From a virus: 55,983 nucleotides of DNA. Where the stretch lies: positions 1 through 55,983 of IMG/VR virus record IMGVR_UViG_3300016478_000096. One strand, written 5' to 3'. Below are positions 1 to 55,983 of the stretch, one piece after another; the first letter of the stretch is position 1; each line of letters starts with the position of its first letter. The notes beneath the pieces were generated by a model. It was not told the DNA's origin. It made no database searches and saw nothing but the letters and a program-made list of their open reading frames with translations. The position numbers and the translations under genes were made by a program.

Positions 1-22
1 AGTAGTGCTCGCTGGCGATGTT
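1..22. repeat. Terminal direct repeat, copy 1 (identical to 55962-55983). Circular-assembly overlap or terminal redundancy.
   Basis: agtagtgctcgctggcgatgtt is read at both window ends. A 157-codon ORF reads in frame through the join. Confidence 0.9.
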
Positions 23-106
23 GGCCTCAATGTCCGCAGGCGTGATGCGCGCGGCCGTCTTGCCCTTGGCTTGAATTTCCTGTTCGATTTGTGCGTCGGT
101 GCTCAT
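1..106 (-). CDS. First 106 nt (N-terminus) of a junction-spanning gene for an N4 gp49 / Sf6 gp66-family protein. It continues at 55961 down to 55597; 156 aa in total.
   Basis: ATG at 106-104 overlaps the stop of the upstream gene (ATGA). It translates as MSTDAQIEQEIQAKGKTAARITPADIEAN and stays in frame with the 55597-55983 segment after removing the 22-nt overlap (106+365=471 nt). Confidence 0.85.
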   Translation of the reverse strand, partial: MSTDAQIEQEIQAKGKTAARITPADIEANIASEHY

Positions 107-618
107 TCCACGATCCTCCAGTCCTCGGCCAGCATGTCGGTCTGCGATGCGAGCCAGCCCATCAGGATTGCATCGTCAGCGGTTTTCATGGTGATGCACG
201 GCAGCACGCGAGCGGCGCCGCCTTGCTGCACAGCGAAGTCGCTGTTGTGCTTTGACCAAAACTTGTCCTGGTCGACGTAGCGGGCGTGGACCGAGTCGCC
301 GGAAAGCGACAGCCACATGCCTTTGCCATTCCAACCAGCGCGGGCGACCTTGTGGCCAGCCTTCAACGCCTCGATGGCCATGCCAAACGTCAGGCCATCG
401 GTCGGGCGGTATGCGCGGTTGAACACTTCTGCAGGCGACCAGGACACATAACCGGCGTACAGGTCCGTGTTGCCTTTGCCGCCGTCCAAGTACTCGACCA
501 AGTAGCCTTCATCCGCGCCGTTTTCGTCGGCGGGAAGCTGCCAGCCACGGAAGTCGTTGTACTCCTGGCGGGTCATGGGCTTAGCGTTGATGAGCTTCAC
601 TCCAATGTGTTGTTTCAT
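103..618 (-). CDS. Two-module protein: an N-terminal small domain of unknown function plus a C-terminal DUF2829 (Thoeris anti-defence Tad2-like) domain.
   Basis: The C-terminal half reads LTFGMAIEALKAGHKVARAGWNGKGMWL...LPCITMKTADDAILMGWLASQTDMLAEDWRIVE, matching the DUF2829 signature as I remember it. SD GAGGGG lies 7 nt upstream of the ATG at 618. Confidence 0.7.
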   Translation of the reverse strand: MKQHIGVKLINAKPMTRQEYNDFRGWQLPADENGADEGYLVEYLDGGKGNTDLYAGYVSWSPAEVFNRAYRPTDGLTFGMAIEALKAGHKVARAGWNGKGMWLSLSGDSVHARYVDQDKFWSKHNSDFAVQQGGAARVLPCITMKTADDAILMGWLASQTDMLAEDWRIVE

Positions 619-627
619 GACAGCCCC

Positions 628-1038
628 TCAGATGAACGCACGGATGGCCAGCGGGTCGCCGGTCACCTGGCCAATGATGTCCAGATCGTTGAAGATCACG
701 AACAGCGCGGACTCGCCGGAGGCCAGGGGCACTTCCCAGCGATCGCCGCCGTACTTGGGCACGCGCACGTAGTCGCCGGGGCTGCACCAGCTGCCCTCGG
801 GCCAGGAGTCCATGGTGTTTCGGTTCTTGAACGCAAGCGCGCCAACGGAGACAACGCGGGCCACCTGGGTGTTCCACTTCTCGGTGTCACGCGAGCCGTT
901 GTCGATGATGATGCCCGAGGCGGTCTTGGTCTTAGGGGTGCGAATCTGCACCAGAACGCGGCTTCCAAACGGGATGATTCCCGGGGATGCGTCGGGGAAT
1001 GCCTCCCGCATCGCGTCAATCAGCACTTCAGCTGTCAT
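628..1038 (-). CDS. GroES/Cpn10-like co-chaperonin.
   Basis: RVLVQIRTPKTKTASGIIID...ARVVSVG...GDYVRVPKYGG...FNDLDIIGQV is colinear with GroES (RVIVKR..KSAGGIVL..GEVLAVG..GDIVIF..ESDILAIV). SD AAGGAG lies 7 nt upstream. Confidence 0.55.
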   Translation of the reverse strand: MTAEVLIDAMREAFPDASPGIIPFGSRVLVQIRTPKTKTASGIIIDNGSRDTEKWNTQVARVVSVGALAFKNRNTMDSWPEGSWCSPGDYVRVPKYGGDRWEVPLASGESALFVIFNDLDIIGQVTGDPLAIRAFI

Positions 1039-1111
1039 CTTCTGCTCCTTTCAGCAGGTGTACGGCGGCCACAGCGGCCGCCATCAAAAAATCGTCACAG
1101 ACCGGTGCAAA

Positions 1112-1309
1112 TCACAGGTCTCGGTCGCCGTTTCGCTCGTCGTCCAGAAGATCAAGCAGGGCTTTGATGGCCGCTTCGTATCCAGCGACCATGCCCACGC
1201 GGTATCCGTACTCGAAAGCGTCACGCTCGACCGGGCGCTTGAGGGCTTCAAGCGCAAACGCCTGCTGTTCGACCTTGAGCCGAGCGAGCAGGCGGTCCTC
1301 GATGGCCAT
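1112..1309 (-). CDS. Hypothetical protein (65 aa).
   Basis: ATG at 1309 overlaps the stop of the 48-aa ORF upstream (ATGA). Third positions are GC-rich and it lies in the head operon. Confidence 0.65.
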   Translation of the reverse strand: MAIEDRLLARLKVEQQAFALEALKRPVERDAFEYGYRVGMVAGYEAAIKALLDLLDDERNGDRDL

Positions 1310-1455
1310 CAGGCGGGGGTCTTAGGCATCGAGGGGGCGGCCGGTTGCGTCTGGCCGGTCACGGGCTGGCCAGCGGCCATGCGGTGGTGCTGCTTGACCA
1401 GCGCGCCGGTCATCGGAACGGTGCCAGTGGTGGGTTTGTCGCTTGAATTCGCCAT
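1309..1455 (-). CDS. Hypothetical small protein (48 aa, below the ORF-track cutoff).
   Basis: Hand translation gives MANSSDKPTTGTVPMTGALVKQHHRMAAGQPVTGQTQPAAPSMPKTPA. SD AAGGAG lies 7 nt upstream of the ATG at 1455. The stop overlaps the next start. Confidence 0.6.
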   Translation of the reverse strand: MANSSDKPTTGTVPMTGALVKQHHRMAAGQPVTGQTQPAAPSMPKTPA

Positions 1456-1476
1456 GGTGGGCTCCTTTGGGTTGGG

Positions 1477-4023
1477 TTATCGGGCGCCCGGGTTGATCCC
1501 GGTACCGGTGCTCACGGCGATTTTCTCACCGGAGGCGATTTCTGCTGCGGCCAGACGCATGGCCGTCACGTTGTCGTCCGTGTTCATGCCAACACGGGCA
1601 TCGATCTCGGCCGCTGTGCGCTGGCTCTCGGCTGCCTGGCGCATCTGCTCGGCTTGGAAGTCCTCGGCACGCGCCTGCTGCTTGTCGGCCAGGCCTGCTG
1701 CGTCGAGCTGCGCTTTTTGCGCGGCGGTCTGCTGCTGCTGGGCCAGCTTGGCCTGCTCGATCTGCAGGCGTCCGGCGTCCGTTTGGGCGCGCTGCTGCAG
1801 CGCGGCCTGCTGCACCTGCGCATTGAGCTGCGCAATCTGCATGCTGTTGTCCGGCGGGAGCTGGGGCTTGGGCGCGAACTGCTCGGCCATCTTGTCGATC
1901 TTGGCCAGCTCCTGCGCAAACTGAGCGAGTTGCTTCTCGATGATCTGCTGGACCTTGACGATCACGCGCACTTGCTGCTCCGAATCGCCGCTGGCGATCA
2001 GGTGCTCGCGTTCTGCGCGCTGCACAGCCTCGTGCGCCTGCGTCAGGTAGAAGTTCAGCAGGTGATCGCGCAAGTGTTGCGCCATCGGGTAGATGAACGA
2101 CTTGATGATCGCCGGGTTCATGCCAAACATGGGCGATTTCAGGAAGGCCAGGTGCGTCTGGATGTGCGCCACATGGTCCTGCTTGGGCAGCACGTAGACC
2201 GGACGGCCCATCGAGGCGGCCACGTTTTCGCTCACCGGGTCCACATCGTCCTGGCCAGGCTGAGGCTGCAGCACGTCGTCCGGGCTGAGCTTCAGATTAC
2301 GCAGGAACATTTCCTCAACCTTGCGCAGGTCGTACATCTGCGGCATGACCGCCGCGCGAGCCTGCACGGCCTGGACCTGAGCGAAGCGCTGCGCCTCGCT
2401 GAAAATGGCCGGGTCGCTCACAGGCACAACGTCCATCGGGCCGTCAAAGTCCTCGGGCTTGATCTCCAGGCCAGATTCCTCGGCCGCAATGTCCTCGTCG
2501 GTCAGGTAGGCGCTGTTGATGCGGTGCAGGATCTGGAACACGCGCGCCATCGAGTTGTGCAGGCGCGAGTGGATGGAGCTGAACACCACCATGCCCTGCT
2601 CGATCAGAGCCAGGGTTGTGCCCACTGGAGCGTTGGGGTTCTGGTCGGACAGCTTCTCGAACGAGGTCTGCACCACGCCCTTGCCTGCGTCCACCAGGAA
2701 GCCGAGCAGCTGGAACAGCGTGGGGCTCGGACCGTTGAACGGCAGCGGCATGGCCAGCTTGCGAATGTCGTCGACCAGGGCGCCGCCCTCGATCTCGACC
2801 ACCTCGGTCGGCTGCACGTTGATGGTCTGCCCGCCAGGCCCGCCCTTGAGCTTGATCATGGTCGGGATGTTCTGGATGTGGGCTGAGTCCAGCAGCGCGC
2901 GCAGGGCGCCGGTGGCAGCGCCAGACAGGCCGCCGATCATGTGGGTCAGGCCAATCGGGTAGGCGCCGCGCCAGGGAACGAACGGGAACTCGACAATCCA
3001 GTCCAGCTCCTTGCGGCGCGCGTCCTCGGGCTCCCAGTTGCGGTACAGGGCCAGGGCTTTGCGCGTGGACTTGTCGATGCTGATGATGTACGGCTCCATG
3101 CCGTCACCAAAGTCCAGGTGGGTGTAAATCTCGAAGATGGTGCGCAGGCCGTCCTCGTTGTAGCTGGTGTCCTCGCGGCCCTCGATTTTGTCGTTGGCCA
3201 CGGTGGAGCGGCTGAACTCGACCTGATCGGGTGAGCCAATGTCCACCTCGGCGTACATGCCCGCCTTCATGCGACGGTTGAACTCGGCCTTGGTGACGTA
3301 CTGCACGTGCGTCTTGCGCTCGGCCGAGTAGAAGTTGGTGGCCGCAAACGGCAGGTAAATGTCGTCGATCGGGATGAACTCAGCGGTAGGGCGCTTCCAC
3401 TGCGGCGACCACATGAGCTTCAAGTACTGGCCGCCGCCCAAGGGCAGTTGCGTCGAGAGCTGCTCGAGCTCGCCGCGCAGCTCGGGCATTTGCTGCGTGG
3501 TCTGCCAGTTCATGAAGTCGGCCTTGCGGCGGGCTTTTTCCAGCTTCTCGGGCTCGACCTCGCCCAGAATCTTGGACTTGACCGGGCCGCCGGGCGGGAA
3601 AATCTCCTTCATGAAGCGGGCACTGAAGTCGACGCAGGCCTCGACCAGCATGGGGTGAACGACCTTGTTGGCGCCGGTGAACTGCGCGCCGCCGGGGGCA
3701 TCGTCACCCAGGCCGGTGCGGCGCAGGCCTTCCTCGTAGAGTTTGTCGCGCTTCTCGCGGGCGTCTTTGTCGCGCTCGATCTTGTCGAGCAGGTCACTGG
3801 TCGCGTCGGCCAGCATGCTGCGATCGACCTCGTCGACGATGTTGGCGAAGTGGGCCTTCTTGTCGGCCACATCCTGCTCGTTTTTCATGCGGATGACCGC
3901 ACCACCGTCGTCGGTGTCCTCGACCTCCATCTCATCCTCAGTTGGCAGGGTGACGGTCTCGCCGCGCTGCTCTTCCTCGGAGTCGTTGACGTCGGTGCCG
4001 TTGTTCAGAAGTTCGTCTGCCAT
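1477..4023 (-). CDS. Putative portal protein (848 aa) with a Q/A-rich coiled-coil C-terminus.
   Basis: Largest head-module protein downstream of TerL. It has an acidic N-terminus and a long C-terminal helical Q/A-rich segment reminiscent of a P22-type portal barrel. Assignment rests on position and size, not on a verified motif. Confidence 0.6.
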   Translation of the reverse strand: MADELLNNGTDVNDSEEEQRGETVTLPTEDEMEVEDTDDGGAVIRMKNEQDVADKKAHFANIVDEVDRSMLADATSDLLDKIERDKDAREKRDKLYEEGLRRTGLGDDAPGGAQFTGANKVVHPMLVEACVDFSARFMKEIFPPGGPVKSKILGEVEPEKLEKARRKADFMNWQTTQQMPELRGELEQLSTQLPLGGGQYLKLMWSPQWKRPTAEFIPIDDIYLPFAATNFYSAERKTHVQYVTKAEFNRRMKAGMYAEVDIGSPDQVEFSRSTVANDKIEGREDTSYNEDGLRTIFEIYTHLDFGDGMEPYIISIDKSTRKALALYRNWEPEDARRKELDWIVEFPFVPWRGAYPIGLTHMIGGLSGAATGALRALLDSAHIQNIPTMIKLKGGPGGQTINVQPTEVVEIEGGALVDDIRKLAMPLPFNGPSPTLFQLLGFLVDAGKGVVQTSFEKLSDQNPNAPVGTTLALIEQGMVVFSSIHSRLHNSMARVFQILHRINSAYLTDEDIAAEESGLEIKPEDFDGPMDVVPVSDPAIFSEAQRFAQVQAVQARAAVMPQMYDLRKVEEMFLRNLKLSPDDVLQPQPGQDDVDPVSENVAASMGRPVYVLPKQDHVAHIQTHLAFLKSPMFGMNPAIIKSFIYPMAQHLRDHLLNFYLTQAHEAVQRAEREHLIASGDSEQQVRVIVKVQQIIEKQLAQFAQELAKIDKMAEQFAPKPQLPPDNSMQIAQLNAQVQQAALQQRAQTDAGRLQIEQAKLAQQQQTAAQKAQLDAAGLADKQQARAEDFQAEQMRQAAESQRTAAEIDARVGMNTDDNVTAMRLAAAEIASGEKIAVSTGTGINPGAR

Positions 4024-4025
4024 GT

Positions 4026-6371
4026 TTACCCTGCGTTGAGTGCGTTGAGATCGCCCACGATGGCGTCGATTCTATCCGGGTCGAAGTCTGCTGTGGGGGA
4101 ATTCGCAACCAGGCCGCCATCAGCGTAGGCTCGAACGTCCCCGGCTTGGCCACCGTCTGCGAATCGGTAGGCCGACGCTGGGTCCTGCATCGCGTCGCTG
4201 TTGTAGATGTTGGAGCCCACCAGGCCACCGTCGGCGTATTTTTGGACCAGGCCGCCCATGGCGAAGCCGCTGGCCTCGTCACCGCCGACAATTCTGCCCA
4301 TCGAGTCGTACTTTAGGCGCTTGCCTTCTGGGGTGATCATGTTGTGGAGCCGCTGGATATCTTCGCCGGTCAGCCAGCCGCTGTTGGGCAGCTCGGCGCC
4401 AGCCTCTTGCAGCATCCGAAGCTCGCCGGAGCCAAAAACATCGGTGAACTTTCGCAGGCCAGCGTTTTGTGCGTCTTTGACTTGGCTCCAATTTCCTGAC
4501 TTAACAAAGTCTTGAATCATTGGAAGCAAATGTGCATCGGGGTTATCTTTGTACCCAGTCCCGGCATGTCGAATTTTTTGTCCGGGGTCTTTTTTTCCGG
4601 AGCCTTTGATCTGGACGATTTCTTGAGGAAGACTGCGAACCCACTCCGCATATTCAGGTGTTGCCTCGATGTCGGAAATAAGCAAATCTTGAGATGCGAT
4701 TTTGCTTGATTTTGGGTAAAGCTTTTGAGCCTCTTTTTCAAGATCAAGATTTTTTGATGCCAGATACTGATACACAGAACCTTCACCGGGCGCCACCTCA
4801 ATGGTCACATGCGGCTGCCCCTTCTTGTCGCGCAGGCTGAAAATCTTGGACCGGCCCTCGACCACGTCTGGGCAGTAGCCGCCAACGCAGTGGCCCATGG
4901 TTTCGCCTTCGTATTTCAGGGCGTCCTCCAGGGCTTTAACCGATTCATCGATTTCAGACGGCTTCACACCAAACATTCTGATGTTCTCTTGAAGCATGTC
5001 GTTGAATTCTTGAGTACCTGGCCGGATGCCTTCGTCTCGCGCCATATCGCGAGTCATCGAAACAATGTCGTCGTGAGACATGGTTTCAACACCCTCACCT
5101 GCCATCTCAAGTTCTTCTGCAGATTTTGTGCGGGCAACATTTTTGCCTGTTGTTTCTGGTTTTCGCAACTCCACCCACTTAAACCCCTGCTCCGGATACT
5201 CCTTGACCAGATGCGTGGCCGGGTTCATGGCTCGTGCCATGTCAGCCTCGGCCTTTTGCGCCGCGCGCCACTCGTTGATCTTGGCCACGCGCTCGACGGC
5301 CTGGGGCACGGTCACCTTGTCCAGGTCGCTGTATTTCCAACGCAAGTTTTCGGGCAGGCCGGACGCGGGGTTGATGGCGTTGCGGAGCTCGTCGACCAGG
5401 TGCTGCATGCCAAGCTCTTCGTTCGCACCACCAAGAAGTTCGTACACGCGAGTTTCTGGCGGGACCTTTGCAAGCCACGGGTCTTTTTCAACAAGCTCAG
5501 GATAGCCGCGTGTTAAGTCGGATGCTTGAAGTTCGTTGAAGAAAGTGTCGGCACGTTTTTCCCATCGCTTTGCAAGGTCGGATTGCGCCATGCCTTCTTC
5601 TGGGAATCCAGCGGCGATGCGTTGTTTTGAAACGCTGTAGCCTGTTGGCGTTGGGTTGTAGTGCAAAACGCCGCGCTCGGCCAGCGCGCGCAATGGGTCC
5701 TCGGGTGTGGCCATCTCTTTTTCAAAGTACTTGCCGAGCTTGGTTTCAAGCCAGCGGTTCATGGCGGCTTCAGGCTCAAGGCGTGCACGCTCTCGCGCAA
5801 AAACAGCCGGGTCCATTGCGACGCCTGCTTCAACATTTTGGGCGTAAGCGGCATCAAGGTCGCGCAAACGAGCGGCAGGGTCTGAGCCAACTACTCGCGT
5901 CTTCATCGGCTCGATGACCCGCTCAATCGTTCCAGCCAGGAAGTTCCCGCCCTTTGGCTTGACCACGTTCACGGCAGGTTGACCAGCGGCCATGGCGAAG
6001 TCACGCCCAGCGCGCGACATCGCCGACGGCAGGCCAGCGATCGCGCGCAGCGGGGAGCCGGGCCCGGTGTAGAACCCGCCGCCAATCTGACCAGCGCCAG
6101 TGGCAGCACGGCCAACCGGAGTCTCGCTCACGCTGCGCAGCGGCAGGCGGCGCTCAATGTCCTCGCTGGTTGGCAGGAAGGTTTGCTCGGACAGGCCAGG
6201 CAGCATGCGCACAAGGGACTCAATATCGCCTGGGGCCCCCAGCACGCCAGAGGCCAAACCGCGCAAGGCGGCCAGCGGTGCGTCGGCAGATGCGGCGCGG
6301 TCGTTGAGCTCAGGACGGCGGCGGCCAGCGGAGCGGTAGCCGATATACGGCTGGTTCAGATCATCGGCCAC
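4026..6371 (-). CDS. Large (781 aa) PcfJ-like domain protein with C-terminal [FY]A-x-GG-L-V repeats. Possibly virion-associated.
   Basis: The block ALKYEGETMGHCVGGYCPDVVEGRSKIFSLRDKKGQPHVTIEV resembles the PcfJ-like core. The C-terminus carries FAMGGLV, YADGGLV, FADGGQA and YADGGLV. The gene lies between TerL and portal. Confidence 0.55.
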   Translation of the reverse strand: MADDLNQPYIGYRSAGRRRPELNDRAASADAPLAALRGLASGVLGAPGDIESLVRMLPGLSEQTFLPTSEDIERRLPLRSVSETPVGRAATGAGQIGGGFYTGPGSPLRAIAGLPSAMSRAGRDFAMAAGQPAVNVVKPKGGNFLAGTIERVIEPMKTRVVGSDPAARLRDLDAAYAQNVEAGVAMDPAVFARERARLEPEAAMNRWLETKLGKYFEKEMATPEDPLRALAERGVLHYNPTPTGYSVSKQRIAAGFPEEGMAQSDLAKRWEKRADTFFNELQASDLTRGYPELVEKDPWLAKVPPETRVYELLGGANEELGMQHLVDELRNAINPASGLPENLRWKYSDLDKVTVPQAVERVAKINEWRAAQKAEADMARAMNPATHLVKEYPEQGFKWVELRKPETTGKNVARTKSAEELEMAGEGVETMSHDDIVSMTRDMARDEGIRPGTQEFNDMLQENIRMFGVKPSEIDESVKALEDALKYEGETMGHCVGGYCPDVVEGRSKIFSLRDKKGQPHVTIEVAPGEGSVYQYLASKNLDLEKEAQKLYPKSSKIASQDLLISDIEATPEYAEWVRSLPQEIVQIKGSGKKDPGQKIRHAGTGYKDNPDAHLLPMIQDFVKSGNWSQVKDAQNAGLRKFTDVFGSGELRMLQEAGAELPNSGWLTGEDIQRLHNMITPEGKRLKYDSMGRIVGGDEASGFAMGGLVQKYADGGLVGSNIYNSDAMQDPASAYRFADGGQAGDVRAYADGGLVANSPTADFDPDRIDAIVGDLNALNAG

Positions 6372-6816
6372 AAGAGCACTCCTTGATGTGGTTGAGGGGG
6401 CTGTGAATCAAACCACCCTGAGCTTTGTTGACCCACGGAACACCGGCCTGCTGCTCGCGGGCGGCGCGTTCTGCTGCTTGCTGCACAAGGTCTTCAAGTT
6501 CGCGTTGCGATTGCGCCCGGCGCGCCATCTCGATGCCAAGCGCGTTGTTGTGCAAATCTTGCTGGTAGTCCTTGGGCATCTCACCCATTCCAAGCATCAT
6601 TTTCAAAGCGGCCAGTGGGGAGGTGGAGTACTCGTGCAGCTTGCCGAGCATCGCGGCGGTTTCGGGGCTGTACTTTCGGGCCAGCGTACCAGCAGCCAGC
6701 ATGTGGCGAGCAGCGTCTTGCTGGTCATCTTGGCCAAACTGGCCTGGGTACATCTCGCGGGCGATCGCGCGCGCATAGGGCGAGACGGAAAAAATCGATG
6801 GTGCGTCAGACGGCAT
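6361..6816 (-). CDS. Hypothetical protein (151 aa from ATG 6816; the ORF is open to 6861).
   Basis: Carries the ordered polar motif DAARH...GKLHEY...DLHNNALG. It overlaps the TerL stop by 11 nt and the next gene by 11 nt. Confidence 0.65.
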   Translation of the reverse strand: MPSDAPSIFSVSPYARAIAREMYPGQFGQDDQQDAARHMLAAGTLARKYSPETAAMLGKLHEYSTSPLAALKMMLGMGEMPKDYQQDLHNNALGIEMARRAQSQRELEDLVQQAAERAAREQQAGVPWVNKAQGGLIHSPLNHIKECSCGR

Positions 6817-8389
6817 AGGGATTGACCCTTTCTTTACGACGATGGTTTTGATCTTCATCAACGTCGCGTGCTCTTGGCATTTCCAGCAGGCCGTCGTTTT
6901 TCAAATAGATTATCGCTTGAGTGAGCGTATCCACAAAATCGTCGTGCTCGGCCACAGGGAACTTGGCGACCTGCTTGAGGAACGTATCAGCCCAGCTTAC
7001 AGGTTGGCCCGGGTTCTTGGCGGACTCGGGAATCCAGAGCAACCCAAGCTCCAGGATTGGCGCGGCCTGGTGGGCTCGGGACACTTTGTCGGCGTTCCCT
7101 GGGTTGTACCCGATGGCTGGAACGCGCGCAAGACGCAAGTCCTGCAGAAGCGACTGCCCAGAAGCCTTGGCTTCCACGAGGATCCGGTCAGGGCGTCTGC
7201 CTTTGGTTGGCATACCAGCCTTGGCCGAGCTGTCTGCTCCGTACTCCGACGTCCAATCCTTGATCACTCGCTTGCGCAGCTCCGGGTAGCCCAGGTGCTC
7301 GTCCCAGGCGTCCAGCAGCATGGCTTGGCGCAAGCCCCGGTGCGAGAACACGCCCCAGACCGTGCAGGCCGTCGGGTCGCCGGTGGTGCGCTCGGTGAAT
7401 GCGCAGTCGTAGCTCTGCAGGATGTACTCGAAGGGCGGCAGGCGCTGGGCCACAGGCCAAAGGTTGAAGCGGTCGGCCTTCAAGATGCCGCCCTCGGCGG
7501 GCGACGGGTCCTGCTGGAGCTGGCCGGCCGAGCCGTAGGTGCCCAGCAGCTGCTTGAGCTTGGTGATTTCCTTTTCGCCGAAGCGCGCCGGGCAGATCAG
7601 CTCGCCCTTCTCGCGGCGCGGATCGTAGGGGCCAAGGATGGTGCTGCGGCTCTTGCCGTCCCACTCGGCCGGGATGCAGATGTGCTCCCAGCCGCCAATG
7701 TCGTCGATGATGTGCCCGCTGATGTCCTTCTCGTGCAGGCGCTGCATGACCGTCACCATGGCGTCGGTCTTGGGGTTGTTCAGTCGCGTGGACCAGACCT
7801 GGTCGAACCACTCAAGCGCGGTTTCACGCATCGCGTCGGACTGCGCGTCCTGGGCGCCGTGCGGGTCGTCAAGGATCAGGCGCGAGCCACCCTCACCCGT
7901 GGCGGTACCGCCGACCGAGGTGGCTAGGCGGTAGCCGGTCTTGTTGTTCTCGAAGCGCTGCTTGGCGTTTTGGTCACCGGCCAGCGCAAACATGTGCCCC
8001 CAGCGCTCCTGGTACCAGGGCGACTGGATCAGGCGCCGGGCTTTCAGGTTGTCCCGGATGGACAGCGTGCCCGAGTAGGAAGCGGCGAGGAACTTCTGCT
8101 CGGGCGAGGTCAGCCACTCCCAGGCGCACCAGGCCACCGAGACGATGGTGGACTTGGAGTGGCGCGGCGGGATGTTGATCAGCAGCCGCGTGATCTCGCC
8201 GGAGCTCACCGCCTCCAGGTGCTCGCAGATGGCCTCGATGTGCCAGCTTGGCACGAACGGCACGCCGGGCTCCATCACGTGCCAGGCCTGCTGCACGAAC
8301 TCGTACAGGCTGGCGCTGGCCTTGCGCCGGGCCTGCTCCTTGGCGATCAGGTCCAGCATGACGGCGGGGGAAACGCTCACTGCGGCCAC
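6806..8389 (-). CDS. terL: Terminase large subunit.
   Basis: ATPase block LINIPPRHSKST (Walker A-like) and LILDDPH (Walker B-like), followed by a C-terminal nuclease-like half. Apparent GTG start at 8389 preceded by GAGG; alternative ATG at 8359. Confidence 0.85.
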   Translation of the reverse strand: MAAVSVSPAVMLDLIAKEQARRKASASLYEFVQQAWHVMEPGVPFVPSWHIEAICEHLEAVSSGEITRLLINIPPRHSKSTIVSVAWCAWEWLTSPEQKFLAASYSGTLSIRDNLKARRLIQSPWYQERWGHMFALAGDQNAKQRFENNKTGYRLATSVGGTATGEGGSRLILDDPHGAQDAQSDAMRETALEWFDQVWSTRLNNPKTDAMVTVMQRLHEKDISGHIIDDIGGWEHICIPAEWDGKSRSTILGPYDPRREKGELICPARFGEKEITKLKQLLGTYGSAGQLQQDPSPAEGGILKADRFNLWPVAQRLPPFEYILQSYDCAFTERTTGDPTACTVWGVFSHRGLRQAMLLDAWDEHLGYPELRKRVIKDWTSEYGADSSAKAGMPTKGRRPDRILVEAKASGQSLLQDLRLARVPAIGYNPGNADKVSRAHQAAPILELGLLWIPESAKNPGQPVSWADTFLKQVAKFPVAEHDDFVDTLTQAIIYLKNDGLLEMPRARDVDEDQNHRRKERVNPYAV

Positions 8390-8577
8390 AGCTCGCCTCG
8401 CTCCAGTTTGTCGCGCTGGTCCATGGCGTTGTGCAGCATCACGCGCTCATCGATCTCGTCAGGTTGCGGGTGGCACCAGCACACACACGACGGCTCATGC
8501 TTGCGCCAGTCGTTGATCGGGATGATGTGCCAGCGCTCCATCTCCTGGTCGCGCGGGTGCTGCACCGTGGCGCTCAT
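8377..8577 (-). CDS. Hypothetical Cys/His-containing small protein (66 aa).
   Basis: ATG at 8577 overlaps the upstream stop (ATGA). Contains the motif HEPSCVCWCHPQPD. Confidence 0.65.
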   Translation of the reverse strand: MSATVQHPRDQEMERWHIIPINDWRKHEPSCVCWCHPQPDEIDERVMLHNAMDQRDKLERGELWPQ

Positions 8578-8903
8578 CCGGCGTTTTGGATGGGCGTGCC
8601 CGTGGTGTGGCCGATGGCTTCCTGCAGCAGGCGCACGGCGTCGAGCTGGGCGTTAACGATCTTGGCGTCAGCGTGGCCGGACTCGCTGAGCGCCATGCCC
8701 TGGGCCTGGCACTGATCGCCGAAGGCGTCCAGCAGCGCCAGGATCCGGGCGCGCTCATAGGAGGCCATGACATCGCCGTGAGCGACAACCAGGTCCTCGG
8801 GGTACAGGGCCTGGAATCGGCCGTCGTGGTCAAGTAGCGCGGGCAGGGGTGACTCGGGAAGGGTGGGTTTCACGATGGTGGGGGTGGTCATTTCGGTGTT
8901 CAT
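8574..8903 (-). CDS. Hypothetical protein (109 aa).
   Basis: ATGA overlap with the TerS stop. Lies between TerS and TerL. Confidence 0.65.
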   Translation of the reverse strand: MNTEMTTPTIVKPTLPESPLPALLDHDGRFQALYPEDLVVAHGDVMASYERARILALLDAFGDQCQAQGMALSESGHADAKIVNAQLDAVRLLQEAIGHTTGTPIQNAG

Positions 8904-9370
8904 TCTTGGGATCCTTTGGCTTTCATCATCAAGGCTTGCATCTGCGCCAGCTCGGCGTCGCTTAGGCCTTTGAAGTCCACGCTGGCCACAGCGATCGGGG
9001 CACCGTTTGCGCCGGTGTGTTCAACATGCTGCGTTTCCTTCCAACCGAGCTGGGTCGCGCCCCAGTACTTCATGAGGTTGGAGTCGCCAGCAAGCGCCTT
9101 CTTGAAGATGCCGCCAGCGATCTGGGCGTTGGCCGTGGCCTTGCCGACGACAAGCTCTGCTGCAAAGTGCTCGCGCAAAGTATCGATGTGAATTCCGTCA
9201 CGAATCAGTGCGGCAATTTGGTGAAACGGTAATCCGTAGCCGGAAAGCGCTTTAACTTGCTTGCGCTCGTTTTCAGTCGGAGAAAATGCTTTTCTTCCGG
9301 CTCCCTCTCTCGCTCCGCCGTTTTCCTTGATGCTTTTTCGCTTAAGAGTTGGTTTTTCAACTTTGGTCAT
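8900..9370 (-). CDS. terS: Putative terminase small subunit.
   Basis: Basic N-terminus with GGAREGAGRK and an HTH-like segment (LSGYGLPFHQIAALI). Lies upstream of TerL. ATGA overlap with the methyltransferase stop. Confidence 0.6.
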   Translation of the reverse strand: MTKVEKPTLKRKSIKENGGAREGAGRKAFSPTENERKQVKALSGYGLPFHQIAALIRDGIHIDTLREHFAAELVVGKATANAQIAGGIFKKALAGDSNLMKYWGATQLGWKETQHVEHTGANGAPIAVASVDFKGLSDAELAQMQALMMKAKGSQE

Positions 9371-10737
9371 TTTTTACCTCCGTCTTTTTTGGCTTTGTCA
9401 GCCTTGCCAATTTCGCTGCCAATCAGTGAGTTGGGGCTGCGCTCGCCCATCACCTCCGTGAAGGACCGCCCGTCGGACTCCAGGTGCGCGTGCTTGCCGG
9501 TGAACTCCTGCCAGCGGGTGATGATCACGTCGCAGTATTTTGGGTCCAACTCCATGAGCCGTGCAACCCGGCCGTTTTTCTCGGCTGCGATCAGGGTGGT
9601 GCCAGAGCCGCCGAAGCTGTCCAGGACCAGGTCGCCGCCCTTGGTGTTGTTGAGCAGCTGGTACTCGAACAGGGCCACGGGTTTCATGGTCGGGTGCTCG
9701 CCGTTGCGGGCTGGCTTGTCGAACTCGAGGATGGTGGTCTGCTTGCGGTCGGATGCCCACAGGTGGCCAGCGCCTTCCTTCCAGCCGTACAGGCAGGGCT
9801 CGTGCTGCCAGTGGTAGTCCTGGCGGCCCATGACGAGCGACGATTTCTTCCAGATAAGGCACTGGCGCACGGCCCAGCCCGCGTCCTTGGCGGCGCCTCG
9901 GAAGTTGTAGCCCTCGCTGTCGGCGTGCCAGATGTAGAACACGGCGCCCGGCTTCATGACGGCGTCGGCGGCGGTGTAAGCGTCGCGCAGGAATTGCCGG
10001 AATTGGTCGTCGCCCATCGAGTCGTTTTTGATGGTGAGCTTTTCCTTGGTGCCGCCCTCGTAGGCCACGTTGTAGGGCGGGTCGGTCAGCCACATGTCCA
10101 CCGGTTGGCCGTCGCACAGGCGCTCCAGGTCTGCGATGCTGGTGCTGTCACCGCAAAGCAGCCGGTGCTTGCCCATGACCCAAACGTCGCCCTGGACGGT
10201 CACGGGGTTGACCGGAACAGGTGGTGCATCGTCCGGGTCGGTCAGGCCCTCGGGCAGTTCCTCGGGCATCAAAGCGTCGATCTCGTCCTGGCTGAAACCG
10301 GTGAGCTCAACGTCAAAACCCATCTCCATGAGGTCCTTGAACTCCAGCGCCAGCATCTCGTTGTCCCACCCGGCGTTCAGGGCGAGGCGGTTGTCGGCCA
10401 CGATGTAGGCGCGTTTCTTGGCCTCGGACCAGCCTTTGGCCACCATGACCGGGACCTGGGTCATTCGCAGGCGCTGTGCGGCCAACGTGCGGCCGTGTCC
10501 GGCAATGATGCCGCCTTGCTCGTCGACCAGGATGGGCGTGGTCCAACCCCACTCTTTGATCGAGGCCACCAGCTGCCCAATTTGCTCATCGGAGTGGGTG
10601 CGGCTGTTGCGTGCGTAGGGGATCAGTTTTTCGATCGGCCAGTGCTCGATTTTGTCGGCAGGATTTCCGGTGAGGATTTCGCCGGTAATTTGTGGGGCTT
10701 GATTTTCCCCGGTTTTTTCAGTCTGCTGTTTTTTCAT
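9367..10737 (-). CDS. ParB/Srx-like nuclease domain fused to a beta-class N6A/N4C DNA methyltransferase.
   Basis: N-terminus has IEKLIPYARNSRTHSDEQI (ParB-like). Catalytic DPPYN and the AdoMet motif LDSFGGSGTT are present. ATG at 10737 has GGAG 8 nt upstream (the ORF track starts at TTG 10749). Confidence 0.85.
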   Translation of the reverse strand: MKKQQTEKTGENQAPQITGEILTGNPADKIEHWPIEKLIPYARNSRTHSDEQIGQLVASIKEWGWTTPILVDEQGGIIAGHGRTLAAQRLRMTQVPVMVAKGWSEAKKRAYIVADNRLALNAGWDNEMLALEFKDLMEMGFDVELTGFSQDEIDALMPEELPEGLTDPDDAPPVPVNPVTVQGDVWVMGKHRLLCGDSTSIADLERLCDGQPVDMWLTDPPYNVAYEGGTKEKLTIKNDSMGDDQFRQFLRDAYTAADAVMKPGAVFYIWHADSEGYNFRGAAKDAGWAVRQCLIWKKSSLVMGRQDYHWQHEPCLYGWKEGAGHLWASDRKQTTILEFDKPARNGEHPTMKPVALFEYQLLNNTKGGDLVLDSFGGSGTTLIAAEKNGRVARLMELDPKYCDVIITRWQEFTGKHAHLESDGRSFTEVMGERSPNSLIGSEIGKADKAKKDGGKK

Positions 10738-10852
10738 GCAGGGCTCCAAGTGGTGGGTTGTGAATTATGCAACGGTTTGCTGAGTTGCGGCGCTGGCACA
10801 GGCTGGCACCGGTGGAACCGGATAAAAGCAGACATCTTGACCGTATGTTCCT

Positions 10853-10876
10853 TGCGTGTGTGTGTGTGCGCACATG
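10853..10876. repeat. 24-nt perfectly alternating pyrimidine/purine tract including (TG)7. Potential Z-DNA former.
   Basis: tgcgtgtgtgtgtgtgcgcacatg alternates Y/R without a break. It is immediately followed by the palindrome ATGATCAT (10877-10884). Confidence 0.8.
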
Positions 10877-10968
10877 ATGATCATAGGCGTTTTATCCTGT
10901 GCATGGTTGTGCCAAAGTGAAAAACATCAATAAAATCAAAGGGTTGCGTCGGTTTTTCGGCAATAAAT

Positions 10969-11000
10969 AAAGGTGTGCCAGCCTGCACCGGCACACCTTT
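10969..11000 (-). terminator. Rho-independent terminator after the primase-helicase gene.
   Basis: 11-bp stem AAAGGTGTGCC/GGCACACCTTT with a 10-nt loop. On the minus strand it is followed by TTTATTTATT. Confidence 0.7.
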
Positions 11001-11022
11001 ATGTTGTGCCAAACGGCAAAAA

Positions 11023-13713
11023 TCAGAAAGGCTCATCGGCTGTCTCCCAGTCATGGCGCAGGCGAATACCCGTGTAAAGGTTCAATCTTGTGCCAGAAGC
11101 ATCGTTGGCACCGGATGCAGGAACCCCGGAACCTGTGCCAACAGCCCTTGGTTGGCTGCGTTTGACGCCCGGGAAGGCGGCCGAAAGCTGCCGCCCAAAC
11201 GACACTTTGGTGCCTGCGTGATCGCGACCTTGGGCCTCGCACCACTTCTTCCAGGCCTTGAATAGGTCGTCTCGATCGACCTGGGCGTGCTCACTGATGA
11301 CGCACAGATCGTCCACAAAAGCCCGGATCGGACTGGTCTGATCGACCAAGTCGGAGGCCAGCTCGTCGGCTGATTTGGGCCGTTGGAAGTACCCGCGCTT
11401 GTTCAGACGAAGCAGGCCGTCAAGAGCCCACAGGACGATGCCAGGCAGCTCCTTGAGCAGTCGGTCGGTCAGGCCATGGTCCTCGCGGCCAAGGAAGCTC
11501 GTGTTGAACTTGAAGGGCAAAAACCGGTTGGCCAAGGCGGCCGAGGCATCCGAGAAGGCGGGCAGCTCGTTGGATGCCAGCACGAAGCGGATGGCCATCT
11601 TGCCGGACCAGGCGGTCATGTTCTTGCGGTCGATCGTGATCGTGTCCTCGCCCGAAATCCGCAGCAGGTTCTCGACGATCGGCTGCTGATCGGCACGGCC
11701 GGACAGGCGCGCGTCCGAAATCATGGCCAGGCGCTTGCCGATCAGGGGCTGCAGGCCAAACTGCGTGCCCAGGGACGCAAGGCTTGGGCTCACACGGTTG
11801 GCGTACCCCACCAAGGCCTCGAGGATGCGCAGGATTGTGCCCTTGCCGCAGCGCGGGGGGCCAATGAGCATGAACATCTTTTGTTGGCTGGTGTCGTCGG
11901 TCAGCAGGTAGCCGAACACCTCGGCCAGGGTGGAGATCGACTCGGGGTCGTCTGGCCAGAGGCTTTGCAGGAATTTCAGCCACTCGGTGGGCTCACTGGC
12001 GCTTGGGTCGTAGTCAAACGCCAGGGACGAGACGCAAAACAGACGGTCCGTTGAGGGCATGATGGTCCGCGTGGGGTGGTGCAGAAACCCGTTTTTGAAG
12101 GCCACGATCTCGTGGGCCGGAAAGTCGCCGGGCCTGGGGTCAATCCAAACCTGGGGCTCGGGCAGGTCGGCGTAGCAGACCGCGCGCAGGGCGTGGGCCA
12201 CATCGTTGACCGTGGAGGTCTTGGGGTTGAAGGCCACCGTCTCGCTGTCGCCCGTCTTGGGGTTGACCTTGAGGGTCAGGCACCCGGCCATGAAGTGGTA
12301 GAGGCGCTGGTCGATGTAGACCCGGTCCCGGGTGACGTAGCGCGTGGCGTCCCAGCTGTAGAACTCGCCGCGCCAGTGCAGGATGCGCCCAGCCTCGGGC
12401 AGGGTGTCGTGGAACAGGGTGGCGGTTTTCATCGGCGAGGATGAAAAAATCATCGGTTGGTCGTAGCTGTCGGGCGGAATGTCGTCCGGGCCGTCGTCGG
12501 GCGGGGGTGGGTGGCCGCCCGTGGGGTACGGATCCTCGAATGTGGGGGCGTCACCCTCGGAATATGGGGGCGAATATGGGGGCGAATATGGGGGCTGATT
12601 TTTACCCCCTTGGGAATCGATACCCCCGGGGGTGGGCAAACCGGTGGGCAAATCGTCCCAAGGCGCACCTTCGGGACCGTCGTCACCAGGCGGTGGGGTC
12701 TCGGGCTCATCTGGTGAGCCTGCCTTCATGATGCCGTCCTCGACTGCCGCCAAACCCTCGGCCAGGTGCAGGTCGTTGAAGTCGGTGCCGGTGCCCCGGT
12801 CCACAGACCACAGGGGGATGGCCACCAGGGCGTTGATCTCGCGCGCAGCCTTGCGGGCGTCGGTGATGCCCGGATTGCCTTTGGTTTGGAAATCGTCGTC
12901 GGCCGCGATCACGATTCGGGCGTCGGGCAGGGCCGCGCGGATCTTGCGGGCGACCGGCGCCAGGTTGCCGGAGTTGAAAGCGACCACCACGCAGTGCCCG
13001 GTGGCCATGCGGATGGAGCAGCATGTGGCCCAGCCCTCGGCGATGATGACCGTGCCCTGCTTGTCGGGCTTGCCCAGGACGGTGTAGGCGCCGCCGGACG
13101 GGGTGCCTTTCAAAAACAACTTTGTACCGTCGGACTTGATGCGCTGCAGGCCGACCAGGGCGCCGGGGCCGTGACGCATGGGGATGAGCAGCTCGTCGGC
13201 CAGCTGGCGGGCGCCCTCGGGCTCGATCAGCTTGCGTTGAACGTATGGGTGAACGGTTGGGGTGCTGGCCCGGGCCCACATCTCGGCGGCGCGTTGGGCG
13301 GCCAGCTCGCGCTCGATGCGCGCTGCGGCTTCTTCTTCGGCCATCCGGGCCTCGCGCTCAGCGATGCGACGGGCGCGTTCTTCGGGGTCGACCGGCTTGC
13401 GGTCCTGGGCGGTGGATTTGTAGCCGCCCTCTTTGGCCAGGGCGATCAGGGTGCCGATCGTGGCGCGGTTGGTGCCGCCGCCGGGCTTGCACGATTTCCA
13501 GACGTCGCGCGCGTCGCGGGGGTTGTAGTTCGAGCCCTGCTGGCTCCAGGCGTCCCAAGCATCGAAGGCTGGCTCGCCGAATTCTTCTTTGAGGATGAAG
13601 GCCATCTTCACCCAGGTTTCGCGGTCATCGACGCCGCGAACGAATGAGAGCATTCTCTCTGCTGTCTCAAGGGAAATGGGATCCCTTTGCCCTGTTGGTT
13701 TTTTTGTTGTCAT
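11023..13713 (-). CDS. Primase / SF3 replicative helicase (PriCT-2-like, Toprim and P4/D5-type helicase).
   Basis: DAWDAWSQQGSNY (PriCT-2-like), IIAEGWATCCS...IAADDD (Toprim) and Walker A GPPRCGKGT are present. A proline-rich linker carries a PPYS x3 repeat. Alternative starts are GTG 13776 and ATG 13653. Confidence 0.85.
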   Translation of the reverse strand: MTTKKPTGQRDPISLETAERMLSFVRGVDDRETWVKMAFILKEEFGEPAFDAWDAWSQQGSNYNPRDARDVWKSCKPGGGTNRATIGTLIALAKEGGYKSTAQDRKPVDPEERARRIAEREARMAEEEAAARIERELAAQRAAEMWARASTPTVHPYVQRKLIEPEGARQLADELLIPMRHGPGALVGLQRIKSDGTKLFLKGTPSGGAYTVLGKPDKQGTVIIAEGWATCCSIRMATGHCVVVAFNSGNLAPVARKIRAALPDARIVIAADDDFQTKGNPGITDARKAAREINALVAIPLWSVDRGTGTDFNDLHLAEGLAAVEDGIMKAGSPDEPETPPPGDDGPEGAPWDDLPTGLPTPGGIDSQGGKNQPPYSPPYSPPYSEGDAPTFEDPYPTGGHPPPPDDGPDDIPPDSYDQPMIFSSSPMKTATLFHDTLPEAGRILHWRGEFYSWDATRYVTRDRVYIDQRLYHFMAGCLTLKVNPKTGDSETVAFNPKTSTVNDVAHALRAVCYADLPEPQVWIDPRPGDFPAHEIVAFKNGFLHHPTRTIMPSTDRLFCVSSLAFDYDPSASEPTEWLKFLQSLWPDDPESISTLAEVFGYLLTDDTSQQKMFMLIGPPRCGKGTILRILEALVGYANRVSPSLASLGTQFGLQPLIGKRLAMISDARLSGRADQQPIVENLLRISGEDTITIDRKNMTAWSGKMAIRFVLASNELPAFSDASAALANRFLPFKFNTSFLGREDHGLTDRLLKELPGIVLWALDGLLRLNKRGYFQRPKSADELASDLVDQTSPIRAFVDDLCVISEHAQVDRDDLFKAWKKWCEAQGRDHAGTKVSFGRQLSAAFPGVKRSQPRAVGTGSGVPASGANDASGTRLNLYTGIRLRHDWETADEPF
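12560..12595. repeat. Perfect 12-bp tandem repeat x3 (gaatatgggggc) inside the primase linker, encoding (PPYS)3.
   Basis: Three identical units read directly at 12560-12571, 12572-12583 and 12584-12595. Confidence 0.9.
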
Positions 13714-13745
13714 ACCTGGCGTCTGTTGGCTGGCGACTGAAAAAG

Positions 13746-13808
13746 GTGGGGGCGACCCGCGCCAGGGTTGGGCCACCTCGGATAGCTAATCCGAGGCTTT
13801 GCCCCCAC
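13746..13808 (-). promoter_or_regulatory. Branched (three-way) RNA/DNA structure closed by an 8-bp G/C helix and followed by a U-run, in the primase leader.
   Basis: On the minus strand GUGGGGGC (13808-13801) pairs with GCCCCCAC (13753-13746), followed by CUUUUUC. Inside are the hairpin CCUCGGA/UCCGAGG (13796-13776) and the weaker GGCCC/GGGUC. Confidence 0.45.
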
Positions 13809-13812
13809 GAAC

Positions 13813-13843
13813 AGTATAAGGGTGTGTGCCGCGAAAAATGCAA
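13813..13843 (-). promoter_or_regulatory. Sigma70-like promoter candidate for the primase gene (TTGCAT-N19-TATACT).
   Basis: The -35 TTGCAT is the reverse complement of 13838-13843 and the -10 TATACT of 13813-13818, within an AT-rich patch. The 19-nt spacer is longer than optimal. Confidence 0.35.
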
Positions 13844-13860
13844 CAGTGAGGGAAATAAAT

Positions 13861-13877
13861 GTGCGGAAAACCCGCAC
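13861..13877 (-). terminator. Rho-independent terminator closing the region downstream of VRR-NUC.
   Basis: On the minus strand GTGCGG-GTTTT-CCGCAC is followed by ATTTATTT. Confidence 0.55.
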
Positions 13878-14047
13878 AGCCGTGGTAGCATGCTGCTCGT
13901 GGCCCAGCTGCTGATTGTTCAGTAATCATCCGTTGGGTCGCCGCCCTGGACACGCGGGCGTGAAAACGAAGTGGGGCCGGGTGGAAGCCCTGGAAATGGA
14001 GCCGCAATCCATGAACTGCGGTGGCGGGCGCAGAAAATCAGAGGCGC

Positions 14048-14072
14048 TGACACCCTGGAAAGACGGGGACAT
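14048..14072. repeat. Hairpin-forming 25-nt element, copy 2 (TGACACCCTGGAAAGACGGGGACAT).
   Basis: 22 of 25 positions match the copy at 14161-14184. CCCTG/CGGGG can pair, with one G-U. Confidence 0.75.
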
Positions 14073-14160
14073 ATTCAGAGCACGAGCGAAACATCGAGCG
14101 CGTCGAAGTGAAAGCAAGCCCGCAGGCGCCCACGGAGGGGATTCGTAGAAATACGCGATG

Positions 14161-14184
14161 TGACACCCCGGAGAGACGGGGCAT
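14161..14184. repeat. Hairpin-forming 24-nt element, copy 1 (TGACACCCCGGAGAGACGGGGCAT).
   Basis: CCCCG/CGGGG stem with a GAGAGA loop. It directly abuts the VRR-NUC stop codon. Confidence 0.75.
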
Positions 14185-14538
14185 TCACCCCGTCAGCACC
14201 CGCCTGGCATCCTCCACAGACCGCACGATCCCGGCCAGCGCGCCGCGCTTTTTCATGGCGGCGATGAAGGCCAGCTGCTCCTTGGTGACGCGGCCGGTGG
14301 CGGTCTTGACCTCCAGGTAAAACGCCCGGCAGTCGGCCAAGCGGTGGCCAAACAGGTCCGAAAAACCGACCGGAAGTCCCGAGCGCACCGGCCGCCCGTC
14401 CTTGGTGAAGAACAAGCCCACGTTGGCCCGGGCCACGAAGTGCCCGTCCTCCGAAAGCGCGACCATGATCTGGCGCATCAGATCTGCCTCGGTCATCGCT
14501 GGGGGTGGAGATTCCAGCCGAAATTTACCCCCAGTCAT
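14185..14538 (-). CDS. VRR-NUC domain nuclease (117 aa).
   Basis: GFSDLFGH...FYLEVKTATGRVTKEQLAFIAAMKKRG fits the D...ExK VRR-NUC pattern. ATG at 14538 overlaps the upstream stop. Confidence 0.8.
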   Translation of the reverse strand: MTGGKFRLESPPPAMTEADLMRQIMVALSEDGHFVARANVGLFFTKDGRPVRSGLPVGFSDLFGHRLADCRAFYLEVKTATGRVTKEQLAFIAAMKKRGALAGIVRSVEDARRVLTG

Positions 14539-14822
14539 CTCCTGCCATGCTCCCACACACGCCGCACTAGGGCCTCGAGCTCCAAGCAGGCCTTCTCGCC
14601 GCGCACCTGCAGGATCCCGCGCTTCGTGATTTTTCCCGCCTCCTCGCGGCCGCGCAGGTACTCGCGGCGGGCGACTTTGTCGGGGATGGCCAGGATGTGC
14701 CGGGCCTCGCACTCAGCGCGCCAAGCCTCGCACCAGGTGCACACGGTGGTGCCGTCGATCAGTTTCACAACCTGGTCAGTCTCCAGGCGGTTGCATCCGG
14801 CGCAATGTTCAGAGCGTTCCAT
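14535..14822 (-). CDS. Hypothetical zinc-ribbon protein (95 aa).
   Basis: Contains CAGC...CTWC cysteine pairs. ATG at 14822 overlaps the end of the HNH gene by 14 nt. Confidence 0.65.
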   Translation of the reverse strand: MERSEHCAGCNRLETDQVVKLIDGTTVCTWCEAWRAECEARHILAIPDKVARREYLRGREEAGKITKRGILQVRGEKACLELEALVRRVWEHGRR

Positions 14823-15306
14823 ACGGGTGTATCTCGCGTTTCTTTTTCAGGTAAGCAGCATGCGCATCCTCTGCGGTGTCGAAGCGGCCAAGATCATGCT
14901 GCTTTCCGTTGATGGTGATCCTTGCGCGAAACCTGTCTTTTTTAAAGTCAACACCAAGAAAACCAACTTTTGTGTTTTTGTTTGGTGTCCTGCGATTCTG
15001 ATGGTTTTGTGCATGCGTGACACACCGAAGATTTGCAATCCGATTGTCCAGCCCATCTCCGTTAATGTGATCAATCTTCCCGTCTGGCCAAACACCGTGT
15101 GTGTACGCCCAAGCCAGGCGGTGGGCCTTGTACTTTTTTCGGTTGATTTGAATGCGCCAATAACCACCTCCATCAGGAGCGCCCGCAACGGATCCGATTT
15201 TCACTCTAGACCCGGTGCTCACTTTGTAGATGAAGACACCAGTCTGGCTGTCGTAACTTAAAAGACGGTGAAGATCATCGACTGGAATAGAATTTGTCTT
15301 GCTCAT
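14809..15306 (-). CDS. HNH homing endonuclease with an AP2 DNA-binding domain.
   Basis: HINGDGLDNRIANLRCVTHAQNHQN (HNH) and GVDFKKDRFRARITINGKQHDLGRFDTAEDAHAAY (AP2). The gene is visibly AT-richer than its flanks. Confidence 0.85.
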   Translation of the reverse strand: MSKTNSIPVDDLHRLLSYDSQTGVFIYKVSTGSRVKIGSVAGAPDGGGYWRIQINRKKYKAHRLAWAYTHGVWPDGKIDHINGDGLDNRIANLRCVTHAQNHQNRRTPNKNTKVGFLGVDFKKDRFRARITINGKQHDLGRFDTAEDAHAAYLKKKREIHPYGTL

Positions 15307-15379
15307 GCTGCTGCGCCCCTATCGCGGTGGTTTGGGAAGTGACGCCTCGGTGTTAGTAGCACCGGGGCGTTGCACCATG

Positions 15380-16798
15380 TTACCTCCGCTGCGCCTCTTT
15401 TGCAGCCCTTGCGCGAAGAACATGTCGAGCCCAGAGGGCTGGCCTCTTCATTCCGCGCTGCATCCCAATCTTGATCAAATCAGCCTCGGTCTGCGACCTG
15501 CCCTGCTCCATCTTGCGGGCCTTGATCGCCTGGGCCTTGGCGGCGTCGGTGATCTCCTGCAGCTCCCCGTCCACCTCCTCGATCTCGCGCCCGACCGGCT
15601 CGAAGTGGTGGCCACAGGCGCAATCGGTGACGATGCTGGGCACGGTGGCAAAGCAGACCGGGCAGGTCTTGACCGGCACTTCGGACTTCTTGGCGCCCTT
15701 GCGCTTTTCTACGGCGGCCAGGGTCCACTCGCGTTTGTCGGTGGGCAGCCCGTGGCGCTTCACGTTGCCAGCATGGTCGAGGATGATGCAGTCCTCCTTG
15801 CCTGGATGCGTGCGCAGGCCACGGCCGACGGACTGCAAGTACTTGACGACCGACTGCGTTGGCGCGAGCTGGATGATGCAGCCAATCGACGGAGCGTCCA
15901 CACCGGCCACCCACAGCGCGCAGTTGCAGACCACATCGAGGCTGCCATCGCGCAGGCCCTGCAGGGCGGCGTCTCGCTCGACGGTGTCCGAGTCGCCGCT
16001 GATGGCAACAGCCCGGTACCCGGCTTGACGAAACTGCTCGGCCACGTTGGTGGCGTGCTCGACGGTCACGCAAAACGCCACGGCCGGGCGCCCGTGCGCC
16101 AGCTTGCGGTAGTGCGTGACAGCCGACCCGGTGATGACCGGCTTGTCCATCGCGGCGGCCAGCTCGCCCTGGTTGAAGTCGCCTGCAACTGTGTGCACAC
16201 CGGACAGGTCCGGCTCGCTGGGAGCGTAGTAGCGGATGGCGGCCAGCAGCTTCTCGTCGATCAGCTCTTGGGTGCCGCAGGTAAGGATCAGAATGTCGGC
16301 CACCTCACCCATGCCCCGGCCGTCCAGGCGGCAAGGCGTGCCGGTCAGGTGCAGCAGGTGAGTGCCCCCGGGCCGCTTGAACTTCGGGCCTGCGCCAGCC
16401 CACTCGAAGATGGTCTGGTAGGTGTTGGCCACTGCCAGGTGCGCCTCGTCCACGATGATCAGGTCCGGCGGCTCGAACTGGTCCAAGCGGCGCACCAGGG
16501 TCTGCACCATGGCGACCTGCACGGGCAGCTTGCGGTTGCCATCGCGGCCAGCGGCGATCCAGCCGTGGTCAATGCCCGCATCGGTCAGGCGGCTGCTGGT
16601 GTCGTTGAGGATTTCCTTGAGGTGCGCGATGAACCAGACGCGGTTGCCTTTGGCCAGGGCGCTGTGGATCATGCAGATGGCGGTTGCACTCTTGCCAAAA
16701 CCCGTGGGGGCTACCAGGATGGGCGCCTTGAAGCCGCGACGGTATGCGGCGCGCAGGTCGTCGATGGCTTTGGCTTGTCGGGGACGGGGGACAATCAT
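15380..16798 (-). CDS. SF2 DEAD/DEAH-box helicase (472 aa) with a C-terminal zinc ribbon.
   Basis: Walker A APTGFGKS and DEAH (IIVDEAHLA) are present, with a C-terminal CPVC...CACGH. ATG at 16798 (MIVPRPRQAKAIDDL) overlaps the upstream micro-ORF stop. Confidence 0.85.
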   Translation of the reverse strand: MIVPRPRQAKAIDDLRAAYRRGFKAPILVAPTGFGKSATAICMIHSALAKGNRVWFIAHLKEILNDTSSRLTDAGIDHGWIAAGRDGNRKLPVQVAMVQTLVRRLDQFEPPDLIIVDEAHLAVANTYQTIFEWAGAGPKFKRPGGTHLLHLTGTPCRLDGRGMGEVADILILTCGTQELIDEKLLAAIRYYAPSEPDLSGVHTVAGDFNQGELAAAMDKPVITGSAVTHYRKLAHGRPAVAFCVTVEHATNVAEQFRQAGYRAVAISGDSDTVERDAALQGLRDGSLDVVCNCALWVAGVDAPSIGCIIQLAPTQSVVKYLQSVGRGLRTHPGKEDCIILDHAGNVKRHGLPTDKREWTLAAVEKRKGAKKSEVPVKTCPVCFATVPSIVTDCACGHHFEPVGREIEEVDGELQEITDAAKAQAIKARKMEQGRSQTEADLIKIGMQRGMKRPALWARHVLRARAAKEAQRR

Positions 16799-16899
16799 CG
16801 GTGCTCCCTGTAGTACCAGGCAGACAGCCTGGCCGCGACGTAAATGCCGGACCAGAACGCGCAGAAACCGACCAGCATGGCGGTGGCGGTGCAGCTCAT
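16795..16899 (-). CDS. Hypothetical 34-aa membrane peptide.
   Basis: Hand translation gives MSCTATAMLVGFCAFWSGIYVAARLSAWYYREHR. ATGA overlaps at both ends. Confidence 0.5.
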   Translation of the reverse strand: MSCTATAMLVGFCAFWSGIYVAARLSAWYYREHR

Positions 16900-17216
16900 C
16901 GATTGGCCTCCGGCTTGATCCAGCTCTGCGAGTCTGTGCGCCGCCAGGTGGCTTGCTCGATCGCTTTGAGGTCTTGCAGGACCTCGCGTTGCACCAACTC
17001 CAAGCCACGCACTTGCAGGTAGTTCTCGATCACGTTGAAACGGTTTTTCTCAAACATGAATTTCGGCTTGCGATGCAGGCGCATTCGGAAACGATAGGTT
17101 GTGGCGCTGTGGCTGGCGAAGTCGTACCAAGCCCATAGCAGCATGAAGCCGCCGGGCGTGAATCGAAAGTTCAGGCCAATATGGATGTGCTCGCCTTCGC
17201 GTGTGTAGTGGATCAT
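16896..17216 (-). CDS. Hypothetical protein (106 aa).
   Basis: ATG at 17216 (MIHYTREGEH) overlaps the upstream stop (ATGA). Confidence 0.65.
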   Translation of the reverse strand: MIHYTREGEHIHIGLNFRFTPGGFMLLWAWYDFASHSATTYRFRMRLHRKPKFMFEKNRFNVIENYLQVRGLELVQREVLQDLKAIEQATWRRTDSQSWIKPEANR

Positions 17217-17371
17217 TCGTCGTCCTCCTCTTGGTGGTTCTGGATCAGCTGGGCCTTGACCAGGTCCAGGCATCCGAGCGCTGTCGGCAGCAGCATGGTT
17301 TCTTCGTAGCGGTGGACGACGGCGAGCAACTCGTCGACCAGGGCTTGGGTGATGGCGCCGTGGTAGTTCAT
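17213..17371 (-). CDS. Hypothetical 52-aa acidic-tailed protein.
   Basis: Hand translation gives MNYHGAITQALVDELLAVVHRYEETMLLPTALGCLDLVKAQLIQNHQEEDDE. ATGA overlaps at both ends. Confidence 0.55.
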   Translation of the reverse strand: MNYHGAITQALVDELLAVVHRYEETMLLPTALGCLDLVKAQLIQNHQEEDDE

Positions 17372-17499
17372 GGTTCCACCCCCCTACGAACCGCGATCAG
17401 CGCGCCGGATTTCAGCCTTTTGCCAAGCGCAAGTTTGATCAGGTCGAGCAAGCTGAACTCGACAACGTCGTATCGAAACGGTGACACGGTCAGTTTCAT
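17368..17499 (-). CDS. Hypothetical 43-aa protein.
   Basis: ATG at 17499 overlaps the upstream stop. GAGAGGAA lies about 8 nt upstream. Confidence 0.5.
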   Translation of the reverse strand: MKLTVSPFRYDVVEFSLLDLIKLALGKRLKSGALIAVRRGVEP

Positions 17500-17744
17500 T
17501 TCGGATTCCTCTCGTTGTATCGGTACCACCAGGAGGCGTAGGCCTCTTTCTGGTCCAAGCCAAGGCCCATCGAGCCGCCGCCTCGGCAGAACCAAACCTC
17601 GCGCTTGTAGAGGATGGAGTATTCGAGGCTGAGGCGTGGTTTTACCGGGTGTGGCTTCATGGCTGGTTTTCTTGCTGGCGGCAGTTGCTCGAGCGCGGCC
17701 ATCAAGTTGCGGAAGCGTTGCTTGGCGTCAACGAGTGCAGTCAT
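17496..17744 (-). CDS. Hypothetical protein (82 aa).
   Basis: ATG at 17744 (MTALVDAKQRF) with an ATGA overlap. Confidence 0.6.
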   Translation of the reverse strand: MTALVDAKQRFRNLMAALEQLPPARKPAMKPHPVKPRLSLEYSILYKREVWFCRGGGSMGLGLDQKEAYASWWYRYNERNPK

Positions 17745-17980
17745 GCTTGCCCCCTCATCATCTTCCACAACACCGGCGCTGGACGCCTGCTCACAGCACG
17801 CTTTCGGCCACGCATGCCTCTGGCCTTGCGGATGGGTGGTCGCCACATCAGGTTGCGGAATATCGCGGGCGGCACGATGAGGTGCTTTGGAATGAGCGAA
17901 ATGCGTTCCCCAACTTCGTCGATGTGTCCCGTCAAATTCAAAAGCAACCGCTCAAGGCTTTCCTCGGTGAGTGCAGTCAT
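17741..17980 (-). CDS. Hypothetical protein (79 aa).
   Basis: ATG at 17980 (MTALTEESLERLL) with an ATGA overlap. Confidence 0.6.
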   Translation of the reverse strand: MTALTEESLERLLLNLTGHIDEVGERISLIPKHLIVPPAIFRNLMWRPPIRKARGMRGRKRAVSRRPAPVLWKMMRGQA

Positions 17981-18258
17981 GATTCCCCCCTCGCCTTGAT
18001 AGCCGCGATGCATTCCTGGGCCTGCCAGTCTGTGGCGTACCTCTTCATGTAATATTTGGCTGCGATCTGCTCGCACGCTTTCAGGCATCCATCGCGCTCC
18101 ATCGCGGCGATCTTTGCGACCAGGATCCTGGCAATTCGAATCTCGTCCTGCAGGTCAACGCCCATGCGGTAGTTGCAGATTTGCCCGTCTGAGGTTCTGA
18201 GGTTGTGCACCTCGATCAGGAACTGCTCGACGGGGTCGGTGCTTTCAAAGCTCACCAT
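17977..18258 (-). CDS. Hypothetical protein (93 aa) ending in the ...CIAAIKARGES motif.
   Basis: ATG at 18258 overlaps the stop of the 42-aa ORF. The C-terminal motif is shared with the 23908 and 29798 genes. Confidence 0.6.
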   Translation of the reverse strand: MVSFESTDPVEQFLIEVHNLRTSDGQICNYRMGVDLQDEIRIARILVAKIAAMERDGCLKACEQIAAKYYMKRYATDWQAQECIAAIKARGES

Positions 18259-18380
18259 GGCGCATCCTCCGCATCGTTGAGTTGCTTGCGCTTGTACGCA
18301 TCCTCTTGCGCAGGGGTCCACGGCACGGGGCCGGTGGGCGGGGGGAATGGCCAGGTGGCCGGTTTCATTGTCAGGCTCAT
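18252..18380 (-). CDS. Hypothetical 42-aa proline-rich protein.
   Basis: Hand translation gives MSLTMKPATWPFPPPTGPVPWTPAQEDAYKRKQLNDAEDAPW. A strong SD (GGAGG) lies 5 nt upstream of the ATG at 18380. Confidence 0.6.
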   Translation of the reverse strand: MSLTMKPATWPFPPPTGPVPWTPAQEDAYKRKQLNDAEDAPW

Positions 18381-18404
18381 ACAGCCCTCCGTTAGTTTCC
18401 AGGC

Positions 18405-18644
18405 TCACGCCCGGTGTTTGCACCCTTCACATTTTTGATCAGCCTGGCCAAGTGATGTGCGGGTGTAGTTGCACTCGGCAGACATGCGAAACGGGCTGGG
18501 AACCATCTTGGCCACGCGGGTCTGGCCATCCATCCACCAGCCGTCTTGCACAGGAAGCATGTTGCGATACTGTGGGCGATTAAAGCAACCATAATTTTTC
18601 ACGGTTTGTGGGTGGTTGCTGTAACCGTGGCTTTTATGGGTCAC
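18405..18644 (-). CDS. Hypothetical Cys-containing protein (79 aa).
   Basis: ORF in the operon series. Its start overlaps the upstream stop. Confidence 0.6.
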   Translation of the reverse strand: MTHKSHGYSNHPQTVKNYGCFNRPQYRNMLPVQDGWWMDGQTRVAKMVPSPFRMSAECNYTRTSLGQADQKCEGCKHRA

Positions 18645-18832
18645 GAAATCCTCGCCTGTTTTGATCGGTACATGAAGCAGGTCGGACCCGGCACGCGCTC
18701 CAGGAGCCCTGCCCGAATGAGGCGCCCCAGGCTGCCATTCACGCGCCTGGCGCCGACGCGTGCGGCAATGTCTCGCGGCAGCTCGTAGCGTGCGTGCGAG
18801 ATCACGGCCAGCAGCATCCGGTCGGTGACCAT
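18641..18832 (-). CDS. Small winged-helix-like DNA-binding protein (63 aa).
   Basis: LPRDIAARVGARRVNGSLGRLIRAGLLERV resembles a MarR-type wHTH. ATG at 18832 overlaps the Cro-like stop (ATGA). Confidence 0.5.
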   Translation of the reverse strand: MVTDRMLLAVISHARYELPRDIAARVGARRVNGSLGRLIRAGLLERVPGPTCFMYRSKQARIS

Positions 18833-19098
18833 CAGACGGCCCAATCCTCAGCGGTGCGCAAGATCAGGTCCTCGGCCGTGAGTGAAAGCCCGCGAGCCTG
18901 GGCGATGGCCAGAATGCGGCCCTGCAAGGCGGACGGAACGGCGCCAGCGCTGCCGCCCTCGTCCTTGGGCTTGCGCCAGCGCACCACGGAGCTGGGATTT
19001 CGCTCCAGGGCGCGGGCCAAGGCGCGTACCCCACCGAAGGCGTCGATGCACTTGTCTGCGGGGGTTTCCAGGGCTGGATCTTTGGTTTCTGCGGTCAT
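18832..19098 (-). CDS. Cro/YdaS-like HTH regulator (88 aa), first gene of the leftward arm.
   Basis: GGVRALARALERNPSSVVRWRK is an HTH. ATG at 19098 has no SD but a -10-like TACACT 8 nt upstream. Confidence 0.65.
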   Translation of the reverse strand: MTAETKDPALETPADKCIDAFGGVRALARALERNPSSVVRWRKPKDEGGSAGAVPSALQGRILAIAQARGLSLTAEDLILRTAEDWAV

Positions 19099-19226
19099 GG
19101 CGGGGGAGTGTAGCGTAAAAAGCAACACTCAACCAAAAATATCTTAAAATAACCCACGCAAACCACTTGCAGCCCACGCGAAACCTCGCCATGATGGAGT
19201 TATTGCAACACCAAACGGAGAACGCG
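19099..19226. promoter_or_regulatory. Divergent early control region (promoters and operator-like repeats).
   Basis: The only strand switch of the divergent type, and AT-rich. Direct repeats CCCACGCAAACC (19153-19164) and CCCACGCGAAACC (19173-19185). GCAACAC occurs at 19122 and 19205. Hexamer candidates are TTGCAG-17-CATGAT (plus) and TTGGTT-18-TACACT (minus). Confidence 0.55.
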
Positions 19227-19406
19227 ATGACCCAAACAGAGACAACCGGCGCGGCCCGCATCGGGCGCGGCACCAAGCTGCACCCGGCGGTCAAAGACCC
19301 GGTCTACGGCCTGATCATCCGCTGTCGCTGCCCAGGCACGCAGCAGGGCGGCGCCTACCACCGCGCACAATTTTTCACCGGCCTCACGGCCACCTGCCGC
19401 AAGTGA
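19227..19406 (+). CDS. Hypothetical protein (59 aa), first gene of the rightward arm.
   Basis: ATG at 19227 with GGAG 7 nt upstream. Confidence 0.6.
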   Translation: MTQTETTGAARIGRGTKLHPAVKDPVYGLIIRCRCPGTQQGGAYHRAQFFTGLTATCRK

Positions 19407-19413
19407 GAGCGGC

Positions 19414-19725
19414 ATGAGCAACCTTCACCCCATCATGCAACAGGCCCTGGCCCCATTCCTGGGGGCCACTTTTCACCAAGGAGAAGACATGGAAATCGAG
19501 ACACGCGTCGCAGGCATTCCCTGCATCGCCAGAGTGACGCACTACTTTCGCCAGGCCCCTCTGGGCCCCATGGCGGACAGCGACTGGGACTGTTACGGCT
19601 ACACCGAGTGCGAGTTTGACATCCTCGACCGGCGCGGCCGCCCCGCCCCCTGGCTGGAGCGCAAGGCCACCGACGATGATCGCCAGCGCATCGAGCAAGA
19701 AATCACTGACCAACTGGAGGACTGA
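19414..19725 (+). CDS. Hypothetical protein (103 aa).
   Basis: ATG at 19414. Tightly packed in the early operon. Confidence 0.7.
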   Translation: MSNLHPIMQQALAPFLGATFHQGEDMEIETRVAGIPCIARVTHYFRQAPLGPMADSDWDCYGYTECEFDILDRRGRPAPWLERKATDDDRQRIEQEITDQLED

Positions 19726-19728
19726 CCC

Positions 19729-19911
19729 ATGAGCACCAAGAAAACCAAACCAGAACTGACACCCCCGCCGAAGCGCGAGATTTTTGACCGTCCCATCTAC
19801 GACGGCAAGGAGCTGCGCCGCAATCCTGGCATCGCCGACGAACGGTTCCGCGCCTACGAGCTGCCCAGCCTGCAGGGCGGACGCCTGATCTACCCCAAGG
19901 AGCAAGCATGA
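19729..19911 (+). CDS. Hypothetical protein (60 aa).
   Basis: GGAGG lies upstream of the ATG at 19729. Confidence 0.6.
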   Translation: MSTKKTKPELTPPPKREIFDRPIYDGKELRRNPGIADERFRAYELPSLQGGRLIYPKEQA

Positions 19912-20162
19912 ACACGAAGCTCCTGATCACCGCCCGCCGACTCTGGTGCGTGGGCCACGCCGACCGGGCCACGCAGCGGTCCAACATGCGCAAGTGGGTG
20001 CGCTCGGTGCGCCTGCTCGGCAGCCGATGGATCATGGCCGCGCCCGAGCCCAAGCTGGCCACACCGATCGCCGACGGCAAGCTCTCCAGCCTGGTGCTGC
20101 CCTTCCCCCTGCGCACGCCGCGCAGCCTGCACGAGGCCTACGAGGCGCGGAGGCAGGCATGA
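19908..20162 (+). CDS. Hypothetical protein (84 aa).
   Basis: ATGA overlap with the upstream gene. Confidence 0.6.
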   Translation: MNTKLLITARRLWCVGHADRATQRSNMRKWVRSVRLLGSRWIMAAPEPKLATPIADGKLSSLVLPFPLRTPRSLHEAYEARRQA

Positions 20163-20536
20163 GCGAAACAGCCGAGCGCATGGCCTACACGTGCACCAGG
20201 TGCAACGGCACGGGCCGGTTTTCGTTCAGCCTGCAGCATGGAACTATGTGTTACGGATGCAGGGGCACGGGCAAGCAGTACACCAAACCTCGCGCGCCCA
20301 CACCGAAGTGGGCCGTGTTTGGCCAGCACCGCGAGACGGGCGAGTGGCTGCGGCTCTACAACGTGGTGGCGCGCTCAAAAAACGCAGCCATTGAACGCGC
20401 CCAAAACATGTACGCCCAGGCCAGCACGACCTGGAAAGACACCTACACCCTGGCTGAAGCTAGGGCCCTTAAATGGTCCGACATGGCCAGCCTTGATGCG
20501 CTGAGCTGGGCCGATGCAACGAAGGAGAGCACATGA
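20159..20536 (+). CDS. DnaJ-type zinc-finger protein (125 aa).
   Basis: Two CxxCxGxG units (CTRCNGTG and CYGCRGTG). ATG at 20159 overlaps the upstream stop. Confidence 0.6.
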   Translation: MSETAERMAYTCTRCNGTGRFSFSLQHGTMCYGCRGTGKQYTKPRAPTPKWAVFGQHRETGEWLRLYNVVARSKNAAIERAQNMYAQASTTWKDTYTLAEARALKWSDMASLDALSWADATKEST

Positions 20537-21027
20537 AAATCATCGAAAAGTTTGAGCAGTCGCTCAAGAGCAAGCGAGACGCGATCGCGCACCTGGAGGA
20601 TCTGAAACCCAAGTTCGAGCGCCTGGGCAAGGTCACGCGAATCATCGAGAAGTTCGCGCCGGTCAGCTACGTTTTCCTGGACACCCGGGTGATCATCCGG
20701 GTCGACGTCAAAACGATCAAAGAGGTCGAGCCCGTCCTGGAGGTCTTGACCGAAGAGCTGGGCGCCGAGTTTGACCGCACGCGCGACGAGGCAAACTTTG
20801 GTTGGCGCGAGTTCAGCTCCAGTAATGTGCCTTGGCTGCGCGTTGACGCAGAGCTCAAAGGCGAAGGCCCCGAGTGCCGCCGCGTGATCGTGGGTTACGA
20901 GCAGAAACCGGTCTACGAGATCAGATGCGGCGATGAGGCGGCAGCGCCAGATGCAGCGCCGCCGATGGAGCCAGAAGTGCCGACTGAGCCCACCGCGCCC
21001 ACCACAGACGAAGGAGTGCCATTCTGA
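20533..21027 (+). CDS. Hypothetical protein (164 aa).
   Basis: GAAGGAG SD; ATGA overlap. Confidence 0.7.
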   Translation: MKIIEKFEQSLKSKRDAIAHLEDLKPKFERLGKVTRIIEKFAPVSYVFLDTRVIIRVDVKTIKEVEPVLEVLTEELGAEFDRTRDEANFGWREFSSSNVPWLRVDAELKGEGPECRRVIVGYEQKPVYEIRCGDEAAAPDAAPPMEPEVPTEPTAPTTDEGVPF

Positions 21028-21287
21028 TGAACGACTTAGATATCTGGGCTTTCCCCAGCCACGGCAGCATGGGTGAAGTTGTGCAGGAAGGCATGACCCT
21101 GCGCGACTACCTTGCCGCTCGAGCTTCAGAGGAGGATATTCAGCGCCATTTGACAGGAATGGTGAAAGTGATTGTTGGGCAAAACGAAAAAGGCCCAATT
21201 TACGAATACCAACAAGCGTTTCGAAGCCGAGAGCAAGCTCGATACCGTTGGGCCGACGCCATGTTGGAAGCCAGGAGAAATACATGA
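21027..21287 (+). CDS. Hypothetical protein (86 aa).
   Basis: TGATG overlap with the upstream stop. Confidence 0.65.
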   Translation: MNDLDIWAFPSHGSMGEVVQEGMTLRDYLAARASEEDIQRHLTGMVKVIVGQNEKGPIYEYQQAFRSREQARYRWADAMLEARRNT

Positions 21288-21484
21288 CCCCCACCATGCA
21301 CCTACGTTTCATTGAGCGCCTGGAGATTGTTTACAGCGCGCCCGGGGACGAATTGTCAACCGCAAGAAAAGTCCGTGTCCTGCAGCAATTTTGGGAGCAT
21401 CCAAACGGCAAAGAGGCGGCTGGCGACATGTTCCGCATCGTTATGGGCACGTGGCGCGACGTTCCCCTGGAGACCAAGCCATGA
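21284..21484 (+). CDS. Hypothetical protein (66 aa).
   Basis: ATG at 21284 with an ATGA overlap. Confidence 0.6.
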   Translation: MTPTMHLRFIERLEIVYSAPGDELSTARKVRVLQQFWEHPNGKEAAGDMFRIVMGTWRDVPLETKP

Positions 21485-21810
21485 CGCCCCAAGAGATGCT
21501 CCACATGATGCTCAACGAGGCAATGACTAAGGGCACCAGCGTGATGCGCATGACGCACGACGATAAGGGCAACATCACCCAGGAGTTGGTCGACCCTTAT
21601 GAGCAGATCGGCCACGACATGAACGAAGTCGCCCAACGCTTCGCCCACCGCCTGGCGCTGGACCTCGAATGCGTCCTGGCACGCTACAGCGGCCCTTGGT
21701 ACGACGAGGCGATGCAAACGCTGGGCGACTACCGAGCCGCCATGAATGAGCTGCACGAGAAACAGGCGCCCACGTTCATGGGCGAGCCGCTGGTGAGGGA
21801 CGACAAATGA
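21481..21810 (+). CDS. Hypothetical protein (109 aa).
   Basis: ATG at 21481 with an ATGA overlap. Confidence 0.65.
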   Translation: MTPQEMLHMMLNEAMTKGTSVMRMTHDDKGNITQELVDPYEQIGHDMNEVAQRFAHRLALDLECVLARYSGPWYDEAMQTLGDYRAAMNELHEKQAPTFMGEPLVRDDK

Positions 21811-21995
21811 CGCCAAGCGAAACAAAGGCCACGATCTACCAGGACAACGGCAAAACTTACGCCGAGTTGTGGCGCGAGGGTGGCCTGCTCAAAATGGCGA
21901 TTTTTGCCCGCATGCCAGGCGTCGTGATTCACCTGGACGAGCGGGTTATTCCACAACTGATCGAGGCCCTGCAAGGCCTCCAGGACAAACAATGA
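21807..21995 (+). CDS. Hypothetical protein (62 aa).
   Basis: ATGA overlap. Confidence 0.6.
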   Translation: MTPSETKATIYQDNGKTYAELWREGGLLKMAIFARMPGVVIHLDERVIPQLIEALQGLQDKQ

Positions 21996-22126
21996 AGTAC
22001 TGCAACGAATGCAACCGCGATCGCCTGCCAGGTGGTGGCATTTTTCTCACGGCCACGCGCTGGATCTGCGCCGAGTGCTGGCTTAAGTTTGTGCAAGGAC
22101 GGCGCAGCGTAAAGGAGACAGCGTGA
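21992..22126 (+). CDS. Hypothetical 44-aa zinc-ribbon peptide.
   Basis: MKYCNECNRD...WICAECW contains two CxxC pairs. ATGA overlap at its start. Confidence 0.55.
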   Translation: MKYCNECNRDRLPGGGIFLTATRWICAECWLKFVQGRRSVKETA

Positions 22127-22362
22127 TGTACACCCCAGAAGATTCCCCGTTTGAAAAGTTCCGCACCGAGAAGCTCAAGGGCGTGGCCATGTCGCCAGAC
22201 GTCCGCGAGCTGGTGGCGCTGGCCTACGAGTCCGGCTTCATCGACGGCATGCAAAAGCAGATGCAGTCCAGCGTGGACCGGGCTGTGAACCGTATGACAG
22301 CCATTCCGGTGCCACGCTACAACCCAGAAATGACCGCGTTTAAAACAGGAGACGAAGCATGA
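22126..22362 (+). CDS. Hypothetical protein (78 aa).
   Basis: ATG at 22126 with AGGAG 8 nt upstream; TGATG overlap. Confidence 0.6.
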   Translation: MYTPEDSPFEKFRTEKLKGVAMSPDVRELVALAYESGFIDGMQKQMQSSVDRAVNRMTAIPVPRYNPEMTAFKTGDEA

Positions 22363-22814
22363 AAGACGAAGACTGCGAAGACCGCGCCCAGGAGCAGCTG
22401 GCATCACTCAAGCGCGACATGCGCAAAACGATGGAGGATGCAACGGTGCGCGCAATGCACAAGGTGATGGCTGAGTTTGAGGCCAAGTCAGACGAGCGGC
22501 TGATGGAAAACGCGCAAGGCGACTTGGAACGCATCAAACTTGTGCGGACTGGTGTTGGTATAGAAAAGCCAAAGCAGGAGCCTGTGGCAACACTATGGCA
22601 ACAAGGCGAGACAGGACGCACCCGCATCACCACACCAGACAGCATCACGGACTGTGACGCTCGTTGGTTCAAAGTATCCGACCTCTACACCCACCCACAA
22701 GATCAAAATAAAGATGAGGCTTTGAGGTTGGCATTGGAGGCTTTGAAAGACGTTGGATATGCAGCGCATAAAAGTCTAATCACCTTAATTGAACAAGCAT
22801 TGGAGAACAAATGA
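22359..22814 (+). CDS. Hypothetical protein (151 aa) carrying a KPKQEPVA module.
   Basis: ATGA overlap. Lies in a low-G+C island. Confidence 0.65.
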   Translation: MKDEDCEDRAQEQLASLKRDMRKTMEDATVRAMHKVMAEFEAKSDERLMENAQGDLERIKLVRTGVGIEKPKQEPVATLWQQGETGRTRITTPDSITDCDARWFKVSDLYTHPQDQNKDEALRLALEALKDVGYAAHKSLITLIEQALENK

Positions 22815-23524
22815 CTGAACATGAAGCATTGAAGCAGTTGATTGAGGACGTTATCAGCATGATGGAATATCACGTTGAGCAAACACGACCCATTCACGAA
22901 ACTACCGTTGCCTTGCAAGCTGCAAAAGACGCCCTCAAGTCTATGGACAAAGCCTTGGCACAGCCAGAGCAGGAGCCGCAGAAAGGTGGATGCACATGGT
23001 GCGGCGGTGATTGCCCGCAATTTGAGTGCGACACACACAGCACTTGGATGAACGAGCCCGTGATTCGGCGTGACTTGCCACCACAACCCAAAGAGCCAGA
23101 GCAGGAGCCTGTGGCGTGGGCAACACAAATGGGTGAGTACGCACACATTCATTGGGGTGCAAAGCGTCCTGAATATCCGATGGTGTACGAGGTTCCTCTC
23201 TACACATCCCCACAGCCAGCTATTCAGCAAGGCTGGGACGTTGACGATCTTCTAAACAGGCCAAAGCAGCCAGCACAGCAGGAGCCGGTGGCGTTGGAAA
23301 CCGTCTACGAAACCATCATTCAATGGGACGAAGGTGGCGGCAAGCGAAGCCGCAGGGAGTTGGCAAGGCGCATCGTCGCCCTTTACACCACCCCACCACA
23401 GCGCACATGGGTTGGGCTGACGGAAGAGGATAAGCAGATTGCCTTTGATGACACCCAAGAAGGCGGTGGCTTTTGGGAATTCGCTGATGCAATCGAGGCC
23501 AAACTCAAGGAGAAGAACACATGA
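22811..23524 (+). CDS. Hypothetical modular protein (237 aa): two QEPVA modules plus a WVGLT...EAKLKEKN tail.
   Basis: ATGA overlaps. Internal repeats EPEQEPVAW and PAQQEPVAL. Confidence 0.7.
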   Translation: MTEHEALKQLIEDVISMMEYHVEQTRPIHETTVALQAAKDALKSMDKALAQPEQEPQKGGCTWCGGDCPQFECDTHSTWMNEPVIRRDLPPQPKEPEQEPVAWATQMGEYAHIHWGAKRPEYPMVYEVPLYTSPQPAIQQGWDVDDLLNRPKQPAQQEPVALETVYETIIQWDEGGGKRSRRELARRIVALYTTPPQRTWVGLTEEDKQIAFDDTQEGGGFWEFADAIEAKLKEKNT

Positions 23525-23751
23525 AGCCGTGGAGCGTAGAAGAGTGCGAGGCTTACGCCAAACAACTCAGGGATAAAACAAGAGCAAACACGGCAGAACA
23601 CGCCGCGCAAGCGATTGAATATTTGTTGGGTTTGGTCAGGCGTGAATGGGTTGGCTTAACTGATGTAGAAATCAATGACTGTATGAGCATGAGCATCCAA
23701 AAGACCTGCCGCGCAGTTGAAGCCAAACTTAAGGAAAAGAACCATGGCTGA
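23521..23751 (+). CDS. Hypothetical protein (76 aa) with a WVGLT...EAKLKEKN tail, paralogous to the C-terminus of the preceding gene.
   Basis: REWVGLTDVEI...AVEAKLKEKNHG compares with RTWVGLTEEDK...AIEAKLKEKNT. Confidence 0.65.
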   Translation: MKPWSVEECEAYAKQLRDKTRANTAEHAAQAIEYLLGLVRREWVGLTDVEINDCMSMSIQKTCRAVEAKLKEKNHG

Positions 23752-23911
23752 ATACACCTGCGAAACCTATGGCATGGCAAGATTTCATGTGCCAGATGGC
23801 ATGTATTCAATTGCTGAACTGGAGAAAATGCTGGCTGATTTTAAAGAGGCCAAGCGGCGACAAGACGAGCATCTCAAGGTTGCAATCAAACCACTCAAGG
23901 AGACCCCATGA
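23744..23911 (+). CDS. Hypothetical protein (55 aa).
   Basis: ATG at 23744 overlaps the upstream gene by 8 nt. Confidence 0.5.
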   Translation: MAEYTCETYGMARFHVPDGMYSIAELEKMLADFKEAKRRQDEHLKVAIKPLKETP

Positions 23912-24219
23912 CCCCCGAAGACGAAGAATTCGAGCGCATCGAGCGCGAGGCCAAAATGAAGCCTTCAAAAATCTCGTTCAACATGACGAACCCGATGCCA
24001 AAGGCGGTGATGACGCTGTCCTGCGAGGGCATCTGGGTTGACCCCAGCCTTTCTGTCGATGAGGCGGCCAGGACGGTGCTGGCGGCGATTGACGGCCAGA
24101 TAAAGCACATGGTCGACGAGGTGCGCAGGGCTGAACGCGAGGCGTGTGCGAGGGTGGCTGAGCGCTCGGAATCTGCCGAGCATTGCGCCGCCGCCATCCG
24201 CGCAAGGAGCCAGCCATGA
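23908..24219 (+). CDS. Hypothetical protein (103 aa) ending in ...CAAAIRARSQP.
   Basis: ATGA overlap. The C-terminal motif is shared with the 17977 and 29798 genes. Confidence 0.65.
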   Translation: MTPEDEEFERIEREAKMKPSKISFNMTNPMPKAVMTLSCEGIWVDPSLSVDEAARTVLAAIDGQIKHMVDEVRRAEREACARVAERSESAEHCAAAIRARSQP

Positions 24220-24392
24220 AGACCCAGCATTGCGACGAGTGCAAGCACGCCACCATGCGTGCGCTGCCCAAGCCTGTCTTGGTCTGCGCCATGCTGCACA
24301 AGCCGCGCTTTTACGCGCCGGTGTACTTCCAGCGGGACACTTGGGGATTCAAGCGCAAGTGCGAGGACTTTTCCAAGAAGGAGCGCCCATGA
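24216..24392 (+). CDS. Hypothetical Cys-containing protein (58 aa).
   Basis: ATG at 24216 with an ATGA overlap. Confidence 0.55.
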   Translation: MKTQHCDECKHATMRALPKPVLVCAMLHKPRFYAPVYFQRDTWGFKRKCEDFSKKERP

Positions 24393-24607
24393 ACTGCTGC
24401 GACGAATACGGCAACTGCAACCAAGGCCGCGACTGCCCGGTGCGCAAGGAGCGCCAGCAGTGCCCACACTGCCGGGGCTTGGGCTACGACGCCAGCGGTC
24501 TGAAATGCAGCTGCCAGCCGGACCACTTTGGCAACACGCTGGCCTGGATTCTGGGCGGCTTCATCGCCGTGATGCTGGTATTGATGACCGTCAGGAGCTG
24601 CGCATGA
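24389..24607 (+). CDS. Cys-rich protein with a C-terminal transmembrane helix (72 aa).
   Basis: MNCCDEYGNCNQGRDCP...CPHCRG, then WILGGFIAVMLVLMTV. ATGA overlap. Confidence 0.6.
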   Translation: MNCCDEYGNCNQGRDCPVRKERQQCPHCRGLGYDASGLKCSCQPDHFGNTLAWILGGFIAVMLVLMTVRSCA

Positions 24608-24753
24608 TTTACACCCCCTACACCGGTCCCGCAAAACCTATCCCGACTTGGCGCAGGCCAAAAATCGACTACGTTGAAGCTGTTGTATTTTTGTCTGGAT
24701 TTTTGATAACAGGACTTGATGTTTTTGTGTGGCGAGCGAACATGCCACTGTGA
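24604..24753 (+). CDS. Hypothetical 49-aa membrane peptide.
   Basis: ATGA overlap. Hydrophobic segment AVVFLSGFLITGLDVFVW. Confidence 0.5.
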   Translation: MIYTPYTGPAKPIPTWRRPKIDYVEAVVFLSGFLITGLDVFVWRANMPL

Positions 24754-24804
24754 TTTTTAAAGCCGGATTTCCCGGCGCAAAACGGAAGCTGAAAGGAGCA
24801 ACCA

Positions 24805-25080
24805 ATGAGTAAACACACACCGGAGCCTTGGATCTACATCGGGAATGGCGACATCGTTGCACGGTCCGAGAATTATTGTGGCGGCGAAAAAGACATCGCT
24901 TCCGTTTTTTTGACCGTAAATGATGAAGATGAAGCCAACGCCCGCCTGATCGCCGCTGCGCCTGATCTGCTGGAGGCGCTGCAAGCCATCATGGCGGGAG
25001 TCGCTGGCTGTGAGCGACAGCCACACTGGGAAGCCGCCCGCGCCGCCATCGCCAAGGCCACAGGAGGCAACAATGTTTGA
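24805..25080 (+). CDS. Hypothetical protein (91 aa).
   Basis: AAAGGAG SD. Contains the recurrent phage motif EANARLIAAAPDLLEAL. Confidence 0.7.
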   Translation: MSKHTPEPWIYIGNGDIVARSENYCGGEKDIASVFLTVNDEDEANARLIAAAPDLLEALQAIMAGVAGCERQPHWEAARAAIAKATGGNNV

Positions 25081-25483
25081 CCGCACTATCGTCCACCAGG
25101 CGCCGGACCACATCCGCGCCGAAATAACCGTCACTGAAAAACGCGCGCCAACCGACGACTCGGTGCGGCTGTTGCGTGAGATGGAGGCCAAAGCCAAGGC
25201 AGAGGTCATCAAAGCGGTGGCCATCAACGACAACCTGTTCAGCGGCGTGATTCACACGATGTTTGACGCGCTCTCGTATCGAACCACTGTGCGTCTGGTC
25301 TATTCGCTGAATGGGAAAAAGCTCACCACGGATTACCACATTGACGAATCTGCAAAATCGCAATACGACTCAATAAATGGCTTGATTGACGCCGTCGCGC
25401 GCGACATTGCCATCGAGATTTTGCGCAAGCCAATATCAGAGGCGATGAAAGCAAACCACGGAATTTTCGGGAGCAACAAATGA
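25073..25483 (+). CDS. Hypothetical protein (136 aa).
   Basis: ATG at 25073 overlaps the upstream gene by 8 nt. Confidence 0.65.
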   Translation: MFDRTIVHQAPDHIRAEITVTEKRAPTDDSVRLLREMEAKAKAEVIKAVAINDNLFSGVIHTMFDALSYRTTVRLVYSLNGKKLTTDYHIDESAKSQYDSINGLIDAVARDIAIEILRKPISEAMKANHGIFGSNK

Positions 25484-25695
25484 AAGTCCACAAAGTAATC
25501 TGGTTCACCAGCGGCAAGGGCCTGGTGGGCATCGTTGAGGCCACGCAGGACGACGGCGAGCACGGCTACTGGATCGCGCCGTGCGACGGCTTCAACGAGG
25601 TGATCGACCAGAACCTGGTCGCGGTGCACGGGGCGCGGTTTCCGGACCACGCGGGCAAGGCGATTTTTGGGCACCTGGAGGTTGACCATGAATGA
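25480..25695 (+). CDS. Hypothetical protein (71 aa).
   Basis: ATGA overlap. Confidence 0.6.
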   Translation: MKVHKVIWFTSGKGLVGIVEATQDDGEHGYWIAPCDGFNEVIDQNLVAVHGARFPDHAGKAIFGHLEVDHE

Positions 25696-26014
25696 CCTCG
25701 AACTGTTGATGGCGGCTGCAAAAGCTGCGGGACTTAAGGTGATCCTTCCTGCTGCCCATCAGCGCGGCCTGTGGATTGAGGGCCTTGAGGACGAATGGAA
25801 TCCGCTCGAGGACGACGGCGACGCGCTGCGGCTGGCGGTGAAGCTCGGCATGAACGTGTACACGGACCATGGACGTTCTATGGCAGAAGTTCTTTGCAAC
25901 GCAGAGCGAGACTACGAATCTGCATCAGAAAACCATGACAACGACGCAAACGCCGCAACCCGCCGAGCCATCGTGCGCGTGGCCGCTTACCAGGAGAAAA
26001 ACAATGGCAACTGA
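25688..26014 (+). CDS. Hypothetical protein, possibly a phage ABA-sandwich domain (108 aa).
   Basis: WNPLEDDGDALRLAVKLGM resembles that family. ATG at 25688. Confidence 0.5.
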   Translation: MNDLELLMAAAKAAGLKVILPAAHQRGLWIEGLEDEWNPLEDDGDALRLAVKLGMNVYTDHGRSMAEVLCNAERDYESASENHDNDANAATRRAIVRVAAYQEKNNGN

Positions 26015-26957
26015 AATCATCGTTCCAAGCAACCAGGAGCACTGGCTGGCCATGCGCAAGCTGGACGTCACTTCCACCGAGTCAGCGTGCCTGTTTGGTG
26101 AAAGCCCCTATATGACCCACTTTGATTTGTGGCACCGCAAGCGCACAGGTGTTGTTCCAGAGTTCAAAGCAAATGAGCGCGTTCTTTGGGGCCAGCGACT
26201 TGAGTCGGCAATTGCTTATGGCATCGCTGAAGAACAAGGGTGGGAAGTTAAGCCGATGAAGGAGTATTTCAGAAATCCAGACTTACGCATGGGCAGCTCG
26301 TTTGATTTTGTCATCACGAATCTTGGGGAACCCGTCCATCTGGAAATCAAAAACGTGGACTACCTTGCATTTCGGGATGGGTGGCTGGAACACGACGATG
26401 GGTCCATCGAGGCCCCAACCCACATTGAGCTTCAAGTGCAGCACCAGATGGCCGTGAGCGGTTTCAAGCGCGCGTTCATCGGCGCGTTCATCGCGGGCAA
26501 CCGTGGCGTGGTGATCGAGCGCCTGCGCGACGACGATGTGATCGCAGCGATCCGCGCCAAGGTGGCAGACTTCTGGCGCACGGTGGACGCGGGCCTGGAG
26601 CCCGAGCCCGTGATGCCAGGCGACGCTGAGGTGATCATTCGCATGAACCAGTACGCCAAGCCGGGCAAGATTCTGAGCGCAGAGGGCGACGACACCCTGG
26701 CCGAAATGCTGGAGCGGTACAAAAAAGCCGCCGCCGCTGAGAAGAACGCCAAGGAGGACAAGGAAGTCGCCAAAGCTGAAATTTTCCAGCACATCGGGGA
26801 CGCCGAGAAGGTGCTCACCAGCGCATGGAGCGTGACCTGCTCGACGCGCGCTGACACGCCACCGACGCTGATCACCGAGGACATGGTGGGCAGCTCGTAT
26901 GGGGGTAAATCTGGATTCAGAAACTGCCTAATTTACCCACGCAAGCCCACGAAATGA
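26004..26957 (+). CDS. YqaJ/lambda-Exo-type recombination exonuclease (317 aa).
   Basis: EHWLAMRKLDVTSTESACLFGESPYMTHFDLWHRKRTG is typical of the YqaJ N-terminus. ATG at 26004; lies adjacent to RecT. Confidence 0.8.
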   Translation: MATEIIVPSNQEHWLAMRKLDVTSTESACLFGESPYMTHFDLWHRKRTGVVPEFKANERVLWGQRLESAIAYGIAEEQGWEVKPMKEYFRNPDLRMGSSFDFVITNLGEPVHLEIKNVDYLAFRDGWLEHDDGSIEAPTHIELQVQHQMAVSGFKRAFIGAFIAGNRGVVIERLRDDDVIAAIRAKVADFWRTVDAGLEPEPVMPGDAEVIIRMNQYAKPGKILSAEGDDTLAEMLERYKKAAAAEKNAKEDKEVAKAEIFQHIGDAEKVLTSAWSVTCSTRADTPPTLITEDMVGSSYGGKSGFRNCLIYPRKPTK

Positions 26958-27035
26958 TGGTACACTGGTGCGAAATTCCAAACAGGAATCCACCCCGCCA
27001 CCGGTCGGCCACCGGCGTTTTCAGGAGCAACTCAA

Positions 27036-27908
27036 ATGAGTCAAGTCGCTGTAATCAACGAAGTCAGAAGCGCCATTGAGCGCATGTCCCCGCAATTCAA
27101 AGCCGCGCTTCCAGCACACATCCCTGTCGAGCGTTTCATTCGAACAACGCTGACAGCGGTTCAAACAAACCCGGCACTTTTGAGCGCCGACCGCCGCACG
27201 CTTTTTGCCAGCGCAACACGCGCGGCGCAAATGGGTCTGCTTCCCGATGGGCGCGAAGGTGCCATCGTGACATTTGGCCAAAACTGCCAATTTATGCCAA
27301 TGATGGCCGGCATTCTGAAGTTGGTGCGCAACAGCGGAGAGCTGGCCTCCATCGATGCGCAAATCGTCTACAAGAACGACGGTTTCACTTACCGACCAGG
27401 CATCGACTTGGTGCCTCAACACACACCGGATTGGTTTGGTGAGCGAGGCGATATCGTTGGCGTCTATGCGGTGGCAAAGATGAAGGACGGATCGGCCTAC
27501 GTTGAAATCCTGTCCCACAAACAGGTCGAACAGGTGCGAAACGTGAGCCGCGCCAAAGGCTCCGGCCCATGGGTGACCTGGTGGGATGAAATGGCTCGCA
27601 AGACGGCGATTCGCCGCCTGGCCAAACGCCTGCCGCTTTCCACTGATCTGGACGGAGCCCTGGCATCGGACGACGAGCTGTTCATGCCACCCGAGCCCGC
27701 CGAGGCGCCACGAGAGGCCGCACAAGAGGCCGAAAAGCCCTCGGCGGCCCGGCGCCCCAGCCGCCTGAATAAAGTCGCTGAGCAGGCCCCGCAAGCAGGC
27801 TCACAGGCCGCCCAGGCTGCCGACGCAGACGGCGTGATCGATGTGCCGCACACTGAAGTGCATGACGGCCAGGAATACGTCGGCGACGAGGCTGACAGCC
27901 CGATCTGA
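27036..27908 (+). CDS. recT: RecT-family single-strand annealing protein.
   Basis: QMGLLPDGREGAIV...GDIVGVYAVAKMKDGS...WDEMARKTAIRRLAKRLPLS is a RecT signature. AGGAG SD. Confidence 0.85.
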   Translation: MSQVAVINEVRSAIERMSPQFKAALPAHIPVERFIRTTLTAVQTNPALLSADRRTLFASATRAAQMGLLPDGREGAIVTFGQNCQFMPMMAGILKLVRNSGELASIDAQIVYKNDGFTYRPGIDLVPQHTPDWFGERGDIVGVYAVAKMKDGSAYVEILSHKQVEQVRNVSRAKGSGPWVTWWDEMARKTAIRRLAKRLPLSTDLDGALASDDELFMPPEPAEAPREAAQEAEKPSAARRPSRLNKVAEQAPQAGSQAAQAADADGVIDVPHTEVHDGQEYVGDEADSPI

Positions 27909-27922
27909 AAGGACCCGAAAAA

Positions 27923-28129
27923 ATGAAATACCTGATCTACCTTGTCCGCGAATCCAACGACCCCGATGGCGACTTCCGTTTGATTCGCGCTGGCAGCCCC
28001 GCCCAGGTGATGCGCCACCTCATGAAGGACCGCTTCATCATCGAGCGCCCAGGCACGGCCGAAGTAGCCGACTACATGGAGGCTGGCATTCCCATCGAGC
28101 GCGTGGCCAACAACGACCTCGAGAACTGA
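27923..28129 (+). CDS. Hypothetical protein (68 aa).
   Basis: AAAGGA SD. Lies in the recombination module. Confidence 0.65.
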   Translation: MKYLIYLVRESNDPDGDFRLIRAGSPAQVMRHLMKDRFIIERPGTAEVADYMEAGIPIERVANNDLEN

Positions 28130-28151
28130 TTTTTTAACCCAGGAGCACACC

Positions 28152-28508
28152 ATGAGCGATCAGAAAGCAACCCCCATCAGCGTCGCAGCCGCGACCGATG
28201 TTTCCGAGTTTTTCACCGACCTGGACGGCGGCATCTTTGAGCGCAAGCTCTCGATTGCCCTGTCTCAGGTGGCCGCAGCCTGCCAGGACCACGACAAGGT
28301 CGGCGAGGTCAACATCAAGCTGTCGTTTTCGCAGATTCCCGGCACCGGCCAGGTGCGCTGCGAGCACACGCTCAAGTTCGTCAAGCCAACCTTGGACGGC
28401 AAAGCCGGCGAGGAAGAAAAGCGCGCCACCGTCCTGCACGTTGGCAAGTACGGCGCCATCTCGCTCGCTCAGCCCTCGTTGATGGGCAAGCAAGGCGAGC
28501 TGGTTTAA
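28152..28508 (+). CDS. Hypothetical protein (118 aa).
   Basis: AGGAG SD. Lies immediately upstream of the DUF2303 gene. Confidence 0.7.
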   Translation: MSDQKATPISVAAATDVSEFFTDLDGGIFERKLSIALSQVAAACQDHDKVGEVNIKLSFSQIPGTGQVRCEHTLKFVKPTLDGKAGEEEKRATVLHVGKYGAISLAQPSLMGKQGELV

Positions 28509-28517
28509 GGGGCCGCC

Positions 28518-29327
28518 ATGATCGACAAACAAGCCATCGAGGCCCTGCAACTGTCGCAGGCCATCACAAGCGCAAACGACTGCGTCAGCGCCACGGCCGT
28601 GACAGCGTTGCCGGAAAACTTCAAACTGCACGACCTGGAAAAGCACCAGGTGTTTCGCCGCCGCGCGATCGGCCAGATGAACACCACCAGCGTGCAGGAC
28701 TTTGCAAGCTACATCGAGGACCACGCCGAGCCTGGCGCCACGGTGTTTGTGAACGCCGAGTCCATGAAAGCTGTTGCGGTGCTCAACCTGGGCACGCCAG
28801 ACGAGCCTGGCCACGCCGACAACACGGCTGTGCTGGCACCGAAGAAAACAGCAGCCTTCACGGCTTTGCTGGCCATGGCCAACGGTCAGCCGCGCAGCCA
28901 GCAGGACGTTGCCGAGTTCCTGGAGGACTGGCCCAGCATGGTCAGCTGCTACAACGACGAGGGCACCATCACCAACGCCAAGGCGATCGCCGCTGTCCGC
29001 AAGGTCAGCATCGAGGCCATGCGCAAGATGGAGAGCATCGAGAAGCAGCATGCGGCCAGCCGCAGCGCGTTCGAGAGCATCCAGGCGAGCAGCACCGAGC
29101 CGCTGCCCACCCTGGTGTACTTCGAGACCGTGCCTTACAACGGCCTGAACTCTCGCCTGTTTGTGATGCGCCTTGGCGTGCGCACAGGCAGCGACAAACC
29201 GGCACTGACCCTTCGTATCCAGAACATGGAGCAACACGAAGAGGACATGGCCACGGAGCTGGCTGATCTGGTCGGCGACACCGTGAAAACCACCCCCGTG
29301 CTTTTGGGCACATACCAACCTAAGTGA
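28518..29327 (+). CDS. DUF2303 (YfdQ-like) protein.
   Basis: 269 aa. The overall pattern (FASYIEDHAEPGATVFVN...AEFLEDW...RLGVRTG) matches my recollection of the YfdQ family, which accompanies RecT/Exo modules. Confidence 0.6.
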   Translation: MIDKQAIEALQLSQAITSANDCVSATAVTALPENFKLHDLEKHQVFRRRAIGQMNTTSVQDFASYIEDHAEPGATVFVNAESMKAVAVLNLGTPDEPGHADNTAVLAPKKTAAFTALLAMANGQPRSQQDVAEFLEDWPSMVSCYNDEGTITNAKAIAAVRKVSIEAMRKMESIEKQHAASRSAFESIQASSTEPLPTLVYFETVPYNGLNSRLFVMRLGVRTGSDKPALTLRIQNMEQHEEDMATELADLVGDTVKTTPVLLGTYQPK

Positions 29328-29545
29328 TCACCATGGAAAACCAAACCACCGCCCCCACCATCACCATTAAGTACACCGTCGAGGAGTTCAACTTCCTGCA
29401 CGCGATCTTGAGCGACCTGCCCACCAAGTCCAACGCCTGGGTGCTTCGCAACAACATGGAGCGCCAGGCGCAGGCGCAGGCCCAGGCTAAGAGCATCCCG
29501 GTTGTGGACCCCAACGCAGCGCCAGCCGCACCGGCCGCCGAATAA
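29324..29545 (+). CDS. Hypothetical protein (73 aa from GTG 29324, or 70 aa from ATG 29333).
   Basis: ORF directly upstream of the AlpA-like HTH gene. Start ambiguous. Confidence 0.55.
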   Translation: MITMENQTTAPTITIKYTVEEFNFLHAILSDLPTKSNAWVLRNNMERQAQAQAQAKSIPVVDPNAAPAAPAAE

Positions 29546-29588
29546 CGCGAAACGGGGCCGCCTACGGGCGGTCCCACAAGGAGTACGA

Positions 29589-29801
29589 ATGGAGAAGTTT
29601 GAAAACCAGATGCTGACGCCGCAGGAGGTTTCCCAGCTGATCAAGATTTCACCTGGCACCCTCGAAAACTGGCGCATGCAAGGCCGGGGTCCAAAGTTCA
29701 TCAAGCTCGGCGGCGGCCCGCGTGGGCACGTTCGTTACCGCCAGCAAGACGTCGAGGACTGGATGTTTGAGGACTCAAAAACACCGAAGGAGCAATCATG
29801 A
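29589..29801 (+). CDS. AlpA/MerR-type (excisionase-fold) HTH DNA-binding protein (70 aa).
   Basis: MLTPQEVSQLIKISPGTLENWRMQGRGPKFIKLGG...VRYRQQDVEDW. AAGGAG SD. Confidence 0.7.
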   Translation: MEKFENQMLTPQEVSQLIKISPGTLENWRMQGRGPKFIKLGGGPRGHVRYRQQDVEDWMFEDSKTPKEQS

Positions 29802-30244
29802 ACGACCCATACGCAAGCGAAGCCGACACCCTGGCACTGCTTCGACCAGACCAGCGCAGCGACGCTGAAAAGAAACTGGACGCCATGCTTGAGGAGCGCG
29901 GCGCCTGGGAACAGGGCTCCGATGCTTACCCGATCCTGTACCAGTTTGCGCTGGAGCAGATGGTGGAGCGCGAATCCATCATGCAAGCGATCAGCGACCC
30001 AGAAAACCAGCCCTCGCAGTTTGGCACGGTGACGCTGGCATACATGCAGCGCGAGGTTGCGGCCGAGCGGGAAACGTGTGCGAAGGTGGCCGAATCACTC
30101 TGGCAGCAATATCAAGACACCAAGGACGCGCACGAGAAAATGTCGCCGGAGCCATTCATGCCGGGACGCTTTGGCTTTGACCAGTCAACCATTCAGCAGT
30201 CCCGCCGCATTGCAGACGCCATCCGAGCAAGGGGCCAATCATGA
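29798..30244 (+). CDS. Hypothetical protein (148 aa) ending in ...IADAIRARGQS.
   Basis: ATGA overlap. Shared C-terminal motif. Confidence 0.65.
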   Translation: MNDPYASEADTLALLRPDQRSDAEKKLDAMLEERGAWEQGSDAYPILYQFALEQMVERESIMQAISDPENQPSQFGTVTLAYMQREVAAERETCAKVAESLWQQYQDTKDAHEKMSPEPFMPGRFGFDQSTIQQSRRIADAIRARGQS

Positions 30245-30360
30245 CCGAATCCCAGATCGCCATGCCGCCCTCTAACATTTTCCTGGCCGCCTGGCTGGGC
30301 AAGCACTGGCTGAATGGCTTGTTCTTCGTTTTTTACGTGGTTTCCGCGCTGCTTAAATGA
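30241..30360 (+). CDS. Hypothetical 39-aa membrane peptide.
   Basis: Hand translation gives MTESQIAMPPSNIFLAAWLGKHWLNGLFFVFYVVSALLK. ATGA overlaps at both ends. Confidence 0.5.
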   Translation: MTESQIAMPPSNIFLAAWLGKHWLNGLFFVFYVVSALLK

Positions 30361-30557
30361 CAAACGAACAACCCGGCCCCATCCCCCTGCCACACAGCGC
30401 CCAGATGCTGGAAATTCTGGAGCGCATCGTCAAGCTCAATGAGCAAGTCGTCAAGCTCAATGAGCAAGTCGTCAAGCAAAACCAGCTGATTGTCAACGTG
30501 CTCACGCTTCCGCCGATGCTCGTCAAGCGGTCAGATTACGACCGGTCCAACCCATGA
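30357..30557 (+). CDS. Small coiled-coil protein (66 aa) containing a duplicated heptad.
   Basis: IVKLNEQVVKLNEQVVKQNQLIV is encoded by a perfect 21-bp tandem duplication. Confidence 0.6.
   Translation: MTNEQPGPIPLPHSAQMLEILERIVKLNEQVVKLNEQVVKQNQLIVNVLTLPPMLVKRSDYDRSNP
30429..30477. repeat. Perfect 21-bp tandem duplication (2.3 copies) of gtcaagctcaatgagcaagtc.
   Basis: Units at 30429-30449 and 30450-30470 are identical. A third, partial unit gtcaagc follows. Confidence 0.9.
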
Positions 30558-30793
30558 ACCAGTCCCGCATCGCCTCCCTTGCCGAGTCGGTCATGAACGT
30601 GCTGATTGGCTACGGCGTGGCGCTGGCCAGCCAACTGGCGATCTTTCCGATGTTTGGCATTCACTTATCACTCGGTGATAACTTTGCGATCGGCGCCTGG
30701 TTCACCCTTATCAGCTTGGTTCGCAGCTACGCGATCAGGCGCTGGTTCAACGCGCGGCTGCACCGAGCCGCACAGAAGATCGCAGGAATATGA
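30554..30793 (+). CDS. Membrane protein (79 aa, two predicted TM segments).
   Basis: VMNVLIGYGVALASQLAIFPMFG and FAIGAWFTLISLV. ATGA overlaps. Confidence 0.65.
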   Translation: MNQSRIASLAESVMNVLIGYGVALASQLAIFPMFGIHLSLGDNFAIGAWFTLISLVRSYAIRRWFNARLHRAAQKIAGI

Positions 30794-31311
30794 AAAAACG
30801 CAAACCAGCCAAGACGGTCTACGTGTACCGCTACAGCCTCATCGATGTGATGATGGCCAGCCCAACGGAGCCGCTGCCCGAGTCGCACCGAGTGCACCAG
30901 CTCACGCGCATGCACTCAGGCCTGGACGCCATGGAGAAAGCCCCGCAGCCCACCACCGACGACTGGCGTGTGGTGAGCGACGCGGTGAACATCATGGAGA
31001 CGCTGGTTGAAAACGGACCGTGGCCAGACTGCAATGGCGACTTGGTGGAAATCACCGACGCCAGCGGACTGCTTTCCGACGCGGTGACGGCCATGGCCCT
31101 GGCCGGCAAGCGCCACAAGGCAGGCGGCAACATCCGGCTCGACGGCGCTGGCATCCAGGCCGTGCGCGGCGTCCTGGCCGATTACAGCGACATGCTTGAA
31201 GCTCTGCCAGCGCGCACGATGATCAAAGCGCACCGGGAAACCGAGCGGCGAATTCACGAAATCTTGGTGGGAAAGAAAAAGCCGCACGATGTTGAGGTGA
31301 TGGATTTATGA
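30790..31311 (+). CDS. Hypothetical protein (173 aa).
   Basis: ATGA overlaps. Lies near the end of the rightward arm. Confidence 0.7.
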   Translation: MKKRKPAKTVYVYRYSLIDVMMASPTEPLPESHRVHQLTRMHSGLDAMEKAPQPTTDDWRVVSDAVNIMETLVENGPWPDCNGDLVEITDASGLLSDAVTAMALAGKRHKAGGNIRLDGAGIQAVRGVLADYSDMLEALPARTMIKAHRETERRIHEILVGKKKPHDVEVMDL

Positions 31312-31523
31312 GCGGGTCTGCACCGCCGGAATCGCCATGGCCGTACATCACCAGCATCTTGGGCCCGGGCCTGCACTGGTCGCGCACACCTCAAGAGCTG
31401 CGCCGGGCGATCGCCAGGGCTGAGCACGACAACCGGCACGACGCGGCCGAGCACCTGCGCATCATCTTGGACCTGCGCAACCGGGTTGCTTTCGATGGCT
31501 CAGAAAAAACCCCGCCGGGTTAG
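31308..31523 (+). CDS. Hypothetical protein (71 aa).
   Basis: ATGA overlap. Its stop codon lies in the terminator loop. Confidence 0.6.
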   Translation: MSGSAPPESPWPYITSILGPGLHWSRTPQELRRAIARAEHDNRHDAAEHLRIILDLRNRVAFDGSEKTPPG

Positions 31524-31530
31524 GGCGGGG
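31504..31530 (-). terminator. Rho-independent terminator at the convergence of the two arms. Canonical for the minus strand; hairpin only for the plus strand.
   Basis: CCCCGCC/GGCGGGG 7-bp stem with a 7-nt loop. The A6 run at 31504-31509 is a U-run on the minus strand. Confidence 0.7.
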
Positions 31531-31561
31531 CAAGGTTCCCAACAGGAACAGGAGACAACTG

Positions 31562-33553
31562 TTACTTGCGGCCAGCGGCCTCGATATCGGCCTCAATTGA
31601 CGGGATTTCAGGCGTGGGCTGCGCTGAAATGTCGGCCTCAATGTCCGTGGGCTCCGGCGTCGCCTGCTCAACACTTGGCGCAGGCCACACAGTGGTTGCG
31701 CCGCCCATCACGGCACCACGCTCAGCAGCAGTCCCACGCACGGCGCGCGGGGCCTCGCTGGCGGCGTGTTGCTCGAGGAACTTCACCACAGCGGCCACCT
31801 CGTGCGGGTCCTTGGCCATCAGCATGTCCGACAGCTTGTCGGCCACCTGGGGCGTGATCGTTTTGTTGCGCAGCGATCTGAGCGTGATGTTGGCCAGCGT
31901 CGTGCCAAAACCACCTCCAGTCACGGCGGCGGAAATGGCGTCCCCAACGCCTGGGCCCTCTTCCAGCGATTCGCGCATGGCGCCCCGTTTGGCGGTCTGC
32001 GAGCCACCCAGGATTTTGTTTGCCTGGTGGAAAAGCTGGGACTCGCGCTCCAGGGCTGTCTGGAACAAACGGAACTGCGACGGGTTATCGAAAAGCGGCT
32101 GCAGCTTGGCCACAGTCTCAGGCGAGTTGATGATTCGGTTGGCCGCGTTGAAGTTGGTCGACGGGTCCATCACCGTGCTGTACAGGTGGCGAGCCACGCC
32201 CGTGCGGAAGGCGTCCTTCTCGGCATCGCCCATGCCCGACACCAGCTTGATGACCTGCTCGTGGTCGAGCTTGTTAAAGTCGTTCATGCCGGTGCGCATG
32301 GCGTCGATCACCTCCAGATCGCCCGCGTAGGCTTGGCGGGCGGCCTTGTATGCAGGCACGTTCTCGTCGATCGCGTTCACAAACTCGCGGCGCAGATCGC
32401 GCAGCGCACTGGCCTCAGCCTTGGACAGACCCTGGCCCTTGAAGCCGGACTCGATCGTGGCGTCGATGCCGCGCTTGATGTAGTCCAGCGTGCGAACGTC
32501 TGGCAGCTTGGTCAGCTCGAGGATTTCAGCGCCGCTGTCGGTGAACTTGCCTGTGGGCTTGTAGAGCTCCGGCAGCGCAAAGCGGCTGGGGTCCTCGCCG
32601 CGCAGCTTGGCCGCCTGGCCCTCGGTTTCAGCGATGCCACGGGCTTTGTTGAAAAACTCCTGGAAGCGCGGGTTCTTGAGCACCTCCACGATGCGCGGGT
32701 CGTCCACATCGCCGTGGGCGTAGGCGTCCTCGTAAATGTCCTTGGCCTTGCCGCGCAGCTCTTTGACCAGGCGCTCTTCGTCGGCGTAGTAGTCGCCCGG
32801 CTGCAGACCCTTGCGGACCTGCTGGTATGTGCGCTCGCGGGCGCCTGTTTTTTGCTGGGTGAGCGTCTTTTCAACGCGGCGGGTACCTTTGCCGGTGCGC
32901 TGGGCCACAGCCTCGGCCAGGTCGGCCATGGCGTTGTCCACGTTGGCCACCACGCTGGGCACACCCATGGCGCGATCGCGGGCGGCCAGCTGCTCGATCT
33001 GCTGGGGCGTCAGATTCGACTCGCGCATGGCCTGGGTCATTTTTTCACCAGCGCGTCGGGAAATCGACGCCTCGGTGGGCGCCAGGCGGTCACGGAGCCA
33101 ACGAGCGGCCCCTGTGGCGCTTCGCATGGCGACGGGGGTACCCACGCCAAGGATTGTGCCAATCGTCGCGCCTGACACGGCGCCTGAGCCCCGCTGGCCC
33201 TCTTCGGCAGAACCTGCCCCGGACACGGCGCCGGTTGCGCCACCCAGGGCAGCCAGTTTGGCCAGCGCGCCCATGGTTGATGTGCCAAGCTGGGCGGCGC
33301 CTGCGGGCTGAGCGCCAGGGACAAACATCATGCCAACGGCAGGGGCCACGCCACCGGCAAACTCTGCGGCGGTCGATGTGATCGGGTATTCCTTGGAGTA
33401 CTGGGCGTACTCCTGGCGAATCTGCTTGAGCGCCTGCTCATAGGGCACGCCGCTGAGCTTGGAGCGCAGCCAGGCCTCGCCCTCGTCGCCCCAGCCCATG
33501 CCCAGGCCTTGGCCCAAAGCGGCGCGTGCGGCGCCTACATACGGATCTGCCAT
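31562..33553 (-). CDS. Putative internal virion / ejection protein (663 aa).
   Basis: Large G/A-rich N-terminus. Last gene of the late operon, in a block of four large non-enzymatic-looking proteins. Confidence 0.5.
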   Translation of the reverse strand: MADPYVGAARAALGQGLGMGWGDEGEAWLRSKLSGVPYEQALKQIRQEYAQYSKEYPITSTAAEFAGGVAPAVGMMFVPGAQPAGAAQLGTSTMGALAKLAALGGATGAVSGAGSAEEGQRGSGAVSGATIGTILGVGTPVAMRSATGAARWLRDRLAPTEASISRRAGEKMTQAMRESNLTPQQIEQLAARDRAMGVPSVVANVDNAMADLAEAVAQRTGKGTRRVEKTLTQQKTGARERTYQQVRKGLQPGDYYADEERLVKELRGKAKDIYEDAYAHGDVDDPRIVEVLKNPRFQEFFNKARGIAETEGQAAKLRGEDPSRFALPELYKPTGKFTDSGAEILELTKLPDVRTLDYIKRGIDATIESGFKGQGLSKAEASALRDLRREFVNAIDENVPAYKAARQAYAGDLEVIDAMRTGMNDFNKLDHEQVIKLVSGMGDAEKDAFRTGVARHLYSTVMDPSTNFNAANRIINSPETVAKLQPLFDNPSQFRLFQTALERESQLFHQANKILGGSQTAKRGAMRESLEEGPGVGDAISAAVTGGGFGTTLANITLRSLRNKTITPQVADKLSDMLMAKDPHEVAAVVKFLEQHAASEAPRAVRGTAAERGAVMGGATTVWPAPSVEQATPEPTDIEADISAQPTPEIPSIEADIEAAGRK

Positions 33554-34824
33554 TACTCACCCCCGCCAATGTTGGTTTCTCGGTACAGGCCCTGGTTGAT
33601 CTCGTTGAGGCGCTTCTTGGAGCGCTGGTAGATCGCTTGCATGGCTGTGGCCGCGTTTTGCATGATCTTGCCACGCTCTTCGATGCTCTTGGCGCCCAGG
33701 CCTTGCGTGGCCATGAGGGCTTTGCGCTCGTCGTTGGAAATCTGACCAGGAAACGTGGACTTGAGCTGCGACAACGCTGCTTTTTCGAGCAGGTTTTCCA
33801 TTTCTCGCGTGTCCTGCAGCTTCTTGTCCTTGCTGCCAGCGGCCTCCAACAGCTTGCGCTGGGCGGTGTCGGGCAGAGAGGTGTCGAAGGTGGTCGGGTT
33901 GAGCGCCATGGCTTTTTTCAAGTTCTCGTAGCCCTGCTGCGTCTGCGCCAGCGTGTCCTCGGTCTCCGTCTTGAGCTTCATTTCCTGCGGCGTCAGCTTG
34001 GCCTGCTGGGCTTTGGTCTGCTCGAACTTCTGCTGATTGAGCGCCAAGTTCGCCTGCGCCACCGACATGTTGGCCAGCGTCGCGTTGATCTGCCCCATCT
34101 GCCGCTCGACGTTCATGTCGGCGATCTGGGAGACGCGCTTCTGAAACTCGGGTGTGCCGGGCTGCAAACCCTCGTCCTTGGCCTGCTTGCCTGCGCTGGA
34201 CTCGGGCTGGCCGGACTTCACGTAGTCCTTGATCAGCTCGGTGGCGATCGTGCGCTTGTCCTTCATGCCCTCGGCGGCAAGCTGGCGCAGTGTGGCGACG
34301 TCCTCTTTGGCGCCGGTCATGCGCAGCTTCTGCGCTTCCAGGCCAAGCTGCAACTGGCGGTTGCGTTCAGCCAATCCGGCCTCGCGCTGCTCCTTGTTGA
34401 TGGCTGCGGCGGCCTCACCGGCCTTGCCCAGCGATTCCATGAAGTTGCCGGTCTTGGTGGGCGCACCAAAAGCGGCGGCCAGACGGAAGTACATCTCGGC
34501 CTTGCTGGGGCCGGTGTCGCCTTGCGCCTTCATGGCGTCCTGCAGGAGCTTGTTGAACGCCTCGGACTCGCGGGTCATGGTCTCGCGTGCCGTTTTCAGC
34601 TCAGGACCATAGTCGTCGCCCTGCGGAAAATACCGACCAAGAAGCGACAGAAGCTGCTGGTTTCCCTGCTCTGGCAGGCCAGCAGGCGCAGCGGCAACAG
34701 GCGCGGCAGCCATGGTGGCGGGCGCAACCGGAGCGGCCTGCGCGATCGGGGCGCCAGCGACGGGCAGCCGAATCCCAGGTTCCGCAACATCGTAATTCGA
34801 GGCCAAGTCGTAGATCGATGGCAT
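33553..34824 (-). CDS. Putative internal virion protein, coiled-coil rich (423 aa).
   Basis: GGAGG SD. Long Q/K/E-rich helical segments. Confidence 0.5.
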   Translation of the reverse strand: MPSIYDLASNYDVAEPGIRLPVAGAPIAQAAPVAPATMAAAPVAAAPAGLPEQGNQQLLSLLGRYFPQGDDYGPELKTARETMTRESEAFNKLLQDAMKAQGDTGPSKAEMYFRLAAAFGAPTKTGNFMESLGKAGEAAAAINKEQREAGLAERNRQLQLGLEAQKLRMTGAKEDVATLRQLAAEGMKDKRTIATELIKDYVKSGQPESSAGKQAKDEGLQPGTPEFQKRVSQIADMNVERQMGQINATLANMSVAQANLALNQQKFEQTKAQQAKLTPQEMKLKTETEDTLAQTQQGYENLKKAMALNPTTFDTSLPDTAQRKLLEAAGSKDKKLQDTREMENLLEKAALSQLKSTFPGQISNDERKALMATQGLGAKSIEERGKIMQNAATAMQAIYQRSKKRLNEINQGLYRETNIGGGE

Positions 34825-34839
34825 GTGTGCCTCCAGAAA

Positions 34840-36177
34840 TTAAGAGCCCAGCAACTTGCTCAAGCCTGCCGATGCCGACAGGCCCGTGGCCAGCTGCTGC
34901 AGTGGCGATGCCGAGTACGTGGCGCCAGTGGTCGTGCCACTTTGCGTCTGCGAGGTTTGCACGTTGGGCGCCATTCCGCGAACTTGCGTGGACAGCCAGT
35001 CGAGCTGCGTTTTGGGGTAGTTCAGCTCCGTGAGGTACTGCTGGTACGCTGCATCGGCCTGCTTCTGGGCGAGCTGCTGTTGCGACAAACCGGCGGCCTC
35101 CAGGGCTGCGACGTCTTGCGTGCGCATCTGCTGGCCTTGCTGGGCCTGCGTGGCCATCTGTTGGAGCACGGATTGCTGGCGCTGCAGATCGGCGCTGGTG
35201 AGCTGGCCGGTCTGCGAACCGGCGCTGAGCAGGGCCTGCTGCTGCTGCTGGGTCAGGCCGCCAAGCTGCGTGCCAACGGTCCCCAGGGCTTGGGCGCGCG
35301 CCATTTCCTGCTGCGCGGCCTGCTGCTGGGCCGATGTGAGCGCCTGACCACCGGCCAGAATGGCCTGCTGCTGGGCGGTACCGAGGCCACCGGCCGTGGT
35401 GGCCAGACCGGCTTGGCGCTGGGCTTCTTGCTGGGCGGCCGACAGAGCCTGGCCGTAGCCAGCCTGCAAAGCCTGCGACTGCTGGTTCAGGATGGACTCT
35501 TGCGTGTCACGCAGCGCGCGGCTGCCAAACTCGCCCATGCGAGTTCCGCCGAACTGACCTGCACGCACAAACGCGTCGGACACGGCGGGAAGTAAGTTTT
35601 CAGACAGATTGCGCGCGCCGAGCTTGGCGATCTGGTTGGTCACACTTTCGGTGTACGGGCTCATGAAGTCTTGCACCGCACCGGCCGTGGACTGGCTGGC
35701 GGCCTGCAGGTATGGCTGCGCGGCAGACAGGCCGGAGCTGCCCAGGCTCTCCTGGACATACGGGGACAGGGTGCGCGCGCCTGCGCCGGTGTCAACGCCA
35801 CCCAGGGCAGCAGCAGACTGCGACAGGTAGGGCTGGGCCGCGCCCACGCCACTTGTGCCAACCGCCTGCTGAATGAACGGCTGAGCCGCAGCGGCGCCAC
35901 CAGGGGCAGTGCTGAGCGCCGTCAGACCGGTTTGGGCCTGCTGGAACTCTGGCTGCCATGCGCCTTGGTTGGCGCTGACGGCCTGCCAGGCTTGCTGCTG
36001 TTGCGGCGTTGCGCCAGCCACCAGAGTGCCGCCATACGGAGTGAATGGCGTGTTGGCCACGTTGGTGGCCTGGTAAATCTGGTTGTAGATGGCGTCCTGC
36101 AGCCACTTCGGGGTTTCCGTGGTGCTGGTGACGTAGGAGGTGGCTTTCTGGGGATCGCCTTGGAACAAGCTGGCCAT
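34840..36177 (-). CDS. Low-complexity Q/A/G-rich virion protein (445 aa) with AAQP[FY][IL] repeats.
   Basis: AAAQPFIQQA, GAAQPYLSQS and SAAQPYLQAA repeats, plus long QQ runs. Confidence 0.5.
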   Translation of the reverse strand: MASLFQGDPQKATSYVTSTTETPKWLQDAIYNQIYQATNVANTPFTPYGGTLVAGATPQQQQAWQAVSANQGAWQPEFQQAQTGLTALSTAPGGAAAAQPFIQQAVGTSGVGAAQPYLSQSAAALGGVDTGAGARTLSPYVQESLGSSGLSAAQPYLQAASQSTAGAVQDFMSPYTESVTNQIAKLGARNLSENLLPAVSDAFVRAGQFGGTRMGEFGSRALRDTQESILNQQSQALQAGYGQALSAAQQEAQRQAGLATTAGGLGTAQQQAILAGGQALTSAQQQAAQQEMARAQALGTVGTQLGGLTQQQQQALLSAGSQTGQLTSADLQRQQSVLQQMATQAQQGQQMRTQDVAALEAAGLSQQQLAQKQADAAYQQYLTELNYPKTQLDWLSTQVRGMAPNVQTSQTQSGTTTGATYSASPLQQLATGLSASAGLSKLLGS

Positions 36178-36207
36178 GTTATGCGCTCTCTTTCATGCGG
36201 ACGGCAA

Positions 36208-38115
36208 TCAAGCCGCCTCTTTCAGATATGCCAATGGTGATTTGGCGTTCGCGCTGAACTTGCCCCGGGCCATTGATTTGCCTTTGTGCTGCCGAATTTT
36301 AGCCCGCATCTCATCCAAACGGCGAGCCCCGTCCTTGGTGGAGCCGTCGCCCAAGAGCGACACGGTTTCAGCGTCCATCACGTACTCGCCATCGGAGAGC
36401 TTGGCGTTGATGGTGTCATCGCGGCCAGAACCGCCGCCTTCGGCCAGACGAGAAAGAATGCCGCCCCGTGCCTTGGCCACCGCCGTGGTGTCCGTGGCGA
36501 CGGGGTTGTCGTACATGCCGCCGCCGACCTTGTCCCAGTTGCGGGCGATGTAGCTGCCCAGCGGCAGGCCCTGCATCTTGGCGGCCGCGCTGAGCGTGTC
36601 CCAATTCCAGGTGCGCATCGGGCGGTTGAAGTACTCCTTCTGCTCGGGCGTCATGCCAGCGACCACCTGCTGCACCTGCTCTGGCGTCTGGGCGGCGCTG
36701 AACAGCGAGAGCAGCGGCAGCATACTGGCAGCAGAGCTCAGACCGCTCACGCCCAGCTTGTTTGTGGACCCTGCGTCGGTCTTGGCAACCGTCGGCATGG
36801 CTTCGGCGGTTTGCGCGGCGATCGCGTTGAGTGGGGACTGCTGGATGCCAGTGCCAAGCTCCGGTTGGGCCGAGGCGGTTTGCGTAGTGGGGGCCGTCAG
36901 GGAGTAGTCAACGGTCGGGGTTTCCGGACCGGTGTATGTCGGCGTGGTGCCGCCCGTCAGGCTGTAGTTTGTGCCCAAGCCCATCTCCGGTACGCTGGCT
37001 GTGTTCAGGGCCGGGGCTTTCAGGCCTTCGACGGCAATGTCGGACGGCGATTTCAGGCCCAGGCCGCCGGTGTCGGATGGGGTAATGTCGTAGGGCGATT
37101 TCGCGGGCTCAGCATTCAGACCTGCGGCCAGGCCGGTCAGCGCACCCTGCGCCAGCGCCTGCTGGGGCGATGCGCCCATGGTCAGCGCGTTGCCAATCTG
37201 GGTGCCTGCGGTCTGCAAGCCTGCGCCAAGTTGGCCACCAACGCCGCTGGCAGCGTTTGACAACGTGCTGCCGGTGTACCCGCCAAGTGCGCCTTGCAAA
37301 GCGCCCTGCGTGGCGCCCTGGCCGCTCAGTGCCCCCTGGGCTGCGCCAGCAAGCGTGCTGCCGACCACGTTTTGGGCCGTGCTGCCAAGACCAAGGTTCA
37401 GGGCATCGCTGGCCGCGCCGCCCAAGGCAGATGCGCCGCCAGCGCCAATAGCTCCGCCAAGGGCTCCCTGCAGGGCATTGCCACCTGCAGCGGCTGAGCT
37501 GGCACCGCCAATCACTGCGCTGCCAAGCATGCTGGCCGCCGTGCCGCTGGCGCCCAAGGCCGTGCCGATCGCGGTACCGATTCCGGGAGCCACGATCGAC
37601 AGCACAACGGGCGCCACGGCTGCGATCAGCTTGCCGACGCCGCCCTTGAACTCGACCAAGCCGGTCGTGGGGTTCACGGTGCCGGAGCCGCCCATGCGAG
37701 CCAGCATCGAGGCCTCACGCGGGTTGATGTGCGCCAGCATGGTGTCGCCACCACGGCCAGCAGCGGCAACGCGCTGGGCCGCCTGAGCCAGGCCACCACG
37801 GGCAAACGCCTGCGAGCCGCCAGACTGGTAACGGGCTTGCACCTCGTACAAGGCCACCAGCATGGACACGATCAGCACGGGGTCGAACTCGGTGGGGAAG
37901 TCCTGCTCAGAGCCAAAACCGGACTTGATCGCGGCCGCACGCACCTCGGCGTATTTTTGCGGGTTCTGCAGCACGTACTCCAGCGTGGCCACCAGTTGGT
38001 CGACCATGTGCTCGGTGATGCCGGGCATGTTGGAAATGCGCGCCTCGATGACGTCAGCGGCCTGCTGAACCTGCGGGTTGTTGGCCGCCATGGCCATGAT
38101 CGTTTGCTTGTCCAT
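36208..38115 (-). CDS. Putative internal virion protein (635 aa) with a G/A/S-rich core.
   Basis: ATG at 38115 overlaps the GNAT stop (ATGA); the ORF track begins at GTG 38118. Motifs are GDTMLAHINPREASMLARMGGSGTVNPTTGLVEF, FARGGLA and KARGGIL. Confidence 0.5.
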   Translation of the reverse strand: MDKQTIMAMAANNPQVQQAADVIEARISNMPGITEHMVDQLVATLEYVLQNPQKYAEVRAAAIKSGFGSEQDFPTEFDPVLIVSMLVALYEVQARYQSGGSQAFARGGLAQAAQRVAAAGRGGDTMLAHINPREASMLARMGGSGTVNPTTGLVEFKGGVGKLIAAVAPVVLSIVAPGIGTAIGTALGASGTAASMLGSAVIGGASSAAAGGNALQGALGGAIGAGGASALGGAASDALNLGLGSTAQNVVGSTLAGAAQGALSGQGATQGALQGALGGYTGSTLSNAASGVGGQLGAGLQTAGTQIGNALTMGASPQQALAQGALTGLAAGLNAEPAKSPYDITPSDTGGLGLKSPSDIAVEGLKAPALNTASVPEMGLGTNYSLTGGTTPTYTGPETPTVDYSLTAPTTQTASAQPELGTGIQQSPLNAIAAQTAEAMPTVAKTDAGSTNKLGVSGLSSAASMLPLLSLFSAAQTPEQVQQVVAGMTPEQKEYFNRPMRTWNWDTLSAAAKMQGLPLGSYIARNWDKVGGGMYDNPVATDTTAVAKARGGILSRLAEGGGSGRDDTINAKLSDGEYVMDAETVSLLGDGSTKDGARRLDEMRAKIRQHKGKSMARGKFSANAKSPLAYLKEAA

Positions 38116-38561
38116 CACTTACTCCTGCGATTCCATTTGTGTTGCTCGTAATCTTTGCGCAAGAAACCGTAAACGCAAAGATCGTCATCCTTGAAAGCCC
38201 GACGCATCACGCCCTCGAGCTGAAAACCGATGTGCTCGTCAAACTGGCGAGCGGCCATATTTTTTGCCCGCACCAGACCCGTCACACGCTGCACCTGGAA
38301 GTACTCGAAGGCATAGTCGAAAACGCCCCTGAACATTTCCAGAGCAGCGCGCGGCGTGGCCCATTGGGCGCCAGGCTTGGCGGCGGTGTGCATGTCCACG
38401 TTTGTGTCGGTGAAGTTCGAGAGCACCACCACAAACGCAAACTCGCCAGCCTCATCCACGGCAGACAGCGCGCGGCAAAACCCGGTCGGGCTTTCTATGC
38501 TCAAAACACCCTTGGCCCATTCGATGGCCTCGTGCTCGCGCTGTGTGCCGATGTACTTCAT
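38115..38561 (-). CDS. GNAT-family (RimJ/RimL-like) N-acetyltransferase.
   Basis: RVTGLVRAKNMAARQFDEHIGFQLEGVMR...DDLCVYGFL fits the acetyl-CoA-binding region of Acetyltransf_3-type GNATs. ATGA overlaps at both ends. Confidence 0.7.
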   Translation of the reverse strand: MKYIGTQREHEAIEWAKGVLSIESPTGFCRALSAVDEAGEFAFVVVLSNFTDTNVDMHTAAKPGAQWATPRAALEMFRGVFDYAFEYFQVQRVTGLVRAKNMAARQFDEHIGFQLEGVMRRAFKDDDLCVYGFLRKDYEQHKWNRRSK

Positions 38562-38785
38562 GACAGCGAGCCCACCAGGCGCTCAGCCCACTCGCGCCAA
38601 TCCGTGAAGCCGTAAGGAATCGGCAAGTTACGGCCGATCGTGGTGTTGTTCAAAAACTGCATGCCCCAGTCCTGCCATTTGTCAGGATTATCGAGCCGAC
38701 CGAAGGAGCCGTAAGAGTCCAGGTCGATGCTGATCTGAGAAGCCCAGTCGAGCAACTGCATACCGGTGGGCCTTGTGATGATCAT
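38558..38785 (-). CDS. Hypothetical virion-module protein (75 aa).
   Basis: ATGA overlaps at both ends. Confidence 0.65.
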   Translation of the reverse strand: MIITRPTGMQLLDWASQISIDLDSYGSFGRLDNPDKWQDWGMQFLNNTTIGRNLPIPYGFTDWREWAERLVGSLS

Positions 38786-40611
38786 CCCAGCACCGTCTTG
38801 TCCCCGGTCTCAAGGTGACCGATGATTTGCCCCATCTGGTAGTCGCCGTACAGCGCGTTGGACTCAAAGCGCAGGCGAAGCTCGCGGCGCTGCTCTTTGA
38901 GCATCACGATCTGCTCGTATGGCTGGCTGGCCTGGTCAGGGAAGGTGAAGATCGAGCTGTACACCTCGGGCGCGCGGGCGTTGGCCCGGCCAGTGACCTG
39001 CACAGTCATGGGTCCGTTTTGCACGAAGTCCGGCTCGATGATGGAAATCCGCAAGTACTCGCTGCTGCCTTGGGCGACCGGCGACAAGTCGGCGGTCTCG
39101 AAGAAGGACTGGATTGGCTCGGCCAGCGTGCCGTCGATCATGTCCACGCCCTGCTCATGCACCCAGGTGCGGTATCCGCTGGCGGTTGGCACGGCATCGA
39201 CCAGGATGGGGGCAGCAAACGCGTTGTTGAAACCACCAGCGGAGCGGCCAACATCGGGCAGCGCGGTGTCGTACCAGGTGTTTTCGCGCACGTTGTAGAT
39301 CACGGCGTGCGTGCATTCGGTGGCGTCGCCGCGTGGGTAGCACCACCAGATTTCGCCGTAGCGCGGCACCTTGAAGGCAAAAACCTTGCTGTGCTGGTGC
39401 GGGTTCAGGCCGTCCAAGAAGTAGTTGATGTTGAGCTGGTTGGGCACATCGCGCACCACGCCGTTGAACATCAGGAAGCGGTCCACACCGGCCCAATAAA
39501 ACACGCCGTCGTAGTCCACAACCGAGTCAGCGGACATGATCGAGGTGTCGGTGGCGATCGTGTCGAACTGGAACACCGTTGATCCACCCGTAAAGGTGGC
39601 GCGAATCACGGCGTCGTAGGCCCAAAAGATGCCAGCCGGAGCCGAACCAGAGCCTGCGCGCAGCGGCATGCCCTTGACGATCTTTTGACCCCAGACTCGG
39701 GCAATACCCGAGCCCGCGCCGGTCAGGTTTGTGGGTTCGCCAGCGACGGACCAGCCGATGATGCCCGCCGTGCCGTAGTAGAACAGGTACGGGTGCAGCG
39801 CCACGATGCCGCCCGTGGCGTTGGCGCCGGACGGAATCTGCACGCTTTTCAAAGGCGCGGTGCCCAGAATGTCACCGAAAAAAATCTGGCCGCCGACGTC
39901 GTTGCACAGGCAGTTGCCGTTGGGCGCCACGTGGGCCAGCAAGGAGTTGTACGTGGTCGACGAGTCGTACTCGGACTGGAACATCCAGCGGTTTGCCTCA
40001 GACGCCACCAGCGCGTCAGAGCCACCCGCCATGTCGGTTGATGTAGCCGTGATCGTGGTCACGTTTGGCACGACGGCATAGCCGTTTGTGGCCCCGTTGG
40101 CCGTCACGGCCGTGATGGTGATCACCGGGCCAACGGCCACAGCGGTGTAATCGGGGGACGAGGTGAACAGGTTGATGTTTGTGGCCACAGCCGTTGCCGT
40201 TGCGGCCAAGCTGCCAACAAACGCCACGCCGCCTGACATGATCTGCACGCCGTTGACCGTGATGCCGTTGACGGCCCCTGCTGCGCCGCCCGTGAGCGTC
40301 ACAGTGCCCGTCGCGGCCACAGCCACTGGGGTGCGGTTGGACACCAGGCTGGCGTTCTTGCTGGCGTCGATCGTGAAGCGCTCCAGCGTGCTTGGGCCGC
40401 CGCTGTGGCAGTACTGCAGCAGCTGCTGCGTGAAGCTCATGAAGCCGCGCGAAATCTCGGTCAGGTACTTGGAAATCGAGCGGTACCCGCCGATCTTGCG
40501 AGGCAGGCCGCGCTGAAACCGCACCCACTGGCCGTCGGTGTAGAACTCACCGTCGAACTTGGTGCCGTCGCGCTTGATGCCAGGCTGGGAGCGGAGGATT
40601 TGGGTTGGCAT
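38782..40611 (-). CDS. Putative tail protein (609 aa).
   Basis: Position in the tail block. A beta-rich T/V/A/G insertion (VAVAATGTVTLTGGAAGAVNGITVNG...). Function unverified. Confidence 0.5.
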   Translation of the reverse strand: MPTQILRSQPGIKRDGTKFDGEFYTDGQWVRFQRGLPRKIGGYRSISKYLTEISRGFMSFTQQLLQYCHSGGPSTLERFTIDASKNASLVSNRTPVAVAATGTVTLTGGAAGAVNGITVNGVQIMSGGVAFVGSLAATATAVATNINLFTSSPDYTAVAVGPVITITAVTANGATNGYAVVPNVTTITATSTDMAGGSDALVASEANRWMFQSEYDSSTTYNSLLAHVAPNGNCLCNDVGGQIFFGDILGTAPLKSVQIPSGANATGGIVALHPYLFYYGTAGIIGWSVAGEPTNLTGAGSGIARVWGQKIVKGMPLRAGSGSAPAGIFWAYDAVIRATFTGGSTVFQFDTIATDTSIMSADSVVDYDGVFYWAGVDRFLMFNGVVRDVPNQLNINYFLDGLNPHQHSKVFAFKVPRYGEIWWCYPRGDATECTHAVIYNVRENTWYDTALPDVGRSAGGFNNAFAAPILVDAVPTASGYRTWVHEQGVDMIDGTLAEPIQSFFETADLSPVAQGSSEYLRISIIEPDFVQNGPMTVQVTGRANARAPEVYSSIFTFPDQASQPYEQIVMLKEQRRELRLRFESNALYGDYQMGQIIGHLETGDKTVLG

Positions 40612-40625
40612 CTGTGTTTTCCCGC

Positions 40626-41825
40626 TTAGAAGGTCCCGCCAACCACAACGCCAGAAGGAGCGATGCCCAACGCAGCGTAGGCTGTCGGGCCATCTGCCGC
40701 CGTGAACACCGCGTCTCCAACAGCCGTGGCGCCCAGGTTGATGCGCGCAGAACCTGCCGTGGTTGCGCCGGTACCGCCGTCGGATACCTGAATGGGCACG
40801 GCCAGGCCGCCCGTGTCGGCGTTGACCACGTTGGTGCCGTCGCAGTACAGGATGGAGCGCGAGCCCGAGGCGACCAGCACGCCAGAACCGGCAGCGGTTT
40901 TGACCGTAAAGTTGAAGGCACCCGTGGTCTCGTTGTTGACCCAGTACTGCTGCACCGTGGCGGGAACGATGATCGTGCGGTTGCCGGTCAGAACCCCGGT
41001 GAAACCGTAGGCGATGCGGTTGAGCTCGGTGCCGGTCAGGGTGTAGTTGCCGGACCCGGCCACGTTGATCGAGGTGTAGTCGAAAGCGAATGTGGCCGAC
41101 TGGCCAAAGCCGATCGTGTAAAAGTTGGATCCGTCCGAGACGATGATCGCCGACTCGCCAGGCTGAAAGGACAGGGTCGGGCCACCGTCAATCAGGATGG
41201 TGCCGGACGGGTCAGCCACGATGGCGCCAGAGCCGGAGTTGCGCAGGTAGACGAACCAGTTGTTGCCGACCGTGGTGGGCGCTGGAAGCGTAAGCGTGCC
41301 GCCTGCGCCGCCCCACACAAACATCCGGGCGCGGTCTTGCAGGCCTGCGCTGTAGTTGCTGTTGAAGTGCGTGATGGGCACCGACTGCGAAAGCAGTGTG
41401 CCCACGGCCACGATGCCGGTACCAGCCAGGGCCGAGGCGTTGGCTTGCGAGATGGCCGCGCCGTATTGCAGCGTTTCCCATGCACCAGCGGCCGTGCTGT
41501 TGTCGGTCAGGTAGACCTGCCACAGCGTGCCGGGGGCAACGGTCATCACCTGAACGCCAGCGTTGTCCTTGACCGTGAAAGTGAACGTGCCCAGGTTGTT
41601 GAACAGGATGGTCTGCCCCGTGCCTGTGCCGTTGGCGGGCGGCAGCGTGATCGCCAGGCCGTCGGCAGCCTGGGTGACGTCCATGATCTTGGTGGCCAGG
41701 TTCTGGCTGGTCGAGGTCTCGTCGGGCCAGCTCAGCGTAATGTCAGCGGCCAGGGCAACGGCGCTGTAGTCAATCTCGCTGGGGTAGATGTTTGCCCCAC
41801 CGAAAACGTCGGTGTATGTGGTCAT
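40626..41825 (-). CDS. Putative tail fibre / tail spike-like protein (399 aa), C-terminus ...GGTF.
   Basis: Beta-rich. Carries the fibre-type motif SDGGTGATTAGSARINLGA. Shares the terminal GGTF with the 955-aa fibre. Confidence 0.55.
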   Translation of the reverse strand: MTTYTDVFGGANIYPSEIDYSAVALAADITLSWPDETSTSQNLATKIMDVTQAADGLAITLPPANGTGTGQTILFNNLGTFTFTVKDNAGVQVMTVAPGTLWQVYLTDNSTAAGAWETLQYGAAISQANASALAGTGIVAVGTLLSQSVPITHFNSNYSAGLQDRARMFVWGGAGGTLTLPAPTTVGNNWFVYLRNSGSGAIVADPSGTILIDGGPTLSFQPGESAIIVSDGSNFYTIGFGQSATFAFDYTSINVAGSGNYTLTGTELNRIAYGFTGVLTGNRTIIVPATVQQYWVNNETTGAFNFTVKTAAGSGVLVASGSRSILYCDGTNVVNADTGGLAVPIQVSDGGTGATTAGSARINLGATAVGDAVFTAADGPTAYAALGIAPSGVVVGGTF

Positions 41826-42451
41826 GCTTCACTCCGTTGGGCGCTGCGGTCCATGATCTTCTTCAGGTCCTCGCCGTTGAGCGCCTGGGCAGCGCGGTCG
41901 TACATCTGCTGCCAAGTGCCGATGCGCTCGTCCTTCTTCAAGAACGGCGTGGCCTCCAGCAGCGTGGCATACAGCAGCAGGTCGGGGGCGTACTCGGTCA
42001 GCCAGTTGGTCTGGAAGTCCTCGCCCAAAAAGCGCGGCTGCTCGTAGTACATCACCTCAAGCGTGCTGTCTGCGTTGGGCGTGGGCGTGATCAACCAGTG
42101 GTTGTAGTCGTAGTCGGCATAAAACTGCGGCGTAGCCGTCTGGGCCTCGTCGGGCCAGTAGTTGCGGCAGTACTCGTAGGCGCGCGCAAAAATCGGCGCC
42201 CCATTGAGCGTCATGCTCACGGTGTCGCGCCAGCGGTCGGGCTTGCGGTAGGTGGCCACACCGGCCTGCAGCGGGGTGGTGACTGCGCGGATGAAGCCTT
42301 GAATCTTCAGCTCGCGCGAAATGCGGCGCTCGCCCAGGGTGATCAGGCGGGGAAGCTGCTCGTAGACGATCTGGTCGCTCTCGGCGGTAAAACCTCGCTC
42401 AAGATAGCGGCGCACATCTTCCAGCAGGCTGCTGTACGTCATCGTGTACAT
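41822..42451 (-). CDS. Putative head-tail adaptor / connector protein (209 aa).
   Basis: Position between the lysis and tail genes. GGAG SD. Weak family recollection only. Confidence 0.4.
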   Translation of the reverse strand: MYTMTYSSLLEDVRRYLERGFTAESDQIVYEQLPRLITLGERRISRELKIQGFIRAVTTPLQAGVATYRKPDRWRDTVSMTLNGAPIFARAYEYCRNYWPDEAQTATPQFYADYDYNHWLITPTPNADSTLEVMYYEQPRFLGEDFQTNWLTEYAPDLLLYATLLEATPFLKKDERIGTWQQMYDRAAQALNGEDLKKIMDRSAQRSEA

Positions 42452-42536
42452 GGGGACTCCAAATGGTTATGAAGCCGCTGGTCCAGCTGGCGCGTGATGC
42501 CCGAATTATGCCCGGGAACCCACGGGGCGGCAAACG

Positions 42537-42950
42537 TCATCGGGCCACCCCTTTGGACTTCTCAAACGAGCGCATGCCAGCGATGCCCAGGATGCCGGAC
42601 AGGATCACCCAGAGCTGGTCAGACGGCAAAACGGGAGGCGGCGCCAGCTCTTTTGGAATCCAGCCGATACCCTGAAGGTAGGTCCAGGCCCAAAGCGCCA
42701 GCGGGTAAATCAGAAACTGGTAGGCCATGGCGGCCGCGCCAATCCAGCCGATCGCAGGGCGCCAGCCAGCCACGAACACGCTGGAGCTGGCCGCCTCGAC
42801 CTTGTTGACCTCGATCTGCGCCAGGTCTGTTGCCTGGTCGATTTTGCGGCCTTCGAGCTCAAGCTGCATGCGCTCTTTGTCCGTGGTGATCAGGTCGCCA
42901 GCCACTTTGCCGACGGACTCGATCACGCTTCCGATGCCCAGGATGTTCAT
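42537..42950 (-). CDS. Holin, GTA-type three-TM family.
   Basis: N-terminal DLITTDKERMQLE, then FVAGWRPAIGWIGAAAMAYQFLIYPL and further TM segments. Overlaps the endolysin stop (ATGA). Confidence 0.7.
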   Translation of the reverse strand: MNILGIGSVIESVGKVAGDLITTDKERMQLELEGRKIDQATDLAQIEVNKVEAASSSVFVAGWRPAIGWIGAAAMAYQFLIYPLALWAWTYLQGIGWIPKELAPPPVLPSDQLWVILSGILGIAGMRSFEKSKGVAR

Positions 42951-43465
42951 GTGGCGTCCCTCAGTGTGCGGTTAATCCAGCCCAACAAGAATGCCGCCTG
43001 GGTCTTGTCGCGGGTCACAATGTCCCGGTACCGGGCGATTTTGGCCAGGGCGTAAGCCATGACGAACTTCTCGGGGTCGTAGGCGTTCAGGGCCTGCAGC
43101 GTGCGCTGGCCAACAAAGCCGTCCGGCGTGGCACCGACCACCAGCTGCGCGAGCTTGACGGCCACAGTGGGGCGGCCAGGCGCGCTGGAGTTGACAGCAA
43201 AGTTGAAGATGGACGACGCGATCGCCTGGCTCACGATGTTGTCCCCTGAAATCGGGATCCAGTAGTTTGTGTGGTACCAGTTGCGCACCATCGGCGTTGG
43301 AGGCGTCTCGCGCCGGTCGACGAACTCCCAGCCTTCCCAGGTCGGGTTGAAGTTGCGGGCGATTCCGGCGTAGGTCTGCCCGCCACGATCGCCAGGGATG
43401 GTGTGCAGCGTGTAACCGCCCTCGTCCTGGATCATCTGCTCGAAAGCTGGCAGGAAGTCAGCCAT
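42947..43465 (-). CDS. Endolysin: glycoside hydrolase family 108 N-acetylmuramidase with a C-terminal peptidoglycan-binding domain.
   Basis: FEQMIQDEGGYTLHTIPGDRGGQTYAGI fits the GH108 catalytic signature (EGGY...D.GG.T..GI). Confidence 0.8.
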   Translation of the reverse strand: MADFLPAFEQMIQDEGGYTLHTIPGDRGGQTYAGIARNFNPTWEGWEFVDRRETPPTPMVRNWYHTNYWIPISGDNIVSQAIASSIFNFAVNSSAPGRPTVAVKLAQLVVGATPDGFVGQRTLQALNAYDPEKFVMAYALAKIARYRDIVTRDKTQAAFLLGWINRTLRDAT

Positions 43466-43553
43466 AAATCACCTCCATGAAAATGCGGACGGACCAAAGC
43501 ACCACGCCCACCAGAAGCAGGGCGGCGACAAGTGCTTCGGCCCAGTCTCTCAT
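43458..43553 (-). CDS. 31-aa single-TM peptide at the head of the lysis cassette.
   Basis: Hand translation gives MRDWAEALVAALLLVGVVLWSVRIFMEVIYG. ATGA overlap upstream and an 8-nt overlap with the endolysin start. Confidence 0.5.
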   Translation of the reverse strand: MRDWAEALVAALLLVGVVLWSVRIFMEVIYG

Positions 43554-43897
43554 GCTGCCCAGGGCAGTGGCGGCGTCACCACAGGGGGGTTGATCTGGTT
43601 GGCGATCTGCTGCGCGACAGCGGCCTCAGTGGCGGTCTTGTCCACGCCGTTGGCCCAGATCCAGCCCAGCACCTGCGTCTCAGTCAGTTGTGCGTAAGGC
43701 GTGAAGTTGGGGCCAGTGGGTGCAGGCAGCGCGCAAGTGCTGTACACCTGGCCGGTGTATGTCTGGCCGCTGGCGGTCTGAGCGCCTGAGCAGGTCCAGT
43801 GCACAGTGAAGACCACATCGGTTTGACCGTCGGCCTGCGGGTAGCAGTCCAGAGCGGTAATGTCCCAGGTGATGGTGGTGCTGGTTAGGGTGTCCAT
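43550..43897 (-). CDS. Hypothetical protein (115 aa) downstream of the tail fibre.
   Basis: AAGGAA SD. Cys-containing and beta-rich. Confidence 0.65.
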   Translation of the reverse strand: MDTLTSTTITWDITALDCYPQADGQTDVVFTVHWTCSGAQTASGQTYTGQVYSTCALPAPTGPNFTPYAQLTETQVLGWIWANGVDKTATEAAVAQQIANQINPPVVTPPLPWAA

Positions 43898-43906
43898 GGT
43901 GGTTCC

Positions 43907-45538
43907 TTACAGGTTGGCGGCATCCAAACGTGCCTTGAGTTGGGTGATGATGGCTTGCTGTTCTTGGATTGCTTTGACCAGATGCGCAACGATGCCTCCT
44001 GTCATACCACCAGTAAGACCCTTGCGAGCCTCTTGCCCCTCGTTTGCCATGTTTTCAACGACAAACTCAGGGAAAACTTGCTCAACATCCTGAGCAACAA
44101 AACCCGCTTTGCAGTGTTCGCCGTTTGAAATCCAGTCAAACTCAACAGGGTTTAGCGCGACAATTTTTGCAAGTGAGCCATTGATTGGAGTGATATTAGT
44201 TTTTTCACGCGCATCAGACAGGCTAGCGAATTGCACGTTGCTTGCACCGTTACCGACAATACCGCCCATAGGAGTTCCGGCGCTGGCAGCGTAAAACTGC
44301 ATAAATCGCGCCGACGACGATGTAGTCGTCATTGCTTTATACAAGTTCAATGCTGGAGAGGCATCGGCACCAGAAGCTGATGTGTTGTATACATACGCGA
44401 CAGAACCTCCACCACCTGTTTGAGGGCCATGAACAACTAGCTTTTCTCCGACCTGCCCTGTAAATGAACCAGTTGTCCCGATTAAAAAGTCACCGCTGGT
44501 GTTAAATCTGGATTTTTCTACGTCGCCAATTGAGAAAGCAAGCGCCCCGCTGTTTGCGGTGTTAATTGTCAAAACGCCAGCTGATCCAGCGCCAGCATTT
44601 GAAACAAATGTCAACGACTGCTGCACACCATCACTTAAAGCCAAGAGTGCGCCCGCAGAGCCTGCTCTGGAAATAAATGCCCTTGCTTGCCCACCCAAGG
44701 TCCACGAATTATCAAGCGTGGTTCCAACAAGCAGGTTGGCGGTTGATGCAAGACGCATTGCGTTTGCGCCAGCGATGTACCAAGAAATTGGCGATGCGTT
44801 GGGGTTAAAACAATCCACCCCCGATGTAGACGCGCTGGTGCGGTAGACGATGGAGCCGGATTGGACGATGGCTTGCGTGCCACCGTTGGTGTTGCCAACG
44901 GCCAGCATGGCTGTGGAGCCGACTGTGGGGACTGTGGTTGAGCCGACGACTAGGCCGCCGCTGGTGAGGCGGGCTTGTTCGGAATTTGCAGCATAGAAAC
45001 GGACAGTGTTGTCGGTTCCACTCAGCAAAAAGCCAGCATTGACAGCAGATCCGCTGCCGCCATTGGAGTAAACGTAGGTCTGCCCCGCTGTGCCAACAAT
45101 GTTGCCGTTGGTTGTGATTTTTTCAATCGCAGAACCACCGACCGTTAAATTCGTCCCATCAAACGTCAGCGCAGAACCCGTTGTCAGCACCTTGCTGCCA
45201 TTCAAATACGCAACGCCGTTGGCAGTGCCGCCAGAGAGCGTGACAGCGTTGGAAACCGTCAGAGCGTTGGCCGTAAACGTGGTACCGTCAAACGTCAGAT
45301 TCGCTGAACCAGCCAGCGCGCCTGCGTTGTTGTACTGCACCTGGGTGTTGGATCCGCCAATGGTGCCTGCGCCCTTGGTGGCCAGGACTTGCACCACGCC
45401 GCCGTTGTCCTTGTAGAACAGCTTGCCGTCGGTGATGTTGATCGCCAGCTCGCCGTTGGCCAGGTTGCCAGCGGAGGGGGCTTGCGAAGCGGTGGTGCTG
45501 TAATACAGCTGAATGGGGGTAAATCCGACAGCAGACAT
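43907..45538 (-). CDS. Tail fibre with a C-terminal S74-type intramolecular chaperone/autoprotease domain.
   Basis: N-terminus PIQLYYSTTASQAPSAGNLANGELAIN. C-terminus SDAREKTNI...GFVAQDVEQVFPEFV...QLKARLDAANL, typical of peptidase S74. Confidence 0.8.
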   Translation of the reverse strand: MSAVGFTPIQLYYSTTASQAPSAGNLANGELAINITDGKLFYKDNGGVVQVLATKGAGTIGGSNTQVQYNNAGALAGSANLTFDGTTFTANALTVSNAVTLSGGTANGVAYLNGSKVLTTGSALTFDGTNLTVGGSAIEKITTNGNIVGTAGQTYVYSNGGSGSAVNAGFLLSGTDNTVRFYAANSEQARLTSGGLVVGSTTVPTVGSTAMLAVGNTNGGTQAIVQSGSIVYRTSASTSGVDCFNPNASPISWYIAGANAMRLASTANLLVGTTLDNSWTLGGQARAFISRAGSAGALLALSDGVQQSLTFVSNAGAGSAGVLTINTANSGALAFSIGDVEKSRFNTSGDFLIGTTGSFTGQVGEKLVVHGPQTGGGGSVAYVYNTSASGADASPALNLYKAMTTTSSSARFMQFYAASAGTPMGGIVGNGASNVQFASLSDAREKTNITPINGSLAKIVALNPVEFDWISNGEHCKAGFVAQDVEQVFPEFVVENMANEGQEARKGLTGGMTGGIVAHLVKAIQEQQAIITQLKARLDAANL

Positions 45539-45542
45539 ATTC

Positions 45543-45893
45543 TTACCTCAGGTTTTCAAGTTTGAACAAAGCGTCGAGGTAGAACTTGCAGACCTCGTCG
45601 ACGATATTTTCGATGGCCGGGACCTCGCGTGCGAGTTTCTCACGGTTCTCAACCAGCCACAGCATGTTTTCCCGGATCTGCGCGATCGCGTCGCCGTCTG
45701 ATTTGGGCTTGTCACCGAAGGCGGCCACGCTTGCCTCGACCAGGGTGTCGGCCTGCTCAATCACGCCCTCGTAGAACTCGCCCAGCGTGGTGTGCTGATA
45801 GCCCGAGTCGGTGGCCCAGTGCGCACGGTGCGCAACGTCGCGGATGGCGAACTGCCTCTTGATGAATTCTTCCAGCATGTTTTCGGTCGCCAT
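45543..45893 (-). CDS. Hypothetical helical protein (116 aa).
   Basis: Its start overlaps the fibre stop by 1 nt (TGATG-type). Predicted all-helical. Confidence 0.65.
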   Translation of the reverse strand: MATENMLEEFIKRQFAIRDVAHRAHWATDSGYQHTTLGEFYEGVIEQADTLVEASVAAFGDKPKSDGDAIAQIRENMLWLVENREKLAREVPAIENIVDEVCKFYLDALFKLENLR

Positions 45894-48760
45894 CAGAATG
45901 TGCCTCCAGAAATGCCGCCGGTGATTTTCCCGGTGCTTGGGTTGACGGTGAGGCCAGCGTTCACCAGCTCAGGCAGGTTGCCGGTCGTTGCGCTCTTGAA
46001 CACCAGGTAGTTGGTTGCGTTCGTGCTGTCGGCCGTGGTGCCTGTGTTCGTTGCGTTTGTTGCGTTTGTGGCCGACCCCACCGACAGCGAGCTTTGGGCC
46101 ACATACTGCGGGGCCGATGCGCCAGCGGTCAGCACATACCCAGAGGTGCCAAGCGTAAGCTTGGACAGCGTCGTGGAGCCGCTGGCATAGAGCATGTCGC
46201 CCGTGGCGTAGCTGGTCTGGCCGGAGCCGCCCAGGGCCGCCGTGACGGGGGCTGTGAGGCTGAATTGCGTGCCGGTGAGGGTCAGGCCCGTGCCTGCGGT
46301 GTAAGTGCCCGCGCCACTGAATTGTGCCCATGTGACGGCCGTGACGCCCAGCGTGCCGCCTGGGTCGGATGTGCACACCCATCCGGTGTCGCCCAAGGTG
46401 GCGCCGGACTCGACAAACACAAACGCGCTCACCAGCTCGTTCCAAGTGTCGGCGTCGGCGGTGCGCGTCCAGCCAGCGGCCGAGGCGGCATAGATGCCGT
46501 TTTGAGCGGGCAGCGTCTGGTTCTTCACCAGGATGCGATCGCCTGCCGTGAGGGTCCCGGTCCACTCGCCACCGGCCTGCGTGGTCAGGCCCAGCAGTGT
46601 GATGTTTGCCGTCGTTCCCCACAGCACTGCCGCCTTCACGTTCAGTCCCTGGGCCACGCTGTCCACATACTGCTTGGTGGCCAGCTGCAGGGCGCTGGTG
46701 GGGTCTTGCGTCACAGCAACGGACGTCAAGCCGCCCAGCGTGAGCGTGGTGCCGCCCAGCGCCACGGTTGTGGTGCCAAGCGTCAGGGATGAATTTGCCA
46801 GAGACGAGTTCGGAATGGCTGATAGCGACAGTGTGTTGGTGCCGCCCAGTGCCACACTGACCGATCCAGCGATGCCACCGGAATATGTGAATGCAATCGA
46901 GCTATTCACCAGCGATGCATTGCCAATATTCGAGAGCGTGTTCGAGGCCCCACTGATCGTTTTGTTGGTCAGCGTTTGAACGCCAGTCAGCGTGGCAACA
47001 GTGGAATCAATGGCGACAGATGTACCTGTGACATTTTGCGTTACAGCAATACCTGTACCAGCACTTACACGCTGAGTCACTGATGTGCGAATCTGCAAAA
47101 TGCCATTGCCGTTGCTGGAGTTCACAACAGCGGCGACTGTGACGATTGGGCCGCTTGCCGGGTAGACGTTTGTCAGCCCACCGGTGACAGCAGAGTCGTA
47201 ATACAGCACATCACCATCAGCAAAAGCGCTGGTGTTCAGGCCACGCAAAGTGCCAAACCATTGCACCAGACCAAATCCATTGGTGGCCATGGTCTCTGCG
47301 GCAACACCCATGACGTATTGACCATTGGTCACTCCGGTGGCTGGGGCTGCAGTAACAACACCAGACGCGCCAACAGCGCCTGTAAACATGCACAACTGTC
47401 CCTTTGTGATGTCCGATGATGCCTTCACATAGAAATAGATGTCTTCACCGATGCGCTGGATGACGTTCCCACCGTACATACCCAGCCCAAGCGTGTTGTT
47501 CCCATCCCATCCAAGCTGACCTGCCGCCAACGTGGTGGCGTAGGTCATGTCAAACCCAACGTAATCAACCGTGCTGACTGCGCCAGTGATGCCTGTCAGA
47601 GATGTGATGTCGGAATTTGCACCCTTGAGCGCAAACGGAGCTCCTGCGGATGTAGTTGATCCAGTTCCGCCGTTTGCAATCGCAAGCGTGCCCCCCAGCG
47701 TCACAGCGCCCGTGGTTGCCGTGGCAGGAGTCAGGCCCGTGGTGCCTCCGCTGAACGACAGCACGCCGGTGTTGGTGATGGTCACCGCCGCCGAGCCGTC
47801 GTAGCCCGATCCACCCAAGCCGGTACCGATGGTCAACGCATAGGGGTTGGACGCCGTGATGGTGCCCGAGGCACCCAGGGCAACGCTCACGCCGTTGTAG
47901 GTCACCGCCCCGCTGCCTGGCAGGTCGGTGTTCACAATCTGCCGGAACGTCGGGTCGGTGTCCACGCCTGTGATCGGGCCACCGAAGAACCGTTTTGCCG
48001 CCACAGGCGCCAAGATCAGCGTCGAGCCCCAGGTCGGGGCTCCGGTGCCGCCCGAGACTAGCACTTGGCCAGCAACACCGGCCGCGCTGACGTACATGCC
48101 GTCCGAGCCGGACCAGATCACAGCGCCGGGCTGCATCACCAAGGAGCGGGCCGTGCCGCCGCTTTGCAGGCCCAGGATGCCGTCCACCTGGGTGTCATCG
48201 GCCAAGTTAACGGCCGGGTGGCGGTGGTCCGAGCGCGACAGCGTCAGAGCGGTACCGGCTGAGCCCGAGTTCGAGCCAGTCAGCGGAGTGCCGCCGTAAT
48301 TCACGGCAAGCGTCACGTTTGTGTTGAGCGCGCCACCGCCGGTCAGGCCGTTGCCTGCGATCACTTGTCGCGAGACGGGCACATACCCGGAAATCGACAG
48401 AGGAACGGTTGTGGCCGCCGTCACGCGGCCCGTGGCGTCCACGGTGAACTGCGGCACGCTGGTGGCGTCGCCGTACACGCCAGGCGTCACGCCTGTGGCG
48501 GCCAGCTGCGTGGTACCGACGCCACCTGGGGCGATCGACAGCGTCACATTCGAGCTCAGGGCGCCACCGCCTGTAAGCCCCGTGCCAGCAATCACCTGGC
48601 GAGAGGTGGGAACACCGGCCACCTGGAGCAGGTCACCGGCGCGAATCTTGTACGTGATGCCCTGATAGACGCCAACCAGCAGCGTGTCTTCCGACGTCGT
48701 CAACGGGACGGGAAGTTGCGTGATGCTGACCGGGATCAGGTTTGATGGGACTTGTGCCAT
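45893..48760 (-). CDS. Long tail fibre (955 aa), mosaic, C-terminus ...GGTF.
   Basis: Duplicated SRQVIAG[TN]GLTGGGAL..NVTL units (aa 53-77 and 130-154). GGTGSTT fibre motifs. An AT-richer central segment. Confidence 0.75.
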   Translation of the reverse strand: MAQVPSNLIPVSITQLPVPLTTSEDTLLVGVYQGITYKIRAGDLLQVAGVPTSRQVIAGTGLTGGGALSSNVTLSIAPGGVGTTQLAATGVTPGVYGDATSVPQFTVDATGRVTAATTVPLSISGYVPVSRQVIAGNGLTGGGALNTNVTLAVNYGGTPLTGSNSGSAGTALTLSRSDHRHPAVNLADDTQVDGILGLQSGGTARSLVMQPGAVIWSGSDGMYVSAAGVAGQVLVSGGTGAPTWGSTLILAPVAAKRFFGGPITGVDTDPTFRQIVNTDLPGSGAVTYNGVSVALGASGTITASNPYALTIGTGLGGSGYDGSAAVTITNTGVLSFSGGTTGLTPATATTGAVTLGGTLAIANGGTGSTTSAGAPFALKGANSDITSLTGITGAVSTVDYVGFDMTYATTLAAGQLGWDGNNTLGLGMYGGNVIQRIGEDIYFYVKASSDITKGQLCMFTGAVGASGVVTAAPATGVTNGQYVMGVAAETMATNGFGLVQWFGTLRGLNTSAFADGDVLYYDSAVTGGLTNVYPASGPIVTVAAVVNSSNGNGILQIRTSVTQRVSAGTGIAVTQNVTGTSVAIDSTVATLTGVQTLTNKTISGASNTLSNIGNASLVNSSIAFTYSGGIAGSVSVALGGTNTLSLSAIPNSSLANSSLTLGTTTVALGGTTLTLGGLTSVAVTQDPTSALQLATKQYVDSVAQGLNVKAAVLWGTTANITLLGLTTQAGGEWTGTLTAGDRILVKNQTLPAQNGIYAASAAGWTRTADADTWNELVSAFVFVESGATLGDTGWVCTSDPGGTLGVTAVTWAQFSGAGTYTAGTGLTLTGTQFSLTAPVTAALGGSGQTSYATGDMLYASGSTTLSKLTLGTSGYVLTAGASAPQYVAQSSLSVGSATNATNATNTGTTADSTNATNYLVFKSATTGNLPELVNAGLTVNPSTGKITGGISGGTF

Positions 48761-48773
48761 TTCTGCGTTGCTT

Positions 48774-49079
48774 TCAGTCGATCACGAACAGGAACTGCCC
48801 GCTGTCGGTAACGATGAACTGCGTGCCGTCCGGCGTGATCAGGCCCGATGGGTTCGTGTTGATCGGCGTGTCCGGCCGCACAAAAGGCAGCACGACCTGG
48901 TCCTCGGGCTTGGCCGCCAGGCGGTACGGGTCGTAATCGTCCGTGTCCTCATCGCAGACCATGAGCGCCGGGTAGTTGGGATCCGGGTGCAGGTCGGCCA
49001 GACGGAACTTGCGCGAGCAGCGGCCACAAATGCCGATGCCGTAGGTTGGTTCGCCGGTGGGGTCGATGAAGCGTGGCAT
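48774..49079 (-). CDS. Hypothetical tail-module protein (101 aa) with a CxxC motif.
   Basis: ATG at 49079. GICGRCSRKF. Confidence 0.65.
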   Translation of the reverse strand: MPRFIDPTGEPTYGIGICGRCSRKFRLADLHPDPNYPALMVCDEDTDDYDPYRLAAKPEDQVVLPFVRPDTPINTNPSGLITPDGTQFIVTDSGQFLFVID

Positions 49080-49082
49080 GGC

Positions 49083-50075
49083 TTACTTCGTGTAGCACCC
49101 GATGCCGGGATTGATGAACGTGGGCGAGCCATCGTTGTCGCCGTCCCAGGCGGCCTGGCGTGCGGCGTACCACTTCTGCTCCAGCATGGCAACCAAACTT
49201 GGGTCCACGGACGGGGTTTCTGCGCCCACTTTGGCCGACAGACCGGCTGTGATCGCTTCGAGCCAACGCTGGGGCACCTCGACGTCCTGCTGCAGATTCT
49301 GCGTGTCCATGATGTGGCGGTGGCGCCAGACGATCAGCTGCTGGTGCTCGGCCGCCGCATTCGGGCTTGGCCAGAGGTTCATCACCGGCTGGGGCAAGTC
49401 GCGCTGGAACCAGTAGGTCAGCGGGCGGCCCAAGAACACCTTGTTGCTCTGCGCCACGTAGGTGTCGCGGTTCAGGACGCCCATGGGAATTTCCTGCGGC
49501 ATGGTGCCCAGGTAAACCTGCTCCATCAGCATTGGAGCCGTGCTGGTGATGCGGAAAAACGCCTTGGGGCGGGCCGGGATCACATCGGTCCAGGTCCACT
49601 CGCCAGATGTTGCTGTGGTGGTTTGCGTGCCGACCGTGACCCAGACCAAGCCGTCGTTTGAGGTCTCAAACACCAGATCAACAGCGGCGCCGAGCCACTT
49701 CACACCCACCGAGTTCACGGTGCCTGCGCCGCCTTCCTGGTCCGTGAAGTCCACGGTGTAGCTGTTGGGCAGCGCAACCGTGGCGCCGGTCAGCTCTTGC
49801 ATCGTGCGCAGGTTGGCGTTCAGAACTTCGACGGTGCCGTTGGCCAGCGTGATGACCGGCTGGCCTTCGTAGAACGGGTAAATCTGGCGCTCGATGCACC
49901 AGCTGGGGGTCTTGGTGTTGGCCAGCTCGCTGAGCAGCAGGTACAGCGCCTCGAGCGCGTAGCTCTGCATTTCGGCCGTGATGGCCTGGGCAGGCAGGCG
50001 ACAACGCCGGAAGGAGTGATCGACCACCTTCAGGGCGTTGAATGTTGTGCTGCTGATGCTGCCGGAAAAGGCCAT
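49083..50075 (-). CDS. Putative tail tubular / adaptor protein (330 aa).
   Basis: GGAG SD. Position at the head of the tail block. Function unverified. Confidence 0.45.
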   Translation of the reverse strand: MAFSGSISSTTFNALKVVDHSFRRCRLPAQAITAEMQSYALEALYLLLSELANTKTPSWCIERQIYPFYEGQPVITLANGTVEVLNANLRTMQELTGATVALPNSYTVDFTDQEGGAGTVNSVGVKWLGAAVDLVFETSNDGLVWVTVGTQTTTATSGEWTWTDVIPARPKAFFRITSTAPMLMEQVYLGTMPQEIPMGVLNRDTYVAQSNKVFLGRPLTYWFQRDLPQPVMNLWPSPNAAAEHQQLIVWRHRHIMDTQNLQQDVEVPQRWLEAITAGLSAKVGAETPSVDPSLVAMLEQKWYAARQAAWDGDNDGSPTFINPGIGCYTK

Positions 50076-50136
50076 GCTAACTCCGTGTTGGGTCGTCAGA
50101 TGGCCGCCGATTCAGCGCGCCCGATGGGGTTGGGGA

Positions 50137-50165
50137 ATTGTAGAGCAAGCGACAAGGGGCGGCAA
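50137..50165 (-). promoter_or_regulatory. Sigma70-like promoter candidate (TTGCCG-N17-TACAAT) overlapping a GC hairpin.
   Basis: The -10 TACAAT is the reverse complement of 50137-50142 and the -35 TTGCCG of 50160-50165. The hairpin GGGGCG/CGCCCC spans 50156-50173. Confidence 0.4.
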
Positions 50166-50182
50166 CGCGCCCCCTGTCCCGC

Positions 50183-50761
50183 TCAACGCTTGGATGCCTT
50201 GCGGCCTTCGGACATGGCAATCGCCATGGCCTGCTTGCGGCTGGTGACCTCAGGGCCCTTCTTGCTGCCAGAGTGCAGCTCGCCAGCCTTGAACTCGCCC
50301 ATGACCTTGCCAATCTTGGCTTGGCCAGCTTTGGACGTCACTTTGCCGCCGGTTTTCATGCCGCCGATCATCGGCTGTGCGGGAGCGACGGGAACCATCT
50401 TTCGGCGAGGGGCAGGCATTTTCACCTGGGCGCGCTCGGTCAGCTCTTCACGCTGCATGCGCGGCGTTTCCATCTTCTCGTGGCGTTGCATCACCTCGCG
50501 GCTTGGGTAGCGTTCGCCGGTGGCCTTTTCGACCACAGCGCCACCCTTGGCCAGCTTGAGCGTGGGCAAGTTGGGCGCCACAGGCTTGGAGCCTTTGACG
50601 CCGGGGTTCTTGTTGTCCTTGATGCCGAGCGAGCTCTTGTCGGCGATCATGGTCTGGCCCTTGAAGCCAGGGGCTTTTACCGCGCCACCCTTGGCGTACT
50701 TTACGGTGCCGTCCTTGCCTTTGGTGCCGAAGTCAAATTCTTTGACGTATGTGCAGCCCAT
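50183..50761 (-). CDS. Lys/Gly-rich virion-module protein (192 aa) with AKGGAV repeats and a C-terminal KVMGEFKAGELHSGS...RKQAMAIAMSEGRK domain.
   Basis: ATG at 50761 with GGAG 7 nt upstream (the ORF track starts at TTG 50773). Confidence 0.65.
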   Translation of the reverse strand: MGCTYVKEFDFGTKGKDGTVKYAKGGAVKAPGFKGQTMIADKSSLGIKDNKNPGVKGSKPVAPNLPTLKLAKGGAVVEKATGERYPSREVMQRHEKMETPRMQREELTERAQVKMPAPRRKMVPVAPAQPMIGGMKTGGKVTSKAGQAKIGKVMGEFKAGELHSGSKKGPEVTSRKQAMAIAMSEGRKASKR

Positions 50762-50773
50762 GGTGTTCTCCAA

Positions 50774-51028
50774 TCAGTCGTGTTGATCAGCAACCCTGCG
50801 GCCGCCGACAAAGGAGTCGATCTTGCGCTCGATGCGATCAAAGCGGTCAATCAACTGTTGCATGTCCGCGCGGAACTCGGCGCGTGTGATGTGGTCCCGG
50901 GCTACCTCTTCGCGTGTCTTGTTGAGAAGAATGCTGAGGCGATCGAGCTCGTCGAACTTACCTTTCAGCAGGAATCCCATTACAGCCACGATAGCACTCA
51001 GGACAATGTTCCAAACCATCATTTCCAT
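50774..51028 (-). CDS. Single-TM plus coiled-coil protein (84 aa).
   Basis: WNIVLSAIVAVMGFLL is followed by a charged helical region. Confidence 0.65.
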   Translation of the reverse strand: MEMMVWNIVLSAIVAVMGFLLKGKFDELDRLSILLNKTREEVARDHITRAEFRADMQQLIDRFDRIERKIDSFVGGRRVADQHD

Positions 51029-51051
51029 GTCGCGAACCTTCCGCGACCTAG

Positions 51052-51315
51052 TCAGGTGTAGGCAACGTTGACGGTACCGGCTGCCACGACCACCAGGCCG
51101 TTGTTTGCCGCAATACCGTGGCTCGCCCAGGTGGCAATCTCACCGACCGCCATGGTCTTGGTGTAGAGGATGGTGCCGCTGGCTGCCGATGCGTTGTCGT
51201 AGACCGTGACGGCGCCCGCAACGATGCAGGTCACCGAAAACAGTCCGGCGGGGGTGGCTTTGATCACAGCGGTTGCGGCGGCAACCTGCTGATAGCCTAA
51301 TTTGTCGGTCATCAT
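51052..51315 (-). CDS. Small beta-rich virion-module protein (87 aa).
   Basis: AGGAG SD. A/V/T/G-rich. Confidence 0.65.
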   Translation of the reverse strand: MMTDKLGYQQVAAATAVIKATPAGLFSVTCIVAGAVTVYDNASAASGTILYTKTMAVGEIATWASHGIAANNGLVVVAAGTVNVAYT

Positions 51316-51378
51316 GAGGTGATCTCCTGGTTTGGTTGAAGCCCCGCCAATTGACGGGGTGCGTCACAACGCAGGGGA

Positions 51379-51588
51379 TCAGCTCAGAGCCGCGCCGACG
51401 GCAGTCACCCAAGCAGAGCCGGTGTTGATCACCAGGCAATACTCGTTGTTGCCAGCGCCGTTGTCCGAAATGACATAGCAGGTGCCAACGGCAACAGCGG
51501 TCACGGCAGGCAGGTTGGCAGTCGTGGTGACGGGGAACGAGAAGCCGTTTTGAGAGGCGACGGGACCCGAAAAGGTAGTGGTGCTCAT
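51379..51588 (-). CDS. Small beta-rich virion-module protein (69 aa).
   Basis: GAGGAA SD. Confidence 0.65.
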   Translation of the reverse strand: MSTTTFSGPVASQNGFSFPVTTTANLPAVTAVAVGTCYVISDNGAGNNEYCLVINTGSAWVTAVGAALS

Positions 51589-51683
51589 GATTTCCTCACA
51601 TGCGAGTTGTGCGCAGCCGTCTGCATGTCGTCGGCCAGGGCGGGCCGTCTGCTGCGCGTAAAAAAGGTGCCCAAACAGGTCGG

Positions 51684-52358
51684 CTATTCAGCCTCACTGC
51701 GGCGCAAGTATCGCACGGCGGATTCGAGGGTGTCAATTTTGTCTCTGAAAAGTCCAAGCGCCTGATTGCAGCTCTTGCAAAGCAAGCCGCGAGCGTTTCC
51801 AGTTTTGTGACAGTGATCAACAGAAAGAGAGATTGTCTTTCCGCGAATCACGGTGGTTTCAGGCTCTTCGCAAATCGCGCAGACGCCGTTTTGTTCTTCG
51901 AGCTTTTGGTTGTACCAGTCGAGGGTGACGCCGTATAGCTTTTTGAGATCTTTGTCGGCGTAATATTCTGGATTTGCCGCTCTCGATTTTTTATGCCACT
52001 GGCGCATGTATTCCTTGTAATCTTCGGATGATGCGCGACGTTCTTTCCAGTAAAAGTTTTCTTTTGACCAAGGCTTTGATGGATCTGGCCTGAATGCGCG
52101 TCCAATTTCTGGTTTCTCGCCAACATCAGAAGCGAATTTCCAGAAGTCCTCTTTCCAGTCATTGGGCATGTTCAATAGGTGATACCTACGCAGCCCGCAC
52201 CACGTTTTATACGACGGGTGTTTTTCGCGCTGACCCCAATCATTTGGGCGCGTGTCCTCAACATCGCCATGCCGCCGGACTCGCATGTAATGCGTCTGGC
52301 ACAGACCCTTTGCAACTACCGGCTGGGTGCAGCCGTGAACGTGACATTTCTCGGGCAT
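51684..52358 (-). CDS. Endonuclease VII-family (HNH-like) homing endonuclease.
   Basis: CAICEEPE...LSVDHCHKTGNARGLLCKSCNQALGLF (Endonuclease_7). N-terminal CHVHGC...GLCQTHYMR zinc motif. The gene is AT-rich. Confidence 0.8.
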   Translation of the reverse strand: MPEKCHVHGCTQPVVAKGLCQTHYMRVRRHGDVEDTRPNDWGQREKHPSYKTWCGLRRYHLLNMPNDWKEDFWKFASDVGEKPEIGRAFRPDPSKPWSKENFYWKERRASSEDYKEYMRQWHKKSRAANPEYYADKDLKKLYGVTLDWYNQKLEEQNGVCAICEEPETTVIRGKTISLSVDHCHKTGNARGLLCKSCNQALGLFRDKIDTLESAVRYLRRSEAE

Positions 52359-52393
52359 AAAAAAAACTCCTAGAGGTTTGCACCCCTAGGAGT
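52359..52393 (-). terminator. Strong rho-independent terminator immediately after the major capsid gene.
   Basis: ACTCCTAGGGG/CCTCTAGGAGT 11-bp stem with one mismatch and a 6-nt loop, followed by a U8 run on the minus strand. Confidence 0.8.
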
Positions 52394-52426
52394 TTACCGA
52401 CTATCGCGGAATTTTACAAGTCCGCG

Positions 52427-53341
52427 TCAAACGCCAGCCGTGCCGAAAACGGCTCTAGGATCCGTCCATCCGAGGGCATAACGCTCTGTCGCTTTGTAGC
52501 GCATGGAGTCAGTTTCAAAATCCCCTTCCATCGACTTTTCCAGGCCGCGACGCATCATCAGCTTCAGACCTTCGGGAGCGTCGGTCTGAACCCACCAGGC
52601 GGTGGTGCTGGTGATACGAGACAGGTTGGCTTGACCATCGGCCAGCAGACCCATCGACTTCACCGGGTTGATGTCGTTGTCGGCGGTGCCGGTGCGCAGC
52701 ACAGACTTCAGCAGCACTTCAGCCTGGAACACGTTAGAAGGACCGGCAACGATCTTCTTGGGTGTCAGACGGATGCGCTTGCCGTTGTTGTCCACGGCAT
52801 TGCGGATCTGGATCAGCATCTGCTCGAGGGACGTCTGCGACAGGGCGGCGGCGGTGGCCAGCTGGTTGCTGAAGGTACCGTTCACGATGGGGTGAGCCGT
52901 GGAAACCAGGGACACGCCGTCACCGCCTGCGTACGCGCTGTTGAAGGCGCGGTTCAGGATGTTGGCTGCCAGGGTTTCTTTGGTCTCGATCAGGGACTGC
53001 GCCAAGTGCTTGGCGTAGGTCTGACCGATACGGATGTGGTCACCGTCCTCGACCAGCACTTTGGTCAGGGCGAAGGCCAGGCCGTACACCTTGTAGAGGT
53101 AGCGCTGCATGAACAGCGTACCGCCGGACTGGTAAGTCACGGCCATGCCGTCAGGCAGCTCGGGCGCAGCACCGAAGCCGTACAGGACGGGTTCTTCGTG
53201 GTAGTTGCGCGGGATGCCTTTTTGCTCGCGGAAGACTTGCTTCCACTCGTCAGCACGCTGCTCGTAAACGCCGTCGAACACTTCGTTCAGGATCGGCTCA
53301 ACAACGGAACGGAAGTCCGTACTACGCATTGGGGTTGCCAT
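52427..53341 (-). CDS. Major capsid protein (304 aa).
   Basis: Strong SD (AAGGAGG). Lies downstream of the scaffold and is followed by the strongest terminator in the genome. Size is typical of an HK97-fold MCP. Family not verified. Confidence 0.7.
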   Translation of the reverse strand: MATPMRSTDFRSVVEPILNEVFDGVYEQRADEWKQVFREQKGIPRNYHEEPVLYGFGAAPELPDGMAVTYQSGGTLFMQRYLYKVYGLAFALTKVLVEDGDHIRIGQTYAKHLAQSLIETKETLAANILNRAFNSAYAGGDGVSLVSTAHPIVNGTFSNQLATAAALSQTSLEQMLIQIRNAVDNNGKRIRLTPKKIVAGPSNVFQAEVLLKSVLRTGTADNDINPVKSMGLLADGQANLSRITSTTAWWVQTDAPEGLKLMMRRGLEKSMEGDFETDSMRYKATERYALGWTDPRAVFGTAGV

Positions 53342-53354
53342 GTTTCAGCCCTCC

Positions 53355-53948
53355 TTAGATGCTGTTGACGGCAGCCTTGTAGGCGTGCTCGTTGATACGA
53401 ACAGTGGCCACAACGTAAGCGTCGGTCAGCGAGTCGTTGATGTTGCCAGCGAAACCGGTGATCTGGAACTGGCCAGAGGTGGTTTGGATGGCGGTGAGTT
53501 TGGTGTTCGACAGGCCCGTCTGGGTGCTGCCGCCAGGGGAGGCCACAGTCCAGTCGCACTCTTCGCCGACAGCCGTTTGCACGGTGGTACCAGCGGAGGG
53601 GTTGTCGTATTGCACGTCGAACAGCGTCTCGGGGTCGTCATAGACCCAGGCGATGATGTTCGTGCCAGTTGCACCGCTCGGCCAGAAGGGGCTGATGGTG
53701 GGACGGCCTTGGGCGTCGTTGTACTGGCAGCCAGCGAAGATACCCAGAAGGGTAACGCCGTCGGTGGTGCCGGAACGGGTGCCGTCCGAGGTGCCGAGTT
53801 GAACAACACCAGCGTCCGTCAACTTCACGGGGTCGCCCGAGAAGATGTTGGCAGCGTAGGTGCTCGCAATGGTGTAGGCTTTCGGACGCATCTGACCACT
53901 GTTGTGGTACGAAGCGCGGAAGCCAAAGGGTGCGCTAGTCGAAGACAT
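53355..53948 (-). CDS. Putative capsid decoration/cement or auxiliary capsid protein (197 aa).
   Basis: Beta-rich and lies immediately upstream of the MCP gene. AAAGGAAA SD. Confidence 0.45.
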   Translation of the reverse strand: MSSTSAPFGFRASYHNSGQMRPKAYTIASTYAANIFSGDPVKLTDAGVVQLGTSDGTRSGTTDGVTLLGIFAGCQYNDAQGRPTISPFWPSGATGTNIIAWVYDDPETLFDVQYDNPSAGTTVQTAVGEECDWTVASPGGSTQTGLSNTKLTAIQTTSGQFQITGFAGNINDSLTDAYVVATVRINEHAYKAAVNSI

Positions 53949-53983
53949 TTGCTTTTCCTTTGATGGGTTGAATGGACTTCAGA

Positions 53984-54514
53984 TCAAGTCAGCTCAAACT
54001 GAGCCGACCGTTTTTGTCCGATTTCCGTCATGCCATCACCAGCATCCATGCGCGACCCGGAAGCGCGTGCTTGTTGCTCCATGAACTCAGCCGTGTCGGT
54101 CAGCTTTTCCTCTTCGCGCATCGGCGCGTCGTGGTGAGCTTCCTGCATGTAGCGTTCGTACAGGCTGATGGGGAGCTTGAAAGCAAGCATTTCGTTGACG
54201 CCGATAAAGCCCTGGTACTCACCGGTTTTAATGGTGACGTACTCCCAGCCAGGCACATCGCTCGGCTTCAGGGGCTCGTAACCCAGACGCATGCGCATGT
54301 GGATCGAGTCGCGGGGGTTTGCAGTGGTCAGCCAGCAGCAATGCCAGCCGTCGAGTTTTGGCAAGTCCGGAAGTGAGGACTGGTGGAACTGCTGTCGGAA
54401 CATTTCAACCCGCTCGTCGTCGGACAGGGCGCGCGATTCAGAGGCGGCACGATCTTGCATCGCGCGGCTTTCGCGGTTGTCACCAGCAGATTTCTTAAGG
54501 CGTTCGTCAGACAT
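53984..54514 (-). CDS. Hypothetical head-module protein (176 aa).
   Basis: AAAGGAG SD. Lies between the scaffold and capsid genes. Confidence 0.7.
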   Translation of the reverse strand: MSDERLKKSAGDNRESRAMQDRAASESRALSDDERVEMFRQQFHQSSLPDLPKLDGWHCCWLTTANPRDSIHMRMRLGYEPLKPSDVPGWEYVTIKTGEYQGFIGVNEMLAFKLPISLYERYMQEAHHDAPMREEEKLTDTAEFMEQQARASGSRMDAGDGMTEIGQKRSAQFELT

Positions 54515-54542
54515 TTCTCGCTCCTTTCAGCGATTGGGAAAA

Positions 54543-54570
54543 ATTATAGGTTGGATTTCAAAAAACACAA
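54543..54570 (-). promoter_or_regulatory. Sigma70-like promoter candidate (TTGTGT-N16-TATAAT) inside the late operon.
   Basis: A perfect -10 TATAAT is the reverse complement of 54543-54548. It sits in an AT-rich 64-nt gap after the scaffold gene. Confidence 0.4.
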
Positions 54571-54578
54571 CGCGATTT

Positions 54579-55580
54579 TTACGCGCGATTGTTTTTGTCG
54601 TATTCGGCATAGCGTTTCACGTACTTCATCCGAAGCACGGGGTCGTCCCAGACGCCTGCGTCGATCAGAGCCTGTTTGCGCTCTGGGCTGATGTACACCT
54701 CGGTGCGGGTGCTGGTTGGAGCGTGCTCGCGGCCAGAGCCGACAGCGGGGCCGCCGCGCGGTGTGCGCTGCTGGCGGGGCTCGTCACGCGCACCGCGATC
54801 GTCGCCGTGGTCGTTGCGGCGCGTGGTTTGCTTGAAGCGCTCAGGCAGGCGGCGGGCGGCGCGCTCGCGCAGCTCGTCCCAGTACTCCTCGGTGTCGGGC
54901 CGGAAGCCTTCACGGTGCAGGGCTCCATCGATGGCCAGCACGATGGCGCTGTCCTCGTCCTGGCCCTTGAGGTCGTACCAGGGGTTTTCGCTGATGAACT
55001 CCTTGGCGTAGTGCACCGCCATGTCGTCCAGACCATCGTTGGCCGGGGCCGGGCGCTGGTTGGCCGCCTGCTGCTTGGCAAACGTCAGCTGCTGGGCTTT
55101 CTGCATGGCCTGGTCGCGGTAGCGCATGGCCTGGGTGACGTCGTCCCCGTTGCCAGCGGCCACGGCCTTGGCGATCACGCGCTCGGCCATTTCTGCCTCG
55201 TTGCGGGCCTGGGCGATCTGGGCGTCGAGCTGAGACAGGTCGGCTTGGTGCGTGCGCTGCTCGACGGAGCCCAGGCGGCGCTCGAGATCGTCGTTTCGCT
55301 TGCGCAGGAAGTTCAGCTCCAGCTTGTCGCGGCTGATCGCCTCTTCGCGGCGTTGCTTGCGCTCTGCCTTTTCCTTGCGGCGGCGTTCGCGGATGGCCTC
55401 GCGCTCGGCGTCGTTGCCGTCGCCACGGTTGTCGTCGTCGTTGCCATTGAGGCGCGCGTCGCCGTCGTCATCGTGGCCGTCGTCGGCGTTGTCGTTGGGC
55501 GGGTTTTCAACAATAACCAGCTCTTCCCGGTTTTCCGGGTTGTTGCTGTTGTCGTTGTCGTCTTCGGTCATGGTAGGCAT
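54579..55580 (-). CDS. Putative scaffolding protein (333 aa).
   Basis: D/N-rich acidic N-terminus, a long charged coiled coil, and position upstream of the capsid genes. AAGGAG SD. Confidence 0.6.
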   Translation of the reverse strand: MPTMTEDDNDNSNNPENREELVIVENPPNDNADDGHDDDGDARLNGNDDDNRGDGNDAEREAIRERRRKEKAERKQRREEAISRDKLELNFLRKRNDDLERRLGSVEQRTHQADLSQLDAQIAQARNEAEMAERVIAKAVAAGNGDDVTQAMRYRDQAMQKAQQLTFAKQQAANQRPAPANDGLDDMAVHYAKEFISENPWYDLKGQDEDSAIVLAIDGALHREGFRPDTEEYWDELRERAARRLPERFKQTTRRNDHGDDRGARDEPRQQRTPRGGPAVGSGREHAPTSTRTEVYISPERKQALIDAGVWDDPVLRMKYVKRYAEYDKNNRA

Positions 55581-55596
55581 GGTCTACTCCTTGAAA

Positions 55597-55983
55597 TTAT
55601 TGGCAGGCCTCGCAGGTGCCTTCGCCCGAGAGGTCGCAGGCTTTGCCGAGGGGGAAGTCGTCGTCGTGGGCGGCTTGAGCGGCCAGCTTGCTGCGAAGCT
55701 CGTAGCCCATGAGCGGCCAGATTTTGGCCACAGCGTTCTGGCGCGCGATCTTCTTGCCGATTTCGGCGTCGAAGTTCTCGGGGCTGGCGCAGGCCGACTC
55801 GCCGGTGACGGTAAAGCCGTTGCGCAGAACCAACACGCAGAAGGTCAGCAGGCGTAGCGCGGGCGGCAGTATCAGCTCGCGCACCGGGCGAAGCTCGCCA
55901 GTCTCGAATGTGCCAGCCGCCGCAAAAGCCTCCACGCCAACCAGGCCCTGATCAGCCGTGAAGTAGTGCTCGCTGGCGATGTT
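55597..55983 (-). CDS. C-terminal part of the junction-spanning N4 gp49 / Sf6 gp66-family gene (see 1-106).
   Basis: TFCVLVLRNGFTVTGESACASPENFDAEIGKKIARQNAVAKIWPLMGYEL. The ORF is open to the window end and in frame with 1-106. Confidence 0.8.
   Translation of the reverse strand, partial: NIASEHYFTADQGLVGVEAFAAAGTFETGELRPVRELILPPALRLLTFCVLVLRNGFTVTGESACASPENFDAEIGKKIARQNAVAKIWPLMGYELRSKLAAQAAHDDDFPLGKACDLSGEGTCEACQ
55962..55983. repeat. Terminal direct repeat, copy 2 (identical to 1-22).
   Basis: Same 22-mer as at the window start. Confidence 0.9.

Follow-up and report, generated by a model that had tools for sequence, protein, structure and literature searches.

We analysed a window of 55,983 nt, the whole of IMG/VR record IMGVR_UViG_3300016478_000096, and focused on the block at 13878-14184. 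The block lies between a VRR-NUC gene and a primase-helicase gene, in a site flanked by the stop codon of VRR-NUC on one side and the promoter of the primase on the other. The two neighbouring genes are encoded on the minus strand, and the conserved element of the block is on the plus strand, antisense to both. The first-pass annotation had described the block as lying after VRR-NUC, a wording that obscures this orientation. The features of the locus are collected in Table 1.

Table 1. Features of the 13878-14184 cassette and its borders (window coordinates; ~, approximate bounds).
Feature	Position	Strand	Remarks
Primase-helicase promoter-like block, TTGCAT-19 nt-TATACT	13813-13843	-	Conserved in all relatives, including array-less ones; outside the cassette
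AT block AAATAAAT	13853-13860	.	Separates the array promoter (plus strand) from the primase promoter-like block (minus strand); conserved in all relatives
Terminator-like hairpin and TTTATTT	13860-13878	-	Left edge of the cassette; from a simple terminator scan; stem varies in relatives
Extended -10 promoter TGGTAGCAT	13883-13891	+	TG at 13883-84; -10 TAGCAT at 13886-91
Unit E1, putative small RNA of ~175 nt	13898-14072 (~)	+	Variable body; signature hairpin at the 3′ end
Signature hairpin, copy 1	14048-14068	+	TGACA; stem 14053-57/14064-68 with one U·G pair; loop GAAAGA; repeat family D1
Unit E2, putative small RNA of ~105 nt	14076-14184 (~)	+	Signature hairpin at the 3′ end
Signature hairpin, copy 2	14161-14181	+	TGACA; stem 14166-70/14177-81; loop GAGAGA
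VRR-NUC stop codon TGA	14185-14187	-	Abuts the cassette directly; equals the TCA that closes the arrays of relatives (…ACCATCA)

A minus-strand intrinsic terminator had been proposed to close the block. The simple scan accepts this site, but its stem is not conserved among relatives. Its T-tract is the conserved AT block that separates two divergent promoter-like elements, and this AT block is kept whether relatives have an array or not; it may serve as an UP-element. On the plus strand, no array terminator was identified for the cassette, and no plus-strand feature follows it for about 6 kb in the window. A plus-strand terminator-like site at 14237-49, inside VRR-NUC, was rejected since it is coding-constrained and equally conserved in array-less relatives.

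The repeat in the window is real. A degenerate 21-mer search of the 56 kb found just the two sites in Table 1, compared with 0 expected from 100 shuffles. The long element reported in the first-pass annotation holds over 21 nt at 90% identity, with a 1-nt indel further 3′, and each copy can indeed form a 5-bp stem. When a covariance model built from other phages (R1) was run on the window, copy 1 scored 37.4 bits (E = 3.5e-8) and copy 2 scored 38.2 bits (E = 2.1e-8); the third-ranked match reached 13.6 bits. The consensus is NGAC(A/G), then a stem of 5 bp with a closing G-C pair, and a GARAGA loop. The copies do not resemble intrinsic terminators, as they run into ACATATTC and CATTCACC and are absent from the plus-strand scan list. 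T-runs do trail the hairpin in a few other phages.

Other features ascribed to the block did not hold up as well. It had been called structure-dense, and fold z-scores against shuffled sequence were only -0.7 to -1.1 for the plus strand; for the minus strand they were +0.2 to +0.5. The CCCTGGA repeats are present (13944, 13988 and 14053) but are not enriched across the window (10 observed, 8.6 expected). Of the three copies in the block, L251, the closest independent homologue, retains just one.

We compared the slot across 35 distinct versions drawn from relatives. It is empty in 9 versions and holds arrays of 272-1592 nt in the other 26. For example, in L001, whose amino-acid identity to the window is 96% for VRR-NUC and 99% for the primase N-terminus, 18 nt stand in for 13878-14184. 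The arrays are made of interchangeable modules: long hairpins, units that resemble those in the window, and tRNA genes for Met, Tyr and Thr on the plus strand. These tRNA genes are always on the strand that corresponds to the plus strand of the window, as are all R1 matches within this phage family. The window itself carries no tRNA or tmRNA (ARAGORN; Rfam RF00005). BLAST of the region against GenBank phages returned no relatives, and two long units with the motif, taken from uncultivated phages, gave no BLAST match either. The slot is hypervariable, and junction sequences recur from module to module.

Absence from close relatives had been named as one part of a result that would speak against a functional block. 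The block is absent from some relatives and present in others, and this absence marks an accessory cassette rather than meaningless sequence. The slot behaves as a hot spot at which small-RNA genes under one promoter are interchangeable.

These comparisons also bear on one of the readings offered in the first-pass annotation, in which the repeats would be the iterons of an origin served by the adjacent P4-type primase-helicase. The primase-helicase gene adjoins the block, and two long repeats and three CCCTGGA copies fall within about 240 nt. However, the block is missing in relatives such as L001 whose primase is nearly identical, and tRNA genes replace it in other relatives. CCCTGGA is neither enriched nor conserved, and the hairpin is also carried by phages whose replication modules are unrelated and stands in the PL leaders of lambdoid phages. 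Where an origin of this type would have at least three regularly spaced repeats kept together with the initiator, the block has only two long copies and is absent from a relative with 99% identity in the primase N-terminus. We consider an iteron origin very unlikely.

Equally improbable in our view is that the block encodes two minus-strand proteins of 48 aa each that are translationally coupled to VRR-NUC. As first annotated, two small minus-strand ORFs do start at the repeats, each at a CAT that follows a copy. One ATG abuts the VRR-NUC stop codon (TGAATG), and another comes after the second repeat. However, L013 has AGG in place of the first ATG and L251 has TGG in place of the second, and the two supposed N-termini are frameshifted relative to each other despite 90% identical DNA. 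Neither ORF has a PHROG match, and the region is absent in L001. Third-position G+C (GC3) is 0.63-0.69 in the ORFs and 0.81-0.87 in real genes. It is 0.54-0.69 over all frames of the region, a flat profile, compared with 0.81-0.87 in the primase and VRR-NUC genes, in agreement with the earlier call that the region is non-coding.

The array promoter travels together with the cassette. The pattern TGnTAnnAT stands at the array start, at the same position, in 25 of the 26 array-bearing relatives and in none of the 9 array-less ones. Transcription would start near 13898. In relatives whose arrays begin with tRNA-Met, base 1 of the tRNA sits 7 nt past the -10 element, which is the predicted +1. The palindrome AGCATGCT, noted in the first-pass annotation, overlaps this plus-strand -10 element.

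Downstream of the promoter, the cassette divides into two units, and homologues of each recur in other arrays. A homologue 96% identical to E1 opens the array of L251/L252; its last bases are …GGCACCCCGGAAAGACGGGG-ACCATCA, and a long-hairpin module comes next. Within E1, substitutions in the hairpin at 13911-13927 keep pairing as G·U, which by inspection is valid on the plus strand only. E2 has homologues in L006/L092 (93% identical, ending in GGGGACCATCA) and in L068. A candidate E2 helix at 14091-96/14156-61 shows two compensatory changes relative to L006 in an alignment read by inspection, and the 5′ sequence GCACGAGCG (14080-88) appears similar to the GYRYGAG of other units. ACCA follows the hairpin in L006 and L251, whereas the window copies have neither ACCA nor the ensuing long-hairpin module.

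Body homologues were found for E1 in L013 and L251/L252 only, and for E2 in L013, L006/L092 and L068 only. Because these are too few, covariation in the bodies is out of reach. RNAalifold was run on the E2 homologues, whose diversity was too low for the result to carry structural information. The predicted folding energies of E1 and E2 are no better than those of shuffled sequence. When the window was searched for sequences to which E1 and E2 could be antisense, none longer than 14 nt and nothing beyond chance emerged.

The hairpin is far more widespread than the unit bodies. Among the matches listed, it occurs in more than 120 uncultivated viral contigs, and it is also found in cultured phages of Xanthomonas, Vibrio, Bacillus, Escherichia, Salmonella and Klebsiella. 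The carriers, which include Microcystis phages, have unrelated hosts and genomes from 30% to 70% G+C. We assessed covariation in 121 matches from 100 diverse loci. Stem cells were paired in 99.8% of cases, and four of the five pairs showed changes on both sides. Compensatory cells numbered 71, compared with 18 in shuffles, and 0 of 500 shuffles equalled the observed value, although part of this result arises because the seed pattern for collecting matches fixed some columns. U·G wobble occurred 17 times in the stem and C·A never. The hairpin thus combines compensatory changes with strand-specific wobble, the two marks of a structured RNA hairpin in general. G·T tolerance in the stem is also compatible with a hairpin of single-stranded DNA.

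The position of the hairpin is also constrained. Of the motifs within 300 nt of a tRNA gene, 17 of 17 share its orientation, and six sit 3-7 nt upstream of the tRNA 5′ end. At many loci, a long helix begins right after the hairpin, with RCYAWCACG at its base paired to CGUGWUGGY; after tRNAs, this helix takes in the ACCA of the tRNA. A stem begins within 3 nt past the hairpin in 55 of 136 cases, compared with 26-43 at control offsets.

No family in Rfam accounts for the hairpin. The Rfam scan suggested in the first-pass annotation gave no match in the window at the gathering threshold, and permissive thresholds on 13600-14300 (Rfam 15) returned chance matches only (E > 3). At 37 other motif loci, no Rfam family fell over the motif; the scan returned tRNAs and one unrelated Betaproteobacteria-1 match. 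A full-text search with the exact motif sequences found chance primer matches only, and the papers on theta ribozymes, "ten thousand structured RNAs" and "224 motifs" contain no counterpart. By inspection, the motif gave no consistent fit as a hammerhead, HDV-like or K-turn/box C-D element, as a mimic of the sarcin-ricin or 23S A2058 region, as a CsrA-binding GGA hairpin, or as a -35/-10 promoter. No protein family was linked to the motif across 123 loci (the most-shared family was present in 14 of them). Because the hairpin is so conserved and has no linked phage protein, a conserved host partner is indicated.

The hairpin could instead act in DNA, as a strand-specific single-stranded element at cassette boundaries, similar to REP, attC or T4-type repeats, that serves in shuffling or in priming near the primase. 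The slot is hypervariable and modular, the same junction sequences stand between modules, and the motif lies at module ends; G·T without C·A is also expected of DNA hairpins. We nevertheless regard a DNA element as improbable. Co-orientation with tRNAs in 17 of 17 cases and fixed spacing to tRNA 5′ ends argue against it, as does the location of the motif downstream of promoters and within leaders. Moreover, the purine loop and flank are invariant across phyla with no recombinase or transposase nearby, and the array promoter moves with the cassette.

The breadth of the distribution likewise speaks against the suggestion that the hairpins mimic host CRISPR repeats and serve as RNA anti-CRISPR decoys. 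Mimicry would call for a repeat that matches TGACACCCYGGARAGACGGGG in a CRISPR array of the host, likely a member of the Comamonadaceae such as Polaromonas. The hairpins are solitary and repeat-like, have G+C-rich stems of 5 bp and lie in an accessory locus of a phage, all of which would suit such a role. However, one sequence is shared by phages of Bacillus, Vibrio, Xanthomonas, Microcystis and Enterobacteriaceae, whose CRISPR repeats differ, and the features linked to it are tRNAs and promoters, not anti-defence genes. We consider this idea very unlikely.

Taken together, we consider it reasonably probable that 13878-14184 is an accessory plus-strand cassette with its own promoter and two small structured RNAs that carry 3′ hairpins. 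The extended -10 promoter would fire a plus-strand transcript that gives two small non-coding RNAs, E1 and E2, each with a poorly conserved body and a strongly conserved terminal hairpin. We infer that the RNAs are processed into discrete molecules and that the hairpin at their 3′ end serves for their recognition and protection. The hairpin stands just 5′ of what would be processing points, namely the 5′ end of a tRNA or a long RNase III-like hairpin. A conserved host component presumably binds the invariant loop. Of the three readings in the first-pass annotation, a structured RNA comes closest, but the strand, the bounds and the number of units differ. In place of a single RNA of about 300 nt bounded by a minus-strand terminator, the locus has plus-strand polarity, a promoter of its own and two units.

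A different function for the hairpin has to be weighed against that of a 3′ recognition element. It could be a cis-acting elongation-control element in the nascent RNA, put- or nut-like yet neither of these. RNA polymerase would then withstand termination, whether intrinsic or dependent on Rho, and transcribe long leaders and the untranslated arrays of RNAs and tRNAs to their ends. In that case the units would be scaffolds for regulation, not stable RNAs that act in trans. The most suggestive cases are the lambdoid prophage L268 and phage mEp390, where a unit directly follows a CI-like repressor gene and a strong PL-type promoter (TTGACC-17-TACATT and TTGACA-18-TACATT, respectively). In both, the hairpin comes about 175 nt after the promoter, where lambda has nutL and where HK022 and HK639 have putL. 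No N-like gene is annotated at either locus, though small divergent ARM proteins could escape notice. In several AT-rich phages, the motif comes 10-70 nt after a promoter-like sequence or before a ribosome-binding site, and the gene start downstream of the motif is on the same strand in 17 cases and divergent in 8. If the partner were a conserved host factor such as RNA polymerase, this would account for conservation across phyla without a linked phage protein.

Several observations are at odds with elongation control, which we consider unlikely, if the strongest competitor. Past the cassette, the window has no plus-strand feature for about 6 kb. The hairpin ends the unit in some loci, or stands after a stop codon and runs into a T-run itself (L230, L235), and there is usually one hairpin per tRNA array, often in mid-array. 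The putative leader terminators of mEp390 and L268 were noticed by eye only and do not appear in the scan. The hairpin has no sequence or structure similarity to put RNAs: model R1 found no match at the HK022 and HK639 put loci, and the put sequences (AACGGCGCG…AAACCAUGCGUCGG…), read directly, are unrelated. No CGCTCTTA-type boxA adjoins the window copies.

Compared with lambda nut boxB, the hairpin shares a 5-bp stem, a purine-rich loop of G and A and a promoter-proximal place in early transcripts. However, its loop is 6-7 nt (GARAGA or GAAGAGA) and not a GNRA-like pentaloop, an invariant 5′ GAC flank takes the place of boxA, no N-like protein has been identified, and it is found far beyond lambdoid phages, beside tRNAs. 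The likeness to HK022 putL/putR and the putL-like site of HK639, structured RNAs just past PL in lambdoid phages that lack N, appears to be positional only; the unit of mEp390 and L268 lies there, and the sequences are unrelated to the hairpin. It is a rather remote prospect that hairpin and unit form a hitherto unrecognised, protein-independent RNA signal for a host machine that is universally conserved, most plausibly the transcription elongation complex, and thereby a third class of processive antiterminator RNA beside nut and put. If so, phages of many bacterial phyla would use it to carry RNA polymerase across long early leaders and untranslated arrays of tRNAs and small RNAs. The hairpin is carried by tractable phages, namely mEp390, SPN1S (Salmonella) and FoX2 (Xanthomonas), and by E. 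coli prophages, so its function is directly testable.

For the reading that we prefer, two processed small RNAs, a precedent is found in T4, where the species 1 and 2 RNAs (rnaC/rnaD) are small stable RNAs co-transcribed with the phage tRNA gene cluster. As in T4-like clusters, non-tRNA small RNAs and tRNA genes share a promoter-driven untranslated array in a variable, dispensable region. The sequences are unrelated, though, the units described here bear a hairpin common to many phage groups, and the version in the window holds no tRNA. Phage tRNA islands are increasingly regarded as loci of counter-defence and host takeover. By analogy with what has been proposed for phage tRNAs, the bodies of E1 and E2 might have either of these roles. 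Our data suggest that the slots of tRNA islands also swap non-tRNA structured RNAs, at least in the phage family of the window. One short hairpin links such RNAs across phages of Proteobacteria, Firmicutes and Cyanobacteria and E. coli prophages. For annotation, this means that gaps that appear gene-free need both strands and relatives compared before an origin or small ORFs are called.

Other phage-associated RNAs also lie beside tRNA genes. GOLLD and ROOL are non-coding RNAs of phages and prophages that are often adjacent to tRNA genes (PMC5737381), but they are 500-800 nt long and have defined Rfam models, whereas the hairpin has no Rfam match even at permissive thresholds. Theta (minimal HDV-like) ribozymes abut viral tRNA genes and have a proposed role in tRNA end maturation (PMC10879173). 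They fold as a double pseudoknot with a cleavage site next to the tRNA; the hairpin is a simple stem-loop that is mostly upstream. Permissive Rfam scans returned no ribozyme families. The PeSL (promoter/stem-loop) cassettes of T4-type phages and hairpins of the REP/attC type are short repeats that border exchangeable modules in hyperplastic regions, and they are lineage-specific. The hairpin described here, in contrast, crosses phyla, keeps an invariant loop and is strictly co-oriented with tRNAs.

The region 13878-14184 is best interpreted as an accessory cassette on the plus strand, driven by a promoter and carrying two small non-coding RNAs. Both flanking genes are on the minus strand; in PHROG, VRR-NUC is closest to families of Holliday-junction resolvases and endonucleases. 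The limits of VRR-NUC and of the primase-helicase define an intergenic stretch of 13714-14184. The cassette is the remainder of this stretch to the right of the primase UTR and promoter-like block. The first-pass annotation had found a real feature and bounded it accurately, and had read it on the wrong strand.

Features of the locus and module families of the slot
Feature	Position	Strand	Remarks
P4-type primase-helicase	11023-13713	minus	
Primase 5' UTR and promoter-like block	13714 to about 13860	minus	left part of intergenic stretch
Primase promoter-like block	13813-43	minus	TTGCAT, 19 nt, TATACT; kept in every relative
Extended -10 promoter	13883-91	plus	TGGTAGCAT; TGnTAnnAT in relatives
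VRR-NUC nuclease	14185 to about 14496	minus	stop TGA 14185-87
First-position module			TGACGCC…GGAGTTCAAGTAACTCGGCGAAAAC…GGCGTCA
Long hairpin module			CACGCATG…CAGCCGTG; NCYAWCACGCAUG-NNNN…NNNN-CAGCCGUGWUGGU
Third module family			closed by GAUGGUG/CACCAUC (DNA GATGGTG…CACCATC)
Fourth module family			units of the window's type

GenBank phages contained no DNA-level relative of the region; many relatives are present in IMG/VR and metagenomes, one of them on a contig binned with a Polaromonas MAG. We compared 35 distinct versions of the slot, which is delimited by the VRR-NUC stop and the start of the primase. Nine are short (140-196 nt) and hold only the primase UTR and promoter. One of these, L001, has 18 nt in place of the window's 13878-14184, and is 96% identical to the window in VRR-NUC and 99% in the primase N-terminus. 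The other 26 carry inserts (272-1592 nt in the whole stretch), and 25 of them open with the extended -10 promoter on the window's plus strand, compared to none of the nine empty versions. When tRNA-Met is the first module, it begins 7 nt past the -10 element, at the expected start site. The arrays end in …ACCATCA, the final TCA being the VRR-NUC stop codon.

The relatives' arrays contain tRNA-Met, tRNA-Tyr and tRNA-Thr (ARAGORN), all on the window's plus strand; several further tRNA-like segments in these slots were missed by ARAGORN. The non-tRNA modules are structured segments that close on themselves and show compensatory changes, and the long hairpin is paired at its base with the ACCA of the tRNA or unit before it. 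Example module loci, read on the locus minus strand, are L006:3096-4001, L020:357-1027 and L023:2276-2831. The window's array consists of two units and nothing else. A 96% identical homologue of the first unit (E1) opens the array of L251/L252, where it ends in GGCACCCCGGAAAGACGGGG-ACCATCA, with the long hairpin coming next. Homologues of the second (E2) occur in L006/L092 and in L068. In this slot, then, the relatives have tRNAs or other small structured RNAs. The data show the strand of the insert and its nature as a cassette, as well as promoter conservation and hairpin covariation; we infer that the RNAs of the window's cassette are transcribed, processed and functional.

These comparative data contradict the proposal that the region is a replication origin, as well as a small-protein reading, and argue against a set of CRISPR-repeat decoys; the cassette is not an origin. 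Two minus-strand ORFs of 48 codons each do start at the CAT 3' of each repeat copy. To the first-pass annotation they looked non-coding, and third-position G+C agrees (0.54-0.69 in all frames vs 0.81-0.87 in real genes). Neither ORF matches a PHROG, and relatives do not keep their starts: L013 (98% identical) has AGG for the first ATG, and L251 has TGG for the second. The long repeat reported earlier was recovered as two 21-nt copies, 90% identical, at 14048-14068 and 14161-14181. It is not a chance occurrence, as a degenerate pattern finds only these two sites in 56 kb and none in 100 shuffles. The CCCTGGA copies lie where they had been placed, but the motif is no commoner in the window than chance would give (10 copies against 8.6 expected), and L251 keeps only one of the three local copies. 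A simple scan likewise detects the proposed minus-strand terminator, but its stem is not kept in relatives. The description of the region as structure-dense did not hold: fold z-scores lie between -0.7 and -1.1 for the plus strand and are positive for the minus strand.

Each of the window's units ends in a hairpin with a 5-bp stem and a GARAGA loop, preceded by NGAC(A/G). The repeat pattern has at least 120 matches in IMG/VR. Among the matches listed, contigs range from about 30% to 70% G+C with unrelated flanking sequences, and all five stem pairs are intact in 120 of 121 non-redundant hits. From 91 of these 121 hits we built a covariance model, R1. The window has exactly two strong R1 sites, and both are plus-strand sites; in the primase family its sites are confined to this slot and this strand. 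Across 100 diverse loci R1 identified 121 sites, in which 99.8% of stem cells are paired, U·G wobble occurs 17 times and C·A never. Four of the five stem pairs have changed on both sides and there are 71 compensatory cells vs 18 in shuffles (0 of 500 as high). These pairing figures follow in part from the seed pattern, but R1 also recovered stems outside that pattern (GCUCG, ACUCG, AGCUG and GGAGG). Two stretches are invariant, GAC ahead of the stem and GGA-AGAC spanning the loop. Because the loop is invariant and the hairpin is spread across phyla, these sequences imply a probable conserved host partner.

The first copy overlaps a sigma-70-like element at 14047-14075 (plus; CTGACA, 17 nt, CATATT, 9/12), the only scan match in the region. 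We do not read the motif as a promoter because no -10 element accompanies the second copy or most of those in other genomes.

In 17 cases the hairpin has an ARAGORN tRNA no more than 300 nt away, and in every one of them hairpin and tRNA share a strand; six of these hairpins precede the tRNA 5' end by 3-7 nt. Of 136 hairpins, 55 have a stem starting within 3 nt downstream, compared to 26-43 at control offsets. No linked protein family is common to more than 14 of 123 loci. Judged by these surroundings, the element is probably transcribed and strand-specific. A DNA hairpin that serves in recombination or priming is possible, since G·T is tolerated in DNA, but such a hairpin fits poorly with the co-orientation of tRNAs and with the promoter contexts. 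At the RNA level, the hairpin is consistently found at the 3' end of a unit, just 5' of a tRNA 5' end, which is the RNase P site, or of a long near-perfect helix with a 2x2 internal loop, which may be an RNase III-like substrate. Given this position, the hairpin is probably a 3'-terminal recognition and protection element of discrete RNAs. One uncultivated phage contig (L133) has two hairpin-bearing units and, some 500 nt downstream of them and with the same orientation, a Betaproteobacteria-1 RNA (RF02932, 95.6 bits; 2200-2316, plus).

Short-query BLAST and the covariance model also place the hairpin in several cultured phages, and it has carriers that are tractable in experiments. In Xanthomonas phages FoX2 and FoX5 it lies in a 750-nt gene-poor stretch with a tRNA-Leu and a terminator at the end, with further copies nearby. 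Other carriers are a group of ~60-kb Vibrio phages, Bacillus phage 031MP003, Microcystis phage Mvi-JY20 and Stenotrophomonas phages. A loop variant, GAAGAGA, is present in temperate phages of enterobacteria and, among 5426 complete E. coli genomes, in 80. Epsilon15-like phages (SPN1S, E. coli EC2 prophage) have a promoter that diverges from the portal operon and is followed, in this order, by a unit, the long hairpin, a tRNA and a terminator. The unit of lambdoid elements (mEp390, E. coli YJ4 prophage) follows a CI-like repressor gene and a strong PL-type promoter, with the hairpin about 175 nt downstream of the promoter and before the first early-left gene; mEp390 has two copies.

This is the place of lambda nutL and of putL in HK022 and HK639, and the PL-leader context suggests the main rival within the RNA reading, that the hairpin is a cis-acting elongation or antitermination signal. 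Untranslated arrays would need to escape Rho, which suggests the same. However, the window's plus strand holds nothing downstream of the cassette for about 6 kb, and the HK022 and HK639 put RNAs are unrelated to the hairpin in sequence and give no R1 match. In two E. coli prophages (L268:3090-3125, L267:3095-3120), the motif is followed by a long hairpin whose 3' strand is GUGCUCUUUUUGUUGUGUGG, similar to rrn boxA (UGCUCUUUAACAA) with a GU-rich, boxC-like run behind it. This resemblance could be coincidence or a link to Nus-factor antitermination.

The Rfam scan suggested in the first-pass annotation, done with Rfam 15, yielded nothing in the window and no match for any non-tRNA module in relatives, at gathering or permissive thresholds; at least three module types of the relatives' slot besides the window's units (GGAGTTCAAGTAACTCGGCGAAAAC, CACGCATG…CAGCCGTG and GATGGTG…CACCATC) match no Rfam family. 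An exact-sequence literature search for the motif returned nothing, and the hairpin is not described in the text of the theta-ribozyme paper or of two large catalogues of candidate structured RNAs. We therefore treat the hairpin and the units carrying it as apparently undescribed, although an anonymous entry in a large catalogue is possible. The locus looks like a form of the phage small-RNA/tRNA island, a known kind, marked by a conserved hairpin that seems uncharacterized.

The neighboring genes have features of their own. On the minus strand, the primase 5' UTR (13746-13808, 13776-13796) contains a hairpin of 8 perfect base pairs, CCTCGGAT/ATCCGAGG, inside an outer pairing of GTGGGGGC/GCCCCCAC. 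The hairpin is retained in relatives with different stems (CCGGT…ACCGG, CCAGT…ACTGG), which suggests that the primase leader contains a conserved regulatory structure. Within the primase-helicase, a tandem PPYSPPYSPPYS repeat (12440-12600, minus) lies in a proline-rich stretch of the interdomain linker. An HNH endonuclease gene (14809-15306, minus; PHROG 99, E = 3e-67) lies between the small gene adjoining VRR-NUC and the helicase; its G+C is markedly low (0.43-0.55 vs about 0.66 around), and it looks like a homing-endonuclease insertion. The short intergenic gap between the HNH and helicase genes holds a weak R1 match (15333-15377, plus; 13.6 bits, E = 0.11) with the GUGACGCC flank seen in the hairpin and a 12-nt loop.
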